DNA from: an uncultured virus (IMG/VR IMGVR_UViG_3300020057_001237)
Lineage: Duplodnaviria > Heunggongvirae > Uroviricota > Caudoviricetes
Strand: one strand, 5' to 3'
Virus record (IMG/VR): IMGVR_UViG_3300020057_001237
Length of the DNA stretch: 64,000 nt
In this document: one piece after another, positions 1 through 64,000 of the stretch
Layout of the letters: each line of letters starts with the position of its first letter
How positions within the stretch are numbered: the stretch's first letter is position 1
The notes under the pieces: model-generated
Told to the model about the DNA's origin: nothing
Database searches by the model: none
What the model saw: the letters and a program-made list of their open reading frames with translations, nothing else
Translations under genes and position numbers: made by a program

Positions 1-2363
1 TCGAAGAGTCGAAGACTTTCGTTCAAGGTGCAGGCTTCGGCAATGACCCTGACCTCGGCGGCGGTATTTTTTGGTACGAGCCCGGCTCTTACGTAAAGAG
101 CTTGGCGAAGAATATTTGGGCAGGTCTTAACCGTGGTGGTTATCTTTGGATAGCTGACTCGTCTAAGAGCACACGGCAGACGGAGTTTTCTCCGAACCTT
201 GCCACAGTTCGTGGTGACGTTTTAGTTACAAACTTAGGCTCTGCTTCCTCTTACGACTACGCATTCGACGGTACCGGAACTAATATCGGCTTCGTTTATC
301 CTGACGCCGCCAACGGCAATAAGCTCGGGTTTGTCATCTATGACGTAGCAACTGCCACACTATCGGCACCAGAAAGGGCAGGGTTCGCTCCGCTGAACCC
401 GCCAGGAACTTCGGCTGTAATCGGCATCCCCCGCATCGTCTATAACCCGACGACGGTCTCTTGGGATATCACTGTCCAAGACAACAGCAGGACAAGTGGT
501 AATGGGCAGCTAGCATTTTACAGACGACCTGTAGCGTCAGCAGCTTGGGTCTTGGAGACAATTGGTCCGGCAACAGATCCAGGTGCTACCAAGGTTTTAG
601 CTTCGATGACGGACGGCAACGGCAAAAACCCGTCGAGAGCGGCGATTGCCGCCAACGGCGACGTAGTTGTGGCGACTGAAGCAAGCTCTTCGAGCAACCT
701 TCTCGTCGCCGTTAGGCAACAGTCCAACGAGCAATGGCTCACTGTTACAGCGACCTTGAACCCTATTACTGGCGGGGGCTTCGCTTCACCGCAGATTGCA
801 ATCTCAGGAACGACTTATTGGATCTTCGGTAACCGGGATTCTTTAAGTGTGGCGAAAGTTATTACGACCACCAACTATTTGAGTTGGTCGGCTGCTACGT
901 CGTTTGCAACTTCGACGACCTATAACCGTGCTCAAGAAGTCACCGTATTTCCTTACAGCGACGGCGTGGCTGTTGCTGCCAAGCTTGCGAACGTCTCGCC
1001 ACTTGCGGGTACTCTGAAAGAGTTCGGCGTCTTCCGTTTCTACAACGCCTTCGCCGTCAGTACGAATATCGTATCTGCTAACGGCAGACTTCAGTCCGCA
1101 TTTTTAAGCGGCGACGAAGAAGCCGACTACACGCAATTGTCGTTCGGCTACAGCGGTGCCCTTATGATGGCAGCTCGTCGTCCCGGTCGGTTCACAGACC
1201 ATTGGTCAGTGCGTCTCAGCAATAACCAATGGGCAAACTACGGTGACAGTGCATTAGGCAGCGGTCGTCTGCTTGCTATCGGCAACAAGACTTTCCGGGA
1301 AAACTATCAAGGCGTAGACGGCGTAGATCTTATTCACGAATTTGACAGCACGGAAACAAGGATACGGACTTGGACGGATCTCCCGGTAGCCGAAAGAGAG
1401 TTGGGGCAATACATCGCCCTACGTTATCCATTCAGTGCAGACGGCTCTGCGGCACGCCTTTTCCGCTACGGCAATCCAACGGTGGGAATGACTTCCGACA
1501 TCAACTTACAAAACGGTCAGCTTCCTACGGTCACCGCTCGGCAGTGGCTAACTGTCGTCGGTTCAACGAGGGTGCAAGGTGGAGCAGGAGCTTCCGTCTT
1601 GCAGCACGGCTCCATGCTGTTTGTTGCAGCTCCACCAAGCACTACGAACACACTTTACTTTGGCTCCGCTACCGTTGGGACAGCGGGTCTGTTCAGAATT
1701 GATCCTCAAGATACATTGACGATCAAAGGAAGCTGGAAACTAAGTGCCCCAAATAACGCAGGTCGTTCATACACTATTACTGGACCGCTCACGTTTAACC
1801 TTGATGCTTCTACCTTAGGACATCTAGTCTTGAACTTCCCTACGGCTTCAAGCTTGACCTTAGATGCTGCCGCGAATCCGCTTAGCTATTGGCAGGACTT
1901 GAACCACTCCCAAACGAACTACGCCGTCGTGTTAGGTGAGTTGCGGTCTGTGCATTTTTTCCTCTACGGTTTACCGCAAGAAAACTCGCACTTATCCAAA
2001 CTTACACTTGGCTCTCTTGAGCCGAGGGAGTGGACGGAGACGCTTCGTAAAATTAACTACGCCGCACCAGTATCGCAGTATGCTCAAGGCAAAATTCTAG
2101 GACAGAGATTATACGTCTCTCCAGTGACGATAGATTCAGTTACTATCAAAATAGAGGGCTCTCTGCGTGGTATTCAACGTCTTGATTTCCCAAGCATTGC
2201 AGGCGCTAGACATCTTCTAGTCGTGCAAGGTTTGCCACCTCTCAGCACTGGTTATTATTTTTACCGAGTTGAAACACCTCAAACTTTTTCTGGTCTTGAA
2301 GGATTAACAGTAGACCATGTAGCTGGTAGGTATGATAACTTGGTGGTATTCGAAGCTTTCTAA
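1..2363 (+). CDS. virion structural protein, 5'-truncated by the window (beta-propeller-like, probably baseplate/tail associated)
   Basis: The frame is open from base 3 (EESKTFVQGAG...), so the TTG at 102 is probably not the true start. The protein is rich in S/T/G/A beta-type sequence and is first in a co-oriented structural cluster. Confidence 0.55.
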   Translation, partial: EESKTFVQGAGFGNDPDLGGGIFWYEPGSYVKSLAKNIWAGLNRGGYLWIADSSKSTRQTEFSPNLATVRGDVLVTNLGSASSYDYAFDGTGTNIGFVYPDAANGNKLGFVIYDVATATLSAPERAGFAPLNPPGTSAVIGIPRIVYNPTTVSWDITVQDNSRTSGNGQLAFYRRPVASAAWVLETIGPATDPGATKVLASMTDGNGKNPSRAAIAANGDVVVATEASSSSNLLVAVRQQSNEQWLTVTATLNPITGGGFASPQIAISGTTYWIFGNRDSLSVAKVITTTNYLSWSAATSFATSTTYNRAQEVTVFPYSDGVAVAAKLANVSPLAGTLKEFGVFRFYNAFAVSTNIVSANGRLQSAFLSGDEEADYTQLSFGYSGALMMAARRPGRFTDHWSVRLSNNQWANYGDSALGSGRLLAIGNKTFRENYQGVDGVDLIHEFDSTETRIRTWTDLPVAERELGQYIALRYPFSADGSAARLFRYGNPTVGMTSDINLQNGQLPTVTARQWLTVVGSTRVQGGAGASVLQHGSMLFVAAPPSTTNTLYFGSATVGTAGLFRIDPQDTLTIKGSWKLSAPNNAGRSYTITGPLTFNLDASTLGHLVLNFPTASSLTLDAAANPLSYWQDLNHSQTNYAVVLGELRSVHFFLYGLPQENSHLSKLTLGSLEPREWTETLRKINYAAPVSQYAQGKILGQRLYVSPVTIDSVTIKIEGSLRGIQRLDFPSIAGARHLLVVQGLPPLSTGYYFYRVETPQTFSGLEGLTVDHVAGRYDNLVVFEAF

Positions 2364-2374
2364 AAGGTTGTTAA

Positions 2375-3325
2375 ATGGCAGACATTATTGTTTCACTGAC
2401 AAAACGAGGCAGAGAGCTAGAAGCACAACAGCTTCTCTACGGCTACGGCTTCCGCATAGACTTCTTTCAAGTCGGTAGCGGCGGTCATGACCCCGGTAAC
2501 CCAACGCTTGCTCTTCCTCTTGACGAGGACGTGTTAGAGCTGCCGGGAGCTTTCTTCGGTCCTGAGCCCATCGACACCGGCATTTTGATTACATCTACTT
2601 GTCCGAGATGGACTTGTATTATCCAACCTGGAGAAGGCGTCGGAGCAATGTCAAACTTCGGTTTGGTGGCGACCGTCGTCTACGTTCCTGCTGCATCATT
2701 CTTTATTCAGCCTATCGACGTAACGGCTGGCTCCTCAAACAAAAACTTCGGCATTGCCGACGTAAACGTGGCAACTGAAACAATTACAATAGCCGGGCAC
2801 GGTTTTGTGAACACTGACCAAGTTGTTTTCGCTAGCAGCGGTGGTCTGCCGACAGGTCTAAATAGTACGACTCCCTACTATATTGTAGGAGCGACGGGCA
2901 CGACGTTCCAAGTATCGCTTACAAACGGCGGACCTGCGGTTGACATCACGACGCAGGGTACAGGTATCCATACGGTGCGACTTGCAGGTGACGACACCAT
3001 TCTTAAAAACACACATGGTCTTGTAGACGGCAATGAAGTCAACATGATTACGACAGGTACGATGCCTGGCGGTCTTACTGAGGCACAAACTTATTATGTT
3101 GTGCAGAGCAACGCCAACACGTTCAAGCTATCTTCGGTTCCCGGTGGTCCTCCCATTGACATCACGTCGTCGGGTACAGGAATACATACGGTAACGAACC
3201 TCAGCTCTCTGCCGGGAAGTGCTCCGCTTGTCGGCAGTACGTTCCTGTACGCTCAAGCGAACTTCCCACTGAGGACTAAACTCAGTTCGTCCCGTGAAAC
3301 ATATAACGTAACACTTCAGACCTAA
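2375..3325 (+). CDS. tail-collar/baseplate-type structural protein with two inserted beta-rich modules
   Basis: N-terminus LTKRGRELEA...FQVGSGG and C-terminus TFLYAQANFP..K resemble phage tail-collar fibre N-domains. It has two HG(F/L)-x-G..LPxGL..YY(I/V)V..TFxLS..GG..DIT..GTG.HTV modules and is a paralog of 9149-10225. Confidence 0.6.
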   Translation: MADIIVSLTKRGRELEAQQLLYGYGFRIDFFQVGSGGHDPGNPTLALPLDEDVLELPGAFFGPEPIDTGILITSTCPRWTCIIQPGEGVGAMSNFGLVATVVYVPAASFFIQPIDVTAGSSNKNFGIADVNVATETITIAGHGFVNTDQVVFASSGGLPTGLNSTTPYYIVGATGTTFQVSLTNGGPAVDITTQGTGIHTVRLAGDDTILKNTHGLVDGNEVNMITTGTMPGGLTEAQTYYVVQSNANTFKLSSVPGGPPIDITSSGTGIHTVTNLSSLPGSAPLVGSTFLYAQANFPLRTKLSSSRETYNVTLQT

Positions 3326-3333
3326 GGGCAACC

Positions 3334-6300
3334 ATGGCACTTGAAGCCCTCCTAAAATTTAAAAACATCGACAGCACTGAGAACATCAATGCTCGCCTAG
3401 CGGGTCTTATTCCCAAAGGTGTTCTCAAAGGTGGTGTTGTAACGGCTGAGCCTGCCTCGTTGCAGGTTCGTGTCAAAGGAACTCTTGGAGAGCCTTGGGT
3501 TCTTCTTGCTTTCAGCAGCGGGGGGATGCTTATTCGTGAAAGATCTGAAGAGTACGTTCTTCCGGTCGTAGCGGGTGTCGTCAACGTCGTCGTGCTTAGA
3601 GCCAAATACTTAGAGTCACAAGCACCTCTCACAAGCTTAGAGGTGATGACGTTAGGTGCTTACCAAGCTGATACCGAAAAGGATTCTTTGATTCGTCTTG
3701 CTTCCGTCACACCACCTTTAGGTGCGGTGTCGGTGAATGCAGAAGACATCGACCTTTCGTTTCGAGACAGCATCGAAGGCTTCACTCGTAGAATCCTTCG
3801 AGACGTAGTAACGACGAAGGAAGATCTTCCTGCGGTCAGTGGCTTCCCTGCTACAGCCGAAATCAACTTCGTTGCTAACAACTTTTTAACCAATACAACT
3901 ATCAGCGTGTCGGCAGGTCTTCTAACTGAAGTCTTCTCGATTGTTCCAGCGATCAACTTTGTGGTTGGTAGTCCTTCGATCCCCGGTCTTTCAAGAGTCA
4001 ACCCGAGCCAGAAGTCAATTGTTTCCGCAGTCGAAGCTGCCTTGAGTGGTATCGTTACGGTTACGACGGCGACCCCTCACGGACTTGCCCCTGGAAACCA
4101 AATTAGGATTTCGGGCTCTTCCGCTCCAGGTGCTAACAGTGTTTGGACCGTGGATGCGACGGGTCTAACGGCGAGTTCTTTCCGTTTTGTCAAAGGCGGC
4201 AGTGCAACTCCGTTCACATCTACAGGTGGTAACTTAGTAAACACCGCCGTCATTGCGACGGTGACCGTTAAACTAGCACCGGGCGTAACACACGACCTCG
4301 TAGCTAGCCAACCTATTGTCGTTACTAATGCGACAGATCCTAGCTTCAACGTAACGTCAAGCGTCAGCTCGATTGTGGACGCTCAGACGTTTACATATCA
4401 GATGACAGGCTTCCCGACCGGCGACTCCGGCAACGGCAAAGTCACCAAAGTCGGCTTCTCGCTTCCGCCTAACGGTGTTGAGATTGGCGAAAGTGCAACT
4501 GTCACCGCTGCCAACTTCGAAACAGCTTTCCTTGCGTCAGGTCTTTCGACTCTTATAAAAGCGAACGCAATTGGCTCTTCGATTCAGCTTGAAGTTGTAG
4601 ATGTTGGTATCTTAGGCAACACGTACACAATTTCAAAAGCAGAGCCTGGCGTAGTTTCAGGTTCAGAGCGCATCGTTCTAAGTGGCGCGACGTTTTCAGG
4701 TGGCGCAGACCCCATTGCAGGTCTAAGCTCGGCAGTTGATTTGCGAGCTGGCGACCTCTACATTGTTCTTTTCGGCGACATCGGCACGATGGAGATTTGG
4801 GGTTACGACGGCACTCGCTTCCGTAACTTGACCTCCGCCGCTACGATTACGCTTCTTGACTTCCACCGTAGAAACCTTCTCCCTAATGAGAAGCACCTTA
4901 CGGAAAACGAAAAGTCTGCACTTGTGGGGACTGTGGGAACACCGTCCGCCACGAACCCTTTCGTTACGAAGCAAGACACTTCCATTCTAACGAATAACCT
5001 TGCCGACGCCTTGCAAGGTGCTGACAACGAAACGCCGTCAGGAGCTAACCGCTTCCTGACCGAGGCTCGTGTCCGTGGTGAGCGGGGAGCGATCTCCATC
5101 CCCGGAGGTACCAACCTTTCGATCCCGGCAGCCAACGTCAACGCTGCGACCGACGTAATTACTTACGCTGCTCACGGAATGTCGGACGGCTTCGCCGTTT
5201 CGTTCACGACATCAGGCGTTATTCCTTCGGGCTTGCTCGTGGGAACGACTTACTACGTCGTCAGCTCGACCTTGAACACATTTAAGGTAGCTCTTACCTT
5301 CGGTGGAGCTGCCATCGACATCATCTCGTCGGGATCAGGCACGCACACCCTTGTCGTTCCTTACCAAGATTGGGTCAAGCTTCCAGCAAGTGAGCGTTGG
5401 GTTGTAGGCACAGAGACTGACTCAGCACTTCAATACTTCAACGTCGTCTTCAACTCCACCTTGAAAAACGCTGGTGGACCGGACGAGTATACGCAACAAA
5501 GCTTTACGCCTGTGAAGGTGGACAAGCTCTATATCGACAAGCCCTTTATTACGGGTAACGAACTTAATCCGGCAGATGCTTTGATCGGTGCGGACGGCGG
5601 CGGTGTTTACCCTCGTGCTGAAGCCCCCCTCTTAGGTAACCCGACTGATCTTTATGTAAAGCTCACAGCACAGCCCAACAACGGTGTGGCTACGGTCTTC
5701 TATAGCAGAGCAGCTAAAGAAAAGGTACGAGCAACTACTGCCGACATGCTTATGGGTCCGCAGCGGATTACGCCTGCATCTATTAAAGATGTAGAAAACA
5801 AAGTTGCTGAGCTGCGCTTCAACGCAGGAATCACCGTCAGCGGTACGTCTATCACGTTCCCGTCCAGTCTTTTTGTTTCTAGCAACCTTCAGAACTTTAA
5901 GTTCCGCCGAGCAGTCGGTGGCAAGCTAGCATGGCTCTCGGCAGGCTTCACTGCCAACTTCGCTACAGGCACAGGCACGGCAGGTATCATCGAGAACTTC
6001 TCGACGGTCACTTTCCCGGCAGCCAGCACTTGGTCGAAGTACATCTTGAGCCTTGCGTCCACGGGGAAGATCAATACATATAAATTAGAAGACCATTTAG
6101 AGTTCTCGACTGACCTCGCCTTCGACACGTCGGTCTCTACCCTCGCTACTTCTAACCTCGCTTTCACTAAAGGTGAATGGGTATTCGCAGTCGTAGCGGT
6201 GAAGTCAAATGCCTTAAATACAGGCATCGAAGACCTCGTAGCTACGTCGGTAGAGCTGTACCCATATCAGAGTACAAACTCTCGTGATGCGGGTGCGGAA

Positions 6301-8940
6301 ATCTTGGTTGGTGACGGTACGAACACCTTCGGTCACTTTTCTGGAACAGGCGCACACATAAGAGCACTTAAAACGGCTCAACCTTACGACCGTATAAAAC
6401 TTCTGAGAGGAACTTACCTCGGTCAGTTCCTCATCAATAAAGACAACATCACCGTCGAGTTCTCTGCGGGTGCGGCTCTTCAGCATCAAGTTGCAGCGAT
6501 CCTTCTCAACATTGTTGCCGCCAACGTCAACTTTGTTTCAGATACTTTCACATCGACAGCTCACGGACTTTCCAACGGGCACCTAGTTTCGATTTCGTCA
6601 GGCGGCACTTTACCGGCAGGATTAAGTGCGGCGATCAACTACTATGTAATCACATCTACGACGAACACTTTCCAACTGTCTTTGACTCCTGGTGGAGCGG
6701 CGGTCAACATGACCTCTGCCGGAGCGGGAACGCACACAGTTGAATTGGTAAAGGTAGCTTTCAACGTCAACGCTGCTAATTTCAGAGCTGAAAACCCACG
6801 CTTTATCAACTCGTCTGTTGGAATGCATTTCACTTCTAACGCTACCAACGTAGAAGTTTTTGATCCTACGTTCTCTGCGGCGGTCACAAGGTTCACGGCT
6901 GCCACGGCGCTTACAGCGCCGGACGTTCGCTTCCGCTACGCCAACGTAGCGACTTGGATCTGTACGGACGGGACGAGCACGAAGTACGTCGGTGACTTCA
7001 ACAGCGCCAACGCCTTGAACGATGCACATGCGGCAGCTTCCGCAGGTGACAAAATCATTGTCTACCCAGGTACTTACACAAGAATTACGGGTTGGACGAA
7101 GAGCCAGATCCAAGTCGAAGGTTACGCAGCCGGTCAAGTCTTTGTTGACGGCGGGGGTAGTAACGCTGCCATTACGATTTCGGGCTCTGGCAACTTCCTT
7201 CAAAACCTTGTTCTTCAAAATGCCTCCATCGGTATCAGTTGCTCTTCCGGCGCTGCTTATAATACGTTTGCTGATTCGGTAGTTTTCGCTTCCAACGTCA
7301 TCATCCCTGTCAAGTTCCCGACGACTTCTGGCACCAAGCACAATAACTTCCATCCAGTCTACAGTGGGAACATTTCGGTTTCTGCTACGTCGGCGGGGAC
7401 AGCGAAGCAAGTAGTGACATGCGGCGACGGCATTTCGTCTTGGGGTGACTACACCGGCATCGACGCCATCAACCAAGCGATCTTGGCTGAGCAAGAAGGC
7501 ACCACCATCAAGGTAGCAAAAGGCAGCTACGTTCCGATCACGGGACTTACGTTCAACCGTTTGACCTTTGAAGGCTCCGGCGACAACTGTCTCATTAGAG
7601 CTAGCTACTCGAACTTGAATGCTCACTGTATCAACATCGTCGGTTCGTTCAACAGCTTCAGAGGTTTCCACCTTGAGGCTCTTAACAACGGAACGGGCGA
7701 CTACAACATTTTAGGCTTTGACATCACGGGTAGTGACAACACTATCGAACGGATTTCTTTCACCGACACTGGTACGTCGCAGATCGTTCCCCACCGTCGT
7801 TACAAAGTAGCGTCAGGTGTTCGCAACAGGTTCTTCCCGCACACGGGTTCTCCTACGGGTTACATCTCGTGGACGGTCGGCGACGGTAAGAGATCGTTCG
7901 GTGACTTCAACGGACTCAACGGTATTACGTCTGCTCTAACTGAGCTGCCGCCGAGACCTCGTGGTCTTAACGGTGACATCTCCAACATCAGTGGAGCGCA
8001 AGCCACCTTCGAGGACTTCACGGTCCCTGCGGTCATCGAGTTCGTCAACACGTCGTCAAGCTATTACGTCGATTCTCTTTATAGACACCTCACGATTTCG
8101 ACAGGTCCACTAGGTAACCGTGGCTCGTGGAAGGTCATTCAAGTCTTGAGTGCTACGTCGGTTCGCCTTGAGCGTTTCGACGGTGGCTCTTGGACAACTT
8201 CAAGCGGACACGTTTGGGATCTTCTTACGGGGAGTAAGATTTGGGTTCTTCCAGGTACGTACCAAAACTTTACGATCCAAGAAACCAAAAACGATGTTTA
8301 CCTTCAGGCTTGGGGCTCAGGTAGCGATGTCATCATTCAAGGTGGCTCGCCGTGTATCTTGGTCAAAGGTAACAGGTGCCGAATTTCTGGCTTCCGTTTG
8401 GAAGATCCAGGTACAGGCATTCAAGTTACAGGCAGCGACAACCTCTTTGAGGGAAACCGCTTCGGTACCAACCTAACGGCTAAGTATCTGATTGACACCA
8501 CGGCGCTTCGTAACCGTATGCTTGACAGCATCGAAAACAACGATAAGGTTGCTTACGTCGTCTCAACGCTGCCGTCTCGTGGTGATTTCGTCGGCTCCAC
8601 TCATGCCGCTATCCAAGCGGCGGTGACGGCAGCCGGTAATGATCCGCACATTAAAACGGTCTACATCGGTGCAGGAAGCTACACCTTTGCTGCGACGGTG
8701 AACGTCCCCGCAAGTGTGACGGTTGTAGGCTCAGGCTACGGCACGCTTCTAACTGGTACGGGAGCTTTCGCAGCCTTCACGCTTAATGCTGCCGGTGGAC
8801 ATACTATTTCGGGCATTCGCTTCAACAACTTCAGCAACTCGCTTACGGGACCGGCTGCTAACGTGTTTGCACAGAGAAACTGGTTGGTAACAGCGCCCAT
8901 AAACGGTAACGTAACTGGCAACACGACAGGTAACTTGTAA
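3334..8940 (+). CDS. large tail fibre/tailspike-like protein with tandem pectin-lyase-like beta-helix units
   Basis: 1868 aa. Repeated (V/C)xDG...GD(F/Y)xG heads are each followed by GD.I.V.PGTY and beta-helix coils. It contains several copies of the HG-module. Confidence 0.7.
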   Translation: MALEALLKFKNIDSTENINARLAGLIPKGVLKGGVVTAEPASLQVRVKGTLGEPWVLLAFSSGGMLIRERSEEYVLPVVAGVVNVVVLRAKYLESQAPLTSLEVMTLGAYQADTEKDSLIRLASVTPPLGAVSVNAEDIDLSFRDSIEGFTRRILRDVVTTKEDLPAVSGFPATAEINFVANNFLTNTTISVSAGLLTEVFSIVPAINFVVGSPSIPGLSRVNPSQKSIVSAVEAALSGIVTVTTATPHGLAPGNQIRISGSSAPGANSVWTVDATGLTASSFRFVKGGSATPFTSTGGNLVNTAVIATVTVKLAPGVTHDLVASQPIVVTNATDPSFNVTSSVSSIVDAQTFTYQMTGFPTGDSGNGKVTKVGFSLPPNGVEIGESATVTAANFETAFLASGLSTLIKANAIGSSIQLEVVDVGILGNTYTISKAEPGVVSGSERIVLSGATFSGGADPIAGLSSAVDLRAGDLYIVLFGDIGTMEIWGYDGTRFRNLTSAATITLLDFHRRNLLPNEKHLTENEKSALVGTVGTPSATNPFVTKQDTSILTNNLADALQGADNETPSGANRFLTEARVRGERGAISIPGGTNLSIPAANVNAATDVITYAAHGMSDGFAVSFTTSGVIPSGLLVGTTYYVVSSTLNTFKVALTFGGAAIDIISSGSGTHTLVVPYQDWVKLPASERWVVGTETDSALQYFNVVFNSTLKNAGGPDEYTQQSFTPVKVDKLYIDKPFITGNELNPADALIGADGGGVYPRAEAPLLGNPTDLYVKLTAQPNNGVATVFYSRAAKEKVRATTADMLMGPQRITPASIKDVENKVAELRFNAGITVSGTSITFPSSLFVSSNLQNFKFRRAVGGKLAWLSAGFTANFATGTGTAGIIENFSTVTFPAASTWSKYILSLASTGKINTYKLEDHLEFSTDLAFDTSVSTLATSNLAFTKGEWVFAVVAVKSNALNTGIEDLVATSVELYPYQSTNSRDAGAEILVGDGTNTFGHFSGTGAHIRALKTAQPYDRIKLLRGTYLGQFLINKDNITVEFSAGAALQHQVAAILLNIVAANVNFVSDTFTSTAHGLSNGHLVSISSGGTLPAGLSAAINYYVITSTTNTFQLSLTPGGAAVNMTSAGAGTHTVELVKVAFNVNAANFRAENPRFINSSVGMHFTSNATNVEVFDPTFSAAVTRFTAATALTAPDVRFRYANVATWICTDGTSTKYVGDFNSANALNDAHAAASAGDKIIVYPGTYTRITGWTKSQIQVEGYAAGQVFVDGGGSNAAITISGSGNFLQNLVLQNASIGISCSSGAAYNTFADSVVFASNVIIPVKFPTTSGTKHNNFHPVYSGNISVSATSAGTAKQVVTCGDGISSWGDYTGIDAINQAILAEQEGTTIKVAKGSYVPITGLTFNRLTFEGSGDNCLIRASYSNLNAHCINIVGSFNSFRGFHLEALNNGTGDYNILGFDITGSDNTIERISFTDTGTSQIVPHRRYKVASGVRNRFFPHTGSPTGYISWTVGDGKRSFGDFNGLNGITSALTELPPRPRGLNGDISNISGAQATFEDFTVPAVIEFVNTSSSYYVDSLYRHLTISTGPLGNRGSWKVIQVLSATSVRLERFDGGSWTTSSGHVWDLLTGSKIWVLPGTYQNFTIQETKNDVYLQAWGSGSDVIIQGGSPCILVKGNRCRISGFRLEDPGTGIQVTGSDNLFEGNRFGTNLTAKYLIDTTALRNRMLDSIENNDKVAYVVSTLPSRGDFVGSTHAAIQAAVTAAGNDPHIKTVYIGAGSYTFAATVNVPASVTVVGSGYGTLLTGTGAFAAFTLNAAGGHTISGIRFNNFSNSLTGPAANVFAQRNWLVTAPINGNVTGNTTGNL

Positions 8941-9149
8941 TGGGTACACAACACAATTCAAATGTGGAAGTGCCCTCGCAGTGGGACATGATGCAGGCTG
9001 AATATCTGTCGATGGTGGCAAACCCTGTCGTTTGTCAGCAAGCGAATATAGATCTCATGACGTATGCGGAGTGGATTCTCGAAGCGACTATTGATTTCAG
9101 TGAGGCTCCTATGGGAGATCACAACACTATTCTTAGAGAAGTGGACTGA
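8940..9149 (+). CDS. hypothetical protein
   Basis: Overlaps both neighbours by stop/start coupling (TAATG, TGATG). Confidence 0.55.
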   Translation: MGTQHNSNVEVPSQWDMMQAEYLSMVANPVVCQQANIDLMTYAEWILEATIDFSEAPMGDHNTILREVD

Positions 9150-10225
9150 TGGCGTACTTAGATACTCCAGATACAATTATCTTGAACTTGACGCTTGAAG
9201 GCAGAAACCTTTTAGCTCGTTGTAAGTTTGGTAACGAATTGATCTATCGCCATCTCGGCTGGCAGCTCGGTCGAAGCGGTTACGTTCACTTGAACCCCGT
9301 CCACGTCACACCTCTCGATGATTTTGCTACGGAGTCCGTTGGCTATATCGAAGTGTTAGACAACACGTTCGACGCCGGAGATGCCATCCTTCTCAACGGC
9401 AAGTCTTTCGGCTACAACACGCATTGGACTGCGGGCTCCTCTATCCCGGTGACGGTAGAAAACATTATCGAAGCCGTCTTAGACTCGAAGGACACCCGTC
9501 ACTATAGACTTGTGAACCTTGATGTTGATCCAGGCAATCCTAACAGGATACGCATCACAACGACTGTGACCGGCAACGTTTTAGCAGGGAGGACCTTTCC
9601 TTTTGCTGCTGCCGCCGTCAATACGGCAACGGATACGATTACGCTAGCTGACCACGGTTTGGTGAACGGTGTCATGGTCAACATCGACACGACGGCGACG
9701 TTACCTAACGGCATCACGGCTGGTACTGACTACTTTATCATCAACGCCACCACGAACACTTTCCAACTATCTACGACTTTGAATGCTCCTACCTTAGTAG
9801 ACATCCTAACTCAGGGCACGGGTACACACAGCGTTGTGCCGGTCGGGAACTTGTTTCCTATCGACACAGCAGAAACGATTGGCTTCGGCAGCACGACGAA
9901 TTTCTTCGTGACACCGATGTCGCTTTCTTTGACGACGACTTTGATTGATCCGGCTTATCCAGTCCCGCCGACGCTAGGCACTTTCATTTTGCCGGATGGT
10001 CGCATTGAAACGCCGACGCCTTCGTCCGTATCCTTTGTTATGCGGGTACCTGACGGTCCTGTAGGACTTAACGCCTACGGTGAGATCGGACTATGGGCAG
10101 AGGTTTTGGAATCAATCCACCCCATGGAAAAGGGTCGTAAGGTTCTTTACGCTCATGGACACTTCCCTATTCAAGCAAAAACCGACCGGCATCTTTACAC
10201 GTATAGACTGGTCATCAACTTTTGA
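9149..10225 (+). CDS. tail-collar/baseplate-type structural protein, paralog of 2375-3325
   Basis: LTLEGRNLLA...LGRSG..NP N-terminus, GEIGLWA...LYAHGHFP..K..YTY C-terminus, and one HG-module. Confidence 0.6.
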   Translation: MAYLDTPDTIILNLTLEGRNLLARCKFGNELIYRHLGWQLGRSGYVHLNPVHVTPLDDFATESVGYIEVLDNTFDAGDAILLNGKSFGYNTHWTAGSSIPVTVENIIEAVLDSKDTRHYRLVNLDVDPGNPNRIRITTTVTGNVLAGRTFPFAAAAVNTATDTITLADHGLVNGVMVNIDTTATLPNGITAGTDYFIINATTNTFQLSTTLNAPTLVDILTQGTGTHSVVPVGNLFPIDTAETIGFGSTTNFFVTPMSLSLTTTLIDPAYPVPPTLGTFILPDGRIETPTPSSVSFVMRVPDGPVGLNAYGEIGLWAEVLESIHPMEKGRKVLYAHGHFPIQAKTDRHLYTYRLVINF

Positions 10226-10234
10226 GATAGAATC

Positions 10235-10495
10235 ATGAAACTAGACAAACGAAATCCTGATGATGTGAAGTGCGGCGTATTCGACGCTGTTGGTCAGCAA
10301 CTGCCTTTCGTTGTGTCTTACGACACTGAAACTTGTGAAATCGAGATGATGTTGAAGCTGCATGATGAAGAGCCTGTTGAGGGCACAGAGAGTGTGAATT
10401 TTTATGTTGTATTCGGACAAGACAAGCGACCTTTTGTAGCCAAGTTCGTGCTTCCCGGTTCATATGCTTTAAACGAAAAAGGCGAGCGTCTCTAA
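10235..10495 (+). CDS. hypothetical protein
   Basis: ATG ORF packed in the operon, with plausible composition. Confidence 0.6.
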   Translation: MKLDKRNPDDVKCGVFDAVGQQLPFVVSYDTETCEIEMMLKLHDEEPVEGTESVNFYVVFGQDKRPFVAKFVLPGSYALNEKGERL

Positions 10496-10565
10496 CGAGG
10501 GGGGTGAGTTCATTAGAAGACTGCAAGCCATCGAAGATCTAGTTGCTGGTACCCTAAACGATTAC

Positions 10566-11987
10566 ATGAATTTAAAAATGATCGTTCGGGGGCGTCCACG
10601 TTTCTTAGATCCTCAACTCGACCGTGGCTACTTAAGGTTCGCTCTCCGTCGTGGTGCTAGTTTCACAGCTCTTTTGCCTGATAATAAGTTCAAGTTGTCG
10701 TTGTCTGCGTATAAAGCTTCTCAAAGAGTTGTCCTCCAAAGCCGTCCGAGCTGGTTTCAGCTCAATTGTTTAATCAGAGTTGGTTCGTCCGAAAGCGTCG
10801 GCGAACTCCATATTATCCAAGACTTGATTGCTGACTCAGAAATAGAGACGAGAGATCCTCTCCTACAAAACTATATCGTGGACGAAGATTCCGACGTTCC
10901 CAATTTCGTCACACTTCTCGGCACACCTGCGACGTTCTTCGCTGTCGCTTTGCCGCCCTTTGAACGCAAAAGTCTAATCATTGAAAGTTGGTATCGCATC
11001 TTCCCTGGAGACGCCATCTACTGTTCACCAACTCCACAAGTCTACGACTCGCTAGCAGAATTTGAAATCAAACGAGCGGACGCCATCGGCACTAGACCTG
11101 GAACAGGCGTTGAGCCGACGACCATTTACCGCTACGAAGTCGAAGTGGCAACTAAAAGTGGTTTGCTGCCTTTCGCTCCTACGGTTGATTTACCTCTTTA
11201 CCTCAAAGCTCAGCCGATCTTTGCCCGTGGTGACTTCGGCGACGGCGACATCAAGATCCCAAACAACATCGGTCCCTGTCTTCTCGACGCCTACTACGGC
11301 GACCTCCTCATCAACGAGAAAGTAGAGACGCGCCTTGGCATCAAGACGTGGGACGCCTTCGGCAATCAGCTCAACTCCGCTCTTACGGGCAATCAAGAGT
11401 GGCAGCCGATCCCGGAAAACTATCTCCTTCTAGAAAGACCTATACGCTCCGACACTTTTCTTTTCTGGCAACGGATCAAAGGAAAGTTCCAGTATCAGAA
11501 GTCAGGCTTCTTCCAAGCCGAGCTAGATGATAGTGGTGAGTTTATAATGTCATCCGATATTCTCGTACCGCACTTTCCTGTGGATAGGCAGCACGGTTGG
11601 GTAATTCCGATCATTCCTCAAGGTGCGGCTAGGGTGACGGTGCAGTTTGAACCGCAGGCTACGCAGGTTTTTGATATTCCTGGTAACCAACTCTCTTTTG
11701 TCCGTCCAAAGCTTCTTGTAGATCCCAACCGTAAAGGCGTCTTCAGGATTGTTTTTGCGATAAAGGGAGCACCCAATGCAAGGGTGGAGATCAGGGATTG
11801 GAACTACGACGGCAGCACAGTGCAGTCTGTTTCTTATTTTATGCTCGGTGCGAAAGCAGCTTTTGGAGACAATAGGTGGTTATCGGGCGGGTTCTGTGCG
11901 AAACCGCTGTTTTTCAACTTAGATGTTCTCAAAGGTCATTACTCAGACGGAAGTACGAAATATAACTCAGGTTACGTCTACGTCTAA
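10566..11987 (+). CDS. hypothetical protein, probably structural
   Basis: 473-aa ORF inside the structural cluster. No motif recognised. Confidence 0.6.
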   Translation: MNLKMIVRGRPRFLDPQLDRGYLRFALRRGASFTALLPDNKFKLSLSAYKASQRVVLQSRPSWFQLNCLIRVGSSESVGELHIIQDLIADSEIETRDPLLQNYIVDEDSDVPNFVTLLGTPATFFAVALPPFERKSLIIESWYRIFPGDAIYCSPTPQVYDSLAEFEIKRADAIGTRPGTGVEPTTIYRYEVEVATKSGLLPFAPTVDLPLYLKAQPIFARGDFGDGDIKIPNNIGPCLLDAYYGDLLINEKVETRLGIKTWDAFGNQLNSALTGNQEWQPIPENYLLLERPIRSDTFLFWQRIKGKFQYQKSGFFQAELDDSGEFIMSSDILVPHFPVDRQHGWVIPIIPQGAARVTVQFEPQATQVFDIPGNQLSFVRPKLLVDPNRKGVFRIVFAIKGAPNARVEIRDWNYDGSTVQSVSYFMLGAKAAFGDNRWLSGGFCAKPLFFNLDVLKGHYSDGSTKYNSGYVYV

Positions 11988-12035
11988 ACGGTGCTTGAAG
12001 ATTTACTTCTCAACTTGAACTAGGCTCGGGACACA

Positions 12036-15000
12036 ATGACTGAAATTCTTTTACCAACAGTAAACTTCGACAGTACACCGGGTTACAACGAGTTCCGGTT
12101 TCTGCACGATGCTTATAGCCGAGAGTTCTTTTATCGCTCACTGATCTCATGCACTCCTGGCATTGTGGACAGGTCGGGAGATCCGGCAGCGGCTCCATTT
12201 GAGACGACTCGTCCCCTCTTTGTTTCCGTCAACAGTGCGAACTCGTTGAGCTTAGACATTACGTCCGGCTACGCCATTACTCCGAACCACCGTCTGATCG
12301 TTGTCAACGAAAACCTATCCGCAGTACCGCTGCCTGACATCACGGCAGACCGTGTATATGTCGTAGGCATCGAGTACAAGCTCGTAGCAAGCTCCGAAAC
12401 TCGTCTTAACCGTTTCGGAACGCCTGCGGAAGTTCGCCTTGAGCGACCTACGGCTACACCTTACGGTGGTGAAGCTTCTACGCTTGCCAACGCTTTAGTC
12501 GTAGTCAACATCAACGACTACTTCAATGCTTCTCTTTATTCGGAAGAGCGCAAACAGAACATTGTTATCTTAGGTGTTGTGACAGCCCGCTCAGATGCGG
12601 TGACGAGTCAGCTTAGTCTCGAAGTAGATTTGACCCGCACCCTGTTCACATTCAACCGTCCTTGGTTCACGACTGAAGATACGGAGCACAGATCCCGCAT
12701 CGGCTCCGGTCTCGTTACCGACAACAACCCACATGCCACCGAGCTTCAAGACTTAAGCTCCGCAGGCTTTACCCTTTATCAACAGCTTCTTGTAAAGGGC
12801 GGCGTCTACAGCAAAGACTCGACCTATTACGGCTACCCAGGAACGTTTTGCGAAGAACTCGTAACCGTCAACCGCTACGAAGTCGATGAGACCGGCGACA
12901 TTACTGCCGAAGACGATCTCGATCTTGAGGCATTGCGTGGGCGCTACTTCGTAACCTTGGCTAAAGTCCCTGTTCGTGTTGGCTCCCTCTACAAAGTTGG
13001 AGAGCCTTGGAAGCCGATTCCTTACTACTGGAAGCCGGGCACCCGCTACCTCATCTTGGGAACTCTTGAGCAGCCGCTTGAATACGGCGTAGCTCTTACC
13101 TTTCAATATTTCTCCGTCAATGCCTTGATGCCGCCTTTCGAGTCTTTGGCTCAAGGCGTGCAAGACTTTGAAGTTGGCGAGCCTATAGACGGTCTCGACT
13201 ACATCGTCAGCGGCGGACTAGCACTGTCTGAGCTTGCACAGACCTCTCTTTCTCTTACAGCTACGTGTGGTCCAATCAAGAAAGCTTACCGTATGCTCTG
13301 CGATAGAGACGGTACCCTTATCCTCGATCCACAGCCGCTCGTCTCAATTTTGAAAGTGGTAGATCTCGTAGCGCAGACGACGGTTCAAGTAAACCAAGCT
13401 CCGCTAAACGGCTTCGCCGTTCCGCTTACTATAGGTCTTACGAGAGCAACGGAAAGCTTGACGGCTACCCCCGGCTTTGAACTGAATTTAAAAATACGCA
13501 TCGCCGGTACGGATCAAAACGATTCGACCATTACTGAAGATATTACGTTCAAAGCTTCGCAGTGGACTGAGCAAGGTTCTTCTTTGGAAGAAGAGCCTCT
13601 TATGTTCCGCCGCACGAAGCAGCGGTTCACGTCTATTACAAGTGTGCAGCGTTTAAACACCGTGTCCGACCCCGATAACGCAGGCTCCGACGCATTGCTA
13701 ACTGTTTGGGCAGAGATCCTTCAAGCGAGTGAAACGCAAGAGCTTGCCAACATCTCGTCTTTTTTCTGGGATGGGCAAGCAGCTCGCAGAGTTCGTGACC
13801 AACGTGTGATCGCTACGTCTGTGCAAAGACCCGATCAAAGGTCTTACAGGTTTCCTCAGCTTATGCCTGAGTCGGATGCTTCCTTCGTACAGGAACTCTT
13901 TTCTGTCATCTTAGATCCGCCTCTGACTGATCCCCTGAAGACGACGAAGCATCTTGCTTTAGAGTTAGACGACGACCGTTACTTCGCCGAGACGTGGAAG
14001 ACGTTCTCTTCGGTCGATACCGTAGGTCTAATCAAAGTCTTGAGCTACGCCTTAGTTACCCCAGGAACGACTTTAACACTGACGGACGGTAAAGTTCTTA
14101 CGTTCCTAAACGGAACCGTAGATCCCGACATCGGTGAAGTACAAATTCCTACGTCGTCGGTTACAGGCGATGTTGAGATCAAAAACAGCATCGTCTCAAC
14201 TGTCAACAACCCAAAGTTCGACTCGACTTGGTTCGCTGAAGCGGGCAACACCGACGTTAGCCTTAGCCGTGTGGAGTCGTCTATCGACGGCTTCTTCGAC
14301 AACAAAAGAAAAAAGATGACGTTTTCAGCACAGTTCATATTGGGAACGATTGACTTCAACGTCAACGGCACGCCGATCTCTACTGTGACTTCGACCCTAG
14401 TCCACGACAACTCCCTTGCGGCTGTCGTCGTCGCCGTGAACAACTTAGAGCCTACGACCGGTGTCAACGCCGTCGTCGTCTCAGGTGCTCCCTACAGCTT
14501 CATCGTCTTCAACGGACCTTCAAGCGGCGTAGATTTCACGGTCTCAACTCCTGTCTTTTCAGCAGCCAACAGCGCTCCGGTTACGTCTTTAACGAGTCCG
14601 TTCAGCTTTACGCAGCCTACGGGCGGTGCTCTCACCGCAGATCACCTACCTGACCGCTTTCTTTCTGAAGAGAAAGAGTGGCATTACCTTTCAAGGGCTA
14701 TTCCTTGGCTAGGCGTAGGTCTTCAAGCTTCGCTCTCATTTTCGGGAGACGTAGCGACCAACATCCAAAACTTGGACCAAGCGGAAATCGTCCCTGGAAA
14801 AATCCTCGTCGCTCGTCGTGGTGTACCTTCGCCAAGTATCGACAGATCCATCGGTGAGTTTTTAGTAACGGATAGCTCTCTTCTTCTTACGTTGGAGTCC
14901 ATCGTTGCTACGATCAACCACACAGGCTTTAACAGCGGTGTGCGTGCTGCTTTGAACGACACCAACACGGCGGTTTTAATCACCATCGGTGGCTACGCAC

Positions 15001-16775
15001 AAGCAAGCTTTACACTTCTTCTCGAAGCCATCTCAGGCACATGGGTAGTCCAAGACTACACCCCAATAGGTGGTTCGGACTCTATCGGTTTCATGAAGAC
15101 GATTTACCCGCTCGCTAAAGCGGAGTGGCGTTACCAAACCATCGACCAAACAGATCCAACCGTGAACCATGGTCCCGGCAATTGGTCGCCTTGGGAGTCG
15201 ATGGACTCGATCTCGAAGACGGCTTGGAAATTCGATGGACCATTGAGCTTTCCGCTTTACGCCATTCAGCTTCGTCTCCTTGGACCAAAAGGGAAAGCCA
15301 ACGGCTTCTCTCTTTATCAACTGAGTCCTGAAGTATCCGCAACCAACACTGGTCTAGACACACGTCTTCAAATCGTCGAAGCGGACATGCTTGGTGCTGA
15401 AGGCACGTCGGGATCTCTTGCAAACCGTCTGCTTCCAACTATCAACCTTGACGGCAGTAGGGTGCAAGACACTGAGCTTACGGCAGCAAGGGACGGGACC
15501 GTTACGCCGACGCAGACGAGTCTTAAGAATCGTCTTGATGTTTCAGAAGGTCAAACCTATTGGTTGACCGGAAGCGCCGACAACTATCTTGATCCGACAG
15601 CGCTTGGCAACATCGGAGTTCCAAACCGACTCATAAACGGTGTGAAAGACGGACAAGACAACAGTAATTTCTTTGCTCCGGGCTCGCCGTCTGCTAGTAC
15701 GCTTACGATTTCGGCATCTAGTGTTGATCCCTTAGTCTTGACTTTGAAGGGTAACTACTACCGTATCGCAAGGAACCTTGAAGTAGACTTCACGGGTCTT
15801 CCGTCTAGTCTTACTCCTTACTTTGTCTTTGCAGAAATCAAAAGCAAGGTTTCGACCTTTCTTCCGGCTGCCGTCAACACCGCAGCGGACCAATTTACTA
15901 TCACCGACCATGGTCTTGTCGCAGGCGACAACGTAACCTTCAGCTCGTCGGGAACTCTTCCGGCAGGTCTTACGGCGGGCACGACGTACTACGTCAACGT
16001 TGCCGCAAGTACGACCTTCGAGGTGTCTGCGACCTACGGCGGCTCTTCGGTCGATCTTACGACTACGGGAACGGGCACGCATACGGTGACTGTAGTCAAC
16101 CAAGAGATGGGGCGCACCGTCTACGCAGGCTTCACGACGGCAGCTATTACGTCGGGTGCCAACATCTTGCAATCGTCGCTCACGTTCTCACTAGTCAACA
16201 CGATGATCGCTGCGAAGACACCTTTAGTGCTTCACATCCCGTCGTTGGCTACAGGCACCAAAAAGTTCTTTTCGCCTATCTCAAGCTCGGTTGCTTCGAA
16301 CCAAGTGCAAATCTTTGGCGAGTTCCCGGCGAACGTTCCTCTCAATACGTACTTTGAGATCCGCTCCTACAGGGAGCCGACTTTCGCGGTGTCTACGACG
16401 AGAGCGGAAACAGCACAGCGTCTTTGCATCGGACAAGTCGTTTGGAACGGCGCAGCTATGTCGGACGCTCGTTGCTACCGTTACTTAGAGCATTACAAGA
16501 GTACGATTAAGGGTCCATACACTGCACCGCTCGTTGGTAGCATTACTCCAGTTGTGTTCGATCACAACTTAGGTAGAATACCAACTAACTACACTTTGCT
16601 TTATCATTCGGTTTCCACAGGTGATGCAACGCCTACGGTTATACAAGCCGAGTTGATTGCCAAAGTAGATAGTACAACTTTGACGGTAGTGAACCGTTAC
16701 GACAACGTACTCGCTAGAGTATTCGGAACTCCTCCAACGGCGGCAACCACTGGATATATCCAGTTGATTATCTGA
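12036..16775 (+). CDS. large virion structural (baseplate/fibre) protein
   Basis: 1579 aa. It has a coiled-coil-like SLxxRL segment, one HG-module near 15855-16095, and a C-terminal HNLG..P fibre motif. Confidence 0.65.
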   Translation: MTEILLPTVNFDSTPGYNEFRFLHDAYSREFFYRSLISCTPGIVDRSGDPAAAPFETTRPLFVSVNSANSLSLDITSGYAITPNHRLIVVNENLSAVPLPDITADRVYVVGIEYKLVASSETRLNRFGTPAEVRLERPTATPYGGEASTLANALVVVNINDYFNASLYSEERKQNIVILGVVTARSDAVTSQLSLEVDLTRTLFTFNRPWFTTEDTEHRSRIGSGLVTDNNPHATELQDLSSAGFTLYQQLLVKGGVYSKDSTYYGYPGTFCEELVTVNRYEVDETGDITAEDDLDLEALRGRYFVTLAKVPVRVGSLYKVGEPWKPIPYYWKPGTRYLILGTLEQPLEYGVALTFQYFSVNALMPPFESLAQGVQDFEVGEPIDGLDYIVSGGLALSELAQTSLSLTATCGPIKKAYRMLCDRDGTLILDPQPLVSILKVVDLVAQTTVQVNQAPLNGFAVPLTIGLTRATESLTATPGFELNLKIRIAGTDQNDSTITEDITFKASQWTEQGSSLEEEPLMFRRTKQRFTSITSVQRLNTVSDPDNAGSDALLTVWAEILQASETQELANISSFFWDGQAARRVRDQRVIATSVQRPDQRSYRFPQLMPESDASFVQELFSVILDPPLTDPLKTTKHLALELDDDRYFAETWKTFSSVDTVGLIKVLSYALVTPGTTLTLTDGKVLTFLNGTVDPDIGEVQIPTSSVTGDVEIKNSIVSTVNNPKFDSTWFAEAGNTDVSLSRVESSIDGFFDNKRKKMTFSAQFILGTIDFNVNGTPISTVTSTLVHDNSLAAVVVAVNNLEPTTGVNAVVVSGAPYSFIVFNGPSSGVDFTVSTPVFSAANSAPVTSLTSPFSFTQPTGGALTADHLPDRFLSEEKEWHYLSRAIPWLGVGLQASLSFSGDVATNIQNLDQAEIVPGKILVARRGVPSPSIDRSIGEFLVTDSSLLLTLESIVATINHTGFNSGVRAALNDTNTAVLITIGGYAQASFTLLLEAISGTWVVQDYTPIGGSDSIGFMKTIYPLAKAEWRYQTIDQTDPTVNHGPGNWSPWESMDSISKTAWKFDGPLSFPLYAIQLRLLGPKGKANGFSLYQLSPEVSATNTGLDTRLQIVEADMLGAEGTSGSLANRLLPTINLDGSRVQDTELTAARDGTVTPTQTSLKNRLDVSEGQTYWLTGSADNYLDPTALGNIGVPNRLINGVKDGQDNSNFFAPGSPSASTLTISASSVDPLVLTLKGNYYRIARNLEVDFTGLPSSLTPYFVFAEIKSKVSTFLPAAVNTAADQFTITDHGLVAGDNVTFSSSGTLPAGLTAGTTYYVNVAASTTFEVSATYGGSSVDLTTTGTGTHTVTVVNQEMGRTVYAGFTTAAITSGANILQSSLTFSLVNTMIAAKTPLVLHIPSLATGTKKFFSPISSSVASNQVQIFGEFPANVPLNTYFEIRSYREPTFAVSTTRAETAQRLCIGQVVWNGAAMSDARCYRYLEHYKSTIKGPYTAPLVGSITPVVFDHNLGRIPTNYTLLYHSVSTGDATPTVIQAELIAKVDSTTLTVVNRYDNVLARVFGTPPTAATTGYIQLII

Positions 16776-16783
16776 GGTAAAGT

Positions 16784-18268
16784 GTGGCTCAAGAACGTAA
16801 GTTAATTTTCGGTGCGCTCATTGAGACGGAAGACCTTCCCGTTGCTATCAGCAACATTATGTCTCCCGGACGCTTAATCGGTATGGTCTTCGAGGTCTCC
16901 GCCTCCGACCTCCTCAGGATCACTCCTGGCTCTTGCCTTTTGCCTGACGGCGTTATCATTCTTGAGAATGCAAGCAAGCAACTGCTTATCAGTAACAGCT
17001 CGTTTGCCGCCGACTACACTGTTGTTTATCAGCTAGAAGACACACGAGTCTTAGGTGGCTCCCCTGCAACGCTCAGGCTTTTGCCGGGCATCTTGCGTCA
17101 GGATGTCTTCACTGACTCGGTTGTTTTAGGTTGGGTGAAGTATCCGGGAGGCTCCGTGCCTCTGTCGGACAGCCACTTCGTACAGCCAAACTCTGTACGG
17201 GTAAAGGCGTCTACAGGAGCCCTTCTCAACACCTTTCTGCCTCCCTTCGCTGCTGCTATTCGTCCTGTTGAGGAGCTTCGTGGTGCTCCCACGATTAAGA
17301 CCGTAAGGCAGACGAACCTCAGCACTGCTTTTTCGACGATTCAAAGTTACGCCGGGCAAACAGCTCGCGTGACGGGTGCGTCGATCACGACCGACTCCAC
17401 GTCCATCGTCGGGCACAACACTAACTTTGACACGTTCGCCATTAAGAGATCTATCCCGATTACGGCTAGTACGACTTCGGCTTCGACTACTCTTACGAAC
17501 GTCAACCCTGTTTCAAGGGTAGCTCTTAATCAGAGCATTAGTGGTCCTGGTATTCCTGCGGGTGCGACGGTTGTCTCGATTGTTGGTACGTCGGTAACGA
17601 TGTCGGCTTTGGCGTCTTTAACTGCTACCGGCTCGACGTTGGCGTTCTTAGACACTCTTTACACTTACGACACGAGGCTTACGCAGCAGGGGGGCATTAC
17701 CTTTGCCCAACCCACACCGATGATTAAAGCCTCGCTTCCTCCTGACCGCTTCTTCTTGCAACCAACCGACGTAGTTGTGACGCAGAACACCGTCAGCAAC
17801 TCGCCTACGGCGGCTTCGGGTGAGATCAACGTCGTGGCGGAAGTTCCAGGTTCTAGCGGAAATTGGCAAGAAAGTTTCTTCCCGTTGAGCGGTGAACATA
17901 CCTATAAGTTCCTCAACATCGGTGCCCTGACTTCGACCTACAATCTTCTTTTGCCTTTCGTCATCACGGGGGAGGGACAACCTCGAAAATTGCTTTCGAG
18001 ATTGAATGTGGACTTCAACGTGATAGTGACCTTCAGTTTGGTGGTCGGCGGTACGACGGTAACGCTTGAACCAGTAAGCGGAACGGTGGCTAACACAGGG
18101 GGTTTGATTACGAGGGAGTTCACGATTCCGTTTGTAAGCGGAGTTACGTGGACGCCGGGTAAGACAGCTCAGATCAAAGTTTCTATAAATGCACAGCCGG
18201 GAGGTTCGGCTGCGTTTGCACATGTGGCTCTTTCACTAGAGAACACGCCTTATTTGATATTCATTTAA
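16784..18268 (+). CDS. virion structural protein
   Basis: GTG start after GAGG. The N-terminus (MAQERKLIFGALIETED...PGRLIG) is similar to that of 3334-8940. The ISGPGIPAGATVVSI motif is typical of fibre proteins. Confidence 0.6.
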   Translation: MAQERKLIFGALIETEDLPVAISNIMSPGRLIGMVFEVSASDLLRITPGSCLLPDGVIILENASKQLLISNSSFAADYTVVYQLEDTRVLGGSPATLRLLPGILRQDVFTDSVVLGWVKYPGGSVPLSDSHFVQPNSVRVKASTGALLNTFLPPFAAAIRPVEELRGAPTIKTVRQTNLSTAFSTIQSYAGQTARVTGASITTDSTSIVGHNTNFDTFAIKRSIPITASTTSASTTLTNVNPVSRVALNQSISGPGIPAGATVVSIVGTSVTMSALASLTATGSTLAFLDTLYTYDTRLTQQGGITFAQPTPMIKASLPPDRFFLQPTDVVVTQNTVSNSPTAASGEINVVAEVPGSSGNWQESFFPLSGEHTYKFLNIGALTSTYNLLLPFVITGEGQPRKLLSRLNVDFNVIVTFSLVVGGTTVTLEPVSGTVANTGGLITREFTIPFVSGVTWTPGKTAQIKVSINAQPGGSAAFAHVALSLENTPYLIFI

Positions 18269-18289
18269 TTAGTTAGGGCTCACACAATT

Positions 18290-18937
18290 ATGTCAGACAA
18301 AAATCCGATCCAGATGAGGGAAGAAATTCTCTCGCAATTCTCGCCTGAAGAGCAATTTTTACTTAGACCTTTAAAATCGGTCGTAGTTAATATGGAAGCT
18401 GTGGTTAAATTCCACACCAACCAACAAGAGAATCAGGTTCGTAAAAACCCGTTCGTCTCTTGGACACTTAACAAGATTGCTGTCATTGACAAAAGTTGGC
18501 TACAACAATTTAAACCACAAGATTTACCGGTCAAAGACGGTGATTTTTGGCGGATTAAGATAGAGCACGAAACATCGCCAGGTCAGCCTGTGGGTTGTTT
18601 CATTGTTCGTCCGCTTTGGAAGATCGAACCTCAAGATCTTTGTACTTTAGCACCTTCAACCTGGACAAAAGTCCAGACTGGTCTTACAGTAATTTTGTAC
18701 CCAAAGATCAGACCTTGGATGCCGTGGATTATTCCGAAAGCTCTCCGTCAGATGGTGATGAGAAAAACAGGTGGAGCCGCATTGGTGATCCCCCTTTCTT
18801 ACGCACCGGACGACAAAAGAGGGGCGGACCCCGAAGCTATGCTTCCTTCCGACAATGATGTGATGGAACAGCTTAACACCGTAGTAGATGACGATGGCGT
18901 CTTTTACTCACCAACAATCAAGTTAGAAGACATTTAA
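18290..18937 (+). CDS. hypothetical protein
   Basis: 215-aa ATG ORF, co-oriented with the cluster. Confidence 0.65.
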   Translation: MSDKNPIQMREEILSQFSPEEQFLLRPLKSVVVNMEAVVKFHTNQQENQVRKNPFVSWTLNKIAVIDKSWLQQFKPQDLPVKDGDFWRIKIEHETSPGQPVGCFIVRPLWKIEPQDLCTLAPSTWTKVQTGLTVILYPKIRPWMPWIIPKALRQMVMRKTGGAALVIPLSYAPDDKRGADPEAMLPSDNDVMEQLNTVVDDDGVFYSPTIKLEDI

Positions 18938-18951
18938 ATTAGGAGAATTTT

Positions 18952-19170
18952 ATGACAGAGCAAGCACAAGCACCTGCGGCGGACGAACAAGCACCGGCAC
19001 TTCCAGAGCTTTTGAAGAAGGGACTTGAAGCCCTCAATCACGTCACTAACCAAGGCGTCACTGTTAATAAGATGCAGATGATCGACTTACTTAATTTCGA
19101 AGTGGCTGTTCGGCAGGTGCTAACCATGCTGCAACCGGCACAAGCAAGCGGAGAGCAAAAACCCGCTTGA
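18952..19170 (+). CDS. hypothetical protein
   Basis: AGGAG RBS before the ATG. Confidence 0.65.
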   Translation: MTEQAQAPAADEQAPALPELLKKGLEALNHVTNQGVTVNKMQMIDLLNFEVAVRQVLTMLQPAQASGEQKPA

Positions 19171-19366
19171 ACCCAACTTTTACTTTAGGGGTCTAGCGTG
19201 CGTTTTTTCTCGTAGTTCTTGGGTTGTCTTTCACGTCCTGTGTGACAGCCCCCACTCCTTCCTTGACGTATCTTTGCGATCTCGGAAACGGAGAAGACCC
19301 CGTAATGTGTAATAATATGTCTTACTCTGCGTGCGGTGTTCACCTTACGCAGTGCTTGGATCTTAT

Positions 19367-20521
19367 CGAAACTCAGCGTAAAACCCCCTGCTTTAGCCGT
19401 GGGGATATAAGCTGTCATAAAACCAGAGGCTAGGTTAATCTATTTCTATGATCCTAACCTATAATTTTAGAATTAAAGATTCCTCTACCCGTAAACTTCT
19501 TAAAAAGATGGCTTCTGATACAAACTTCGTTTGGAACTTCAGCAATAATATAGTCAAAGATCAATGGAAAAAGTCCAGAAAATACACTTCTAAATACGAT
19601 TTAGCCCCTCTCGTAAAAGGAAGTTCCGAATTTCTAACTATCAACTCCCAAACAGTCCAAGCTATCGCCTACGAGTGTGTAACTAGAACTCAGAAGGCAA
19701 AAAAACTAGTTAGGTTTAGAACAGCAGGAAGAAACTTAGGTTGGATACCAATTAACGGTCAGACCTTCAAGCTCCAAGGCTCGACACTAATTTATAATAA
19801 GAAATACTTTAAACTATGGAAATCAAGGGATCTACCTGAAGATGCTAAAATAAAAACAGGGAACTTCTCCCAAAACTCTGAAGGCAAGTGGTTTTGTAAC
19901 ATAACGTTCCAAACCGAAGTATTAGAGGCTAAGAAAGCTCCTAATAAAGAAGTAGCTTTAGACTTAGGGTTAAAAACACTCTACACAACTTCAGACGGCT
20001 TAAAGTCAGAGTTGAGAGTTAATAATACTAATAAATATGCTTTAAAGCTGGCTAAAGCACAGAGAGCTAAGAAGAAGAAACAAGTAACTAAGATCCACAC
20101 CAAAATTAAAAACTCAAGAAAAGACTGGAACCACAAAGAAACCACAAAACTAGCATCGAATTACAACCTTATTTTCGTAGGGGATGTTTCTTCTAAAAGC
20201 CTTAAAAAAACTAAGATGGCGAAGTCCGTTTCGGACGCCGCTTGGTATCAGTTTAAAACTTTCCTGAAGTATAAAGCTATTAAGCACTCAGGAGAGATGC
20301 ATGAAATTAAAGAAAGATTTTCCACGGTAACTTGCTCGGTTTGCCTGTCGAAGACAGGTCCGAGCGGACTAAGAAACTGCGGAGTAAGAGAGTGGATATG
20401 CATTAATTGTAACTCTAGCCATGATAGAGATATAAATTCTGCAAAAAATATTCTCCGTTTCGGGCATGAAACGCTTAACTTAAAAGGAATCCCCCGGCTT
20501 TAGCCGTGGGGAGGATGTCAA
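19367..20521 (+). mobile_element. non-autonomous IS200/IS605-family element (tnpB only)
   Basis: Subterminal hairpins CCCCCTGCTTTAGCCGTGGGG (left) and CCCCCGGCTTTAGCCGTGGGG (right). The right end finishes GGATGTCAA. It is inserted after TTAT with no target duplication, is visibly AT-rich relative to its flanks, and has no tnpA. Confidence 0.9.
19448..20503 (+). CDS. tnpB: RNA-guided endonuclease TnpB
   Basis: N-terminal TYNFRIK..VWN, RuvC-I ALDLG, VGD with a downstream E (EIKERFST), zinc finger CSVC..CINC, and RuvC-III HDRDINSA. Confidence 0.93.
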   Translation: MILTYNFRIKDSSTRKLLKKMASDTNFVWNFSNNIVKDQWKKSRKYTSKYDLAPLVKGSSEFLTINSQTVQAIAYECVTRTQKAKKLVRFRTAGRNLGWIPINGQTFKLQGSTLIYNKKYFKLWKSRDLPEDAKIKTGNFSQNSEGKWFCNITFQTEVLEAKKAPNKEVALDLGLKTLYTTSDGLKSELRVNNTNKYALKLAKAQRAKKKKQVTKIHTKIKNSRKDWNHKETTKLASNYNLIFVGDVSSKSLKKTKMAKSVSDAAWYQFKTFLKYKAIKHSGEMHEIKERFSTVTCSVCLSKTGPSGLRNCGVREWICINCNSSHDRDINSAKNILRFGHETLNLKGIPRL

Positions 20522-20608
20522 GGTGTATCATTGCTACACCCATGTTATGTGCGGTATTGTCGCACCCGGCGATTAAAGCTACCCAAAAACTACTACAAAG
20601 GAGGAGCC

Positions 20609-21091
20609 ATGAAAGTGCTCTTTACGACTTTTTTTCTTTTTTTTATGTGTTTCACGTCGATGTCTTTAGCTGCGCCGATTCTTTCGGTATCCGACGTACT
20701 CCGCTACGCTCAAGCTCTTGACTTCCACGACCCTAAGCTTTTGGTGGCGATTGCGACCATCGAGTCCGACCTACAGCCTAGCGTTGTCTCTTCTGGTAAA
20801 GGCGACCACCACTACGGCTTGATGCAGATTGGTTTCCGCACGGCGAAGGGTGTGGGTTTTCGGGGTAAAGCACAAGAGCTTTACAACTGGAAGACGAACA
20901 TGAAGTATGCCTCGAAGTATCTTTCCGTGTTACTTTATGAGTATAATTACCACAGAGCCAGTGCGGTAGCAGCTTACAACGCAGGCAAAGTTTACATTTG
21001 TAAAAGCAAATGCCCTAAGGGTGAATACGTAAATCAAGACTACGTAGATAAGGTACTGAAGAAGTATGCAGAGCTTCAAAAGAACACCTGA
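20609..21091 (+). CDS. lytic transglycosylase (SLT family) with N-terminal signal/anchor
   Basis: Motifs AIATIES (catalytic E), YGLMQI and AAYNAG. GGAGGAG RBS before the ATG at 20609, followed by a hydrophobic N-terminus. Confidence 0.88.
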   Translation: MKVLFTTFFLFFMCFTSMSLAAPILSVSDVLRYAQALDFHDPKLLVAIATIESDLQPSVVSSGKGDHHYGLMQIGFRTAKGVGFRGKAQELYNWKTNMKYASKYLSVLLYEYNYHRASAVAAYNAGKVYICKSKCPKGEYVNQDYVDKVLKKYAELQKNT

Positions 21092-21497
21092 GACGAAACG
21101 CTTATCGGAACTGTCGTTGTATCAAAACCACGCCAGGATTCTCGCTGAGAAGTACGCCTTAACTATTCCTTACCTTTATAACTCCGTGATGATGTTACGC
21201 CGTCAGATCAGTGCTCTCCACGTCGTCGGCGTTCTCTTCATCATTGTTACCGCCTTCAACCTCGACATGCTTCAGGCTGGTTTGTCGGGGGCAGCTATCT
21301 GCTTTATAGAAGCGTGGTCGAGAGCCCGCAGGTTCAAGACAGCTAAGCGTCTTGTCCTCGTCTTGCTTAAAAGGCACCGAGCTTTTTTAGCTATTGAGCA
21401 GACTGCGAATGAATTTAAAAAAGTGGGGTATGTTTCTCCTGAAATTTTAGCCGACATCAGTTGGCTTCTGACTTCCTGTGGTAGAGAGAGAAAATGA
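21066..21497 (+). CDS. putative membrane protein
   Basis: Two hydrophobic segments, and it overlaps the SLT gene. Confidence 0.55.
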   Translation: MQSFKRTPETKRLSELSLYQNHARILAEKYALTIPYLYNSVMMLRRQISALHVVGVLFIIVTAFNLDMLQAGLSGAAICFIEAWSRARRFKTAKRLVLVLLKRHRAFLAIEQTANEFKKVGYVSPEILADISWLLTSCGRERK

Positions 21498-21862
21498 TAA
21501 ACTCGTCGCAAAAAGTTGTATCGAAACTTTTCTACGCCTTGATATCTCAGCTTAGTCCGGGCGAGAGGCGAGGTGCGGTTCAAGCCATGAGCTTACTTGT
21601 GACCGCCGTTGAAGAAAGTTATCTGAAAACCTACGACGACAAAAAGCAGCTCCAGCTCGACTTCTACGAGCAGTGCTACACAGTTTTAACCGGCGTAGCT
21701 TTAGCCTTAAAGATGGCTGAAGACGACGGGCTTTTGCCTGCCGCAACCGAAGTCAACAAAGCAGGCTTACCGAAGTCTGTAAGAGAAGCCGACGCAGCCT
21801 TTGAACGCATCGAGCAGCTCCTCAAACGCCTCGTCTCAATTACGACTTTGAAGCCGCACTGA
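21494..21862 (+). CDS. hypothetical protein
   Basis: ATGA overlap with the upstream gene. Confidence 0.6.
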   Translation: MINSSQKVVSKLFYALISQLSPGERRGAVQAMSLLVTAVEESYLKTYDDKKQLQLDFYEQCYTVLTGVALALKMAEDDGLLPAATEVNKAGLPKSVREADAAFERIEQLLKRLVSITTLKPH

Positions 21863-22271
21863 GCGCATCATTAAGTTTCTTCAAGCTGTCTTCGTTGTAG
21901 TTACCTTGCTCGTAAGTAACGTTGCCGTTTTGGTCCACAAAATACGTGGTCGGAAACGATTCGAGCTTCATGCCGTCCGCTACTTTATAGTCGGGGTCGG
22001 CGACTTCTACATGTTGAAGCTTGAAGTTAGCTTTCAACCAATTTGAGCCTAGCTCGGGTTTCGAGTCTAAGTTCACGAGCACAATTGACCAGCCCTTCGG
22101 TACGGTAAGACCCTTGTTCCATTCCGTAAGTTCCGCCCTACAAGCCTCACACCAAGTTGCCCAAAAATTCACGATCCTGTCCGTCTTCGGTGCATGGTCA
22201 TAAGGATACTTCCGCTGAGCGGAAGCGACACTAGAAACCAGAAACAAAGCTGCAAAGATTATCCTCTTCAT
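21840..22271 (-). CDS. secreted TlpA-like thioredoxin / thiol-disulfide oxidoreductase
   Basis: Signal peptide, VNFWATWCEAC, and the cis-Pro motif FPTTYFVD. Confidence 0.88.
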   Translation of the reverse strand: MKRIIFAALFLVSSVASAQRKYPYDHAPKTDRIVNFWATWCEACRAELTEWNKGLTVPKGWSIVLVNLDSKPELGSNWLKANFKLQHVEVADPDYKVADGMKLESFPTTYFVDQNGNVTYEQGNYNEDSLKKLNDALSAASKS

Positions 22272-22360
22272 CTCAACGACCCCTATAGTCCGTTATTGGG
22301 TAGCCTTATGGATAATCTTGGGCTAGGACAAGTTGCCTCTGGTTATGTAGAATAGGAAGT

Positions 22361-22666
22361 ATGAAATTTCGCATCTTCATTCTTAAAGATCCAGAAGCTA
22401 CCAAACGCGGTTTCAATCTTAAAGGCATCAAAGTCCCTCTTTCAACTTGGGTACCTGTCTCCTTAAACGAGGAGACTATCGGTTTAGACAATAGACCCGT
22501 TGATAGAGGTCTCTATCACGACTTTTGGAAGATCCCCGCCGATGACCTCATAAGAGCGAGACCTGCGTTAGCACAGCACCTTAAAAAACTAGATTTCCTT
22601 TTGGTGCCTACCGTTTGGTGTGATGTCGCACCTGTAGAGCATTGGGACGAAATCTGGAGGGGATAA
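22361..22666 (+). CDS. hypothetical protein
   Basis: AGGA RBS before the ATG. Confidence 0.6.
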   Translation: MKFRIFILKDPEATKRGFNLKGIKVPLSTWVPVSLNEETIGLDNRPVDRGLYHDFWKIPADDLIRARPALAQHLKKLDFLLVPTVWCDVAPVEHWDEIWRG

Positions 22667-22670
22667 ACCA

Positions 22671-23546
22671 ATGAAAGTTATTATCGCTGCCTTAATTCTT
22701 GCCGTGAGTGGAACTGCGTTTGCGGGCAACGTAGCCGTAGAGACGAAGACCGCCGAGCACGGTAAAGAAACCAAACTGTCCACAAGCCACAAGCAAGAAG
22801 ACTTCAAGCTCGACACAAGCGCCTACACGAGAGCGTTGGAGCGCGACCGTTACTACGGACTCGGTGCGACGGGAACTTACACCATAGAGAAGATGAACGA
22901 GATCTCCCTCGGTGCTAGCGTCAACGTCCTCAACGAGGAAGATCGTCAAACCTCTTACTCTTTAGGTCTCTGTCGGTGGGTAACTGAGGAAAATCAGCTT
23001 TGCCTAAACTCGTCGTATACGACGGAGAAGAAACCCGAAGCTGAGGTCTTAAATAGCGACTTCGACTTAGTGAAGATCCCCGCCGACTCCAACATCGTTT
23101 CAAACGAGCTGACTCACAGAGTTCTCATCAATCCTACGATGACAGCTCTATACGGCTTCCGTTACCAAAAAAGTGCAAGAGGTGAGCTGGTAGGCTCTCG
23201 GGTGCAGGTCGGAAAGTTCTTCTCAAGCACGAGGTCAGCGATTTTGTTGGCGGCTAACTACGCCGACGAGCTGAGGCTTGTGGAGCCTGCCTTAACCCCT
23301 GCCATGAAAGCCTTCAAAGCCAAAATTACTCTAGGTCAGGAAGTAGGTCCGTTTCTGCTTAGAGTTTCTTACCGAGCCTACATCTTGGAAGATGCCGTCT
23401 CGATTTACGGCAGCGACACAGGCGAGCTTGGCGTTGACTACCTCGGCGACGGATATGCCGTAGGAGCAGGATATTCTCTTCAGAAAGATAACGAAGGAAA
23501 CCAGTCGCATATAACTACGCTAGCATTGCGTAAGGAGTTCCAATAG
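22671..23546 (+). CDS. putative outer-membrane beta-barrel protein
   Basis: Signal peptide ending AFA, alternating amphipathic beta strands, and a C-terminal LALRKEF(Q) beta-signal-like end. Confidence 0.6.
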   Translation: MKVIIAALILAVSGTAFAGNVAVETKTAEHGKETKLSTSHKQEDFKLDTSAYTRALERDRYYGLGATGTYTIEKMNEISLGASVNVLNEEDRQTSYSLGLCRWVTEENQLCLNSSYTTEKKPEAEVLNSDFDLVKIPADSNIVSNELTHRVLINPTMTALYGFRYQKSARGELVGSRVQVGKFFSSTRSAILLAANYADELRLVEPALTPAMKAFKAKITLGQEVGPFLLRVSYRAYILEDAVSIYGSDTGELGVDYLGDGYAVGAGYSLQKDNEGNQSHITTLALRKEFQ

Positions 23547-23688
23547 TCGGAGATTATCTCTAGTCGAAGAAACATTTTTCGGCTTGAGGATTTGGCGATG
23601 ACTACTGGACATAAATAGCAGTTAGCAACGCCGCTCTTACTGCAAGGGTCGAGGCACTCAAAACTTAAATAAGACAGAGGGGTCAGCA

Positions 23689-25296
23689 ATGGCTACGGTA
23701 GGCGATTTCATTTTACACAACAAGAACCTAGGCAAAGACATTTTCCTTTCCGTCAATAAAGGTGGTTCTAGAGCTGAAGTCTTACGTCTTATAGGAAGCA
23801 CCGGAGCTTGTGTCATCGGACCTGCCACAGGCACAGCCATTGTTCACCAGCTTTCTGGCTCGCTTTCTTTGGGAACTGTCGTACCAAGTTTCAGCTCGAC
23901 GGATTACCGGTACATCGGCAGCAAGTATGGTCACTTTTTCCTCCGTCCTTTGAGCGCAAACATCAATGGTACGGCAGCCGTAGGGATGTACAACGGTTGT
24001 TATTATGACGGCTCCGTAGTGAAGTTTTCCACTACCTCTATGGAAGCTAGTGCCCTGTTTTTGATTTCAGCTTCTAGTAACGGAGCACAAGCTCTTATCG
24101 TTAGGTCCTACGGTCAAGGAACAGCCGATGCGACAGTAGGTGCTTCATCTGACATCTTCGTCGTCAATCACAGCGGCGCAGTCAATCTTGGACAATCCAC
24201 TTTCGCAGGTCAGCACAACCTCAGGGGTACCCTTTTAGCCACTAACGCTGCGGCTCAAGGACTTACGAGAGCAACTACTTTCGGAAACTTCCACGCCACT
24301 CAAAGTGGTAACTCGATGATCTTTGGAAGTTCTAACCCGGAATACAACGGTGTGCTCGGTTGCTATACAGGTGGTGGAGTGGTCTTCATAGGGGCACACT
24401 TCTACCATTCTAGTGTCAACAACGAACTTCGCCGTTCGGGTACCACCGTTCCTCAAATGATTTTGTTCCACCCCTCTATCGGTATGCAGTTCTTCCTTGA
24501 TGCTTCTGGTACCGGTGACACCGTTTGGGCACCGAGCGAGCTTTTCCGCATCGGAACCTTGGGCGACTTCACTATGATCTCGAAGGGCTCGAACGCCAAT
24601 CAATGCTTGTCAATTGCTGGAGCGTCGTCCAACAGCGAAGTTCTAAAGCTAGACAAAGCTACGAGCAGTGGTGCTCAGGTACTAATGAGATGTACGTCTA
24701 ACCACATCACCGGCACCGACACTAAGTTTCTAATTATGACTGACGGCTCTGTGACGCTGGGCTCGAATGCTAACGCCAACGATGCCCAACACGTTATTCA
24801 AAACAACAGCCTTACGCAGCAGCCGCTTCTTGTAAGAAACATGTCCACTTCTACAAGCAGCGACGGTCAAGAGGCTATAGTCGTTCAAAAGGGATCGACG
24901 ACAAATACTACGGCTCAGTTTTTTATGCGTTTCACAGTCAACGCTGGTCTTACAAGCTCTGGTCGTATCGTCGCCAACGGCGCTTCTTTGGCGGCTTTCG
25001 CAGCCGCATCAGATGCAAGGTTAAAAGAGAACATCATTGATTTGCCTCCGCAGCTCGACAACATCATGGCGCTGCGTCCTGTCGAGTTCGACTATATCGA
25101 CGGTTCCGGGCATCAGATCGGCTTCATCGCCCAAGAGATTATGACTGTCTATCCTGACGGTGTAAGCGCAATGGAAGACGGCATGTATCAGCTTGCAGGC
25201 TGGTCGAAAACTGAAGCTCGACTAGTGAAAGCTCTTCAAGAGCTGAAAGCAGAAAACGACGCCCTAAAAGCTCGTCTAGACCTAGCAGGATTATAA
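23689..25296 (+). CDS. tail fibre with C-terminal intramolecular chaperone (peptidase S74)
   Basis: SDARLKENI...LRPVEFDY...GFIAQE...LVKALQEL followed by a coiled coil. Confidence 0.88.
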   Translation: MATVGDFILHNKNLGKDIFLSVNKGGSRAEVLRLIGSTGACVIGPATGTAIVHQLSGSLSLGTVVPSFSSTDYRYIGSKYGHFFLRPLSANINGTAAVGMYNGCYYDGSVVKFSTTSMEASALFLISASSNGAQALIVRSYGQGTADATVGASSDIFVVNHSGAVNLGQSTFAGQHNLRGTLLATNAAAQGLTRATTFGNFHATQSGNSMIFGSSNPEYNGVLGCYTGGGVVFIGAHFYHSSVNNELRRSGTTVPQMILFHPSIGMQFFLDASGTGDTVWAPSELFRIGTLGDFTMISKGSNANQCLSIAGASSNSEVLKLDKATSSGAQVLMRCTSNHITGTDTKFLIMTDGSVTLGSNANANDAQHVIQNNSLTQQPLLVRNMSTSTSSDGQEAIVVQKGSTTNTTAQFFMRFTVNAGLTSSGRIVANGASLAAFAAASDARLKENIIDLPPQLDNIMALRPVEFDYIDGSGHQIGFIAQEIMTVYPDGVSAMEDGMYQLAGWSKTEARLVKALQELKAENDALKARLDLAGL

Positions 25297-25320
25297 ACTT
25301 CTCAGAAAAGGACACAGACT

Positions 25321-25645
25321 ATGGCTACGGTAGGCGACTTTAGAATACACAATAAGAACGACAACAAAAATATCGTAGTTTCCATCACAAGAAGTGCGGT
25401 GCGTACTGAAGTTGTTTCGGTCAGTAGTACCGGTTACATAAACCTAGGACTGCTCAACGACTTCACAGGTGGTTTAGCAGGCGTAACTAAGGCGACTACT
25501 TTTCCAAAGTTGCTTGCAACAACTGGTGCTAACTAGATTTTCTACGGGCACGGCAACACCGCCCATAACGGTATCTTAGGCACGATGTCGGGCGCTGGCG
25601 GGGCTTTTTGGGGCTTCGGCTTCTACCATTCTAGTGTCAACCAAG
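25321..25645 (+). pseudogene. truncated paralog of the 23689 tail fibre
   Basis: Same MATVGDF.HNKN start. Similarity continues past the in-frame TAG at 25534-25536 (IFYGHGNTAHNGILG...FYHSSVN versus MIFGSSNPEYNGVLG...FYHSSVN) and then stops. Confidence 0.75.
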
Positions 25646-25983
25646 CCCACCGCTACAGATTTGGCTGACCTGTTGACGGTAAGAATCCTTTGCATCGGCT
25701 TTCATCAGCGTCGGCTCAAAGACGGTGGTGATGCCGCCGTTGAAGGTGATGACACCTAAACGATCACCCTCTCCTAGATGCTCAATTAACTTCAGGGTGG
25801 ACTTGCGGACGAACTCGATCTTTTGACCATACATCGACGATGAAATGTCGAGTACGGCAATCAAGTTGACCGGCTTTCTCTTTTCTAATCGAGCTTGGGA
25901 GCGTCGAGCGTAAAGAGCAGGTTGACGTTGTTCTTCTGAGAGAAGAGGACTTTGTTGCGGGAAAAAATAGACGATAGCTTCAT
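25642..25983 (-). pseudogene. von Willebrand factor A domain gene fragment (frameshifted and truncated)
   Basis: AAAGGAG RBS before the ATG at 25983 (MKLSSIFSRNKVL...DAPKLD). A 1-nt frameshift near 25888 leads into KRKPVNLIAVLDISSSM (MIDAS DxSxS). It breaks off at QICSGG. Confidence 0.75.
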
Positions 25984-26157
25984 GAGATGATTCTCCTTTA
26001 TCTTGAAGCTGGGTTTTTGACCAACACGCAATCGTCAGGCTTAGACGATCCAAAATGTTATCCGGTCAGAAAAACGACATGCCTGATAAGTTTCCCTGCG
26101 CCGAAGCCCGAAGGGATGGAATCAATGCGGCGGTGATGCCCTAATTGATGTTCCTGA

Positions 26158-26186
26158 ACTGTAAGGGGAAATAATCTCTGTGTCAA
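26158..26186 (-). promoter_or_regulatory. sigma70-like promoter
   Basis: TTGACA-17 nt-TACAGT, upstream of the vWA fragment. Confidence 0.6.
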
Positions 26187-26234
26187 GAAAACTTGCGAAG
26201 AAAAAAAACTGGTGATAGAAGACCAGCAGAAAAT

Positions 26235-26263
26235 TTGCTTTAAAAGTCATCATTAGTTATACT
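26235..26263 (+). promoter_or_regulatory. sigma70-like promoter
   Basis: TTGCTT-17 nt-TATACT, upstream of the large vWA gene. Confidence 0.6.
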
Positions 26264-26334
26264 GGTTGGGTAGATCGTTTATCTATAAAAACCGAGTATT
26301 TTCGAGAAACCAGAGTAAAAGGAGTAACCCGAGT

Positions 26335-28530
26335 ATGTCTAAGCTATCCTATGTCCAAATCCGTCCCGATCTCTTCCTCGCCTGTCAACCCCACGAAAAA
26401 CCAAAGCAAGCTGCACAAGCCGTCAAGCCACCGGTCAACCACATCTGGATTTATGACCGCAGCGGATCTATGTACTCGCTTTTAAGCGGGCTCGTTCGGG
26501 ACTTAAAAGACCTCTCCCGTAGCCTGAAAGTCGGCGACACGTTGACGCTCGGTTGGTTTTCGTCAGAGCGGGATTTCAATTTCATGATTAAGGGTTTCAA
26601 GATCACTGGTGACAGCGACTATGCCCTTCTTGATAAGCTTCTAGATCAAAACTCTAGAACGCTTGGCACTACTTGCTTTTCAGATATCTTAGCTGACACC
26701 AAGCAAGTGGTTCAAGACTTGAAGATTTTCAGTTCAACCTTCGCTTTGAGTTTCTTCACGGACGGCTATCCAGTGGTTTCAAACTACAACCGTGAAGTAG
26801 AAGCCATCTTCTCCGCTATCAAGAATTTGCAAGGCGACATCTCGTCCGCACTTCTTGTCGGCTACGGCTACTACTACAACAAGCAGCTTATGGCGGACAT
26901 GGCTGAGCGCCTCGGCGGCTCTCTTACGCACGCTGAAGGTTTGAAAGAGTTCCGTACCACTATGGATATGTTCCTTGGTGACTCCCGCAGCGTATCGAAG
27001 AAAATCGAGCTTGCTCTTGAAGCGCCGACCGACAGCAATTGGCAGACGGCTTTCACCATCTCAGGCAACGCCATCAACCTTTTGGCACAAGAAAATAACA
27101 GCGTTTCGTTCGCTCCGACAGACGGCGACGACTACTTATACACGTTGACCTCGAAGCGTCCTAGCGGCACGCAGGCAGCTCTTAACGAAGGTACGGTACG
27201 CACGCAAGGAAACCATGAGCCAGTAGTCAGGGGTCTTTACGCTGCTGCTTATGTTCTGTGCCAGAAAGGCAAAACGGACGTAGCGATGGAGGCTTTGTCG
27301 GTAATCGGTGAGTCGTACCTTATCGACAAACTTACGAACGCCTACACACCGGCTGAGTATGGTTTTGCAGAGAAGGCTTTAAGCGAAGCCATTCAAGATA
27401 CGACGAAGCGTTACGTCGGTGGCTATAAGCCAAACTACTTGCCTGCAACGGATGCCTTCTGTCTTCTCGACGTTTGCGACTTGCTTGCAGCAGACGGCGA
27501 AGCTTTCTTTTACCCTTTCCACGAGACGTTTGACTACAAAAGGGTCGGCGTGAAGTCTACGAAGGTAGATGACGCTCCTGACTTCAAGGCAGATGCAGAC
27601 GCCAAGATCCCTTTTCAAACGCTGACGTGGAACAGCAAAATGCTCAACCTGTCGGTGCTTGCTCGCATTGAAGGCAAGATCGAACTGCGAGCTGGCTGTC
27701 AAAAGGCTGGCTTACCAAAACAGTACCCAACCAATGTTTATCGTAATTACACCATCGTCAAAGATGGCTTCCTCAACATGAAGTCTTTGCCGATCTCGGT
27801 CAGCAAGGCGTCGTTTGATGATCTCCAAGGCAAAGGTTTGATTGACGGCGATCAGCGTTACGACTCAGCAGGAGTCTACACGCTGCACTTAGACCGTGTT
27901 CCTGTAATTAACAGGAAGCTTGCTGAAGGTAAGACTTCGGCAAAGGTGTTAGCCGATAAGGTCATCGACGAGATGAAGTTGAAAGGTCAGCTTAAGGCTT
28001 TGAAATACTTCAAAGACCAAGAAGTGGGAGACGACGTTGAAAAAATTGGCGTACTTGCAGGTCTTAGCGATGCACAAGTCTCTTTTCTTGAAGAGCATTA
28101 TGTTACGAAAAACGGCTTCTCGCCTAAGGTGGAGAAAGAAGAAGCGACCGACCACTACTTTGCTAAAGAGTTTGAAGTAAAAGTCAAAGGTCTTTCAAGC
28201 TTACCAAAAGTAGAAGACGTAAAGGCTAAGCTCGTAGCTGGCAAGAAGCTTACAGTCTCCGACGAGATGGTGGCTGAAGGTATTCGTATGTTTGAGTCTT
28301 CGCCTGTTTACAAAGAAGATAAGAATGTTAAAATAGCTTGGTTAAACAACGTCATTACCAACACGCTGCAAAAGCAGCAAAAGAACGCCAGAGAGATCCA
28401 AGAGACCAAGTTCGCCGTGCTCTTGGCTAAGAAGTGGTTCGACGAATTTAAGACGAGAGACGAAAATGCTCTTGAGCATAACGGCTACGCACTGACGTTT
28501 GCTTTACGTGAAGTAAAAGTCGCTTACTAA
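26335..28530 (+). CDS. vWA-domain protein
   Basis: MIDAS motif IYDRSGSM, T in GTTCF, and FFTDG. AAGGAG lies upstream of the ATG at 26335. Confidence 0.8.
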   Translation: MSKLSYVQIRPDLFLACQPHEKPKQAAQAVKPPVNHIWIYDRSGSMYSLLSGLVRDLKDLSRSLKVGDTLTLGWFSSERDFNFMIKGFKITGDSDYALLDKLLDQNSRTLGTTCFSDILADTKQVVQDLKIFSSTFALSFFTDGYPVVSNYNREVEAIFSAIKNLQGDISSALLVGYGYYYNKQLMADMAERLGGSLTHAEGLKEFRTTMDMFLGDSRSVSKKIELALEAPTDSNWQTAFTISGNAINLLAQENNSVSFAPTDGDDYLYTLTSKRPSGTQAALNEGTVRTQGNHEPVVRGLYAAAYVLCQKGKTDVAMEALSVIGESYLIDKLTNAYTPAEYGFAEKALSEAIQDTTKRYVGGYKPNYLPATDAFCLLDVCDLLAADGEAFFYPFHETFDYKRVGVKSTKVDDAPDFKADADAKIPFQTLTWNSKMLNLSVLARIEGKIELRAGCQKAGLPKQYPTNVYRNYTIVKDGFLNMKSLPISVSKASFDDLQGKGLIDGDQRYDSAGVYTLHLDRVPVINRKLAEGKTSAKVLADKVIDEMKLKGQLKALKYFKDQEVGDDVEKIGVLAGLSDAQVSFLEEHYVTKNGFSPKVEKEEATDHYFAKEFEVKVKGLSSLPKVEDVKAKLVAGKKLTVSDEMVAEGIRMFESSPVYKEDKNVKIAWLNNVITNTLQKQQKNAREIQETKFAVLLAKKWFDEFKTRDENALEHNGYALTFALREVKVAY

Positions 28531-28550
28531 TTTTATGACGCTTATCTAAG

Positions 28551-28584
28551 AGGTCGAGAGTTTACAGCTCTTGACCTTTTTTTT
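28551..28584 (+). terminator. intrinsic terminator
   Basis: AGGTCGAGAG/CTCTTGACCT stem followed by a T-run. Confidence 0.75.
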
Positions 28585-28634
28585 GCTTCCGCAAGATTTT
28601 ATTACAGACATTTTTCAAATCTTCGGGAGTATTT

Positions 28635-29438
28635 ATGAAGAATTTTTGGTGCTGGCTCTTAAGCTTTTTCGTGAAGCCTGCTTACAAAAAGTACGGATGG
28701 ATTCCAGACAAACCCGACCACAGAGACTACATTTTCCAAGAGGCTTTAAGTGTAGAGATGTTACCGACGATGGTTGACATGCGTAAGGATTGCCCCGCCG
28801 TCTACGACCAAAGTTCACTCGGCTCCTGTACGGCGAATGCCACCGCTGCCCAATGCGAGATCGAAGCAAAGCAAAACAAGAAGCCGATCTACACGCCGTC
28901 ACGACTTTTCGTTTACTACAACAGTCGTCTGCTTGAAGGTACGACGAGGTATGACAGCGGTGCTTCTATCAGAGACTCTGTGAAGACGATTCTTCAGTAC
29001 GGCTACTGCCGGGAGACTGCGTACCCTTACGTCATTTCGAAGTTCCGCAGTAAGCCTTCTGCTAGCCTCTACGCTGCTGCCGCTGAGCATAAGATCACGA
29101 CTAAGCAGTACGCTAGAGTTTCTCAAACATTAACCTCTCTTAAAAGCTGTCTAGCTTTGGGTAACACCGTAAACTTTGGCTTCACCGTCTACTCAAGCTT
29201 TGAGTCCGACGCCGTAGCAAAGACGGGTATCATGCCTATGCCGAAGAAAAATGAGAGGTCTCTTGGCGGACACGCCGTCCTCATGGTCGGCTACGACGAC
29301 GCCAAGCAGTGCTTCATCGTCAGGAACTCGTGGAGTGCCCGCTGGGGTGACAAAGGCTACTTCTACATGCCTTACGCCTTCGCCGTGAACTCCTCATATG
29401 CTAGCGACTTTTGGACCATAACCAACGTCAACTCTTAA
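28635..29438 (+). CDS. papain-family (C1) cysteine peptidase
   Basis: DQSSLGSC, GGHAV and RNSW..WGDKGY motifs, and a YGW.PD.PD.RD N-terminus. Confidence 0.92.
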   Translation: MKNFWCWLLSFFVKPAYKKYGWIPDKPDHRDYIFQEALSVEMLPTMVDMRKDCPAVYDQSSLGSCTANATAAQCEIEAKQNKKPIYTPSRLFVYYNSRLLEGTTRYDSGASIRDSVKTILQYGYCRETAYPYVISKFRSKPSASLYAAAAEHKITTKQYARVSQTLTSLKSCLALGNTVNFGFTVYSSFESDAVAKTGIMPMPKKNERSLGGHAVLMVGYDDAKQCFIVRNSWSARWGDKGYFYMPYAFAVNSSYASDFWTITNVNS

Positions 29439-29449
29439 TATACTTGACC

Positions 29450-29505
29450 GAGCCTCGCCGACAGTTGTATGAGAAATCATACTTACCACTCAGCGGGGCT
29501 CTTTT
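29450..29505 (+). terminator. hairpin / probable terminator
   Basis: GAGCCTCGC...GCGGGGCTC-TTTT, with an inner GTATGA-GAAA-TCATAC hairpin. Confidence 0.5.
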
Positions 29506-29507
29506 AT

Positions 29508-29575
29508 CAAAACCCAGCGTAAAACCCCCTGCTTTAGCCGTGGGGATATAAGCTGGCATTAAAACTAGTGCTAAT
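29508..29575 (+). mobile_element. orphan IS200/IS605 left end
   Basis: 41 bp (29515-29555) are identical to 19374-19414 and also follow a TTAT. No tnpB or right end follows. Confidence 0.8.
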
Positions 29576-29586
29576 ATATATCATAT

Positions 29587-30549
29587 TTACTCACAGTAAG
29601 GTTGCGTTGGATCAAGCGAACAGATGACATCGCAGATAGATTGGTCGCCAAGCGGACACTCTGCGGGCTCTGTATCGCCGCTAGAGACGGCAGCAAACCA
29701 ACACTTAGGACGGGCTCCGTCGCCTTCAGCGCAGCTATGTTCGTAAGCTTCAGCTTGAGCTTCGACCGAATTGTGGTTGGAAAAGCTTTTGCCGGGGATC
29801 AACTCGTAGTCCCACTTGCTGTTGCCACAGTAGGCAGAAGCGGCGTAGGTGTCGAAACGACATTGAGCTGCGGGGTGAGCATGGTTTGTTCTACGAACAA
29901 CTTTCGGATCTGGAGTTTCGTAGCCAACTTCTGTTCCGCCGAGTTCGCCTAAGAGGTCGGCAAGCGACTTACCGGCTACAACTGCTCTGTAACAAAAGTC
30001 ACGGTCTTCCATGGAGTCATGGTTGGCGTCACATTTGTCTTTCAATGGTTGGGGAAGATCGGCATTTGCTTTCAAAGAAAGCTTGTTGCTTTCTGCGAAG
30101 ACTTTCCAAGCACAAGCTCCCGTAGCGTGCATATCAGACTGACCTTCGTCCGCTGCCCAATCTTGTACGAATGGATAGCCGCCGACGTGGTGACCGATTT
30201 CGTGGCAAAGAACCATAGCGAAACCATCTTCGGTTACTTCCGCACGACGAGCAAGACCGCCGTACATGTTTACAACCCAGCTCGTAGCTGTCGGTTGTTC
30301 TGCGGACGCATTCACGGTTTCGTCAGACCACAGACGATTAACAGTTAATACCGCACCGAAATGCTCAAAAATTGGTTTGTAAATTTGTTCGGCTCTGTCG
30401 ATGACTTTATTAAATTGCTCCTCTGTTATACCAGAACCCACAGCACTCTTATTGAGGTGGAGACTATTCGGCGGCATAAAGGTTTTTGTGGTAGATCCGA
30501 AGACTGTGGTGGGCAAGAGGAACAAAGCGGCAAGACACAACTTTCTCAT
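29587..30549 (-). CDS. secreted zinc metallopeptidase (HExxH, M48-like)
   Basis: Signal peptide MRKLCLAALFLLPTTVFG, VNASA, LCHEIGHH, EGQSD and HP..CR. Cys-rich, with AAAGGA upstream. Confidence 0.82.
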   Translation of the reverse strand: MRKLCLAALFLLPTTVFGSTTKTFMPPNSLHLNKSAVGSGITEEQFNKVIDRAEQIYKPIFEHFGAVLTVNRLWSDETVNASAEQPTATSWVVNMYGGLARRAEVTEDGFAMVLCHEIGHHVGGYPFVQDWAADEGQSDMHATGACAWKVFAESNKLSLKANADLPQPLKDKCDANHDSMEDRDFCYRAVVAGKSLADLLGELGGTEVGYETPDPKVVRRTNHAHPAAQCRFDTYAASAYCGNSKWDYELIPGKSFSNHNSVEAQAEAYEHSCAEGDGARPKCWFAAVSSGDTEPAECPLGDQSICDVICSLDPTQPYCE

Positions 30550-30672
30550 AAAAGGTCCTTTCCTAATATTTTTCCTAAACCGATCAACACGCACTACCCC
30601 AGAGAAACTGGCGGTATACAAGGATCTAATCTAGGAGAGGACAGGTTCTTTTTGAGAAAGTTACGACAGAAA

Positions 30673-30746
30673 TGGCTGGGGATCAGGGACTCGAACCCCG
30701 ATTAGTCACATCAGAAATGACAGTCCTACCATTAGACGAATCCCCA
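30673..30746 (-). tRNA. trnQ: tRNA-Gln(CTG)
   Basis: Cloverleaf with anticodon loop TTCTGAT, TTCGA T-loop and encoded CCA. Confidence 0.92.
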
Positions 30747-30751
30747 ATTAC

Positions 30752-30973
30752 TTAGATGTCCGACGCTTTCCTGTGCTTAAGATATTGACGCTCACGAGCA
30801 AGAGCAATTTTTTCAGGCATACGGGTTTCACCTACAAACGTAATCGTCCACCACTGCTTGTCGTCTACGTCTTTAAACGTAACTTTGTTGCCGAGCTTCA
30901 AAGCACCTTCGTCGTTGAGCCAAGCAATAGTCGTAGCGTTGTCCGATTTCAATGCACACTGTCTGTAGAACAT
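30752..30973 (-). CDS. hypothetical protein within the tRNA array
   Basis: ATG ORF with a purine-rich RBS, co-oriented with the tRNAs. Confidence 0.65.
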   Translation of the reverse strand: MFYRQCALKSDNATTIAWLNDEGALKLGNKVTFKDVDDKQWWTITFVGETRMPEKIALARERQYLKHRKASDI

Positions 30974-30985
30974 ACCCGTACCCTT

Positions 30986-31198
30986 TTACCTTATGTAGAT
31001 GCCTACTTTTCTGACTTTGAATGGAGAAACAGGTTTCGCCTGCTCCACTCCCTTAATCGTTTTTCGATCTCCGTCGAGAAGGATCTCTTCTCCTACGGCG
31101 ATTTTCTGTCCTTGTTCTAGGTCTATTACGTAAACCGTGCCTCTGCCTTTGATGTCGAACTGATCGACTGCAAAAAATTCTTTCATAACTTTACTCAT
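30986..31198 (-). CDS. small beta-barrel-like protein (N-terminus reminiscent of EF-Tu domain II)
   Basis: FFAVDQFDIKGRGTV...GQKIAVGEEI..IKGVE resembles translation-factor domain II (F.I.GRGTV). Confidence 0.55.
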   Translation of the reverse strand: MSKVMKEFFAVDQFDIKGRGTVYVIDLEQGQKIAVGEEILLDGDRKTIKGVEQAKPVSPFKVRKVGIYIR

Positions 31199-31199
31199 T

Positions 31200-31271
31200 A
31201 AGTCCGCAGGACTTGAACCTGCGACACTTTTCTATCAAACAAAACTGGTGCAGCGTTTTACTACACTACTT
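31200..31271 (-). other. degenerate tRNA-like element
   Basis: Perfect T arm GCAGG-TTCAAGT-CCTGC and a D-like stem, but weak acceptor and anticodon stems and no CCA. Confidence 0.35.
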
Positions 31272-31301
31272 TGATGCACTAAAACAGTGCATTGGATTAA
31301 A

Positions 31302-31375
31302 TGGAGCCGACGACGGGATTCAAACCCGTGAGTTCTGGTTGGAAGCCAGATATGTTATCACTACATCACGTCGGC
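31302..31375 (-). tRNA. trnG: tRNA-Gly(TCC)
   Basis: TCTGG-CTTCCAA-CCAGA anticodon arm, U73 and CCA. Confidence 0.9.
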
Positions 31376-31387
31376 ATGAACTGATGG

Positions 31388-31463
31388 TGGCAGGGGAGGT
31401 GAGAATCGAACTCACTCAATGCTGGAATCAAAATCCAGTGCCGTCCCATTTGGCTACTCCCCG
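31388..31463 (-). tRNA. trnQ: tRNA-Gln(TTG)
   Basis: CTGGA-TTTTGAT-TCCAG anticodon arm, G73 and CCA. Confidence 0.9.
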
Positions 31464-31539
31464 ATAAATAACCATCAGGGAGCTTGTGCCCGCACCTTCT
31501 TATTGAACTAACCTCCGCATACAAACCTCTTGAAAAAAA

Positions 31540-31614
31540 TGGCGACCCCGGCTGGATTCTAACCAGCAATGCAACTTTCGTAGAGTTGAGTGATATACAT
31601 TTCACTACGGGGTC
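31540..31614 (-). tRNA. trnR: tRNA-Arg(ACG)
   Basis: CAACT-CTACGAA-AGTTG anticodon arm and CCA. Confidence 0.9.
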
Positions 31615-31627
31615 ATTTTTGAACGTT

Positions 31628-31702
31628 TGGCGGTCTCGGCAGGAATCTAACCTGCAATGCCTCCTTCGGAGGGAAGCGTGATATACGTTTTACTACGAGA
31701 CC
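31628..31702 (-). tRNA. trnR: tRNA-Arg(CCG)
   Basis: CTTCC-CTCCGAA-GGAGG anticodon arm and CCA. Confidence 0.9.
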
Positions 31703-31714
31703 ATAGATAACTAA

Positions 31715-31867
31715 CTACATAACACCTCGAACCTCTGTCTTTGCTTTCTCTTTACACTTGTCACAGATCGTATGTTGGATCTCTTTGTGGTTCGGGCACC
31801 GACATTGCGCCACGACTTTCTCGCAGCATTTGCAAACCAGTTTCCCGTGCCCTGATAAAGACGACAT
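31715..31867 (-). CDS. 50-aa Cys-rich putative zinc-binding protein (absent from the ORF track)
   Basis: MSSLSGHGKLVCKCCEKVVAQCRCPNHKEIQHTICDKCKEKAKTEVRGVM. AAGGGA lies upstream, and it fills the gap between two tRNAs. Confidence 0.6.
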   Translation of the reverse strand: MSSLSGHGKLVCKCCEKVVAQCRCPNHKEIQHTICDKCKEKAKTEVRGVM

Positions 31868-31888
31868 ACTAAATCCCTTGTTAAAAAA

Positions 31889-31964
31889 TGGAGCAGATGA
31901 TCGGGTTCAAACCGACGACCTTGACGTTGGCAACGTCACGCTCTATCAACTGAGCTACATCTGC
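31889..31964 (-). tRNA. trnG: tRNA-Gly(GCC)
   Basis: TGACG-TTGCCAA-CGTCA anticodon arm, U73 and CCA. Confidence 0.92.
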
Positions 31965-31975
31965 ATTATAGAAAA

Positions 31976-32050
31976 TGGTGGACCCTGAGAGAATCGGACT
32001 CTCGCCTTCGCCGTGCAAGGGCGACGTGCTACCACTATCACTAAGAGCCC
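31976..32050 (-). tRNA. trnA: tRNA-Ala(TGC)
   Basis: TCGCC-CTTGCAC-GGCGA anticodon arm, G3:U70 pair, A73 and CCA. Confidence 0.92.
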
Positions 32051-32074
32051 GTAACAATGAAACCTTCTAAAGTG

Positions 32075-32151
32075 GTGGGGGGAGCGAGGGGTTTCGATCC
32101 CCCTTCTACCGCATCACAAGCGGGTATCTTAGCCACTAGACGACGCTCCCC
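32075..32151 (-). tRNA. trnH: tRNA-His(GTG)
   Basis: CCGC-TTGTGAT-GCGG anticodon arm, G-1 and C73. The 3' end is uncertain by 1 nt in a C-run. Confidence 0.88.
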
Positions 32152-32170
32152 ATACGAATCAACTACCCCT

Positions 32171-32210
32171 AAAACACTGAACCCCACTCGGCTTTCGCTG
32201 GGTGGGGTCA
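32171..32210 (-). terminator. attenuator terminator hairpin upstream of the tRNA array
   Basis: Minus strand TGACCCCACCCAGC-GAAA-GCCGAGTGGGGTTCA-GTGTTTT. Confidence 0.7.
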
Positions 32211-32236
32211 TTCCTTTGTAGTCTTGTCAGAGACCT

Positions 32237-32317
32237 TTAAGGACAAACCCCCACGCTACCGGCTGCACGATGTTGTGCTGCGGCTTGGTGTTGTGCTTGT
32301 CCTTGACCCTTAAACAT
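32237..32317 (-). CDS. putative attenuation leader peptide MFKGQGQAQHQAAAQHRAAGSVGVCP
   Basis: AAAAGGA RBS. Codons 4-20 encode only G/Q/A/H/R, matching the downstream tRNAs. The 3' end is complementary to the 5' arm of the terminator. Confidence 0.75.
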   Translation of the reverse strand: MFKGQGQAQHQAAAQHRAAGSVGVCP

Positions 32318-32432
32318 GACTAGCAATTCCTTTTGAGTTAGAAAGTGAGGGTTCAAGATGAAAGTGCTATTGGACTGTTTCTTAAACAAAGAAGCTTGTA
32401 AGCACTGACTGAGGGAACCATCACTCTTATTA

Positions 32433-32460
32433 ATCTTACACAGAAGTTCCCCTGCGTCAA
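32433..32460 (-). promoter_or_regulatory. sigma70-like promoter for the leader peptide and tRNA array
   Basis: TTGACG-16 nt-TAAGAT, about 115 nt upstream of the leader ATG. Confidence 0.55.
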
Positions 32461-32608
32461 CTTCTTTTGCTGCGGACTACCTTAGACTGGATGAAAACTA
32501 GGGTAAGCCTTGCCTCTCAGCCCCGAAAGTCGTAAAAGACCTGTTCTGCTTTGTTCCTTCCTTAATTAGAGCAGGCTCAAGTCGTTGGACCTGAGCCTGT
32601 TTGATTTA

Positions 32609-32682
32609 TGGTAGGCGTACTCTGAATCGAACAGAGCCTAAAACCTTATAAGAGTCTCGTGCTTCCACTACACCATACGCCC
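32609..32682 (-). tRNA. trnI: tRNA-Ile(TAT)
   Basis: AGACT-CTTATAA-GGTTT anticodon arm, A73 and CCA. It is followed by a CAGGCTCA/TGAGCCTG hairpin. Confidence 0.85.
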
Positions 32683-32927
32683 GTAGAGCGTTAGGGTATT
32701 CGGCTGGTTGCTAGGGTGTAGGTCATAGGTCTATCCTACGGCAATCTGTCCTCTACGGCAACTATTTAACTCACCTCTGGGACTTCCCAGAACAAACGTA
32801 TTGATAGGGGGATTCTCCCCCAGGGCACCAGCTTCCCTTAGGGTTTGAAGCCCAGCCAGCAAGCGCTTAAGTTTCCGTAAGTTTGTCCGATAAGGCATAT
32901 GTATAACTTTTATACAGGAGGTGCATT

Positions 32928-33686
32928 ATGAAAGCAGATCTAGGGATGCCTCAGTTCGATAGGACTTCTCCGCATGATGCGATCGGGTTTGAGGTTTTGA
33001 GCAACTATAGCTTGTTGATGGGTGTTTGCTCGAAGCTGAAGGCTGAAGACAAGAAGACTTTCGACGACCTATTTCATGAGAAGATGGAAGAGGCTGGTGC
33101 TGTGGCAGGCAGGCTCTCACGCCGGTTCTTAGAACGATTTGCGAAGAGGGTCTTCACTGACATTGACCCGAAGACTCAGTCAATCCATTTTTCTCAATTT
33201 ATTTTACCACGGTGTAAGAATCCTGCACGGTGGCAGACGGCTGAGATGGCTGCGAAGAGTTTGACGGTGTGGTGGCGGTCTACGAGTAAGGGAATTCTCT
33301 ACTTCACTAAACCGCTGTCTACGTCTTACGGCTTGATGTTTCCTGCGCACTTCTTTGACCGCTTGACACAGAGGGCTTTCTCGAAGCCTATCGAGCGCCA
33401 TGTAGCGATTGGACGCTTTCTGTGGACCATGATGCAGAGACACGACAACAAGATTGCGCTCAACGACTCAGACGGCGAAACGATGTTGTTCTTCGAGGAG
33501 GGAGCTGGTCTTGGGTACTTGCGGTTCTTGCACAACAGGGACCGCAGTGAGGAGCTTCCGATCATCTACTTGAAGACGTTCATTTCTCCCGACATGCTTT
33601 CAGGAATGCAAAGGCAAGCCGCGCTGACTGCGGGGGGCTTGCCTCCGATTGACTATACCTACCATGCGGACGATTTGTACGAGTAG
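32928..33686 (+). CDS. hypothetical protein
   Basis: AGGAGG RBS, 252 aa, HFFDR motif. Confidence 0.7.
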   Translation: MKADLGMPQFDRTSPHDAIGFEVLSNYSLLMGVCSKLKAEDKKTFDDLFHEKMEEAGAVAGRLSRRFLERFAKRVFTDIDPKTQSIHFSQFILPRCKNPARWQTAEMAAKSLTVWWRSTSKGILYFTKPLSTSYGLMFPAHFFDRLTQRAFSKPIERHVAIGRFLWTMMQRHDNKIALNDSDGETMLFFEEGAGLGYLRFLHNRDRSEELPIIYLKTFISPDMLSGMQRQAALTAGGLPPIDYTYHADDLYE

Positions 33687-34589
33687 TTAGGGCTTGAATT
33701 GGTCCATGACGGCTTGGATCTTCTCGTCGGAGAGTCCTGTTCCGCCTTCAGCTTCAAGCGCTTCGATCACTTCGGCGGACGGGACTTTCACCAAGACCAG
33801 TTCACGGTCGTACACCCCTGCCATGACAGGGGTGTGCCCGCCGACTTCGTTGGTGCGGAACTTAGTGTAGTCGATGAACTCACCTAGTGTGACCTTACCG
33901 TCCTTCTCGCCGCCGTTGTAGCCATCTGCGTAGCCGATGATAGCTTTCCATACGGCGTGACCGAAGGCGCTGCCTGCGCTGCCGTTAGGACCGCTAGGCT
34001 CGTCGTTGTCACGACCAGGACCAGTAGCGCTGTTTTCGTCTGCTGGGCTAGAGCCCATCACGAAAAGGGTGCGTCCCCCAATACCGTAAGACTCCCACTC
34101 GGAGCGGCGTTCGTTGAAGCTATCGACGAGCGCTCCACTGTGGCACGCCATCGTCAAGATGATTTTTTCTTGAGCAGGCATCGCAAGAACCGCATCGCGG
34201 ATGTCGTCGTAGGAGACGCCGACTGCTAGCCCACTTTCAGAGCCGTGCCCAGAGCTGTATTGGAGGTACATGTCGTTCCAGAGCATGGTGTTCGTGAGAC
34301 GATCCCATTCCGCTTTGATCGCGGCGCGGTTGACGTTTTGGTGACCGGTAAGCTGTTTACCAATGTAGTCGCCACCGATGTCTTTCGTGAACACGTCGGC
34401 GGTATGCTTTACGTCGTAGGCAACTTCGTTCTGCATCGACGACGGATCGCCTGCCATAGCAGCACCCCAGCCGAAGTAATACTTCTTGCCGTGGTAGTCG
34501 CCATCGGTAATGCTTTGTGTCGTGCTCGGTTGTTGAGCACCACAGCCTGCCAACGTCAGAACAAAAAAAGACGCAATCAAACGCTTCAT
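33687..34589 (-). CDS. lipoprotein with a caspase-like (clan CD) cysteine peptidase domain
   Basis: Lipobox LAGC, His-Cys dyad motifs YSSGHG and MACHSG, and DG.VTLGE. Confidence 0.78.
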   Translation of the reverse strand: MKRLIASFFVLTLAGCGAQQPSTTQSITDGDYHGKKYYFGWGAAMAGDPSSMQNEVAYDVKHTADVFTKDIGGDYIGKQLTGHQNVNRAAIKAEWDRLTNTMLWNDMYLQYSSGHGSESGLAVGVSYDDIRDAVLAMPAQEKIILTMACHSGALVDSFNERRSEWESYGIGGRTLFVMGSSPADENSATGPGRDNDEPSGPNGSAGSAFGHAVWKAIIGYADGYNGGEKDGKVTLGEFIDYTKFRTNEVGGHTPVMAGVYDRELVLVKVPSAEVIEALEAEGGTGLSDEKIQAVMDQFKP

Positions 34590-34667
34590 AATCCCCTCCT
34601 TGGGAGTCGGCGGTCGTTTTAATTGCGTCTAATTAACGATGCGGCAGAAGAATTGAATCTTGGGCTG

Positions 34668-35054
34668 TCAGCCAACGGGACGTAGATAAGAAGGATAGAC
34701 GCGCTCTTTAATGAATAGGCGCGAGACCGACTTGACTACTTTGTCAGCGAGACTTGATAAAATACCAACTTCTACCTTGTGCGCTGCCTTTGAGCAGCGT
34801 AGCATCGCAGAAGGTTCGACGATAACACCGTCGTTTTCGTCGTACCAAAACCGGATTCCGTATACAGGACCGGTCTTAGAGTTGGTTGGTTTCGAGATGG
34901 AGATGTCCTTGGCTAGTTTTTGAGCAAGACGCTCGCCTTCTAACGCAAGAAAAGATAAGTAGTCATCGTTCTCATGAGCGAGAGCTTTGATCTCTACCTT
35001 TCCGTCATCAAATGAAAAAAAGACACAGGACGCAAGAAGTTCCGCTGCCGCCAT
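34668..35054 (-). CDS. hypothetical protein
   Basis: GGAGG RBS. Confidence 0.65.
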   Translation of the reverse strand: MAAAELLASCVFFSFDDGKVEIKALAHENDDYLSFLALEGERLAQKLAKDISISKPTNSKTGPVYGIRFWYDENDGVIVEPSAMLRCSKAAHKVEVGILSSLADKVVKSVSRLFIKERVYPSYLRPVG

Positions 35055-35090
35055 AAACTGCCCTCCGTTGGCACTTTTCTTGGGGCGAAG

Positions 35091-35483
35091 CTACACCTTG
35101 ACCCCAATGGACCTTAGTGCTGCTAGGCATATAGTTGTTCCGAGATGCTCTGAATGAGCCTGCCCTAAGACACGCCCGGAGTCATCTAGAAATTTGACTG
35201 CCCAGCCAACTTTACTTCTTGACAGATCGCACGTAAGTCCGTCCTCGATGAGACGTTCAACCACCGATAATGCTAAAGTTTTTTCTCTACAAAAAGGTGG
35301 CGGTCGTTGCAGTTGTTTGGCATCTTTCGCCGTCAGGAGATGTTTTTGACTGTCGTCGTCAGGAGACGGATCGTCTCTTTTTAGAGCTGCTGCGATTTCG
35401 TCGTCGTCGTGAAATGGATATCCCATGACGAGCTTCGCCACTAAATAATCCACTTTCCACATGTCGTCTTTACTTAATTCCAT
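35091..35483 (-). CDS. phage ABA-sandwich-like domain protein
   Basis: D.LVA..VMG...PP(F)....A..VVE.L...ICLAAL pattern. Confidence 0.6.
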   Translation of the reverse strand: MELSKDDMWKVDYLVAKLVMGYPFHDDDEIAAALKRDDPSPDDDSQKHLLTAKDAKQLQRPPPFCREKTLALSVVERLIEDGLTCDLSRSKVGWAVKFLDDSGRVLGQAHSEHLGTTICLAALRSIGVKV

Positions 35484-35704
35484 TCGATGTCATCCATGTC
35501 TGGAATTTCCATCAGTGAGCCGTCTTGCTCTACCTTTGCTAAGTCCTCTAAAAAGATAATGGTTGCGGTCTCGTTTTGAAGTAGCGCAGCCATGTCGTCT
35601 GTGAAATCGTCGGCGGTCGCTACGATGCCATTGGAAAACACGATCAAATACTTTGGATCAGCGAACCTTAAGGTGACCAATGGTTTACGTTGTGTATGAC
35701 GCAA
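35474..35704 (-). CDS. hypothetical acidic protein (start uncertain)
   Basis: Fills the gap in a minus-strand operon. Confidence 0.5.
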   Translation of the reverse strand: MRHTQRKPLVTLRFADPKYLIVFSNGIVATADDFTDDMAALLQNETATIIFLEDLAKVEQDGSLMEIPDMDDIEWN

Positions 35705-36891
35705 TCTTCCTCCTTCACCATGTATTTTGTGTCGAAGATCCAGCCTTGCGGTTTGAGCAGCGAGGCTACGTAGCGGATGCCTTGAAGCTTGTAGATGGTG
35801 TGGTCGGTCATGATGACTACGGCGTCGTAGGTTCCTGCTACTAGCTCACTCAGCGGCACATCTTCGCAGGAGTTAAGCGTGCAGTCTGCGACCGTCACGT
35901 CGTAACTGCACTGCTTTAGAAGGGCGTAAAGGATTGTCGTTGCCGAGTTTCTGACATCTGGTACGTCGGCTTTGTAGGCGACTCCCATCAAAGCTACGTG
36001 TGAACCCGGTTCAAGCTTGCTTTGGATCGCTTGAAAGAGTTGCATGACGAAACCCGTCGCCGCTTGGATAGCTGCCGTGACGATGCCGCTAGATACGTTC
36101 TTTTCGTCGGCGATGTATTTTAGGTAACGCATGTTGATCGGCAAGCAGTGTCCCGCAGGCATCCCCGGCGTCACCTTCATGAAGTTCCATTTCGTACCGC
36201 AGGCGTCTAAGACATCTTTCGTCTTGATCCCGAGTGCTCCACAAAGAAGAGACAGCTCGTTGACTAACGTTATGTTGACGGCTCGCTGCACATTTTCAAA
36301 AAGCTTTGCCAGCTCCGCCACTTCTGCCGACGAACACTTATGGGTGGGGTTAGCCAAAACATTGTCGTAGATCTCTTTGACTCTGTAGGTTGCTAACTCG
36401 GTCGTCCCGCCTACTAGCTTCACGATCTTGTCTACGGTGTTGATGTGGTCACCTGGGTTTATACGCTCAGGCGAGTAAGCGACGTGGAAGTCTACGCCGT
36501 TCTTAAGACCGCTCTCTTCTTCGAGCCAAGCCACACACTTCTGAGTCGTAGTCGGGTAGACCGTGGACTCGTAGCAGATGACCATGTTTCGTTTTACGTG
36601 CTTGCCGATAGCTCGACTTGAGGATTCAAGGAAGGTTAGGTCTGGACTACCATCGGGGTAAGCAGGCGTCGGGACGCAGACGAAGACTACGCTGCACTTT
36701 TCAAGGTGCTTGAAGTCCGTCGTATAAAGACCAGGAGGCGGCGTCTTTACGTCCAAGACGTAGCTCTCTTGGTTGTTGAGCTTGGCGATCTTCTCGTCGC
36801 ATACATCGACGCCAACTACGGAGTATTTACTCGATAGGAGATTGAGAAGCGGGAGTCCCACATAGCCTAGACCTACGACACCTAATAGCAT
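35668..36891 (-). CDS. nucleotide-sugar dehydrogenase (UDP-glucose/GDP-mannose dehydrogenase family)
   Basis: GLGYVG Rossmann motif, CVPTP, ESTVYP, SPERINPG, KLFEN, GHC catalytic Cys and YKADVPDVRNS. The start is placed at the ATG at 36891. Confidence 0.93.
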   Translation of the reverse strand: MLLGVVGLGYVGLPLLNLLSSKYSVVGVDVCDEKIAKLNNQESYVLDVKTPPPGLYTTDFKHLEKCSVVFVCVPTPAYPDGSPDLTFLESSSRAIGKHVKRNMVICYESTVYPTTTQKCVAWLEEESGLKNGVDFHVAYSPERINPGDHINTVDKIVKLVGGTTELATYRVKEIYDNVLANPTHKCSSAEVAELAKLFENVQRAVNITLVNELSLLCGALGIKTKDVLDACGTKWNFMKVTPGMPAGHCLPINMRYLKYIADEKNVSSGIVTAAIQAATGFVMQLFQAIQSKLEPGSHVALMGVAYKADVPDVRNSATTILYALLKQCSYDVTVADCTLNSCEDVPLSELVAGTYDAVVIMTDHTIYKLQGIRYVASLLKPQGWIFDTKYMVKEEDCVIHNVNHWSP

Positions 36892-36943
36892 CCAATACCC
36901 CCCTGGAATTACGTTTTTAGCACACCAAGTAGGCGTTAGCCGT

Positions 36944-37237
36944 TTATGACGACGGGTAGCCTGCACCAAGAAGTGCGGTTTTTTCGGGGGCTGTAAGCAA
37001 AGTCACACCATCTAAGTTGGAACCAGTGGTGTGATCGACCCTTTTCCCTTCAGTTGTAAAAAGCTGCAAGGTACTGTTAGAAAAATTTACTACAAAGTGC
37101 GCCCCTTGAAAAGTAAGCGATAGAGAATTTTGTGCTAACGTGTCGAGATTCATTTGAACAATCGTCCCGTCAAGTCCACTGTAGGTGTCGAAGACCGAAA
37201 GACCAGAGATAAACCGCTGCTTGGATACGATGGACAT
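36944..37237 (-). CDS. hypothetical protein
   Basis: GAGGGG RBS. Confidence 0.65.
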   Translation of the reverse strand: MSIVSKQRFISGLSVFDTYSGLDGTIVQMNLDTLAQNSLSLTFQGAHFVVNFSNSTLQLFTTEGKRVDHTTGSNLDGVTLLTAPEKTALLGAGYPSS

Positions 37238-37260
37238 ATTTTTTTAACCCCCTCAAGTGC

Positions 37261-37785
37261 TTACGAAACTGAATCTTTCTTTCTAAGATTCTGGTGTGCC
37301 CATAGGGGTTGAAGATTTGTGAAATGCACAGCTTGAAGAAGTTGTGTAGAATCGCTTAGATCAAAAGAAGCGAGAGGCACTTTATGATCTATATGCCAAC
37401 CCCATCTCCCCCAATTCTCCCAAGTCATTCCCTCTTGAAAATCAATTTCAAGATGAAGTCTTAGCTCTTCCAATGTGCATCCCAGGTTTTCAACGGCTGA
37501 TCCGGTCTTAGCTTTGCCTTTCAGGGCACTCCTCAATCGAGAGCGTAGACGGTTAGCAAGTTTGAAATGTGGGTCTACTAGCTCTCGCTTTCCGACGTAC
37601 AAACTGTGACGCCGATTTTCTTTTTGATACCTAACTTGCTGCACAAGTATACTTGCCTTGTTTTTGGCGTAGTAGCTTTTGACTTTTTCGGGATTTTTGT
37701 CTCTCCAGCGTTTCCTGTAAACCTTGACTTTTTCAGGATTTTTGGATTGCCAGTCTTTAATTCTGGCGTGTTTGACATTAGTCAT
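37261..37785 (-). CDS. HNH-type (homing-like) endonuclease
   Basis: Basic N-terminal repeats (W..KNPEKVK), GMTWENWG..WHIDH..P and HFTNLQPLWA..N..K. Confidence 0.85.
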   Translation of the reverse strand: MTNVKHARIKDWQSKNPEKVKVYRKRWRDKNPEKVKSYYAKNKASILVQQVRYQKENRRHSLYVGKRELVDPHFKLANRLRSRLRSALKGKAKTGSAVENLGCTLEELRLHLEIDFQEGMTWENWGRWGWHIDHKVPLASFDLSDSTQLLQAVHFTNLQPLWAHQNLRKKDSVS

Positions 37786-37874
37786 GATGTTGATTCTATC
37801 ATAGAAGATTCTATGAAAGAAACATTTCTACCCCCGAAAGATTAAGTGACGAAACCACTAGGGAGTATCCACCG

Positions 37875-38171
37875 ATGGCGAACATGATTTTTAAAGACAA
37901 GCGTGAAGCGAACTATAAACTCGTCAGCGGTGTTGATTCCATCACCGTAAGCGTAGAATTTCAACCAAACTTCATCCAAGCCTCATTGCTTGGTGTGCAG
38001 ACCAAAGCTGCTGACCAAGCTACGGGTGCCGATAAAGTCGTACTGACTTCGGTCACGGCGACAGCTTCGGGTTATGACGTTGTATTTGACTACAACTGCG
38101 GCGAGACAAGGACGCTTAAGTGGGTAGTTGCAAAACTACCTGTTGATCCTGAACAGACGATCTCCTTCTAA
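37875..38171 (+). CDS. hypothetical small beta-rich protein
   Basis: GGGAG RBS. Confidence 0.65.
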   Translation: MANMIFKDKREANYKLVSGVDSITVSVEFQPNFIQASLLGVQTKAADQATGADKVVLTSVTATASGYDVVFDYNCGETRTLKWVVAKLPVDPEQTISF

Positions 38172-38181
38172 TTGGGAGCTT

Positions 38182-38442
38182 ATGATGGCAGAGTTAGTAA
38201 CTAGCGGTGCTGCGGTTACGGGAACGAGTAGTTTTCAAGTTTGTTTCCGTTTTAAGCCTCGTACCCCTACGAGTGCATTTTCGGACCCTAATCCTCCACC
38301 TCCTATGTGTGGACCGATTATCCTTGACACGACCACTGCGGCGGTCGTCAACCTCGGCTCGGTTCTCCGTCCGAAGTGGGCTCTACAAATTAGTTGGGTA
38401 ACGACGGGTCCTAGGCTTCTAGTTTGGACATCGGATCGTTAA
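38182..38442 (+). CDS. hypothetical small beta-rich protein
   Basis: GGGAG RBS before ATGATG. The pattern resembles the preceding gene (S..V...F.P ... R.L.W). Confidence 0.6.
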   Translation: MMAELVTSGAAVTGTSSFQVCFRFKPRTPTSAFSDPNPPPPMCGPIILDTTTAAVVNLGSVLRPKWALQISWVTTGPRLLVWTSDR

Positions 38443-38454
38443 AAAGGGTTTCCT

Positions 38455-39633
38455 TTGAAATTTATTACTTACAAAAAGCACACCATCCGGTGTGCTTTTG
38501 ATTTTGAGGCGTCCTCAGATGGCTTCAAGATTCTTGCTGTACCTGAAAGCTTACGGAAGGTCGCTGGACTTGAGCTTTTAAAGAACTACGAAGTACGCAG
38601 GGGACGAGTAGTGCATAAAAGAGACTTCAGTAGTCCACTTATTGTGTGGATAGCTCCTTGGGACTCCAAGACTTCCATAGGTGAATACGCCGCTCTCCTT
38701 GAGCCTTTCCTAAAGTTGAAATTTCCTAATTTAGTAAAGTTGAACTCTTCAATAGGCGAAATCGCTATGGGAGACGCCATCTTAGAAATAGAGCCAGACA
38801 TCGTTTTGATCGAGCACAGCTTTGGGACTTTTTACCAAGAAGATCTTTGGGAGACGTTCCTTAGCCGCATGCAGCAGATCCGGACCATAGTCCGCTTTCA
38901 CAGCATCTACGAGCAGCCTAATTTCCACCGTAGCCAAAGGGTAGTCCGTGAAGCTCTCTTCCACACAGAAGAACAAAGGGTGCTCTTTGAGGCGAGAAAC
39001 TCTACGGCTAAAACCTTCGTGATCCCACACGGCGTAAGCGAGTTCAAAGATCTTACCCCTGACGAAATACAACATCCGTGTCTTGTGCAGTTCGGCTTTA
39101 TGTCGCCGTATAAGGGGTGGGAAGTGACTCTCAACGTCGCCAAAGAAGTTATGAAGGATTACCCCGACCTCTTCGTCCTCTTGCTAGCTGCCCGCAACGA
39201 AGACTCCTACTACGATCACCAAGTTGACTCGTTGGCGGAAGATCTCTTAGAGCTTGCTGAGAGTTTACGGATTGGGGCACACGTCTCGCTGTCTTTAGGC
39301 TTCTTGCCGCTAGAAGAGCTTCTTGACCAAGTGGCTTTCGCTGACGTTGCGATCTTCCCTTACCTCAACTATGAGAAACAAAACGTCTACGCTGCCAGTG
39401 GCGCAGCTAGGATAGCTATCGGCTGCGGTGTACCCGTCGTAACAAGCAAGACGCCTTTGTTTTCCGACTTAGCCGGAGTCTGTGAGCAGGGGGACACAGT
39501 GGAAGAATTAGCGGAGAAAGTAAAAAGCTTACTCTCGTCAAAGAAAGCAAGCCTAGAACGTCAAGCCGATTACCTCAAAGCAACAAGCTGGGAAGCCGTC
39601 GCTGAAGCGTTTAGGCTTTATATTTCGCAGTGA
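38455..39633 (+). CDS. GT-B glycosyltransferase (family 4-like)
   Basis: VIPHGV, FGFMSPYKG, ADVAIFPY..SGA..A..CGVPVVTS and SWE.VA. Confidence 0.85.
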   Translation: MKFITYKKHTIRCAFDFEASSDGFKILAVPESLRKVAGLELLKNYEVRRGRVVHKRDFSSPLIVWIAPWDSKTSIGEYAALLEPFLKLKFPNLVKLNSSIGEIAMGDAILEIEPDIVLIEHSFGTFYQEDLWETFLSRMQQIRTIVRFHSIYEQPNFHRSQRVVREALFHTEEQRVLFEARNSTAKTFVIPHGVSEFKDLTPDEIQHPCLVQFGFMSPYKGWEVTLNVAKEVMKDYPDLFVLLLAARNEDSYYDHQVDSLAEDLLELAESLRIGAHVSLSLGFLPLEELLDQVAFADVAIFPYLNYEKQNVYAASGAARIAIGCGVPVVTSKTPLFSDLAGVCEQGDTVEELAEKVKSLLSSKKASLERQADYLKATSWEAVAEAFRLYISQ

Positions 39634-39979
39634 TTTTTTGCAAGAAGCTTTTTACAAGCTTAAGATGCTTGCCCGCCATAGTTGTAAGCTTATCTACGCA
39701 CTCTTCGTAGTCGCCTTCGAACTTCTCGGAACCCTTCTCAAGGAAGAATTGACCGTCTTCTGAGCCGAACCAAAGCTTGCACTTACCGTTTTCTACGTCG
39801 GCGAACGGTCCTTGATAAACGTCGAAAGGCTTAACCGTACACTTAACGCCAGCATCTTTGCAGAGCTTCTCTAGCTCAAGACGAGCTTCGTAATACTCTC
39901 CACCTTTGTCGAGGTCTTCTTTGAACATCTCGCCAGCAGCAGTGACTTTTAACTTTTTTACTTTTTTGATGAAAGACAT
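39611..39979 (-). CDS. hypothetical protein
   Basis: PFDVYQGP motif and Lys-rich termini. Confidence 0.65.
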   Translation of the reverse strand: MSFIKKVKKLKVTAAGEMFKEDLDKGGEYYEARLELEKLCKDAGVKCTVKPFDVYQGPFADVENGKCKLWFGSEDGQFFLEKGSEKFEGDYEECVDKLTTMAGKHLKLVKSFLQKITAKYKA

Positions 39980-40015
39980 CGCTTAATACCCTTGGTGGTG
40001 AAAGTTGGTACTCAA

Positions 40016-40474
40016 TCAAATCTTAGCTACGAAGGCTTGAATGGTTTTTTCGCCACGGAGAAAAGCGGCTCGGGAACGGTGCCTGCCGTCGATGATTTGA
40101 AACTTGCCACCTTCAGGCTTAACGATGATCGGACCTGCTGTGTCGCCGGAGGGGTACTTTTCAGCGAACTTTTTGGCGTAGAACTCGTCACCACCAGTTA
40201 AGATCTTGTTGTCGTCGTACTCAGGACCGCTCTCTAAAAACATTACGTCGCTAGGAAGTTCTTTCCTTTTCTGCCCCGCAAAGAGTTTAGAGAGGGGTAC
40301 CCGTTCGAGCTTGAACAGTTGGTCTTTTTCAAACGTGTCCGTGAAAAGACACCCCGATAGAATGTCGGGGTTACCGAACTTTTTCGCTACGTCGGCAACT
40401 TCGAGGTAGGTGAAGGTTTTGCCTACTGTATAAGCAATGACGTAGCGACTAGTGATTTTATCTTTGACTCTCAT
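40016..40474 (-). CDS. ParB/sulfiredoxin-like domain protein
   Basis: PIIV....FQIIDGRHRSRAA..G..TI.A.V. Confidence 0.75.
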   Translation of the reverse strand: MRVKDKITSRYVIAYTVGKTFTYLEVADVAKKFGNPDILSGCLFTDTFEKDQLFKLERVPLSKLFAGQKRKELPSDVMFLESGPEYDDNKILTGGDEFYAKKFAEKYPSGDTAGPIIVKPEGGKFQIIDGRHRSRAAFLRGEKTIQAFVAKI

Positions 40475-40492
40475 CGAAGATAATCTAGCAAG

Positions 40493-41119
40493 TTAGCCTT
40501 TGACCTGCATGTTCTCGACTCGCCATTCGAGGTTGGCTCTAGCGAGCTTTTCCCACTCGTGGACGACGTAGTAGAGTTTTTTACGTTGGAGCAGCTTGCG
40601 GAGGAATTTCTCGTTACCTTCCCTGACTTGTGCTTCGGTAAAGCCTCTTTCCATATACTCCAAGATGACGTTTTCGGAGTCGTGGAGAAACTCATCCCGA
40701 GGTCTAGAGAAGCTTTGAAGGTCTAAGTCGAGCATAATCTGCGAGATCTCGCCGAGACCGACTTGATCGTTGAGGTGGTAAGCTGAGGCGTTGATAGCTT
40801 CGACGGGGATCAGCAGCGTACCGATGTCTAAGTTCTCACCGACAGCGGCGACCGTCGTAGCCGTAAGGACGGCGATGCTAGCAGCTTCATTGTAGCCTTC
40901 GGGAACAGCTTTATCGCAGTGGATGATGTCGTGGAAGACGATAGCTTGGAGAAGTTGGTCGAGGTTTTTCAGGTCGGGATTAACCCAGCGGAGCATGTTG
41001 TCTAAATGCGTTTCGTTGTGGTAATGGCGGTGGGGCTGATTATACACTTCGAGGATATAGTCTTTAGTTGGCTTCGCAAATTTCAAATGATCTATTGCGG
41101 ATTTCGCTGTAAAGGTCAT
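40493..41119 (-). CDS. HD-superfamily metal-dependent phosphohydrolase
   Basis: Y.QPHRHYHN..HL, AIVFHDI, NE..S and LDLDL. Confidence 0.8.
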   Translation of the reverse strand: MTFTAKSAIDHLKFAKPTKDYILEVYNQPHRHYHNETHLDNMLRWVNPDLKNLDQLLQAIVFHDIIHCDKAVPEGYNEAASIAVLTATTVAAVGENLDIGTLLIPVEAINASAYHLNDQVGLGEISQIMLDLDLQSFSRPRDEFLHDSENVILEYMERGFTEAQVREGNEKFLRKLLQRKKLYYVVHEWEKLARANLEWRVENMQVKG

Positions 41120-41805
41120 ACACTTTTCTCCATAATTTCCAGACTAGCTAATAGGTTTGATTGATATCGCAACTTCGCTTTGAGGTTGCTGTAACGTTCT
41201 TCTAATTCCAAAAGTTCTTTTTGTTTCGGCGACGAGATCTCTTTGTGAGAGCGTATTTCGGCGATAGGCTTAATGAGATCAGTGAGCAGTTGTTTAATTT
41301 CGGTTAAGTGGTCAGGGTCTAATGTTTCGACGAGCCGTTCGTAGATGACCCTCTTAGGCAAGCGACGAAGTACACGAGCAGGCACGACAGCGTTACCGGC
41401 ACTGAAAGAACGACAATTAACGCATAGCCCACCCGTTTGAGGATCGACGCCTTCCACGCTGCCGAAGTAGTGTGTTCCTTCAAATGCAAAAGTCACCTCG
41501 TCACCTAAAGCTAAATGCTCCCCTTCGGAGTCCCTCGTGTTCATGACGGCTTGTGCTTGGCTGGCTGCAAATTTTAAGTAGCTAGCTTGCGTGGGGGTAA
41601 GACCTTGCACGAAGAGGCGTAGCATCTGAAGGTCTTTAGGGATCTCTTGTTGGGCAGGAATGAAGTTACGGCAAGCTTCGCTAGTAGGTGTATAAAGCTC
41701 ACCCGCTGCGTCTTTACGGTTTTCGCAAAGAACCATGCGTGTGTGTAGCTTCCAGGGTTGCCCCCAACGCACGCAATTTGAGCATTGTAAAAACTTGTCT
41801 TCCAT
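41116..41805 (-). CDS. hypothetical protein with N-terminal Cys4 cluster
   Basis: CSNC...C...CRNF. Confidence 0.6.
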   Translation of the reverse strand: MEDKFLQCSNCVRWGQPWKLHTRMVLCENRKDAAGELYTPTSEACRNFIPAQQEIPKDLQMLRLFVQGLTPTQASYLKFAASQAQAVMNTRDSEGEHLALGDEVTFAFEGTHYFGSVEGVDPQTGGLCVNCRSFSAGNAVVPARVLRRLPKRVIYERLVETLDPDHLTEIKQLLTDLIKPIAEIRSHKEISSPKQKELLELEERYSNLKAKLRYQSNLLASLEIMEKSV

Positions 41806-41862
41806 TCTTTTAAAGATCCTCTTGCGATGATCTTAAAGGGTTTTGACAAGTACCACAATGGA

Positions 41863-42405
41863 TTACGGTTGATAACCTCGCTTTTTTAAGTCTTGTTCAA
41901 CGAGAAGCCTAAGGTAGCTACTGACTCCTAGCTTCTTACCGGTACGAGGATTTCGCATTTCATTGCAAACTCTATTCACTAAATCCCGAGTTTTTGGTGG
42001 TACTTTAGGTGGGGTTAAATGGACTAACATCTCGGTATCGAAGGCACTGTAGTCAGTCGATGCCGAAGCCTTCTTGTTTTCCGAATTGCGACTGTCATTT
42101 GACAAAGCCGCCGTCATAGCTAGATAGAGACAATTTTCCCTTGCTTTAGCATTGTCTGGGTAAAGCTGCTGAAGCATATCGGGAACTAAATGCCGCTTCT
42201 TGTCGTTTTTTACCGCACCCTCAATCTGGTGGAGGGCATGGTGGCAATGTGCGTCGAGAATAGCAATGTTCTCCCTCGCATCTTGTCCGCCCTCCGCACG
42301 CTTGATCTTGTGGTGCTCGTGCATCGAGATTCGAGGGTATATTTTACCGCAACAGTCGCAGGCAAAAGAGTCTAGACCGTGAGCATCTTTTAAATAGATG
42401 GGCAA
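41863..42405 (-). CDS. HNH endonuclease-domain protein with a C-terminal ribbon-helix-helix-like segment
   Basis: CDCCG..HEHH....GG.D..EN...L...CH..LH, and a C-terminal VSSYLRLLVEQDL. Confidence 0.75.
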   Translation of the reverse strand: MPIYLKDAHGLDSFACDCCGKIYPRISMHEHHKIKRAEGGQDARENIAILDAHCHHALHQIEGAVKNDKKRHLVPDMLQQLYPDNAKARENCLYLAMTAALSNDSRNSENKKASASTDYSAFDTEMLVHLTPPKVPPKTRDLVNRVCNEMRNPRTGKKLGVSSYLRLLVEQDLKKRGYQP

Positions 42406-42666
42406 TTAAACCGCCTTAAGCTCCAGGTCCAAGTTCACAATCAGGTCTTCGATGTTGCTGCTTTTGAGCTGCTCAAGACTGTAGGTGGCACTGAGGTTCG
42501 TGAAGCTAGACTCTTTAAGCTGATCCTGCAAAGGATACGGCGAAATGATGCGGTCTTTAGTGCCGGGGTGACGGAACTTCAAAATGACTTGACCAGCCAC
42601 CTGTTTTCCTGTGCGTACCATTACACGACCTGCGGTTAGAGCTTTTGCTAATTGAATGCTTTTCAT
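42406..42666 (-). CDS. hypothetical protein
   Basis: AAGGAG RBS. Confidence 0.65.
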   Translation of the reverse strand: MKSIQLAKALTAGRVMVRTGKQVAGQVILKFRHPGTKDRIISPYPLQDQLKESSFTNLSATYSLEQLKSSNIEDLIVNLDLELKAV

Positions 42667-42682
42667 ATTATCTCCTTGGAAA

Positions 42683-45600
42683 TTAGGATGCTATTGACAT
42701 CCCTTTCATTTTATTTACTGACGATGATAATCCAGTAAACTTTACCATAACTGTATCGTCTGACATAGCTGTCGAAGCATCCAAAGATGCCGAAACTTGA
42801 CCATTAACACCGTAACCGCCACCTTCGCTTCGTACACTCGGTCGCCCGTTGGTGTCGAAGGCTGGTGTTTCTCGGTCTAAGGTTTTGATGGCGTCTTTAT
42901 GAAGTTGAACATCCGGCAGACCGGTTGCTCCAAGCTCGGAGATGCCGAGATCGTGAAGAGAGACGATTTTACCACGGCGACCTGAAGCATCAAACTTGTT
43001 GGCGTTGAGGAGCTTTTCGGCATCGGCATTGCGTCCGGCGTCGATAAGTTTATCAACTGTCTTCGCCAATGCTGCATTGTCTTTGATATCCGCTTTGTCT
43101 TTTTTCTCTTGCTCTTTTGTCTTCGCCAATGCTGCATTGTCTTTGATATCCGCTTTGTCTTTTTTCTCTTGCTCTTTGCTTCGTCCGAACACACGGGAAA
43201 GAGTGCCCCCCATTGCAGTGCCAATCATTGCGATGAAGTCACCAGGATTAGCTAACCAATCCATAATGCCGTAGGTTGCCGTTCTGGCAGCAAGATCCGC
43301 CGTAAACTTTGCGTTGTCTTTGAAAGCGTCTCCTAGGTTCTTGGCGGCGTCGTACACGGCGTAAGCACCGTATGCGATAGCTCCGTAGCGTGCCAATCCT
43401 TTTGCCATGTTCATCGCAGCGCCACCCATACCCTTTAAGTACGGGAGGAGGCTTTTGAACATGTTACCACTTGATGAAGCCAAACTTTTCAAAAGACCCA
43501 TGCCTCTAGTTTTAGCCGCATCAAAGCCTTTGCGGAGAAGACCAGGAACTTCGTCCGGCTGACCAAGTAGAGTTTGTTGAATTGCTTCTTTTACGGGATT
43601 TCTAACCAAAGCGTTGATGATGGATTTTTTAGCAAAGTAAAGACCGATGGCACCGATACCTACAGCCGCAGCTCCTCCTACTACGCCCGCTGCGGGACCT
43701 TTAAGCATACCGCCTGTAATTTTATCGACGATGGCTTCAGCCGCGCTGAAGAATCCACCGGAGAGCTTCTTGTAGAAGTCGTCTTGAGCCGCCTTTTGTT
43801 TTTCGACAAGTGTGTTGTCGGTGTTCAAAAGGTTAGCGAGCTGATCCCGAGCGTTACCTTTTTGACTCTCGGCTATCTCTTTGTCGGAGCTTCCTTTGGA
43901 CTTCATATCAGCGATCATATCGTCGAACTTGCCTACGAGGTCGTGTACGGCTTTTTTGCCCTCGTCGCTTTGTAGGTTCATCGTAGAGATGAGCTTATCG
44001 GCTATCTCTTTGTCGGAGCTTCCTTTGGACTTCATATCAGCGATCCTATCGGCAAGCTTGTCAGCTTTTTCCATAGGATCTAAAGCCGCAGCTAAGAAGA
44101 CCTCAGTGTTAGCTCTCTGTTTACCTAAGTCGTTTGCGAAGTCTTTTTGGATCTTCAAATATTCTTGAGCATCATCGGGTGTCATACCGAGTTTTTGCGT
44201 CAGGATGTTGATTCTCTCTTGCTCGTCTTTGGCTCCCTTCAAGGCTTCGCCGAACTTCTTAGAGTTTTTAGCCATAAGCTCTGTTAGGGAAACCGTCTTG
44301 CCGGTCTCCGTTGTGATCTGCTTTTGAAGAGCTTCAGCTTCCTTCAACGCCGTTATCTGCCCGTAGGCAGCAGAGTCAGAGTCTGCTAGTCCGAGCTGCA
44401 CGAAGATCTTTGGTGCCATCGGACCTTTAGCGAACTTGAGCTGCTCTTGAAGGTTAGCTTCCATACCGGCTGCGGAGTTTTTAAGCTGCTCGTTAAGGAT
44501 CTGACCGGCTTGGTATTCGCCCATCTCTCCTTTCATCATTGAGTCTCTAACGCTCATCGCAAACTTCTTTTGATCCTCGGTCAAGCCCTTTAAGGCTTTT
44601 TTGGGAGCATCCCTTAGCATCTTAGCCATCTTAAGTCCCATAGGAACCGTAACGGCTTCCGTGCTCGTACCAAGGGACTTGCCTAGACCTGAGGCAGTCT
44701 GCTTAGCCAACGTCTGGCTTGCACCAAGCCTAGTTGCTTGATCGGCTGCTGCACGTAGGGCTCCCGTCATAAGCCGAGTGTCGGTGACGTAGCTGTTGGA
44801 TTCTTGACCGGCTTTGTTGATAAGTTCAACCATCTCCTCTAAAGGGATGTTGTTCTTGGTCAAGCCGACGTTCATGCGTTCAAGCTGCACCCGCATACCC
44901 ATGAGATCACTTTGGGCTTGCTGCGCCGTCATGTTCATGGTCTTCATGCGTATAGCTAGCATTTCAGTAGCTTGGTCGGCGTCGATGCCCGTTACTTTGG
45001 CAAAGGTTGCAACTTCTTTGGTGAGGTTGCGGACGGCTTGTTCCGAGAGCTTGCCTTGGGCGTCGATCTTGATGCCAATTCGCACTTTGTCGCCAATGGC
45101 GGACACTTCCTCCATCGACATACCAAGTTCGGCAGCCGTAACCGCAAACCCTGCCGCCGACTTCTGAGCTTCGAAGGCAGCGTCGATAAAGCCGCCGAAG
45201 CCCTTCTTACTCTCTACGCCTAACCGCTGCGAAAGCTCCGTGTTGACTTTGTAGTATTGAGCGATGCTTTTTGTACCGTCGTTTATCATCTTCAAGCCTT
45301 GGAGTACGAGACCCCCCTTGAAGATCATATCGAGAGCATGTATGAACTTGGCGTCCGCTATGGCTTCAAGCGGAGCAATCATACCCGAGAGACCGCCTTG
45401 CATCATTCGACTTTGGCGGTTACTTTCTCGTGCAGCGAAACCCCAATCCACCATAGCCTGCATACTTTCCGTAACGGCTTTAGTTTGCTCGCTGTATCTT
45501 TCTGTAAGAAGCTGAGTTTGAACCGCCGATCTTTGCTGAGTGTCGGTGGCGGCTTGGTGTTGAGCCGTAAGTTCTTCAAGCTTCTTTTGGTTTTCTACAG

Positions 45601-46093
45601 TTTTGCCCGCAGTCGTCCCCATCGTAGCGTTGAGTTCTTTAATTTGTTTGTCTAGCTCCGCAGCTTGATCTTTGGCAGCTATGTAGTCCTTAGCACTGTC
45701 CTGTATTTGCTTTGCTAAGTTCTGAGCTTCGTTGAGAGTTGAGCGGTAGGTCTGCGCGAGCTTGGAGAGACCTCCGGCGTAACTTGCCGTAGAAATCTTG
45801 CCTTTGGCTGCTAGCTTGACCATGGAGTCGGTCAAACCTTCAACCATCTCACTGGTTTCTTCAACGGTGTGGCTTAAGTTGCCTAGCTCACGAATCTGCG
45901 GCTTGAGACTTTTAGAGACGTTTTTAGAGGCGTTTAAAGCCTTGTTGACGACCGAGGTGTATTTGGTCCAGCGTCCCGTTAGCTTGTCGAGTTCGGCTGT
46001 CTGACGCTTGGTATCACCTGTTAATTGCTTGGTGATCGTTTTAGACAAATCACCGAGGTCATTCAAGTCGTTTAGTGTAGGATCGTCAGCCAT
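42683..46093 (-). CDS. tail tape measure protein
   Basis: 1136 aa, rich in helical A/K/L/M/G sequence with hydrophobic C-terminal stretches. It lies directly downstream of the frameshifted chaperone pair. Confidence 0.82.
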   Translation of the reverse strand: MADDPTLNDLNDLGDLSKTITKQLTGDTKRQTAELDKLTGRWTKYTSVVNKALNASKNVSKSLKPQIRELGNLSHTVEETSEMVEGLTDSMVKLAAKGKISTASYAGGLSKLAQTYRSTLNEAQNLAKQIQDSAKDYIAAKDQAAELDKQIKELNATMGTTAGKTVENQKKLEELTAQHQAATDTQQRSAVQTQLLTERYSEQTKAVTESMQAMVDWGFAARESNRQSRMMQGGLSGMIAPLEAIADAKFIHALDMIFKGGLVLQGLKMINDGTKSIAQYYKVNTELSQRLGVESKKGFGGFIDAAFEAQKSAAGFAVTAAELGMSMEEVSAIGDKVRIGIKIDAQGKLSEQAVRNLTKEVATFAKVTGIDADQATEMLAIRMKTMNMTAQQAQSDLMGMRVQLERMNVGLTKNNIPLEEMVELINKAGQESNSYVTDTRLMTGALRAAADQATRLGASQTLAKQTASGLGKSLGTSTEAVTVPMGLKMAKMLRDAPKKALKGLTEDQKKFAMSVRDSMMKGEMGEYQAGQILNEQLKNSAAGMEANLQEQLKFAKGPMAPKIFVQLGLADSDSAAYGQITALKEAEALQKQITTETGKTVSLTELMAKNSKKFGEALKGAKDEQERINILTQKLGMTPDDAQEYLKIQKDFANDLGKQRANTEVFLAAALDPMEKADKLADRIADMKSKGSSDKEIADKLISTMNLQSDEGKKAVHDLVGKFDDMIADMKSKGSSDKEIAESQKGNARDQLANLLNTDNTLVEKQKAAQDDFYKKLSGGFFSAAEAIVDKITGGMLKGPAAGVVGGAAAVGIGAIGLYFAKKSIINALVRNPVKEAIQQTLLGQPDEVPGLLRKGFDAAKTRGMGLLKSLASSSGNMFKSLLPYLKGMGGAAMNMAKGLARYGAIAYGAYAVYDAAKNLGDAFKDNAKFTADLAARTATYGIMDWLANPGDFIAMIGTAMGGTLSRVFGRSKEQEKKDKADIKDNAALAKTKEQEKKDKADIKDNAALAKTVDKLIDAGRNADAEKLLNANKFDASGRRGKIVSLHDLGISELGATGLPDVQLHKDAIKTLDRETPAFDTNGRPSVRSEGGGYGVNGQVSASLDASTAMSDDTVMVKFTGLSSSVNKMKGMSIAS
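43058..43177. repeat. perfect 2 x 60 bp tandem duplication in the tape measure gene
   Basis: KEQEKKDKADIKDNAALAKT occurs twice and is nucleotide-identical. Confidence 0.95.
43869..44045. repeat. 48 bp direct repeat (43869-43916 and 43998-44045) in the tape measure gene
   Basis: IADMKSKGSSDKEIA occurs twice, nucleotide-identical and 129 bp apart. Confidence 0.92.
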
Positions 46094-46144
46094 TTAAAAA
46101 AACCTCTAAGCCGGTAAAGCCGAACAATATAATCTCGATTTTCT

Positions 46145-46654
46145 TTACGTAGGAATGCGTCTTGCGTATTCCAAGAACTCCTCACGGGTTTTCTCAGAAA
46201 GATCCACGATTTCATACTTACGATTTTTGTCGTTGAGCCATTTCGGTGTATCGAGAATGGCGGCGTTCTCTCTGTTGCTCCACTTAAGGCTAGATGCCTT
46301 AGCTTTGAGCTGCTCGAAGAATTTAGGGTTCTGCGTAAGAGAAGCAGCTAACGGTACGACCACCTTCTGTGTGCGATGTCGTAGCGACCACGTAAAGGCT
46401 TTAACGTCTTGGTTGCCGTCTTTACTGCCTAGCAGTGAGTTTACGTCCCATGTGACACCTAGTAGTGAACCTACGACGCTATCAAGAGTTTCGCTTTGCC
46501 TCCGTTCTTGCAATAGGAAAGCCGACTCCATAGTTTCAAGCTCATCATCGGTGAGTTCTCGAATCTGCGAAGGGGTCAAACGCCAATGTGCCATGACGAG
46601 GAGACGACGAGCCACTAGAGGGTCATGTTCATAGAACTCTAGAGGGTCACTTAA
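46145..46654 (-). CDS. tail assembly chaperone, -1 frame extension (gpT-like)
   Basis: The -1 frame is open from the slippery site (LSDPLEFYEHDPLVARRLL...) to 46145. Confidence 0.75.
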   Translation of the reverse strand, partial: LSDPLEFYEHDPLVARRLLVMAHWRLTPSQIRELTDDELETMESAFLLQERRQSETLDSVVGSLLGVTWDVNSLLGSKDGNQDVKAFTWSLRHRTQKVVVPLAASLTQNPKFFEQLKAKASSLKWSNRENAAILDTPKWLNDKNRKYEIVDLSEKTREEFLEYARRIPT

Positions 46655-47634
46655 AAAGGGTTAGGAAGATCCCCTTCCTTAAAGAGTTCTTTGCCGTGTA
46701 CTGGACAGAAGCGTTTTTCTTCTTTGCCGATTAGTGATTTGAAATTACAACCACTTTCAGGGCAGAGGGCTTGCGTCAGGTTACGGTCGAGCAAGTTCAA
46801 GCTAGGGAACTCTTGCTCATAGAACTGGAGAAGGGTATCGGTTAGTTCGTTCGGTGCTTCTTTTAAAAGGTCAAAGAAAGCCTGTGACGCTCGCTCACGT
46901 CTCTCTTGCGGAGCCATCGCCGTATTCTTCTTAATGACGTAGCTATACTCTTCAAGCGGCACGTCGAAAATGTTGACCATCGGCACGCCGTCGATCTCTT
47001 GCACGGCGAACGAGACCAGACTCATTTCGACGTTTCCTCGAAGCTCGGCGTCGGAGACACTCCGCATACTTGCGTAACCAGTAAGCTTTATAATTTCCTC
47101 ACGGGAAAGCCGCTTCATTTTGTAGGTAGAGTCGCCTACCTTAATACTTGCGGTCTTTTCGGCACCGTCCATACCTAGCGTCGTTCTGATTTTGGAGAGG
47201 ACGGGGTGGATTTTACCTTCAGGTTTGAAGACCGGCTTAGCTTCAGGAGTCGGAGCCCGCTCTTGTTTTTGTTCTTCTTGACGACGACGGTTTTGTTCGA
47301 CCTGCTTTTCTTCTTCTTCTTGTTGAAAGGAGCCTTGGTTGTAAGGGCTTTCGCCGCCGAGGCGTCCCGTACCTAAGTGCGTGGCAGCACTCGACGGAGC
47401 AGCATTGAGTTGATCCCAATCTATTTCTAAGCCCTCTGGGAGGTCACTAGAGTCGATGGCAGGTGTGGTGGAGTATGACGGTGGTGATGGTTGTGGTGGG
47501 GGTGTTCCCGTATTGAGTTCCCTAGAAACCTCGATCTTACTGCGTAGGTGCGGGAACTGCGTCATAAGGTTTTCAAACTGTTTTCTCTCTTCAGGTCCGA
47601 GCTTGTCTAAGTCGCCCATCTTAACAAAAGCCAT
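46651..47634 (-). CDS. tail assembly chaperone (gpG-like)
   Basis: Lies upstream of the tape measure gene and ends in C CCT TTT TAA. It has a disordered N-terminus and a CP..C...CP.HG C-terminus. Confidence 0.75.
   Translation of the reverse strand: MAFVKMGDLDKLGPEERKQFENLMTQFPHLRSKIEVSRELNTGTPPPQPSPPSYSTTPAIDSSDLPEGLEIDWDQLNAAPSSAATHLGTGRLGGESPYNQGSFQQEEEEKQVEQNRRRQEEQKQERAPTPEAKPVFKPEGKIHPVLSKIRTTLGMDGAEKTASIKVGDSTYKMKRLSREEIIKLTGYASMRSVSDAELRGNVEMSLVSFAVQEIDGVPMVNIFDVPLEEYSYVIKKNTAMAPQERRERASQAFFDLLKEAPNELTDTLLQFYEQEFPSLNLLDRNLTQALCPESGCNFKSLIGKEEKRFCPVHGKELFKEGDLPNPF
46654..46660 (-). promoter_or_regulatory. programmed -1 ribosomal frameshift site CCCTTTT
   Basis: X XXY YYZ heptamer in the correct frame, just before the stop codon. 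Confidence 0.8.
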
Positions 47635-47702
47635 AGTTACCCCTAAGCATTAATAATAACGGAGAGCGTTAATCTCAGATGTGTTTTTGACTGCTGTTGG
47701 GA

Positions 47703-48269
47703 TTATACTTGGGAAGTTCTGAGAAAGAAATCTGTAACTGGTGATAAAGATTTCCATCCACCGATTGATTCGATGGCTTTCTCGAAGCTGGCTTTGGACT
47801 TGTAGATAGCAAGGCGTTCGGAGTCGTAGGGGATCAAGTCACGGTCTGACAAGTAGACGTTGGCAAAGCACACGGCTTTGTTGGCTAAATTTAAACACTT
47901 GTGGATGAAGTTCTCTTGCTCTTCCCACGGTATATACATCGAACAGCTTACGTAAAGAAGATCCACCGGCTTCAAGTTGTCTGCGGTCATGAAGTCATCA
48001 AAGAGGATCTTGCCGGAAGCTTGCCGATCTTTGGGGATCTGTTGGCTTTCAACGCCGTAGATAAGGGAGCCCTCAGGTAAGCACATACCCATATCCTCAA
48101 GCGTTTGCCCAGGACCGCAGCCGATGTCGGCGAAGCTTGTAGGCTTACCGCCAACTCCGTTGCTGTACAGCTCTAGGAGACGTTCGGGACTAAACGCAAA
48201 GCGGTAAGTCTCTTCGTAGGAGCCGTTGTAGTAGTTGTCGTAGTATGACTTGCTGTATTTTAATTTCAT
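47703..48269 (-). CDS. class I SAM-dependent methyltransferase
   Basis: FADIGCGPG motif I and YGVE motif II. Confidence 0.82.
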   Translation of the reverse strand: MKLKYSKSYYDNYYNGSYEETYRFAFSPERLLELYSNGVGGKPTSFADIGCGPGQTLEDMGMCLPEGSLIYGVESQQIPKDRQASGKILFDDFMTADNLKPVDLLYVSCSMYIPWEEQENFIHKCLNLANKAVCFANVYLSDRDLIPYDSERLAIYKSKASFEKAIESIGGWKSLSPVTDFFLRTSQV

Positions 48270-49561
48270 TACACGTACACGTTGTCTGTTCCGGCGTCGG
48301 TGAAACCGAAGCCGTATGTTCCAAGGACGGCGTTGACCGTTCCGAAGATGCTGTTGTGACTGCCTGTGGTGTGGTAGACGTTGGTCACTACCGCACCTGA
48401 CGCATTGATCTCAAAGTAGGCACTTGTCACCGTACAGTAGTTGCCTGTAATCCGAATACCCGCCGCTGCCGTACCTGTACCGGTATAAATAATGCGGGGA
48501 GCGACAAGTTGAATGCCCGTTCCAGATAAGATAAGTGGGATCGTTATTGACGAGCAAGTAATAGATACGCTAGGCAAAAAGTCTAAAAGAACATTGTTAG
48601 CGCTAATCGTTTCAGTGGCAGTAATCGTAAGGTTTTGAGCTACTAACACGGTGTCGCCGTCCACGATACCCGCCGCTGCTATGGTGCCGTAGTCGTCAGG
48701 TCCGATGATCTTATTGTACTTAGACGACGACGTGCCACCGCCACCCCCACCAGTAAAGCGGAGGACGGTAGGAATGCCGCCGACAGAGTTTTCGATGACG
48801 TTAGTTAAGGAATTGGCAGTTTTGAATTTGACAGGAGCTACCGACGTACACTGAAGGTCGATGTAACCAATCGCCAAACCTTTAAGCGGTTTTAGGATCG
48901 CACCTGCGTTCGGCAAGTTGGCTAACACGGCGTCTTGAGCAGAGAACTTTGCGGCAATGGTCGAGTTATACTGTGCCGTAAAGACAAGCCTACGGTAGTT
49001 CCCTAAAAGGGTAGCCGGAAAGGTAAGTGTAGGACCGTTGAAACCATCTAAGACGCTAGCACCTGAAATGACTTCCGTGTCGAAATCAATAGTAGTCGCA
49101 GGAATAGAAACAACTACGTCTTTGATAGGCGAAGCTATCTTAGTGCTATCCGCCGTCGAGATTTCACTGGCGTCAATATTGAGTACCGTTGTCGGAGGGG
49201 AGTCGGCATAGATCTTAAAGGGCACAGTTTCAGACGTGCTCTTTGCAAGAGCGAAGTCCCAATCGCCGACAGCAGTGCCGCCGTCCATGAGACGAATTTC
49301 TCTTTCCTCGCCGAACAAGATCGTTTGGGCAAAACTGAAGTCACTATATTGGATCGTGCAAGTCGCCGACGAGCGGTTGATGACAAAGTACCGCATACCG
49401 TCAAAGCAGGTCGTGGCGTCGGGCAAGACAATGGTTTGCGCCACGCCGCCGTTTAGACGGATGACGGTTGCCGAAGTCGGTGATAGGGCTAACGCCGTAC
49501 CAGAAGTGGTAATGTCAACGATGGATTCAGCTAATACGCCTGTCGATAAAAGATCAGCCAT
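48269..49561 (-). CDS. virion structural/fibre-like protein
   Basis: QTIVLPDATT...G.RY..IN.S motif, GGGGG hinge and a short beta-helix C-terminus. Confidence 0.6.
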   Translation of the reverse strand: MADLLSTGVLAESIVDITTSGTALALSPTSATVIRLNGGVAQTIVLPDATTCFDGMRYFVINRSSATCTIQYSDFSFAQTILFGEEREIRLMDGGTAVGDWDFALAKSTSETVPFKIYADSPPTTVLNIDASEISTADSTKIASPIKDVVVSIPATTIDFDTEVISGASVLDGFNGPTLTFPATLLGNYRRLVFTAQYNSTIAAKFSAQDAVLANLPNAGAILKPLKGLAIGYIDLQCTSVAPVKFKTANSLTNVIENSVGGIPTVLRFTGGGGGGTSSSKYNKIIGPDDYGTIAAAGIVDGDTVLVAQNLTITATETISANNVLLDFLPSVSITCSSITIPLILSGTGIQLVAPRIIYTGTGTAAAGIRITGNYCTVTSAYFEINASGAVVTNVYHTTGSHNSIFGTVNAVLGTYGFGFTDAGTDNVYV

Positions 49562-49982
49562 GAGCCTCACCACCTATAAGAGCTAAAAGCTCCCCTACCC
49601 AAAGGTCTTGGGTTAAGAGCATCGTGCTAAGTTGTGCGGAAACTAGTTCGTTCTTCAATGTTCGTGCCGTCTCTAAGACCTCTCTGGCGTTTGGACGTAT
49701 CATCTCGATCAAGTCTACCGACGATAATGTCTTCACGTCTTGAAGGTATTCCGTAGGATAAGTGCCTTTAGTCTTTGGAACCTTCTTTGTCGAAGGTTTG
49801 TCGGGATCTATTAGAACCTGTACGGATTCACCCTCTGCCTCATCTTCAGATACTAAATCTTCAAAAGCCTGCTCTAGGTTGCCGTAGTCTAAAGTTCTTT
49901 TTCCAGTTTCGTAAATGATCGTTGAATCACCCTCATGTTTGGTGATTTTACGGTGTGGGTATTTGCTAAGGATCAATTTCAT
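49554..49982 (-). CDS. hypothetical protein
   Basis: Coupled to both neighbours. Confidence 0.65.
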   Translation of the reverse strand: MKLILSKYPHRKITKHEGDSTIIYETGKRTLDYGNLEQAFEDLVSEDEAEGESVQVLIDPDKPSTKKVPKTKGTYPTEYLQDVKTLSSVDLIEMIRPNAREVLETARTLKNELVSAQLSTMLLTQDLWVGELLALIGGEAHG

Positions 49983-52900
49983 TTATCACCCAAGATATCA
50001 AATTCCGCTAAGTCAAACCGGAAGATCTTTGACACATCTGCTTTAAAAGCTTCCCAATCAACGATACGTAAATCTGGGTAGCTATGTTGGATCTTTTTAA
50101 AGAGTGTGGCTAGCTTGGTTCTCGTGATATTTAAATACCAATAAGGAGCGCCGTCTTTAAAGTGTAGACGCTGCAAGATCAACATCTCATCACTACCCTC
50201 TCGCACGCTGTCGGTGTAGACGAGGGGATAGCCGTCGATAGTAGCGAAGTGGAACTCGATTAGTAGCGGCTCTGCCTTCTTCGGTTCTTTAGCGCCTGCA
50301 ATCTTCTGCTTGCTTTCACGCTCTAGTTGCTTCAAAGCCCCCTGCTTTGCAGGACGAATACGTCCCGTAGCGATACCCTCTTCGAGGTTTTCTTTGTTGA
50401 TGATCTCAACATTTTTCGCCTCAAGGTCGTGGACGAGCTTAGTCACGCCGCCTTTAGCCGGGACTTCGATATACATGTACTCGCTCTGAAGGCTGAAACC
50501 GAGCCTCCGCACGAAGCCTTGAGGATCAGATACCTTGAAGCAAGTGAGGTAAACCTCTCTGTCTCTCTTCTGAAGGTTGAACTTGAGACGCTTTGGATTC
50601 TCAGGTTCGTTCGGTAGCTTCTTAAGCTCTTCCTCTTTGATGTAGATATTTTTGTTGGAGTTACCTTCAAAGTTCTTCGTTGATGGGACTACGTTTAGTT
50701 TTTCGCCTCTATCGAGGGGCTTATACGAAGCGGGAGCCATCGTGCGGCTGCCGTACAGTTCCTTTTCCACATCTCTTTGCGTAAGTTTGAAGTTTTCGAT
50801 TTTCTTTTGACGGTCGATGTAAGGAACTAAAGCCTTTTCGCCTTGCTCCGACTGCATCGACGCCAAGCTCATAGCAACGTGGGGGATGACATCTTTGTCT
50901 TCGTAGTCGGAGTTTGCTTTCGCAATCATGTGCTCTTGGCTGATGATGCGGGCATTTTTCAAGATCTCAGCACTGTTTTCAACGATGATGTGATGAACGA
51001 AGACTTCACGGGTTTGCTTTAGGCGTGCCGCTCGGTCTTGTCTTTGTCGCATATCGCCGGAAGTCCAAAGCGTATCCGCATGGATGACACAGTTAGCTAC
51101 TTGAAGGTTATGACCAGTACGTAGGCTCTGATCGACGCCGACGATGATCTTAGGGCTCATGCCTTCGATCTTAAAGCGGTTCAGCTCATCGACTTTGCCT
51201 GCGTCGTAGTATACAGCTTGCTCGCGCAGTTGCGGATCAAGGTGTCTGATGATGTTGTGAGCAGACTCAGAAAATTGAGTAAAGATAATAACTTTGCCGT
51301 TGTCTGGCTTACCTAGATGCTCCGAGCAGATCTTATTAATAGCTGCCGACTTAGGTGAAACCGTATCGTCGCCACTGAGAAGAGCGCCGATCTTTTTTAC
51401 TTTAGACGGTGCATTGAGAAAGAGATCTAACGACTTGAACCTCTGAAGGAGGTTTTCGGCGATGACGGGCTCACCCTCGTCAAGAGAAAGTTTGAACGCC
51501 AAAAAAGCTTTAGCGAGCACGGGATCGTTCTCGATGATATTCGCTTCCCCCGCAAGAAAGTCAGCGTAGACTTTGGCTTGCTGTGGGGTAAAGCTAACGA
51601 AGTGGTATCTGCGGTGAACTTTTGGAAGTGCGTAACCCCAAGCTGTTGACCGTATTTGCGGAACACCGAACGACTTCAGGCGCTCCCTGATTTGTTTCGG
51701 CGCTTCCTCTTTGTAGTCGTTAAGATCGCCGTTTTTGGAGTATTTGTTTAAAAACTTTTCCGGCGTGCCGAACATCGACGACTGCACAAACCCGCAAGGA
51801 CCAACGATGTCTAAGAGGTTTCCAGGCATTAATGTTCCTGTGAGACCTCTGACGATGGGTAGCTTCTGGAAAGCTGATATAGCTTGGCTGATGTTGCTTT
51901 CGTTTTTTAAAACGTGGAACTCGTCAGCGTACACGCCGTCCACTTTAAGCTTGTTTAAAAGCTTGTAAGGATTTTCAAAGACTTTGATTTCTTTGTACTT
52001 GTATTGACCTCGACGCATCGCCACTTGTCCGTTAGGAATCGCTTTAGGATTCATAGCAAGCCAAGTGTAAGACGTTATGAAGACTGTGTTGTCAGGTGCC
52101 TTCGCTGCCTCGTCTAAGAAAGCGTCAGTGTCACCTTTCTTCCAAGTGTTAATGGAGTCAGTAGTAATGATCCAAGGGTTGAGGTCGGAGAAGTTTTTGA
52201 CTTCCGTAGCGAACTGCTCAACGAGGGAGCCGAAGACGACCACGAGCGGTTTCTTCATCTTGTTTTTTTCGATTTGCTGCAAAATATCGGCGATCTGCAT
52301 CAGAGTCTTACCAGCGCCGGGATCGGCGTCAACGGGAAGCCTCGGTGCGATGTCGAGACAACCCACTGTGTACCCTTGGTGACCGTAAAACTCCGTACCT
52401 TCTTTGAGACCGGCAATTGTACGGCTAGAGATGTCAGACGGCTTCACTGCCTGCATCTTCTTGAGATAGCTGCTCATCTCGTCTTGTATCTCGGTGCGCT
52501 TCTCTTTTAAATGAGGAGCAAGCAGAGGCAATACGTTGTCGAAGTCAAAGCGGTCGTAGACCGGAAGCTTGTGGAAGGCTGCTCGGTGGGACTTCGTGCG
52601 TTCATAGTCTACGTCACTGTCGATGATGCCACGCTGCTCGGCGTAGCCTAAGATTTCTGCCTTATCGAGGAAGTTAAGGGGACGGTTACCTGTGAGGTTG
52701 AGCGCCTGCCATTGACCTTTCTCGTTGATGAAATAATAGACATCATCTTCTTGGTGGTAAAATTCACCTGCATGTCCCTTTAAGAGGTGACTTGATTCGT
52801 CAAGTGCTTTCTTATCTTCTGGAAGGTTCGACTCTGAGTATTTCTCGAAAAGACTTTTTTGTTGGTCGGCGAGCTTCTTGACCTGCTCCGACATCGGCGA

Positions 52901-53398
52901 CATCGGTGCGTAGAAGTAAGACCCGTCGTAGAGTGCGAGCATGTTGTCGAGCGAGAACTCACCTACGCCGTGCTCAGTCGCTTCGGACGGGTCTAAACTT
53001 TGGAGGCGGGGATCATAGGCATTGACCATTTCCCCCTCGATGTAGACACCCTTTTGGTCTCCCATCTCTTTGACGGTAGCCTTCTTTACGGCAACATACG
53101 ACGGATCAATACGGCAACCCTTCAATGCGAAGGCTCCCATGAAGTCCGTTGGTGATATTTGAAATATGTAGTCGGCAGCATCTTTGAACTTGGCGCTTGT
53201 CATCGACCGGTAGACTTCATCGGTCAAAGGCTTCTTGAAGAAACCACCGAACAGCTCGAACTTTCCGTCCGTCCCAACATAGGGATAAAATGACATCCCC
53301 TCTTGGACGACACGCAAAGGCGCGTCCCCGTAGAGGAAAAATCCTGCCTTGAGTTTGGCTTTGGGGCTAAGTTGTTTTTTACCTAAGATCAGTTTCAC
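49979..53398 (-). CDS. SNF2-family (SF2) helicase/ATPase
   Basis: Walker A DADPGAGKT, DEFH, LTGT, KVIIFTQF, GHNLQVAN and QRQDRAAR. A GTG start overlaps the upstream TGA. Confidence 0.88.
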   Translation of the reverse strand: MKLILGKKQLSPKAKLKAGFFLYGDAPLRVVQEGMSFYPYVGTDGKFELFGGFFKKPLTDEVYRSMTSAKFKDAADYIFQISPTDFMGAFALKGCRIDPSYVAVKKATVKEMGDQKGVYIEGEMVNAYDPRLQSLDPSEATEHGVGEFSLDNMLALYDGSYFYAPMSPMSEQVKKLADQQKSLFEKYSESNLPEDKKALDESSHLLKGHAGEFYHQEDDVYYFINEKGQWQALNLTGNRPLNFLDKAEILGYAEQRGIIDSDVDYERTKSHRAAFHKLPVYDRFDFDNVLPLLAPHLKEKRTEIQDEMSSYLKKMQAVKPSDISSRTIAGLKEGTEFYGHQGYTVGCLDIAPRLPVDADPGAGKTLMQIADILQQIEKNKMKKPLVVVFGSLVEQFATEVKNFSDLNPWIITTDSINTWKKGDTDAFLDEAAKAPDNTVFITSYTWLAMNPKAIPNGQVAMRRGQYKYKEIKVFENPYKLLNKLKVDGVYADEFHVLKNESNISQAISAFQKLPIVRGLTGTLMPGNLLDIVGPCGFVQSSMFGTPEKFLNKYSKNGDLNDYKEEAPKQIRERLKSFGVPQIRSTAWGYALPKVHRRYHFVSFTPQQAKVYADFLAGEANIIENDPVLAKAFLAFKLSLDEGEPVIAENLLQRFKSLDLFLNAPSKVKKIGALLSGDDTVSPKSAAINKICSEHLGKPDNGKVIIFTQFSESAHNIIRHLDPQLREQAVYYDAGKVDELNRFKIEGMSPKIIVGVDQSLRTGHNLQVANCVIHADTLWTSGDMRQRQDRAARLKQTREVFVHHIIVENSAEILKNARIISQEHMIAKANSDYEDKDVIPHVAMSLASMQSEQGEKALVPYIDRQKKIENFKLTQRDVEKELYGSRTMAPASYKPLDRGEKLNVVPSTKNFEGNSNKNIYIKEEELKKLPNEPENPKRLKFNLQKRDREVYLTCFKVSDPQGFVRRLGFSLQSEYMYIEVPAKGGVTKLVHDLEAKNVEIINKENLEEGIATGRIRPAKQGALKQLERESKQKIAGAKEPKKAEPLLIEFHFATIDGYPLVYTDSVREGSDEMLILQRLHFKDGAPYWYLNITRTKLATLFKKIQHSYPDLRIVDWEAFKADVSKIFRFDLAEFDILGDK

Positions 53399-53883
53399 TC
53401 GTCTTCCTCTCGAAGAGCTAAGAACACGTCTTTGACGGCGAAAAGATCCCAATGGGAAGACACCGGAAGCTTTTCGGACTTAGCAAACGCTAGCAGTGCT
53501 TCGGCGTTCGGCTTCATTACGTCAGGATGTAAGTAGCTAAAATAGTTTACATCATACATGAGATCTAAGCGATCTCTGTTTGCTTTCAAATCTGGTTCTT
53601 TAAGGACAGCAGTAGACTGATAACGACGGCGACTAGGAGCCTTGCCGTCGCTTTCCACCGCAGGAAGTACAAAACCCTCGTCGGCGGAAGCTGTGACCGT
53701 AGAGGTCTCTTCCATCCCATCAAGGATCTTCATTAGTTCGTCGGCGTGCTTTTCTTCCATGATGTGGAAGAGGTAGTGGTCAAGAACTTTCCAGAGGGCT
53801 TTCTTGCTGTAGTTACGTAGACGTGCGGCGAGCTTCTTATAGGCGGTAGCACTGATCTCGCCGTGGACTGAGATGCGTCTCAT
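53395..53883 (-). CDS. hypothetical protein
   Basis: ATG ORF in the operon. Confidence 0.65.
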   Translation of the reverse strand: MRRISVHGEISATAYKKLAARLRNYSKKALWKVLDHYLFHIMEEKHADELMKILDGMEETSTVTASADEGFVLPAVESDGKAPSRRRYQSTAVLKEPDLKANRDRLDLMYDVNYFSYLHPDVMKPNAEALLAFAKSEKLPVSSHWDLFAVKDVFLALREEDE

Positions 53884-53904
53884 ATGTTAGGGCACCTTTC
53901 CGGT

Positions 53905-54123
53905 TTAACGCCCTGAGCAGCAACCTCTTTTCGTAAGCTGAAGAAGCGATACCCGAGGCTTTGGTACAGTTGTTTTACTGCTAAAGAAATCTTGTTCGAG
54001 ATATAGCTTCTGAAGTTGTGAAGTGAGCTGGCGGATTTTCGGCTCTAAATCACGTTCTCCCTTCTTGTAACGCTCCTTACAAGTATCGAGAAGTTTTTCA
54101 AGATACGTGATTTGTTCGGTCAT
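53905..54123 (-). CDS. hypothetical protein
   Basis: ATGA overlap and a Cys-containing C-terminus. Confidence 0.55.
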   Translation of the reverse strand: MTEQITYLEKLLDTCKERYKKGERDLEPKIRQLTSQLQKLYLEQDFFSSKTTVPKPRVSLLQLTKRGCCSGR

Positions 54124-55808
54124 AGTTCAATCGACTGAAAACGCATCTCCATAAGGAGTTGCTTGATATAAGGACCATTGCGAAGCTGCGCTCTTACCTC
54201 AGCAGGTACCGTAACCCCTAACTCGTCTTCTACATCGGCTAGTAGTAAGTTCAAAAGATGATCTTTATCAGACTGCAACGCAGCACTTTTGATCTCTCTA
54301 AACGACGGCGTGCGTGGCAAGTAGTCAGCAAGCGAGTCCGGCTGCCAACTGCTTAGTTCCTTGTAAAAGGAGGAAAGTGCGACACCGATGGCTTGCAAAG
54401 ATACTTCCCTACGGCGTTCCTTAGCTAGCTTAGCTTCACCTAACCAAGCCGCAAAGCAGGCTTCGTAAAGCTTCTCTTCGCTCTTAGCCATGGCAAAGGC
54501 GTGCGGCGACAACGGCAACTTAGTACCGCTCATAGCGGGACTGAGAGCTTGGAGCATCCACATGTCGAACTCACACTGTAAAGCCGTCTTGCGGTCGAGG
54601 TCTTGTTGACCTACGACTTCATCGAAAGCCTTCTGAACCCATAAAGGGTTACCTACGGTGTCTTTGACATAAGCTGATAGTCTTTTTCTTACAATTTCTT
54701 TGAGCGTTTGCTCTTCAGGTGCGGATTCGGCTACAGGTGCATAAAGTGCTTGGTAGAGGTTGGTGGCTTCTAGCCAGCCTAAGACCGCCTCTTCGACCGA
54801 AGCTTGTACTGGAGTCGGGAACTCAAAGGCAAGCACGGAGCGCCTGATCCAAGACCACGGTGCAATCTTTTCTCTGCGATCTACCTTCTGAAGGAGGTCG
54901 AGATAGGAAATGTTAAGCTTGCCTGATTTAAAGGCAGTCTCGAAATCCTGAGCTAAAACAACACGGTCGATGAGAGGATTGACAGCTTCACTTACGTCGT
55001 CCCCTGCGTTGCGAGCCTCCACCGCTTTGCGGATCAAAGGTTCAAGCGAGGCTTGAGCCTCAAGCCTGTCGATGATCGGCGTAGGTAGATGTTCCATTCG
55101 TTTAGGATCAGAAAGCTGGGCTTTAAAGAAGTTCCAAGGAATGATGTCTTTGCCTTTGCCATCTTCATCTTCTAAGAGATCGATGTCTTCCCACTTGAGC
55201 TTCTTCTTGTCGAAGAAGTAAATGACGGAATGAGCAAAATCCATCAAAGGATCGCTAGACTTAATGCCTGCACGATTACGTAGAAAGTCCGTAACACTTT
55301 TACTGTCGATCTTACTGTCGGGTTTTTGCTGACTGCGTTTTACAGCGTTGATGACACGCATTACAGTCTCGAAATCCACCTTAGGGTTAGCTTCGACTTT
55401 CGTCGCCGCATTAGACTCGTTGGATGGAATAATCGTGATGAGAGAATGGATGTCGGAACAAAGCTTAGCTTTTGCGAGGTCAATCAAATATTGAACAAAC
55501 TCAGTACGTGTCCAAAATCTAAAGTCGCCGGGGAATTTGCTGCTCGTGGGGGTCGAGAGGTATTCCGAGCGGTCGTTCTTGGATACGAACCAAACTTGTG
55601 GACGCTCACCTAAGAAGCGAATTTCGATGCGTGGAGTATAACCCTTACCGATACAGTAGATACCGAGCGTTCTCGGACCATCTTGTGTGTCGGAAAGACC
55701 TAATTGGGTGCTTGGGATTTCTTCGACTAAGATGCCATTCGACACGCATAAAGCGTCGTGTTGAAGGCAGTAGCGAAGCCAAGCGAAGACTTCACGCAGT
55801 ATCATCAT
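54120..55808 (-). CDS. hypothetical protein
   Basis: 562 aa with a GGGAG RBS. Confidence 0.7.
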   Translation of the reverse strand: MMILREVFAWLRYCLQHDALCVSNGILVEEIPSTQLGLSDTQDGPRTLGIYCIGKGYTPRIEIRFLGERPQVWFVSKNDRSEYLSTPTSSKFPGDFRFWTRTEFVQYLIDLAKAKLCSDIHSLITIIPSNESNAATKVEANPKVDFETVMRVINAVKRSQQKPDSKIDSKSVTDFLRNRAGIKSSDPLMDFAHSVIYFFDKKKLKWEDIDLLEDEDGKGKDIIPWNFFKAQLSDPKRMEHLPTPIIDRLEAQASLEPLIRKAVEARNAGDDVSEAVNPLIDRVVLAQDFETAFKSGKLNISYLDLLQKVDRREKIAPWSWIRRSVLAFEFPTPVQASVEEAVLGWLEATNLYQALYAPVAESAPEEQTLKEIVRKRLSAYVKDTVGNPLWVQKAFDEVVGQQDLDRKTALQCEFDMWMLQALSPAMSGTKLPLSPHAFAMAKSEEKLYEACFAAWLGEAKLAKERRREVSLQAIGVALSSFYKELSSWQPDSLADYLPRTPSFREIKSAALQSDKDHLLNLLLADVEDELGVTVPAEVRAQLRNGPYIKQLLMEMRFQSIEL

Positions 55809-55824
55809 TCACTCCCGTATAGGA

Positions 55825-56418
55825 TTAGCTTCCAGGGAAGCCTTCAGCTCCGGTGTGCGATTTACTGACGTAAGCGATAGTAGCGTTGATTCTAGTTACG
55901 CCGTCGCCGTCCGAAGTAATAGCATCCGGGTTCTTGTTTTGGAACCAGCATCCACGATAAGTCCAGATGTTATAGGTATTATCACCTGCAATCCAGAACT
56001 CTTTAATCGTAAACGGGAAGTTTTGGTCGATCAAGTCGTCGTAGAGAGGAATAGAAGCATCGTTGAATGCTCTTTCCATTTCGCCTTTCCAAACTTCAGC
56101 ACGGGTCACGGCAATCGTGAAGCCTGTCGCTTTGCCTGGAATGTACTCAACCGGACGACCCCAAGAGGTTGTCGCTAGTTCGTAAAGGTGGATACCGTCA
56201 CGAGTGTAGCTGTCCGGCTGCCAAGACTGAATCCTGCCAACAACGATGGTGTTGCTGTCGTTTAGACCAGCGACGATAGAAACGCCGTGGTATACTTTAG
56301 TTGTGTTGAAGTCGAGTTCTGAGCTGTAAAAGAACTGCTCTACCGCTTTGACGCCGTAGTTCACTCCCGATCCAGCAGGCTGACCCAGAGCTGCTTTACT
56401 TACTTCGTAACTTGCCAT
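55825..56418 (-). CDS. tail tube protein
   Basis: 197 aa, downstream of the sheath. The VGRIQSW..R...YEL..EY.PG..PFTIKE..YRGCWF pattern is typical of large-myovirus tubes. Confidence 0.72.
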   Translation of the reverse strand: MASYEVSKAALGQPAGSGVNYGVKAVEQFFYSSELDFNTTKVYHGVSIVAGLNDSNTIVVGRIQSWQPDSYTRDGIHLYELATTSWGRPVEYIPGKATGFTIAVTRAEVWKGEMERAFNDASIPLYDDLIDQNFPFTIKEFWIAGDNTYNIWTYRGCWFQNKNPDAITSDGDGVTRINATIAYVSKSHTGAEGFPGS

Positions 56419-56454
56419 TTCTCCCCCTTAGAGATTCCAGATCGCTGAAGCACA

Positions 56455-56781
56455 TTAATCTCGCTTCAAATTCATCAGCTCTTTTGTTAAGCCTAAGAAA
56501 TTAAGATCCAATTGGTGTAGTTTTTCGTCGTCGATGTCTTGGTGTGCATCTGCATACTTTTTGAACTCTTGAGCCATCTTTTCAGGACCGAGGTCCGTTA
56601 GGTGAAACCAAAAAGAATCAACACTATCGACAAGACTAACGCTGCTACTGTTATGGTGACCTTGGCTTTCGTCTTCCAAAACTTCCTCTTCAGTATTGGC
56701 GTGAACGCCGATCTTCTTGCGAAGAGCAGCTTTGTTCTTTGCTTCGTACTTACTTTGGATCTTGTCTAGAAATTTACTCAT
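56455..56781 (-). CDS. hypothetical protein
   Basis: GAGG RBS. Confidence 0.65.
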   Translation of the reverse strand: MSKFLDKIQSKYEAKNKAALRKKIGVHANTEEEVLEDESQGHHNSSSVSLVDSVDSFWFHLTDLGPEKMAQEFKKYADAHQDIDDEKLHQLDLNFLGLTKELMNLKRD

Positions 56782-56790
56782 TAAAGCCTC

Positions 56791-56823
56791 AAAAAGAGGC
56801 GGGGCTCTTCACCCCGCCGTCTA
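56791..56823 (-). terminator. intrinsic terminator after the sheath gene
   Basis: Minus strand GGCGGGG-TGAAGAG-CCCCGCC-TCTTTTT. Confidence 0.75.
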
Positions 56824-56824
56824 G

Positions 56825-59800
56825 TTATTTAGGAAATCCACCAGGCAAGCTTACTGTAAATAGACCGTAGATCCGCTTCGCAACCGTGGCTAAGAAGTAG
56901 TTGTAGCCAATGTAGTAAAGAGTAGGATCGGCGTTATCACGAGCTACTTGAACGTCAGCGTTCGTGATCTGACGACCCGAACCCGTAGCTGTTTGGTAGT
57001 CGGCGATAAGTGAACGAGTAACGAGCGTCTTCAAGCGGTTCATAAGAACGTCTTGGATCAGCGCAACACCCGAAGCTGCCGATGGGAACACTTGACCGAT
57101 GATTGCGCCAGTCATGACTCGGCGAATGTCCTTCGTTACGAACTGCTTCTGAGTCATCTGATTCAGGTTGAGCGTGTCCGGCGAGAACGGGTCCGTCGTG
57201 ATGTCTTCCATGATCTGCATTACGCCCTGACCAACATCCTTGAAGTAGATGATGTTGTTGCCGCCAAGCTGAAGGTTCTCTTCACGCTTGTAGGTTTCAA
57301 CCGAGTCGAAACTCGTGATCTGCTTAAGGAGGACAGTCTCTTTAGGGTCCGTGAAGGACGCCACAAGAGAGGCAAGTGCAGCAGCAATGAAGCTACCGTC
57401 TAGAGTAACCGTCGAAGCACTGTTGTCTTCAAGCGTGATCGTTCTCGTAGCTTTCGTGTGACCGACAAGAATACGAGTACCGTGAGCAGGAGACTGACCG
57501 TAGACGGCAAAGAGGCGACGGCTGTAGAAGGCAAGCGAGCCTGCTTCGTTTTCGGAACCGATTGGCGTACCAATTGGACAACCTACGAACGTTAAGCACT
57601 CATGCGTTTCGAACGGCTCGTTAGCACGGTTGACCGTATTGAGCTGATCGCCAATGTTTTGGAAGCTGTTGAGCACGACAAGTTCTGTCGCACGCTTGTC
57701 TTCCAAGAAGGACGTGATACCCCTACGGTAGTCGTCTTTGCTGTACACACCGTCGTCGTCAGAGTCACGAACCTGAACACAGAAAAGACCAGGGATGGCG
57801 TAGTCAAACGCAATTTGGGCTCCGATGTAAAGATCGTTACGGATCGTCGATGGTGCCAAGAAGCGACGTGCATCTTCCGCTGTAAGGAAAAGGAACGGAC
57901 GGTCGTACATTTCTACAGGACGAAGATATTTCGCCGTAAGGAAGTAAGACTGACCCGGATCAGGCTCGGCACCGTGCCAACGGTATACGACTTGAACGTC
58001 GCCGTCAGACACACCGAAACCTGGAGTTGTGATTCTAAAGAACTGCGTTCCTACCACTTGAGAGTAGGTAAGCGGCGAACCGTTGCTTACACGGCGGAAA
58101 GCAAATACGGTGTCGGGCTGGTTTGCAAGTGAAACGTATTTCGCTCCTACGTAACCAGTTATGGCACCTGTAACGTCGGTTTGAATGTCAGCAGGGTTCG
58201 TAAAGGTTTCTGTAACTTCCTTTTGAAGGCTGAAGTTAAGAAGACCAAGTGAACGAGCCTGTGTGTCAAACGTGTCACCAGCAACAATCATCGAGCCGCC
58301 AGGACCCGCATTTACGAGTGTGCTCGTGTAGGCGTTTCGGACGTAAAAACGAAGACCGTCAGGAATTTCAAAGCGACCATGGTTTACGTTCGTGTCAGCA
58401 GTCCATGTGCCGAAACGACCTTCAGGTGTATCACTGTTGTAACCGCCCGAGTAGAGGGCTTGGTTAGCCAACTGTGTGACGCCGCCGATTTGAAGCTTGA
58501 TGTTACGAACGGACTCTTTGCCTTTGTAGAAGCGTTGTGGGGCAGATACTACCCAATCAAACATGTCGCCCACTACGTAGTGCGTTGCACCGAAGCTCAT
58601 CTTCACGGTAATGCCGCTTGCGCCAAGAACTTGGAGGTCCGAGTTCGGCACTAGTTCGGATACTGTGAAAGAACCGCTTGCAGCAGAGTTGCCGTACATG
58701 ACCCAAGCAAAGCTCGCTACTCGGGAGCCTAAGCCACCCGATACAGTCAAACACTGTACACGGAACTTTGTATTGTATTCCGTCTGCGTGTAGGCAGATG
58801 GAAGGGAGTCGATGGTAAGGGAGCCGGTAGAACCGAGAGCTAGGTTGTCGTCAATGTCCGAGAACTCAGTAAACTGGTTCGTGTTCGAGAGAAGAGAATC
58901 AAGTTCGATAAGACCTGCACCGTTGGCTTGAAGATAAAATACGTCGCCGACGTTGTAGTTAGATGCACCGAAGTCAAAGTCAGCAATAACACCAAGCTCA
59001 AGAGGTTGGTTGTTAAGCGTCAGAAGGTTCGATTCGTCCAAGCTGATCTGCGGCTTTGTAATCGCTACAGAGATAGGCGTCGGAGGAAGAGCGTTTTCAC
59101 CGAACGAAACCGGCGTTGCATTCCACGCTAGAGTCGCAAGACGGGTAGGGGATACACCCGACGCTGCGATGCATTCTAAGCGGTATACACGGTTATAAGG
59201 GTGCGAGTAACTTGCCGACGTAGAAACGACAACCGTACCCGTACCCGAAGCACCTGCGGAGTTCACCGTTGAAAGGCTATTCGTAAGGTTGATGTTGTCG
59301 GGATCTGGAACAACTGTGTCAATCTCAGACTCGACGAAGAAATCAACATACTCAGCATATTCTTGTTGGTCTTGGAATGGACCAACAGCGACAATCTCAC
59401 GAACCTGAGCCGAAATATTGAGCTGACCAATCGTCACTTCTGGGATTGGATCTGCCAACGATCTCGATGTAGTCTGATAGTCGAGGTAGTATTGCGCCGA
59501 TGGATCATAAGCAGTGTCTTGAATAAGGATGCGGTCGTAAACACCGCCGATTCCTTGGACAAAACTCCACTTATTATTCGTTACCTCGACGCCATCTTGG
59601 GTACGAAGTCGTACCGGAAGCGTCTGTGAGCCGTTGGACAAGTAGTCCAACGTCGCAAGGAACGGCGAAATGGTTGAAAAGGCGAGCTGCTCGTCAAAGC
59701 GAAAACTACGCCGCATCTCAGTATTTCGTACAATAAAGAGGCGATCCCCTTTACCAACGAGACATGGAACACGCACATCGTTCGCCAGAGCGCCCGAACC

Positions 59801-59869
59801 TGGGATGAAAAACTGCCCGATGTACGTTCCGATCTCGGTGTAACGGGTTGATGCTAATCTAGGTGCCAT
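56825..59869 (-). CDS. tail sheath protein
   Basis: 1014 aa. N-terminal YT..G.YI...VPCLVG.G, and a C-terminal sheath fold (LDGSFIAAALA, DITTD, IGQVF, LIADY, DPT.Y....Y). Confidence 0.82.
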   Translation of the reverse strand: MAPRLASTRYTEIGTYIGQFFIPGSGALANDVRVPCLVGKGDRLFIVRNTEMRRSFRFDEQLAFSTISPFLATLDYLSNGSQTLPVRLRTQDGVEVTNNKWSFVQGIGGVYDRILIQDTAYDPSAQYYLDYQTTSRSLADPIPEVTIGQLNISAQVREIVAVGPFQDQQEYAEYVDFFVESEIDTVVPDPDNINLTNSLSTVNSAGASGTGTVVVSTSASYSHPYNRVYRLECIAASGVSPTRLATLAWNATPVSFGENALPPTPISVAITKPQISLDESNLLTLNNQPLELGVIADFDFGASNYNVGDVFYLQANGAGLIELDSLLSNTNQFTEFSDIDDNLALGSTGSLTIDSLPSAYTQTEYNTKFRVQCLTVSGGLGSRVASFAWVMYGNSAASGSFTVSELVPNSDLQVLGASGITVKMSFGATHYVVGDMFDWVVSAPQRFYKGKESVRNIKLQIGGVTQLANQALYSGGYNSDTPEGRFGTWTADTNVNHGRFEIPDGLRFYVRNAYTSTLVNAGPGGSMIVAGDTFDTQARSLGLLNFSLQKEVTETFTNPADIQTDVTGAITGYVGAKYVSLANQPDTVFAFRRVSNGSPLTYSQVVGTQFFRITTPGFGVSDGDVQVVYRWHGAEPDPGQSYFLTAKYLRPVEMYDRPFLFLTAEDARRFLAPSTIRNDLYIGAQIAFDYAIPGLFCVQVRDSDDDGVYSKDDYRRGITSFLEDKRATELVVLNSFQNIGDQLNTVNRANEPFETHECLTFVGCPIGTPIGSENEAGSLAFYSRRLFAVYGQSPAHGTRILVGHTKATRTITLEDNSASTVTLDGSFIAAALASLVASFTDPKETVLLKQITSFDSVETYKREENLQLGGNNIIYFKDVGQGVMQIMEDITTDPFSPDTLNLNQMTQKQFVTKDIRRVMTGAIIGQVFPSAASGVALIQDVLMNRLKTLVTRSLIADYQTATGSGRQITNADVQVARDNADPTLYYIGYNYFLATVAKRIYGLFTVSLPGGFPK

Positions 59870-59958
59870 ATACCCCTCTTTCTATTGACTAATGGAGTGC
59901 TCTTAAGAGGTTTGAGATTGTCCTCAACTGAATCTTTTGTAGGTGATTGAAAAGGTTC

Positions 59959-60978
59959 TTAAAGGGAAACACGAAACGGTATGTCCATTACTAGATTTTT
60001 CCGTCGTCCTGTCTTCAAGTCTTGAGTCCCGTCACCAACACTATCGAAAATATATAAAAGACAATTTCCAACCCGCCGTGGCGAAATAATCCACGGCACG
60101 TCTGAAGTCACAGAGCATATGTTTGGGTCAGATACGCCGAGGTATTGACTCTTGAGTAAATTAACGATGAATAATTGAAAAGGTTCACCTATCTTAATCT
60201 GCTGGTTAGGAGCTAAATTCATAACTGTCGGTCCTGGCACGCCGATTTGCTGTCCGACTACACCTGTAACTGGCTGCACTAGTTGAGGAACAGGAAGTTC
60301 CACGCTGGCGTGAGTTTCAATTTCGACCTGAAGGTCAATGGATCTCATCCACACCTGAGACTTGGTGTCACCTTCGACGGCGACGTTAGTAAGCTGCCCG
60401 CTCGTAATGCCTGCCATCGGCAGGCGTACTTCCCAACGGCTGCTAGCATTTCTTATGATCTTGTTGTTTACGGCGTCCGACAGCGTATCCACGATGTAAA
60501 GAATGAGCTGTGAAAGCGTCGTCGTATCTTCTTCCGAGTACGTCGCTACGTTTAAAGCGAGTGATACTTTACCTATGAATATAGAAGTTCCACGCCAACG
60601 GTTACCGAAAGCAAAGCCTTCGACGAGACTGTTGATGCCTGCATTCTCCGACTCCATGCCTTGGTCGATAATCATAATCGACGGAAGCTTGCCGGAGTTC
60701 TCTGCGAAAAACCGTGCTAGGTGGGTCTTACGGATGTTAGGTGAGGTCTTCATCTCCTCGTCATAGGTCACGTCGGTTACGTATTGAAGACCTTCAGAGG
60801 AGACCGTAGAGCGGATGTAGTTGCGATTGGAGCCATATGGAGAGAGGAAGCTATCTAGGTATTTATGGATCGCACTTTTGCAAATGCTGATCGCTTTATC
60901 AACGACCTGTTCCCGGTAAGTCTCTTGTAGACTCTCCGGTTTCAAGAGGTTGCTGTAACCTAGCGGCGGTGTCGCCAT
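59959..60978 (-). CDS. probable tail completion/terminator protein
   Basis: Lies immediately upstream of the sheath. It has LPSIMI and a C-terminal Ig-like VSDPNI..V segment. Confidence 0.5.
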   Translation of the reverse strand: MATPPLGYSNLLKPESLQETYREQVVDKAISICKSAIHKYLDSFLSPYGSNRNYIRSTVSSEGLQYVTDVTYDEEMKTSPNIRKTHLARFFAENSGKLPSIMIIDQGMESENAGINSLVEGFAFGNRWRGTSIFIGKVSLALNVATYSEEDTTTLSQLILYIVDTLSDAVNNKIIRNASSRWEVRLPMAGITSGQLTNVAVEGDTKSQVWMRSIDLQVEIETHASVELPVPQLVQPVTGVVGQQIGVPGPTVMNLAPNQQIKIGEPFQLFIVNLLKSQYLGVSDPNICSVTSDVPWIISPRRVGNCLLYIFDSVGDGTQDLKTGRRKNLVMDIPFRVSL

Positions 60979-61567
60979 CCCTGCTCCCTATTTCCAATTT
61001 CGCATGGTCGGCGAGGACCCCACGTACTGCTTGCAATACACTCTTTTGGAGATCTTCCGGCAGACTTGCCATGGCTGTGACATCGCCGACGTTGATACCT
61101 GTTTTCCCTGCAAGGGCGGAAAAAGCTATCTGTCTGCTTAATCTCGTGATCCAGTAGAACTCCTCGTCTTGAAGAATTTCATCTTCACTAAGACTTACAA
61201 GATCTTTGAAGTCTCGATCTATGAGGTCCATGTGACGTTTGGCTTCAAGCGACTTCTCTTTAAAGCCCGTCTGTAGCTCTTCTAGTTTCAACTTTGCTCG
61301 CTTTAGTTCCCGTGTTTTACGGGCTTTATTCCAAAAGAAATGCCACTTCGACAGCCTTTCAACTTCGGCTTGAGCTTCCTCTATGTCCAACTCAGAGACT
61401 TTGAGCGAGCGCCAGAATGCTTTAAGTTGGACGACGTGCTGCCAATACTCGAACTTACGGCTGCCCTTTTGGGAAGTGGTCTTGAAGTGTTCGATTTGAA
61501 ATGGAGTATGACCTAAAGAATAGGTGCGAAGGGGCTCAAATTTATCAAGACGATTAATAATAGACAT
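60899..61567 (-). CDS. hypothetical coiled-coil protein
   Basis: GGAGG RBS, and it follows the fibre gene. Confidence 0.65.
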   Translation of the reverse strand: MSIINRLDKFEPLRTYSLGHTPFQIEHFKTTSQKGSRKFEYWQHVVQLKAFWRSLKVSELDIEEAQAEVERLSKWHFFWNKARKTRELKRAKLKLEELQTGFKEKSLEAKRHMDLIDRDFKDLVSLSEDEILQDEEFYWITRLSRQIAFSALAGKTGINVGDVTAMASLPEDLQKSVLQAVRGVLADHAKLEIGSRDGDTAARLQQPLETGESTRDLPGTGR

Positions 61568-61607
61568 AATTATCCTCCAGTAGTTAATCCTACTTCGGAG
61601 GTCAACC

Positions 61608-64000
61608 TTACAGCAAGCCTCTAGTTTGGAATGATGACACCGAAGTCGCCGTCCAACCAGTGGTCACCGGTAGCCAAGACGCTACTGCTGAAACCGTCTC
61701 TAAGTCGAAGTTGAGGCGGTCAAGGTCTGTGTCACCGCCGAAGTAGCCGTTGGTAATCGAGTTAGCAGCGCTGCTTAAACCCGCCGTAGAAGACAGAGTT
61801 GCCGTAAGCAGCGTCGAGGTGTCAGTGGAGTAAGCGTAAGAGTAAAGTGCTCCCGTGCTCCGTCCGAAGTATCCCGTATCACCACTGACATTGTTACAGC
61901 CGACTTGAATATTGGTGACACCAATAGTTCCACCTGCCGAAAGCGTCTCGGTTGCATATGTAAATTTGCTTACCGTACTCGTTGCGTTGCTGTGGACGAT
62001 GTACCCTGTGGTTGCTGACGTTGCCGAACCGCTTTTTAACGCTGCCGACGACAGAGGTCCGGCGAGGGGCGTAGCAACTTCCGTGGTGTGGTTGAGCTTA
62101 GCGATAGTCAATAGACTGCCAACACCAATCGTTTCACCACCGGCTGCATAGCCGAAGGATCTGTTGCCGACAGCAGCAGCTCCAGATCTAGCGGTTGCTA
62201 ATGGAGCTACGAGGTCTGCCACTGTGCTCGTACTGTAGTTAAAAGAACTTATGAGGGTAGTAGAAGCTGCTAACACCTGTCCACCAAGCACGTAGCCGGA
62301 CGCTATTGAGCTGCTGCCCACCATGTAAGCACGAGCCGAAGACATCGTGAAGGCACCCGCAAGGGATGTCTCTACGTTCAAGTTCATACCGTAAATATCT
62401 GTCGAGAGTACCCCTGCGTCATCGCCGCCACCAAAGAAGGCACGAGCCGTAAGAGTGTCGTCGGCGTCGAGGTAAGCTTCCCAATAAATCGAATAGCTTT
62501 GTGTCGTCGTCGTCGAGAATTTGACGGTGAACCCTTCTTCCGAAGAGTTAAGGACACCCATAGTCGGAAGCGTACAAGGCGACGTGGCTGATTCAATCGA
62601 CCACATAGTCTTGATGTTTCTTGGCTTCGTAGCGAAAGGCTCGTCGAAGACGACGAAGACGCTTGACGTACCGTTGGCTACAGGGATGATACCCCGCTTT
62701 TGACGAGTCGAAGCGAGATCGCCGTAAGAGAACTTAAGAGCAGTCGGCGACGATGCCGCCACGAATTGATCTTTTAAAGGCTCAGCATCAGGCAGAGTTA
62801 CCGTGTAAGAAGTTGCAATAGCAACCGGAGCCTGGAAACCCGCAAAATTCGTGCCGTTGGCGGTGTCTTCGTAGAAGCGCAGAGCGGCTTGGTCGCCAAG
62901 CTCCAAAGCTTGCCCGCCGACGTTTAGGTTGAACCAAGACACGTAGTTAATGGTTTGACCTAAAGAGTAGTAACCGATTGCACCAGGCAAAGCACCCGGC
63001 GTTACGAGCATTGCGTAAGAGATTTGACCGAAGGTGTCAACGGTGACGCTTGTCCCGTTAATTCCCGGCAAACCTACAGGAATAAGAAGCTGCGTACTGC
63101 TTATGTTCGTCGGCGTAGAATAGAAGGCAAACGCATTAAGTGTACCAGCACTGATACCCACACCGGCAGGGACACTCGCCCATCCGAGGTTACCAGAGCC
63201 GTCCGTGATAAGAGCTTGGTTCGCAATCCCGTCGTCATCTGGAAGGTTCCAAATGGTGCTAGTAGCTACAACAGACGGAGCTTTAAACCCGACATACCCT
63301 AAGCCGCCATCGTCGTAGAAGCGAAGAGCTACTCCGTTGAGAGCACTTAAATATTGTCCAGGGTTAAGGTCTTCAATGCGGAAGAGGTAGTTGCTGCCAA
63401 CGCCGAGGTGAACCGCACCGTAACCTGCCGAGTCTGAGTCGCCTGAAAGAAGCACGAGATCCGCGCCGTTGACGCCTGCACCGTTGCCAGCTTTCACCGT
63501 CAAAGTAGTCGGCGAAGCACCGTCAGTGCCTAAGAGATCAAACGACGAACCTGTAAAAGTAAGACCTGTTCCTGTGTAGTAAGCATTAGCTGCTGGAGAT
63601 ACCCTGCGAGTTGCTGCTTGATAAAAGGCGACAGCGTTTACCGCTCCAACGTCAACTTGGCTTTGGAAGCTCAAGATGCCTGCGGCGTTGGACGTAAGCA
63701 CGTCACCCGAAGACGCTGCGTCGGTTAAAGGCAATGTCCAAGTGATGCTCGTCGTCTGTGCGGCAGATACCGTAAAGCCGACGTAGTTAGTGTTTGTGAT
63801 TTCGTAAAGGCGAATTTTACCACTGTTACGAAGATGAAGCTCCGCCGACGCATCCACCGTCAAAAGGAAGCTAGAGTCGTTTACTTGGTTTCCGCTTGTG
63901 GGGTAGAAAGCCAAGTAACCGGAAACACCGCTTTGGACTGCACCGACCAAGGTTGAGGCGTTTACCCAACTGAAGGCACTGGCACCGTCTGAGATAAGAA
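61608..64000 (-). CDS. tail fibre-like protein with C-terminal Kelch-like repeats (5' end outside the window)
   Basis: The frame is open to the window edge. It has three NYVGF.AP....S..W.LP..DG...Q.L.TDGSG.L.W-type repeats and C-terminal AR....GY..GG repeats. Confidence 0.7.
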   Translation of the reverse strand, partial: LISDGASAFSWVNASTLVGAVQSGVSGYLAFYPTSGNQVNDSSFLLTVDASAELHLRNSGKIRLYEITNTNYVGFTVSAAQTTSITWTLPLTDAASSGDVLTSNAAGILSFQSQVDVGAVNAVAFYQAATRRVSPAANAYYTGTGLTFTGSSFDLLGTDGASPTTLTVKAGNGAGVNGADLVLLSGDSDSAGYGAVHLGVGSNYLFRIEDLNPGQYLSALNGVALRFYDDGGLGYVGFKAPSVVATSTIWNLPDDDGIANQALITDGSGNLGWASVPAGVGISAGTLNAFAFYSTPTNISSTQLLIPVGLPGINGTSVTVDTFGQISYAMLVTPGALPGAIGYYSLGQTINYVSWFNLNVGGQALELGDQAALRFYEDTANGTNFAGFQAPVAIATSYTVTLPDAEPLKDQFVAASSPTALKFSYGDLASTRQKRGIIPVANGTSSVFVVFDEPFATKPRNIKTMWSIESATSPCTLPTMGVLNSSEEGFTVKFSTTTTQSYSIYWEAYLDADDTLTARAFFGGGDDAGVLSTDIYGMNLNVETSLAGAFTMSSARAYMVGSSSIASGYVLGGQVLAASTTLISSFNYSTSTVADLVAPLATARSGAAAVGNRSFGYAAGGETIGVGSLLTIAKLNHTTEVATPLAGPLSSAALKSGSATSATTGYIVHSNATSTVSKFTYATETLSAGGTIGVTNIQVGCNNVSGDTGYFGRSTGALYSYAYSTDTSTLLTATLSSTAGLSSAANSITNGYFGGDTDLDRLNFDLETVSAVASWLPVTTGWTATSVSSFQTRGLL

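Follow-up and report, generated by a model that had tools for sequence, protein, structure and literature searches.

A 26-codon open reading frame (ORF) in a large uncultured myovirus probably forms part of a leader-peptide, or ribosome-mediated, transcription attenuator that gates an array of eight tRNA genes. From the sequence and the folding models, we place the probability of this reading at roughly three in four. The interpretation, put forward in an earlier note on the same DNA, is supported by co-variation between leader codons and array anticodons in related phages and by an antiterminator that can be modeled in silico. We infer that the ORF is translated, that the hairpin following it terminates transcription, and that readthrough depends on ribosome stalling. 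Phage tRNAs are usually viewed either as constitutive patches for codon usage or as substitutes for tRNAs cut by host defenses, and to our knowledge essentially nothing is known about the control of the genes that encode them. Literature searches found no published account of leader-peptide attenuation of tRNA genes, and control of such genes in the style of the trp operon appears not to have been described previously.

Locus layout and proposed mechanism

The window, meaning the whole 64-kb stretch of DNA that was analyzed, carries the following features:

32609-32682, minus strand: tRNA-Ile(tat), called by ARAGORN and Rfam; 5' of the promoter-like site and not part of the putative gated unit
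32433..32460, minus strand: promoter-like TTGACG-16-TAAGAT from a consensus scan (9/12 matches), about 115 nt 5' of the leader ATG
32342..32427, minus strand: long imperfect hairpin (nt 6-91 of the 32432-32160 fold) in the presumed 5' UTR
32328..32331, minus strand: AGGA, Shine-Dalgarno-like by sequence, 10 nt 5' of the ATG
32237..32317, minus strand: leader ORF MFKGQGQAQHQAAAQHRAAGSVGVCP, 26 codons plus TAA by sequence, with the ATG at 32317
32258..32308, minus strand: putative sensor run, codons 4-20, Gly/Gln/Ala/His/Arg codons only (run statistics, codon-anticodon comparison)
32293..32304, minus strand: segment 1, partner of segment 2 in ribosome-free RNA (minimum-free-energy folds)
32239..32251, minus strand: segment 2, the 3' end of the ORF (GGGGUU..UCCUU), partner of segment 1 or segment 3 (folds)
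32204..32216, minus strand: segment 3, AAGGA..GACCCC, overlapping the 5' arm of the terminator and forming the predicted antiterminator with segment 2 (fold with a stall at codons 4-10)
32169..32210, minus strand: putative terminator hairpin UGACCCCAC / AGUGGGGUU with a GAAA-capped inner stem and tail CAGUGUUUUAG (sequence, fold)
30673..32150, minus strand: putative regulated unit, His(gtg), Ala(tgc), Gly(gcc), Arg(ccg), Arg(acg), Gln(ttg), Gly(tcc), Gln(ctg) (ARAGORN and Rfam)
32076-32150, minus strand: tRNA-His(gtg), first of the array (ARAGORN and Rfam)
30673-30746, minus strand: tRNA-Gln(ctg), last of the array (ARAGORN and Rfam)
31715-31867, 30986-31198 and 30752-30973: three small ORFs interspersed in the tRNA array

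What the earlier note had said about the promoter-like TTGACG-16-TAAGAT, the AGGA, the 26-codon ORF, the hairpin, and the order of the eight tRNAs holds throughout when compared with ARAGORN, Rfam, and the sequence, as does its observation that tRNA-Ile lies 5' of the promoter-like site and that no Ile codon occurs in the leader. The consensus scan finds only this promoter-like site between tRNA-Ile and the array on the minus strand, and none between the terminator and tRNA-His. Because the putative terminator abuts tRNA-His with no such site intervening, the array would have to be read through it. Matches of this kind are no rarer than in shuffled sequence, with two found in 5 kb versus 4.1 expected. 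The 10-nt spacing between the Shine-Dalgarno-like element and the ATG counts against the attenuator reading, as does the weakness of the promoter-like match together with its distance of 115 nt.

In the proposed mechanism, transcription would start 5' of the ORF, whose codons 4-20 are those decoded by the downstream tRNAs. Fast decoding would bring the ribosome to the last codons or the stop codon, where it would cover segment 2, and the terminator (segments 3:4) would then form about 20 nt 5' of tRNA-His and leave the array silent. When a tRNA species is scarce, slow decoding would cause the ribosome to stall inside the codon run, and the free segment 2 would pair with segment 3 to form the antiterminator, precluding the terminator and allowing RNA polymerase to enter the array. 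Since the product would be the sensed molecule itself, such a device would provide direct negative feedback by which tRNA supply is matched to decoding demand. Amino-acid starvation is an unlikely signal because extra tRNA would not relieve it, and the suggestion that host anticodon nucleases serve as the trigger is speculation.

Leader codons and array anticodons

Codons 4-20 of the leader comprise three Gly, five Gln, six Ala, two His, and one Arg codon, which are the five amino acids of the array. Any such match might be the coincidental product of a chance low-complexity, CA-rich spacer, or of a normal small gene that has a terminator of its own, picked out from many windows. Very many windows were indeed scanned, and the local sequence is CA-rich. 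However, the claim that 17 consecutive codons are restricted to the amino-acid set of the array was confirmed, and the run exceeds chance by both run counts and shuffles. It is the longest run of G/Q/A/H/R codons in the six frames of the window (the next longest is 9), where eight runs of at least 8 codons occur and only 2.3e-5 runs of at least 17 are expected. Dinucleotide-preserving shuffles of the 51 nt placed all 17 codons in the set in 0 of 200,000 cases, and a model that assumes the CA-rich composition of the surrounding sequence still gives P of about 1.4e-7. The match also reaches codon-for-anticodon resolution. Its signal remains when the window is omitted, and it is seen again in four or more related phages and in the cultured Caulobacter phage phiCbK. 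Coincidence is therefore the least probable of the explanations weighed here.

Under standard wobble rules, 16 of the 25 sense codons after the ATG can be read by the anticodons of the array. Two GCC codons require U34 wobble, and the leader lacks a cognate codon for two of the eight tRNAs, Arg(ccg) and Gln(ctg). Contigs from four DNA sequencing runs covering 30600-32700 contained no variant letters in the leader, and thus there is no microdiversity to exploit. A 55-aa ORF preceding tRNA-Ile (32731-32898) was rejected as a leader, with a score of 9.5 bits and no ATA in its best-scoring C-terminal stretch.

An unbiased screen used label permutation with 468 ATG-initiated ORFs of 10-60 codons located upstream of tRNAs. 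The longest-perfect-run statistic proved weak (three ORFs with runs of at least 8 versus 0.58 expected, and a maximum run of at least 9 in 18.8% of permutations), so a log-odds segment score was used instead. By this measure the window leader ranks first among the 468 ORFs, at 34.6 bits. Scores of at least 10, 12, and 20 bits were observed 10, 7, and 3 times versus 3.2, 1.0, and 0.03 expected, and at each threshold 0 of 1000 permutations reached the observed count. Leaving out the window gave six ORFs at 12 bits versus 0.9 expected (1/1000 permutations). Within single genomes the significance is moderate, both for G003 (3 versus 0.45 expected, 9/1000 permutations) and for G002 (2 versus 0.23 expected, 21/1000). 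The proportion of array anticodons with a Watson-Crick codon in their own leader averages 0.77, versus 0.34 in other leaders (0/100,000 permutations).

Co-variation of leaders with anticodons across homologous loci had been named beforehand as a test, and it is strongly positive in relatives. These relatives were found through a vWFA tail protein that is 37-59% identical. The leaders of the relatives and of phiCbK, with the tRNAs that follow or accompany them, are:

L001/L034: leader MKLTIRQPQPQPGYNTRGTCV (QPQPQP); Pro(tgg), Pro(cgg), Gln(ttg), Gln(ctg)
L047: leader ..QQIRPIQPQWIDPRIPSI..; Pro, tRNA(cat), Gln, Gln, Arg, Arg, Trp
G003 Leu: leader ..LSLSLLLL; Leu tRNAs taa, aag, gag, tag, cag, caa
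G003 FYNKWS: leader ..SSSPKNKSSYWFSKS; Phe, Tyr, Asn, Lys, Tyr, Phe, Lys, Trp, Ser, Ser
G003 PHQ: leader ..SPVHPPHQQ; Pro, Pro, Arg, Pro, Gln, His, Gln
G002a: leader ..QQPQPQQPR..; Pro/Gln/Arg array, with a Watson-Crick codon present for 6/6 anticodons
G002c TEIDNGR: leader ..IANRTRENRIAINGNDETGG; Thr, Glu, Ile, tRNA(cat), Asp, Asn, Glu, Gly, Arg, Gly, Arg
phiCbK: leader MSKTYRQFVRQIQVVRNI..; Phe, Val, Ile, Ile, Val, Gln, Gln
phiCbK: leader gp083; Pro, Pro, Lys, Lys, Leu, Leu, Leu, Ala, Ser, Ser

The G003 Leu leader contains CTA, CTT, CTG, TTA, CTC, and TTG once each, which are the six Leu codons. The arrangement in phiCbK is that proposed for the window: a promoter, a short ORF in the amino acids of the array, and a terminator immediately 5' of the tRNAs. 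Codon-matched layouts occur in the clade of the window phage, in jumbo phages of 358 kb and 424 kb, and in phiCbK, and the leaders of different phage lineages and hosts share no alignable sequence. The presence of four ATA codons in the L047 leader suggests ATA as the codon read by the CAT tRNA of that locus.

Several candidates were set aside. MRKGFFYFFKKKCYKQTSKFYA of G002b scored 9.7 bits, has no terminator, and probably lies inside a coding region, and MWLQSSSQFSS.. of G003 (11.7 bits, no terminator) was not counted. Low-threshold ARAGORN calls of intron-bearing tRNAs were too weak for use. No leaders were found for L007 (three tRNA groups), L035 (two groups), L010, or L006, and of the 27 gap-delimited tRNA groups in G003, 24 have none within 420 nt; this lack of a leader in many arrays counts against the attenuator reading. 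Searches for DNA relatives among 50,697 phage records returned only short tRNA matches in 11 records, each covering no more than 6% of the query. Similarly, IMG/VR yielded no relatives through the neighboring 252-aa protein or the exact 28-nt terminator pattern.

Folding of the leader RNA

The fold of 32432-32160 is better than those of shuffled sequences (z = -3.0), and the two halves of the ORF pair together. Both properties would suit a structured non-coding RNA or a tRNA-precursor processing signal in which the ORF is incidental. Such a function is very improbable, as no Rfam family except tRNA reaches its gathering score in 29000-34500, and it would leave unexplained both the in-frame codon match to the array and the unalignable leaders that match their own arrays elsewhere. 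Even at E <=1, this region holds no T-box or other non-tRNA Rfam family, except for two chance-level rows (E 0.1 and 0.49) outside the leader. Rfam families besides tRNA were likewise not found in L001.

The earlier note had also proposed a mutually exclusive antiterminator in which the end of the ORF pairs with the 5' arm of the terminator, and had called for folding with a ribosome constraint. This structure is real in silico, and its switch point is the end of the matched-codon run: when the ribosome stalls on matched codons the antiterminator holds the 5' arm, and a ribosome at the stop codon frees it. Masking only the ribosome footprint allowed segments 1 and 2 to re-pair around a ribosome at codons 13-19, which is sterically unrealistic, and this model was therefore replaced by one in which only RNA 3' of the ribosome is folded. 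In the latter, the terminator is missing from the minimum-free-energy fold with A-site codons 3-18 and is complete with codons 22-27. In the RNA that exists before synthesis of the 3' arm, stalls at codons 2-18 leave 6-7 of the 9 nucleotides of the 5' arm paired, compared with 0-3 of 9 for later positions.

In L001, L047, G002a, and phiCbK, this fold boundary likewise coincides with the end of the sensor. It is also found for G002c in the pre-pairing snapshot, with a competing hairpin that removes only about two terminator base pairs. The terminator of L001 persists at equilibrium in nearly every modeled ribosome state, and thus antitermination at this locus would rest on folding order.

The hairpin at 32210-32180 has a predicted stability of -16.7 kcal/mol when folded alone and is followed by the tail CAGUGUUUU at 32179-32171, 20 nt 5' of tRNA-His. 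It is not a textbook terminator, in that the stem is interrupted and the U tract (CAGUGUUUU) is broken. A consensus scan recognizes it as terminator-like on the plus strand only, with an A-C mismatch splitting the stem on the minus strand.

This non-canonical terminator is among the observations that favor a real sensor acting through some route other than intrinsic-terminator attenuation, such as control of Rho access, of how the tRNA precursor is processed by RNases or how stable it is, or of the translation of embedded small ORFs. The leaders of G003 are not followed by clear U-tract terminators, and the hairpin 3' of the PHQ leader sequesters a GGAGGA that belongs to the following ORF. That the G003 sensors occupy the extreme 3' end of their ORFs is a further point against the attenuator reading. 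Small protein genes lie among the tRNAs of the arrays, and the alternative hairpin of G002c barely touches its terminator. Set against these points are the terminators that lie directly 3' of the leader, annotated in phiCbK and seen as a consensus hairpin plus U-run in L001, G002a, and G002c. Moreover, in five loci the modeled antiterminator partner is exactly the stretch covered by a ribosome at the stop codon. Overall, a sensor of this other kind seems unlikely, and attenuation at the terminator is preferred. In independent consensus scans, the leaders of L001, G002a, and G002c are flanked by a flagged promoter and terminator, and in the window, L047, and G002a no more than 25 nt separate the predicted terminator from the first tRNA.

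Implications and known systems

If the attenuator reading is true, the classical logic of trp and his attenuation would here, for the first time, be seen to regulate the very molecule that is sensed. The sorting of tRNA arrays into isotype blocks in big phages would also be explained. Co-regulated tRNAs, and even what ambiguous tRNAs decode, might then be predicted from sequence alone. The mechanism is directly testable with cultured phiCbK on Caulobacter, and such elements would yield compact, programmable codon-sensing parts for synthetic biology. More tentatively, it is possible that large phages split their tRNA genes into regulons, each with its own codon-matched leader, and thereby operate a multiplexed, codon-resolved sensor of decoding capacity. 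Only the sets that are lacking in the host, or destroyed by shut-off or by an anticodon nuclease, would be switched on, giving a host-adaptive, inducible counter-defense whose underlying device would be widespread and repeatedly re-tuned.

Among known systems, T-box riboswitches (RF00230) bind uncharged tRNA directly, with no ORF or ribosome. The window element would resemble them in using a terminator/antiterminator switch to report on specific tRNAs, and would differ in that an ORF and a ribosome take part in the proposed mechanism. The pheM leader is the attenuator of the pheST operon, which encodes phenylalanyl-tRNA synthetase, and it likewise adjusts a component of the decoding apparatus through the reading of its own codons. 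However, pheM belongs to a cellular genome and acts on the synthetase of a single amino acid rather than on a tRNA array.

The closest parallels are with the leader-peptide attenuators of enterobacterial amino-acid operons (trpL, hisL, leuL, pheL, thrL, and ilvL), of which thrL and ilvL are multivalent; the window leader, similarly, would sense several amino acids together. As in those systems, a short ORF carries the regulatory codons, segments 1:2, 2:3, and 3:4 are mutually exclusive in the modeled window RNA, a ribosome at the stop codon is predicted to mask segment 2, and ribosome-free RNA is predicted to terminate. In contrast to them, the window element is phage-borne, covers five amino acids in 17 consecutive codons, and would regulate tRNAs, the sensed molecules, rather than biosynthetic enzymes. 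In the relatives, the leader ATG either follows the -10 box by 6-7 nt or is preceded by a strong Shine-Dalgarno sequence. A further difference from the enterobacterial attenuators is that the mRNA of several relatives looks leaderless and that the ribosome-free state there is predicted to favor the antiterminator.

The putative window leader and its tRNA array

The window covers 64 kb of a large uncultured myovirus, and this DNA is present in microbial-mat metagenome runs. It encodes a tail-sheath-like protein and several tail-fibre-like ones, together with an SNF2-type helicase. A further product, a vWFA-type protein of 754 aa, hits phrog_2426 at 2e-138 and shares ~27% identity with proteins of Vi1-like phages. 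Nine minus-strand tRNAs are called concordantly by ARAGORN and Rfam, and all of the features that the earlier note described for the locus (promoter-like site, ORF, hairpin, tail, and tRNA order) are present on checking the sequence.

32609-32682, minus strand: tRNA-Ile(tat) (ARAGORN and Rfam), separated from tRNA-His(gtg) by a 458-nt gap
32460-32433, minus strand: promoter-like TTGACG-16-TAAGAT
10 nt 5' of the ATG at 32317, minus strand: AGGA
ATG at 32317, minus strand: leader ORF of 26 codons, MFKGQGQAQHQAAAQHRAAGSVGVCP
32210-32180, minus strand: GC-rich hairpin with tail CAGUGUUUU; tRNA-His starts 20 nt further
To 30673, minus strand: eight-tRNA array, His(gtg), Ala(tgc), Gly(gcc), Arg(ccg), Arg(acg), Gln(ttg), Gly(tcc), Gln(ctg) (ARAGORN and Rfam)

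The promoter match is not above chance (2 sites found versus 4.1 expected), and the hairpin scored as terminator-like on the opposite strand only. As had been claimed, every residue specified by codons 4-20 of the leader is Gly, Gln, Ala, His, or Arg, and the array serves just these five amino acids. This 17-codon run is the longest of its kind in the six frames of the window, where the next longest is 9 and 8 runs reach at least 8 codons; the expected number of runs of at least 17 codons is 2.3e-5, and when the 51 nt were shuffled 200,000 times with dinucleotides preserved, no shuffle kept all 17 codons in the set. As weak context, the leader uses CAA, GGT, CGT, and CAC, which are the codons preferred by the phage's own genes.

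Putative leaders in related phages and in phiCbK

Close relatives of the window were found by DNA neither in the phage collection nor in IMG/VR, and the neighbouring 252-aa protein retrieved no relative as a query. Searches with the vWFA-type protein, alone and as a two-sequence alignment, yielded 1 + 43 + 4 loci (37-59% identity), and tRNAs are present in 8 of the 46 loci scanned. Apart from 2 of 22,229 bases, L001 and L034 have the same sequence, and L011 is identical to L049. Co-variation between leader codons and array anticodons in homologous loci, which the earlier note had proposed as a test, was found in leaders of L001, L047, and two large relatives, G003 (a 358-kb record with 51 tRNAs) and G002 (a 424-kb record with 36 tRNAs). 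These are given below with two ORFs of the cultured Caulobacter phage phiCbK, which lies outside the clade.

Leaders and the tRNAs downstream of them
L001: MKLTIRQPQPQPGYNTRGTCV, then a textbook terminator; Pro(tgg), Pro(cgg), Gln(ttg), Gln(ctg)
L047: MNYFVNQQIRPIQPQWIDPRIPSIGGAC, then a hairpin with a U-rich tail; Pro, tRNA(cat), Gln, Gln, Arg, Arg, Trp
G003, Leu leader: MKTGIDIVAKTEIVSTDLSLSLLLL, six Leu codons, once each; six tRNA-Leu with the six matching anticodons
G003, leader ending SSSPKNKSSYWFSKS: Phe, Tyr, Asn, Lys, Tyr, Phe, Lys, Trp, Ser, Ser
G003, leader ending SPVHPPHQQ: Pro, Pro, Arg, Pro, Gln, His, Gln
G002, leader G002a: MKIFFQQPQPQQPRNITWRGLLLK; a Watson-Crick codon is present for 6 of 6 downstream anticodons
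G002, leader G002c: MKTIRIANRTRENRIAINGNDETGG; Thr, Glu, Ile, tRNA(cat), Asp, Asn, Glu, Gly, Arg, Gly, Arg
phiCbK: MSKTYRQFVRQIQVVRNIRAGRSRMADEGFRD; Phe, Val, Ile, Ile, Val, Gln, Gln
phiCbK gp083 (Ser/Leu/Lys/Ala/Pro-rich, 10.5 bits): Pro, Pro, Lys, Lys, Leu, Leu, Leu, Ala, Ser, Ser

Leaders were not seen upstream of the tRNAs of L007, L035, L010, and L006, and 24 of the 27 gap-delimited tRNA groups of G003 lack one within 420 nt. The L001 ATG lies 7 nt past the end of a 10/12 promoter match. Relatives differ from the window in having the ATG directly after the -10 box; in the window, a long imperfect hairpin (32342-32427, minus strand) takes up the greater part of the presumed 5' UTR that separates the promoter-like site from the leader ORF. 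Two of the G003 leaders have N-termini that look homologous (MKTGIDIVAKTEI and MDHTITIVATEI), and the ribosome-binding site GGTGAGGTGAGAGA is common to two.

Matching was quantified for every ATG ORF of 10-60 codons (longest per stop) at most 2500 nt upstream of same-strand tRNAs in the window, L001, L047, L007, L035, and the tRNA regions of G002 and G003 (n=468), each scored by a log-odds maximal segment in which a codon matches if its amino acid belongs to one of the tRNAs next downstream (at most 12). Compared with the means after tRNA-label permutation, there were 10 ORFs versus 3.2 at 10 bits or more, 7 versus 1.0 at 12 or more, 4 versus 0.3 at 15 or more, and 3 versus 0.03 at 20 or more. 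The observed counts were matched by 0 of 1000 permutations at thresholds of at least 10 bits and by 90 of 1000 at 8 bits. The window ORF ranks first of the 468 with 34.6 bits, and 6 ORFs versus 0.9 expected remain at 12 bits without the window (1 of 1000 permutations). Base composition is not the explanation, because an excess persists when labels are permuted within G003 alone (3 versus 0.45 expected; 9 of 1000) or within G002 alone (2 versus 0.23; 21 of 1000). Among nine leaders, one of them weak, the mean share of anticodons with an exact codon is 0.77 in their own array's leader and 0.34 in other leaders (0 of 100,000 permutations); these nine were picked by matching, and the 468-ORF screen is therefore the unbiased test.

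In phiCbK, three tRNA blocks are immediately preceded by rho-independent terminators in the depositors' annotation. The leader MSKTYRQFVRQIQVVRNIRAGRSRMADEGFRD lies upstream of one and gp083 upstream of another. The former scores 15.7 bits, the top of 11 ORFs, and its ATG is 7 nt past TTGACA-17-TAGGGT. The paper describing the phiCbK genome (PMC3556154) contains neither 'attenuat' nor 'leader'. An unannotated tRNA-Tyr(gta)-like sequence, called by ARAGORN at low threshold only, lies between the leader terminator and tRNA-Phe (4742-4826 of locus L093, about 51541-51625 of the phiCbK record), and the upstream leader has one Tyr codon.

Predicted folding and a reading of the element

In ribosome-free window RNA, segment 1 (32304-32293, at the start of the run) is predicted to pair with segment 2 (32251-32239, the 3' end of the ORF), and the terminator is predicted to form. 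When a stalled ribosome is modelled by folding only the RNA 3' of it, the terminator is missing from the minimum-free-energy structure with A-site codons 3-18 and complete at 22-27. In co-transcriptional snapshots, folded before the terminator 3' arm is made, segment 2 holds 6-7 of the 9 nucleotides of the 5' arm when the stall is at codons 2-18 and 0-3 of 9 from codon 19. The mutually exclusive antiterminator suggested earlier is borne out in silico, and the modelled switch point falls where the matched run ends (codon 20). Switch point and sensor end are predicted to coincide in other loci as well. The modelled 5'-arm pre-pairing is 9 of 11 nt up to codon 11 in L001 (sensor end at codon 12), 11 of 11 up to codon 13 in G002a (sensor end at codon 14), 12 of 14 up to codon 19 in L047, 10 of 12 for codons 6-18 in G002c, and 15 of 16 up to codon 13 in phiCbK.

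The hairpin adjoins the first tRNA in the window, L047, and G002a, and no promoter-like site lies between the two in the window; the arrays would therefore be transcribed only via readthrough. The L001 terminator is predicted to be so stable that at equilibrium it survives nearly all modelled states, the competing hairpin of G002c would cost its terminator only about two base pairs, and the G003 leaders carry the sensor at the extreme C-terminus and have no clean U-tract terminators, so switch details must differ between members. Unlike the window, and unlike trp, the ribosome-free snapshot is predicted to favour the antiterminator in L001, L047, and G002a.

The attenuator interpretation of the earlier note has withstood its own co-variation test, and we estimate at roughly three in four the probability that the window element is a leader-peptide attenuator that gates the tRNA array according to how fast the array's own codons are decoded. 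This logic follows classical leader-peptide attenuation, that of the multivalent thr and ilv leaders in particular, and the pheM leader of pheST is the nearest precedent within the translation apparatus. A T-box identity was ruled out by the Rfam search. Full-text searches of papers available without subscription returned no account of tRNA genes, phage or cellular, under the control of a leader peptide or attenuator. The physiological trigger may be codon demand late in infection, a poorly matching host tRNA pool, or cleavage of host tRNAs.

Other features of the tRNA regions

Three small ORFs are scattered among the array tRNAs of the window, and one of them (31715-31867, minus strand) is a 50-aa Cys-rich, zinc-ribbon-like ORF. 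Comparable CxxC small ORFs occur between tRNAs in G003 (L088/L089), and no family match was found for these ORFs. In a tRNA-like stretch at 31197-31301 (minus strand), the T arm is good (CGCAGGTTCAAGTCCTGCG) and the D-arm looks like those of both tRNA-Arg genes; ARAGORN and Rfam leave the stretch uncalled at default settings, ARAGORN with a low threshold and introns allowed returns Thr(agt) with a 23-nt insert, and it may be a decayed or unusual tRNA. The array is flanked by a papain-family cysteine protease with an N-terminal hydrophobic segment (28635-29438, plus strand) and by a 344-aa protein with a signal-like N-terminus and a HEIGH motif (29587-30621, minus strand), which are unusual phage cargo. 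A TnpB-like gene (OrfB_IS605 and Cas12f1-like TNB domains; 19448-20503, plus strand) lies within the structural region.

The 51 tRNAs of G003 (92-150 kb of the contig, L087-L090) are largely grouped by isotype, with blocks of six Leu, four Ser, and three Thr and with two each of Gly, Asp, Ala, Ile, and Val. In L001, a tRNA-like gene between Gln(ttg) and Gln(ctg) (4363-4642, plus strand; Arg(cct) by low-threshold ARAGORN) has a ~184-nt interruption in its anticodon loop that matches no group I intron or other Rfam family. CAT-anticodon tRNAs follow ATA-bearing leaders in L047 (1653-1727; four ATA) and G002c (L084; one ATA), and these ATA codons suggest that the tRNAs may be of the lysidine-type tRNA-Ile2 kind and not tRNA-Met. 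In the G002 contig, a tRNA whose anticodon is CTA (1278-1350, L086; labelled Pyl by ARAGORN) is a possible TAG suppressor, a hint that this phage may recode stop codons.
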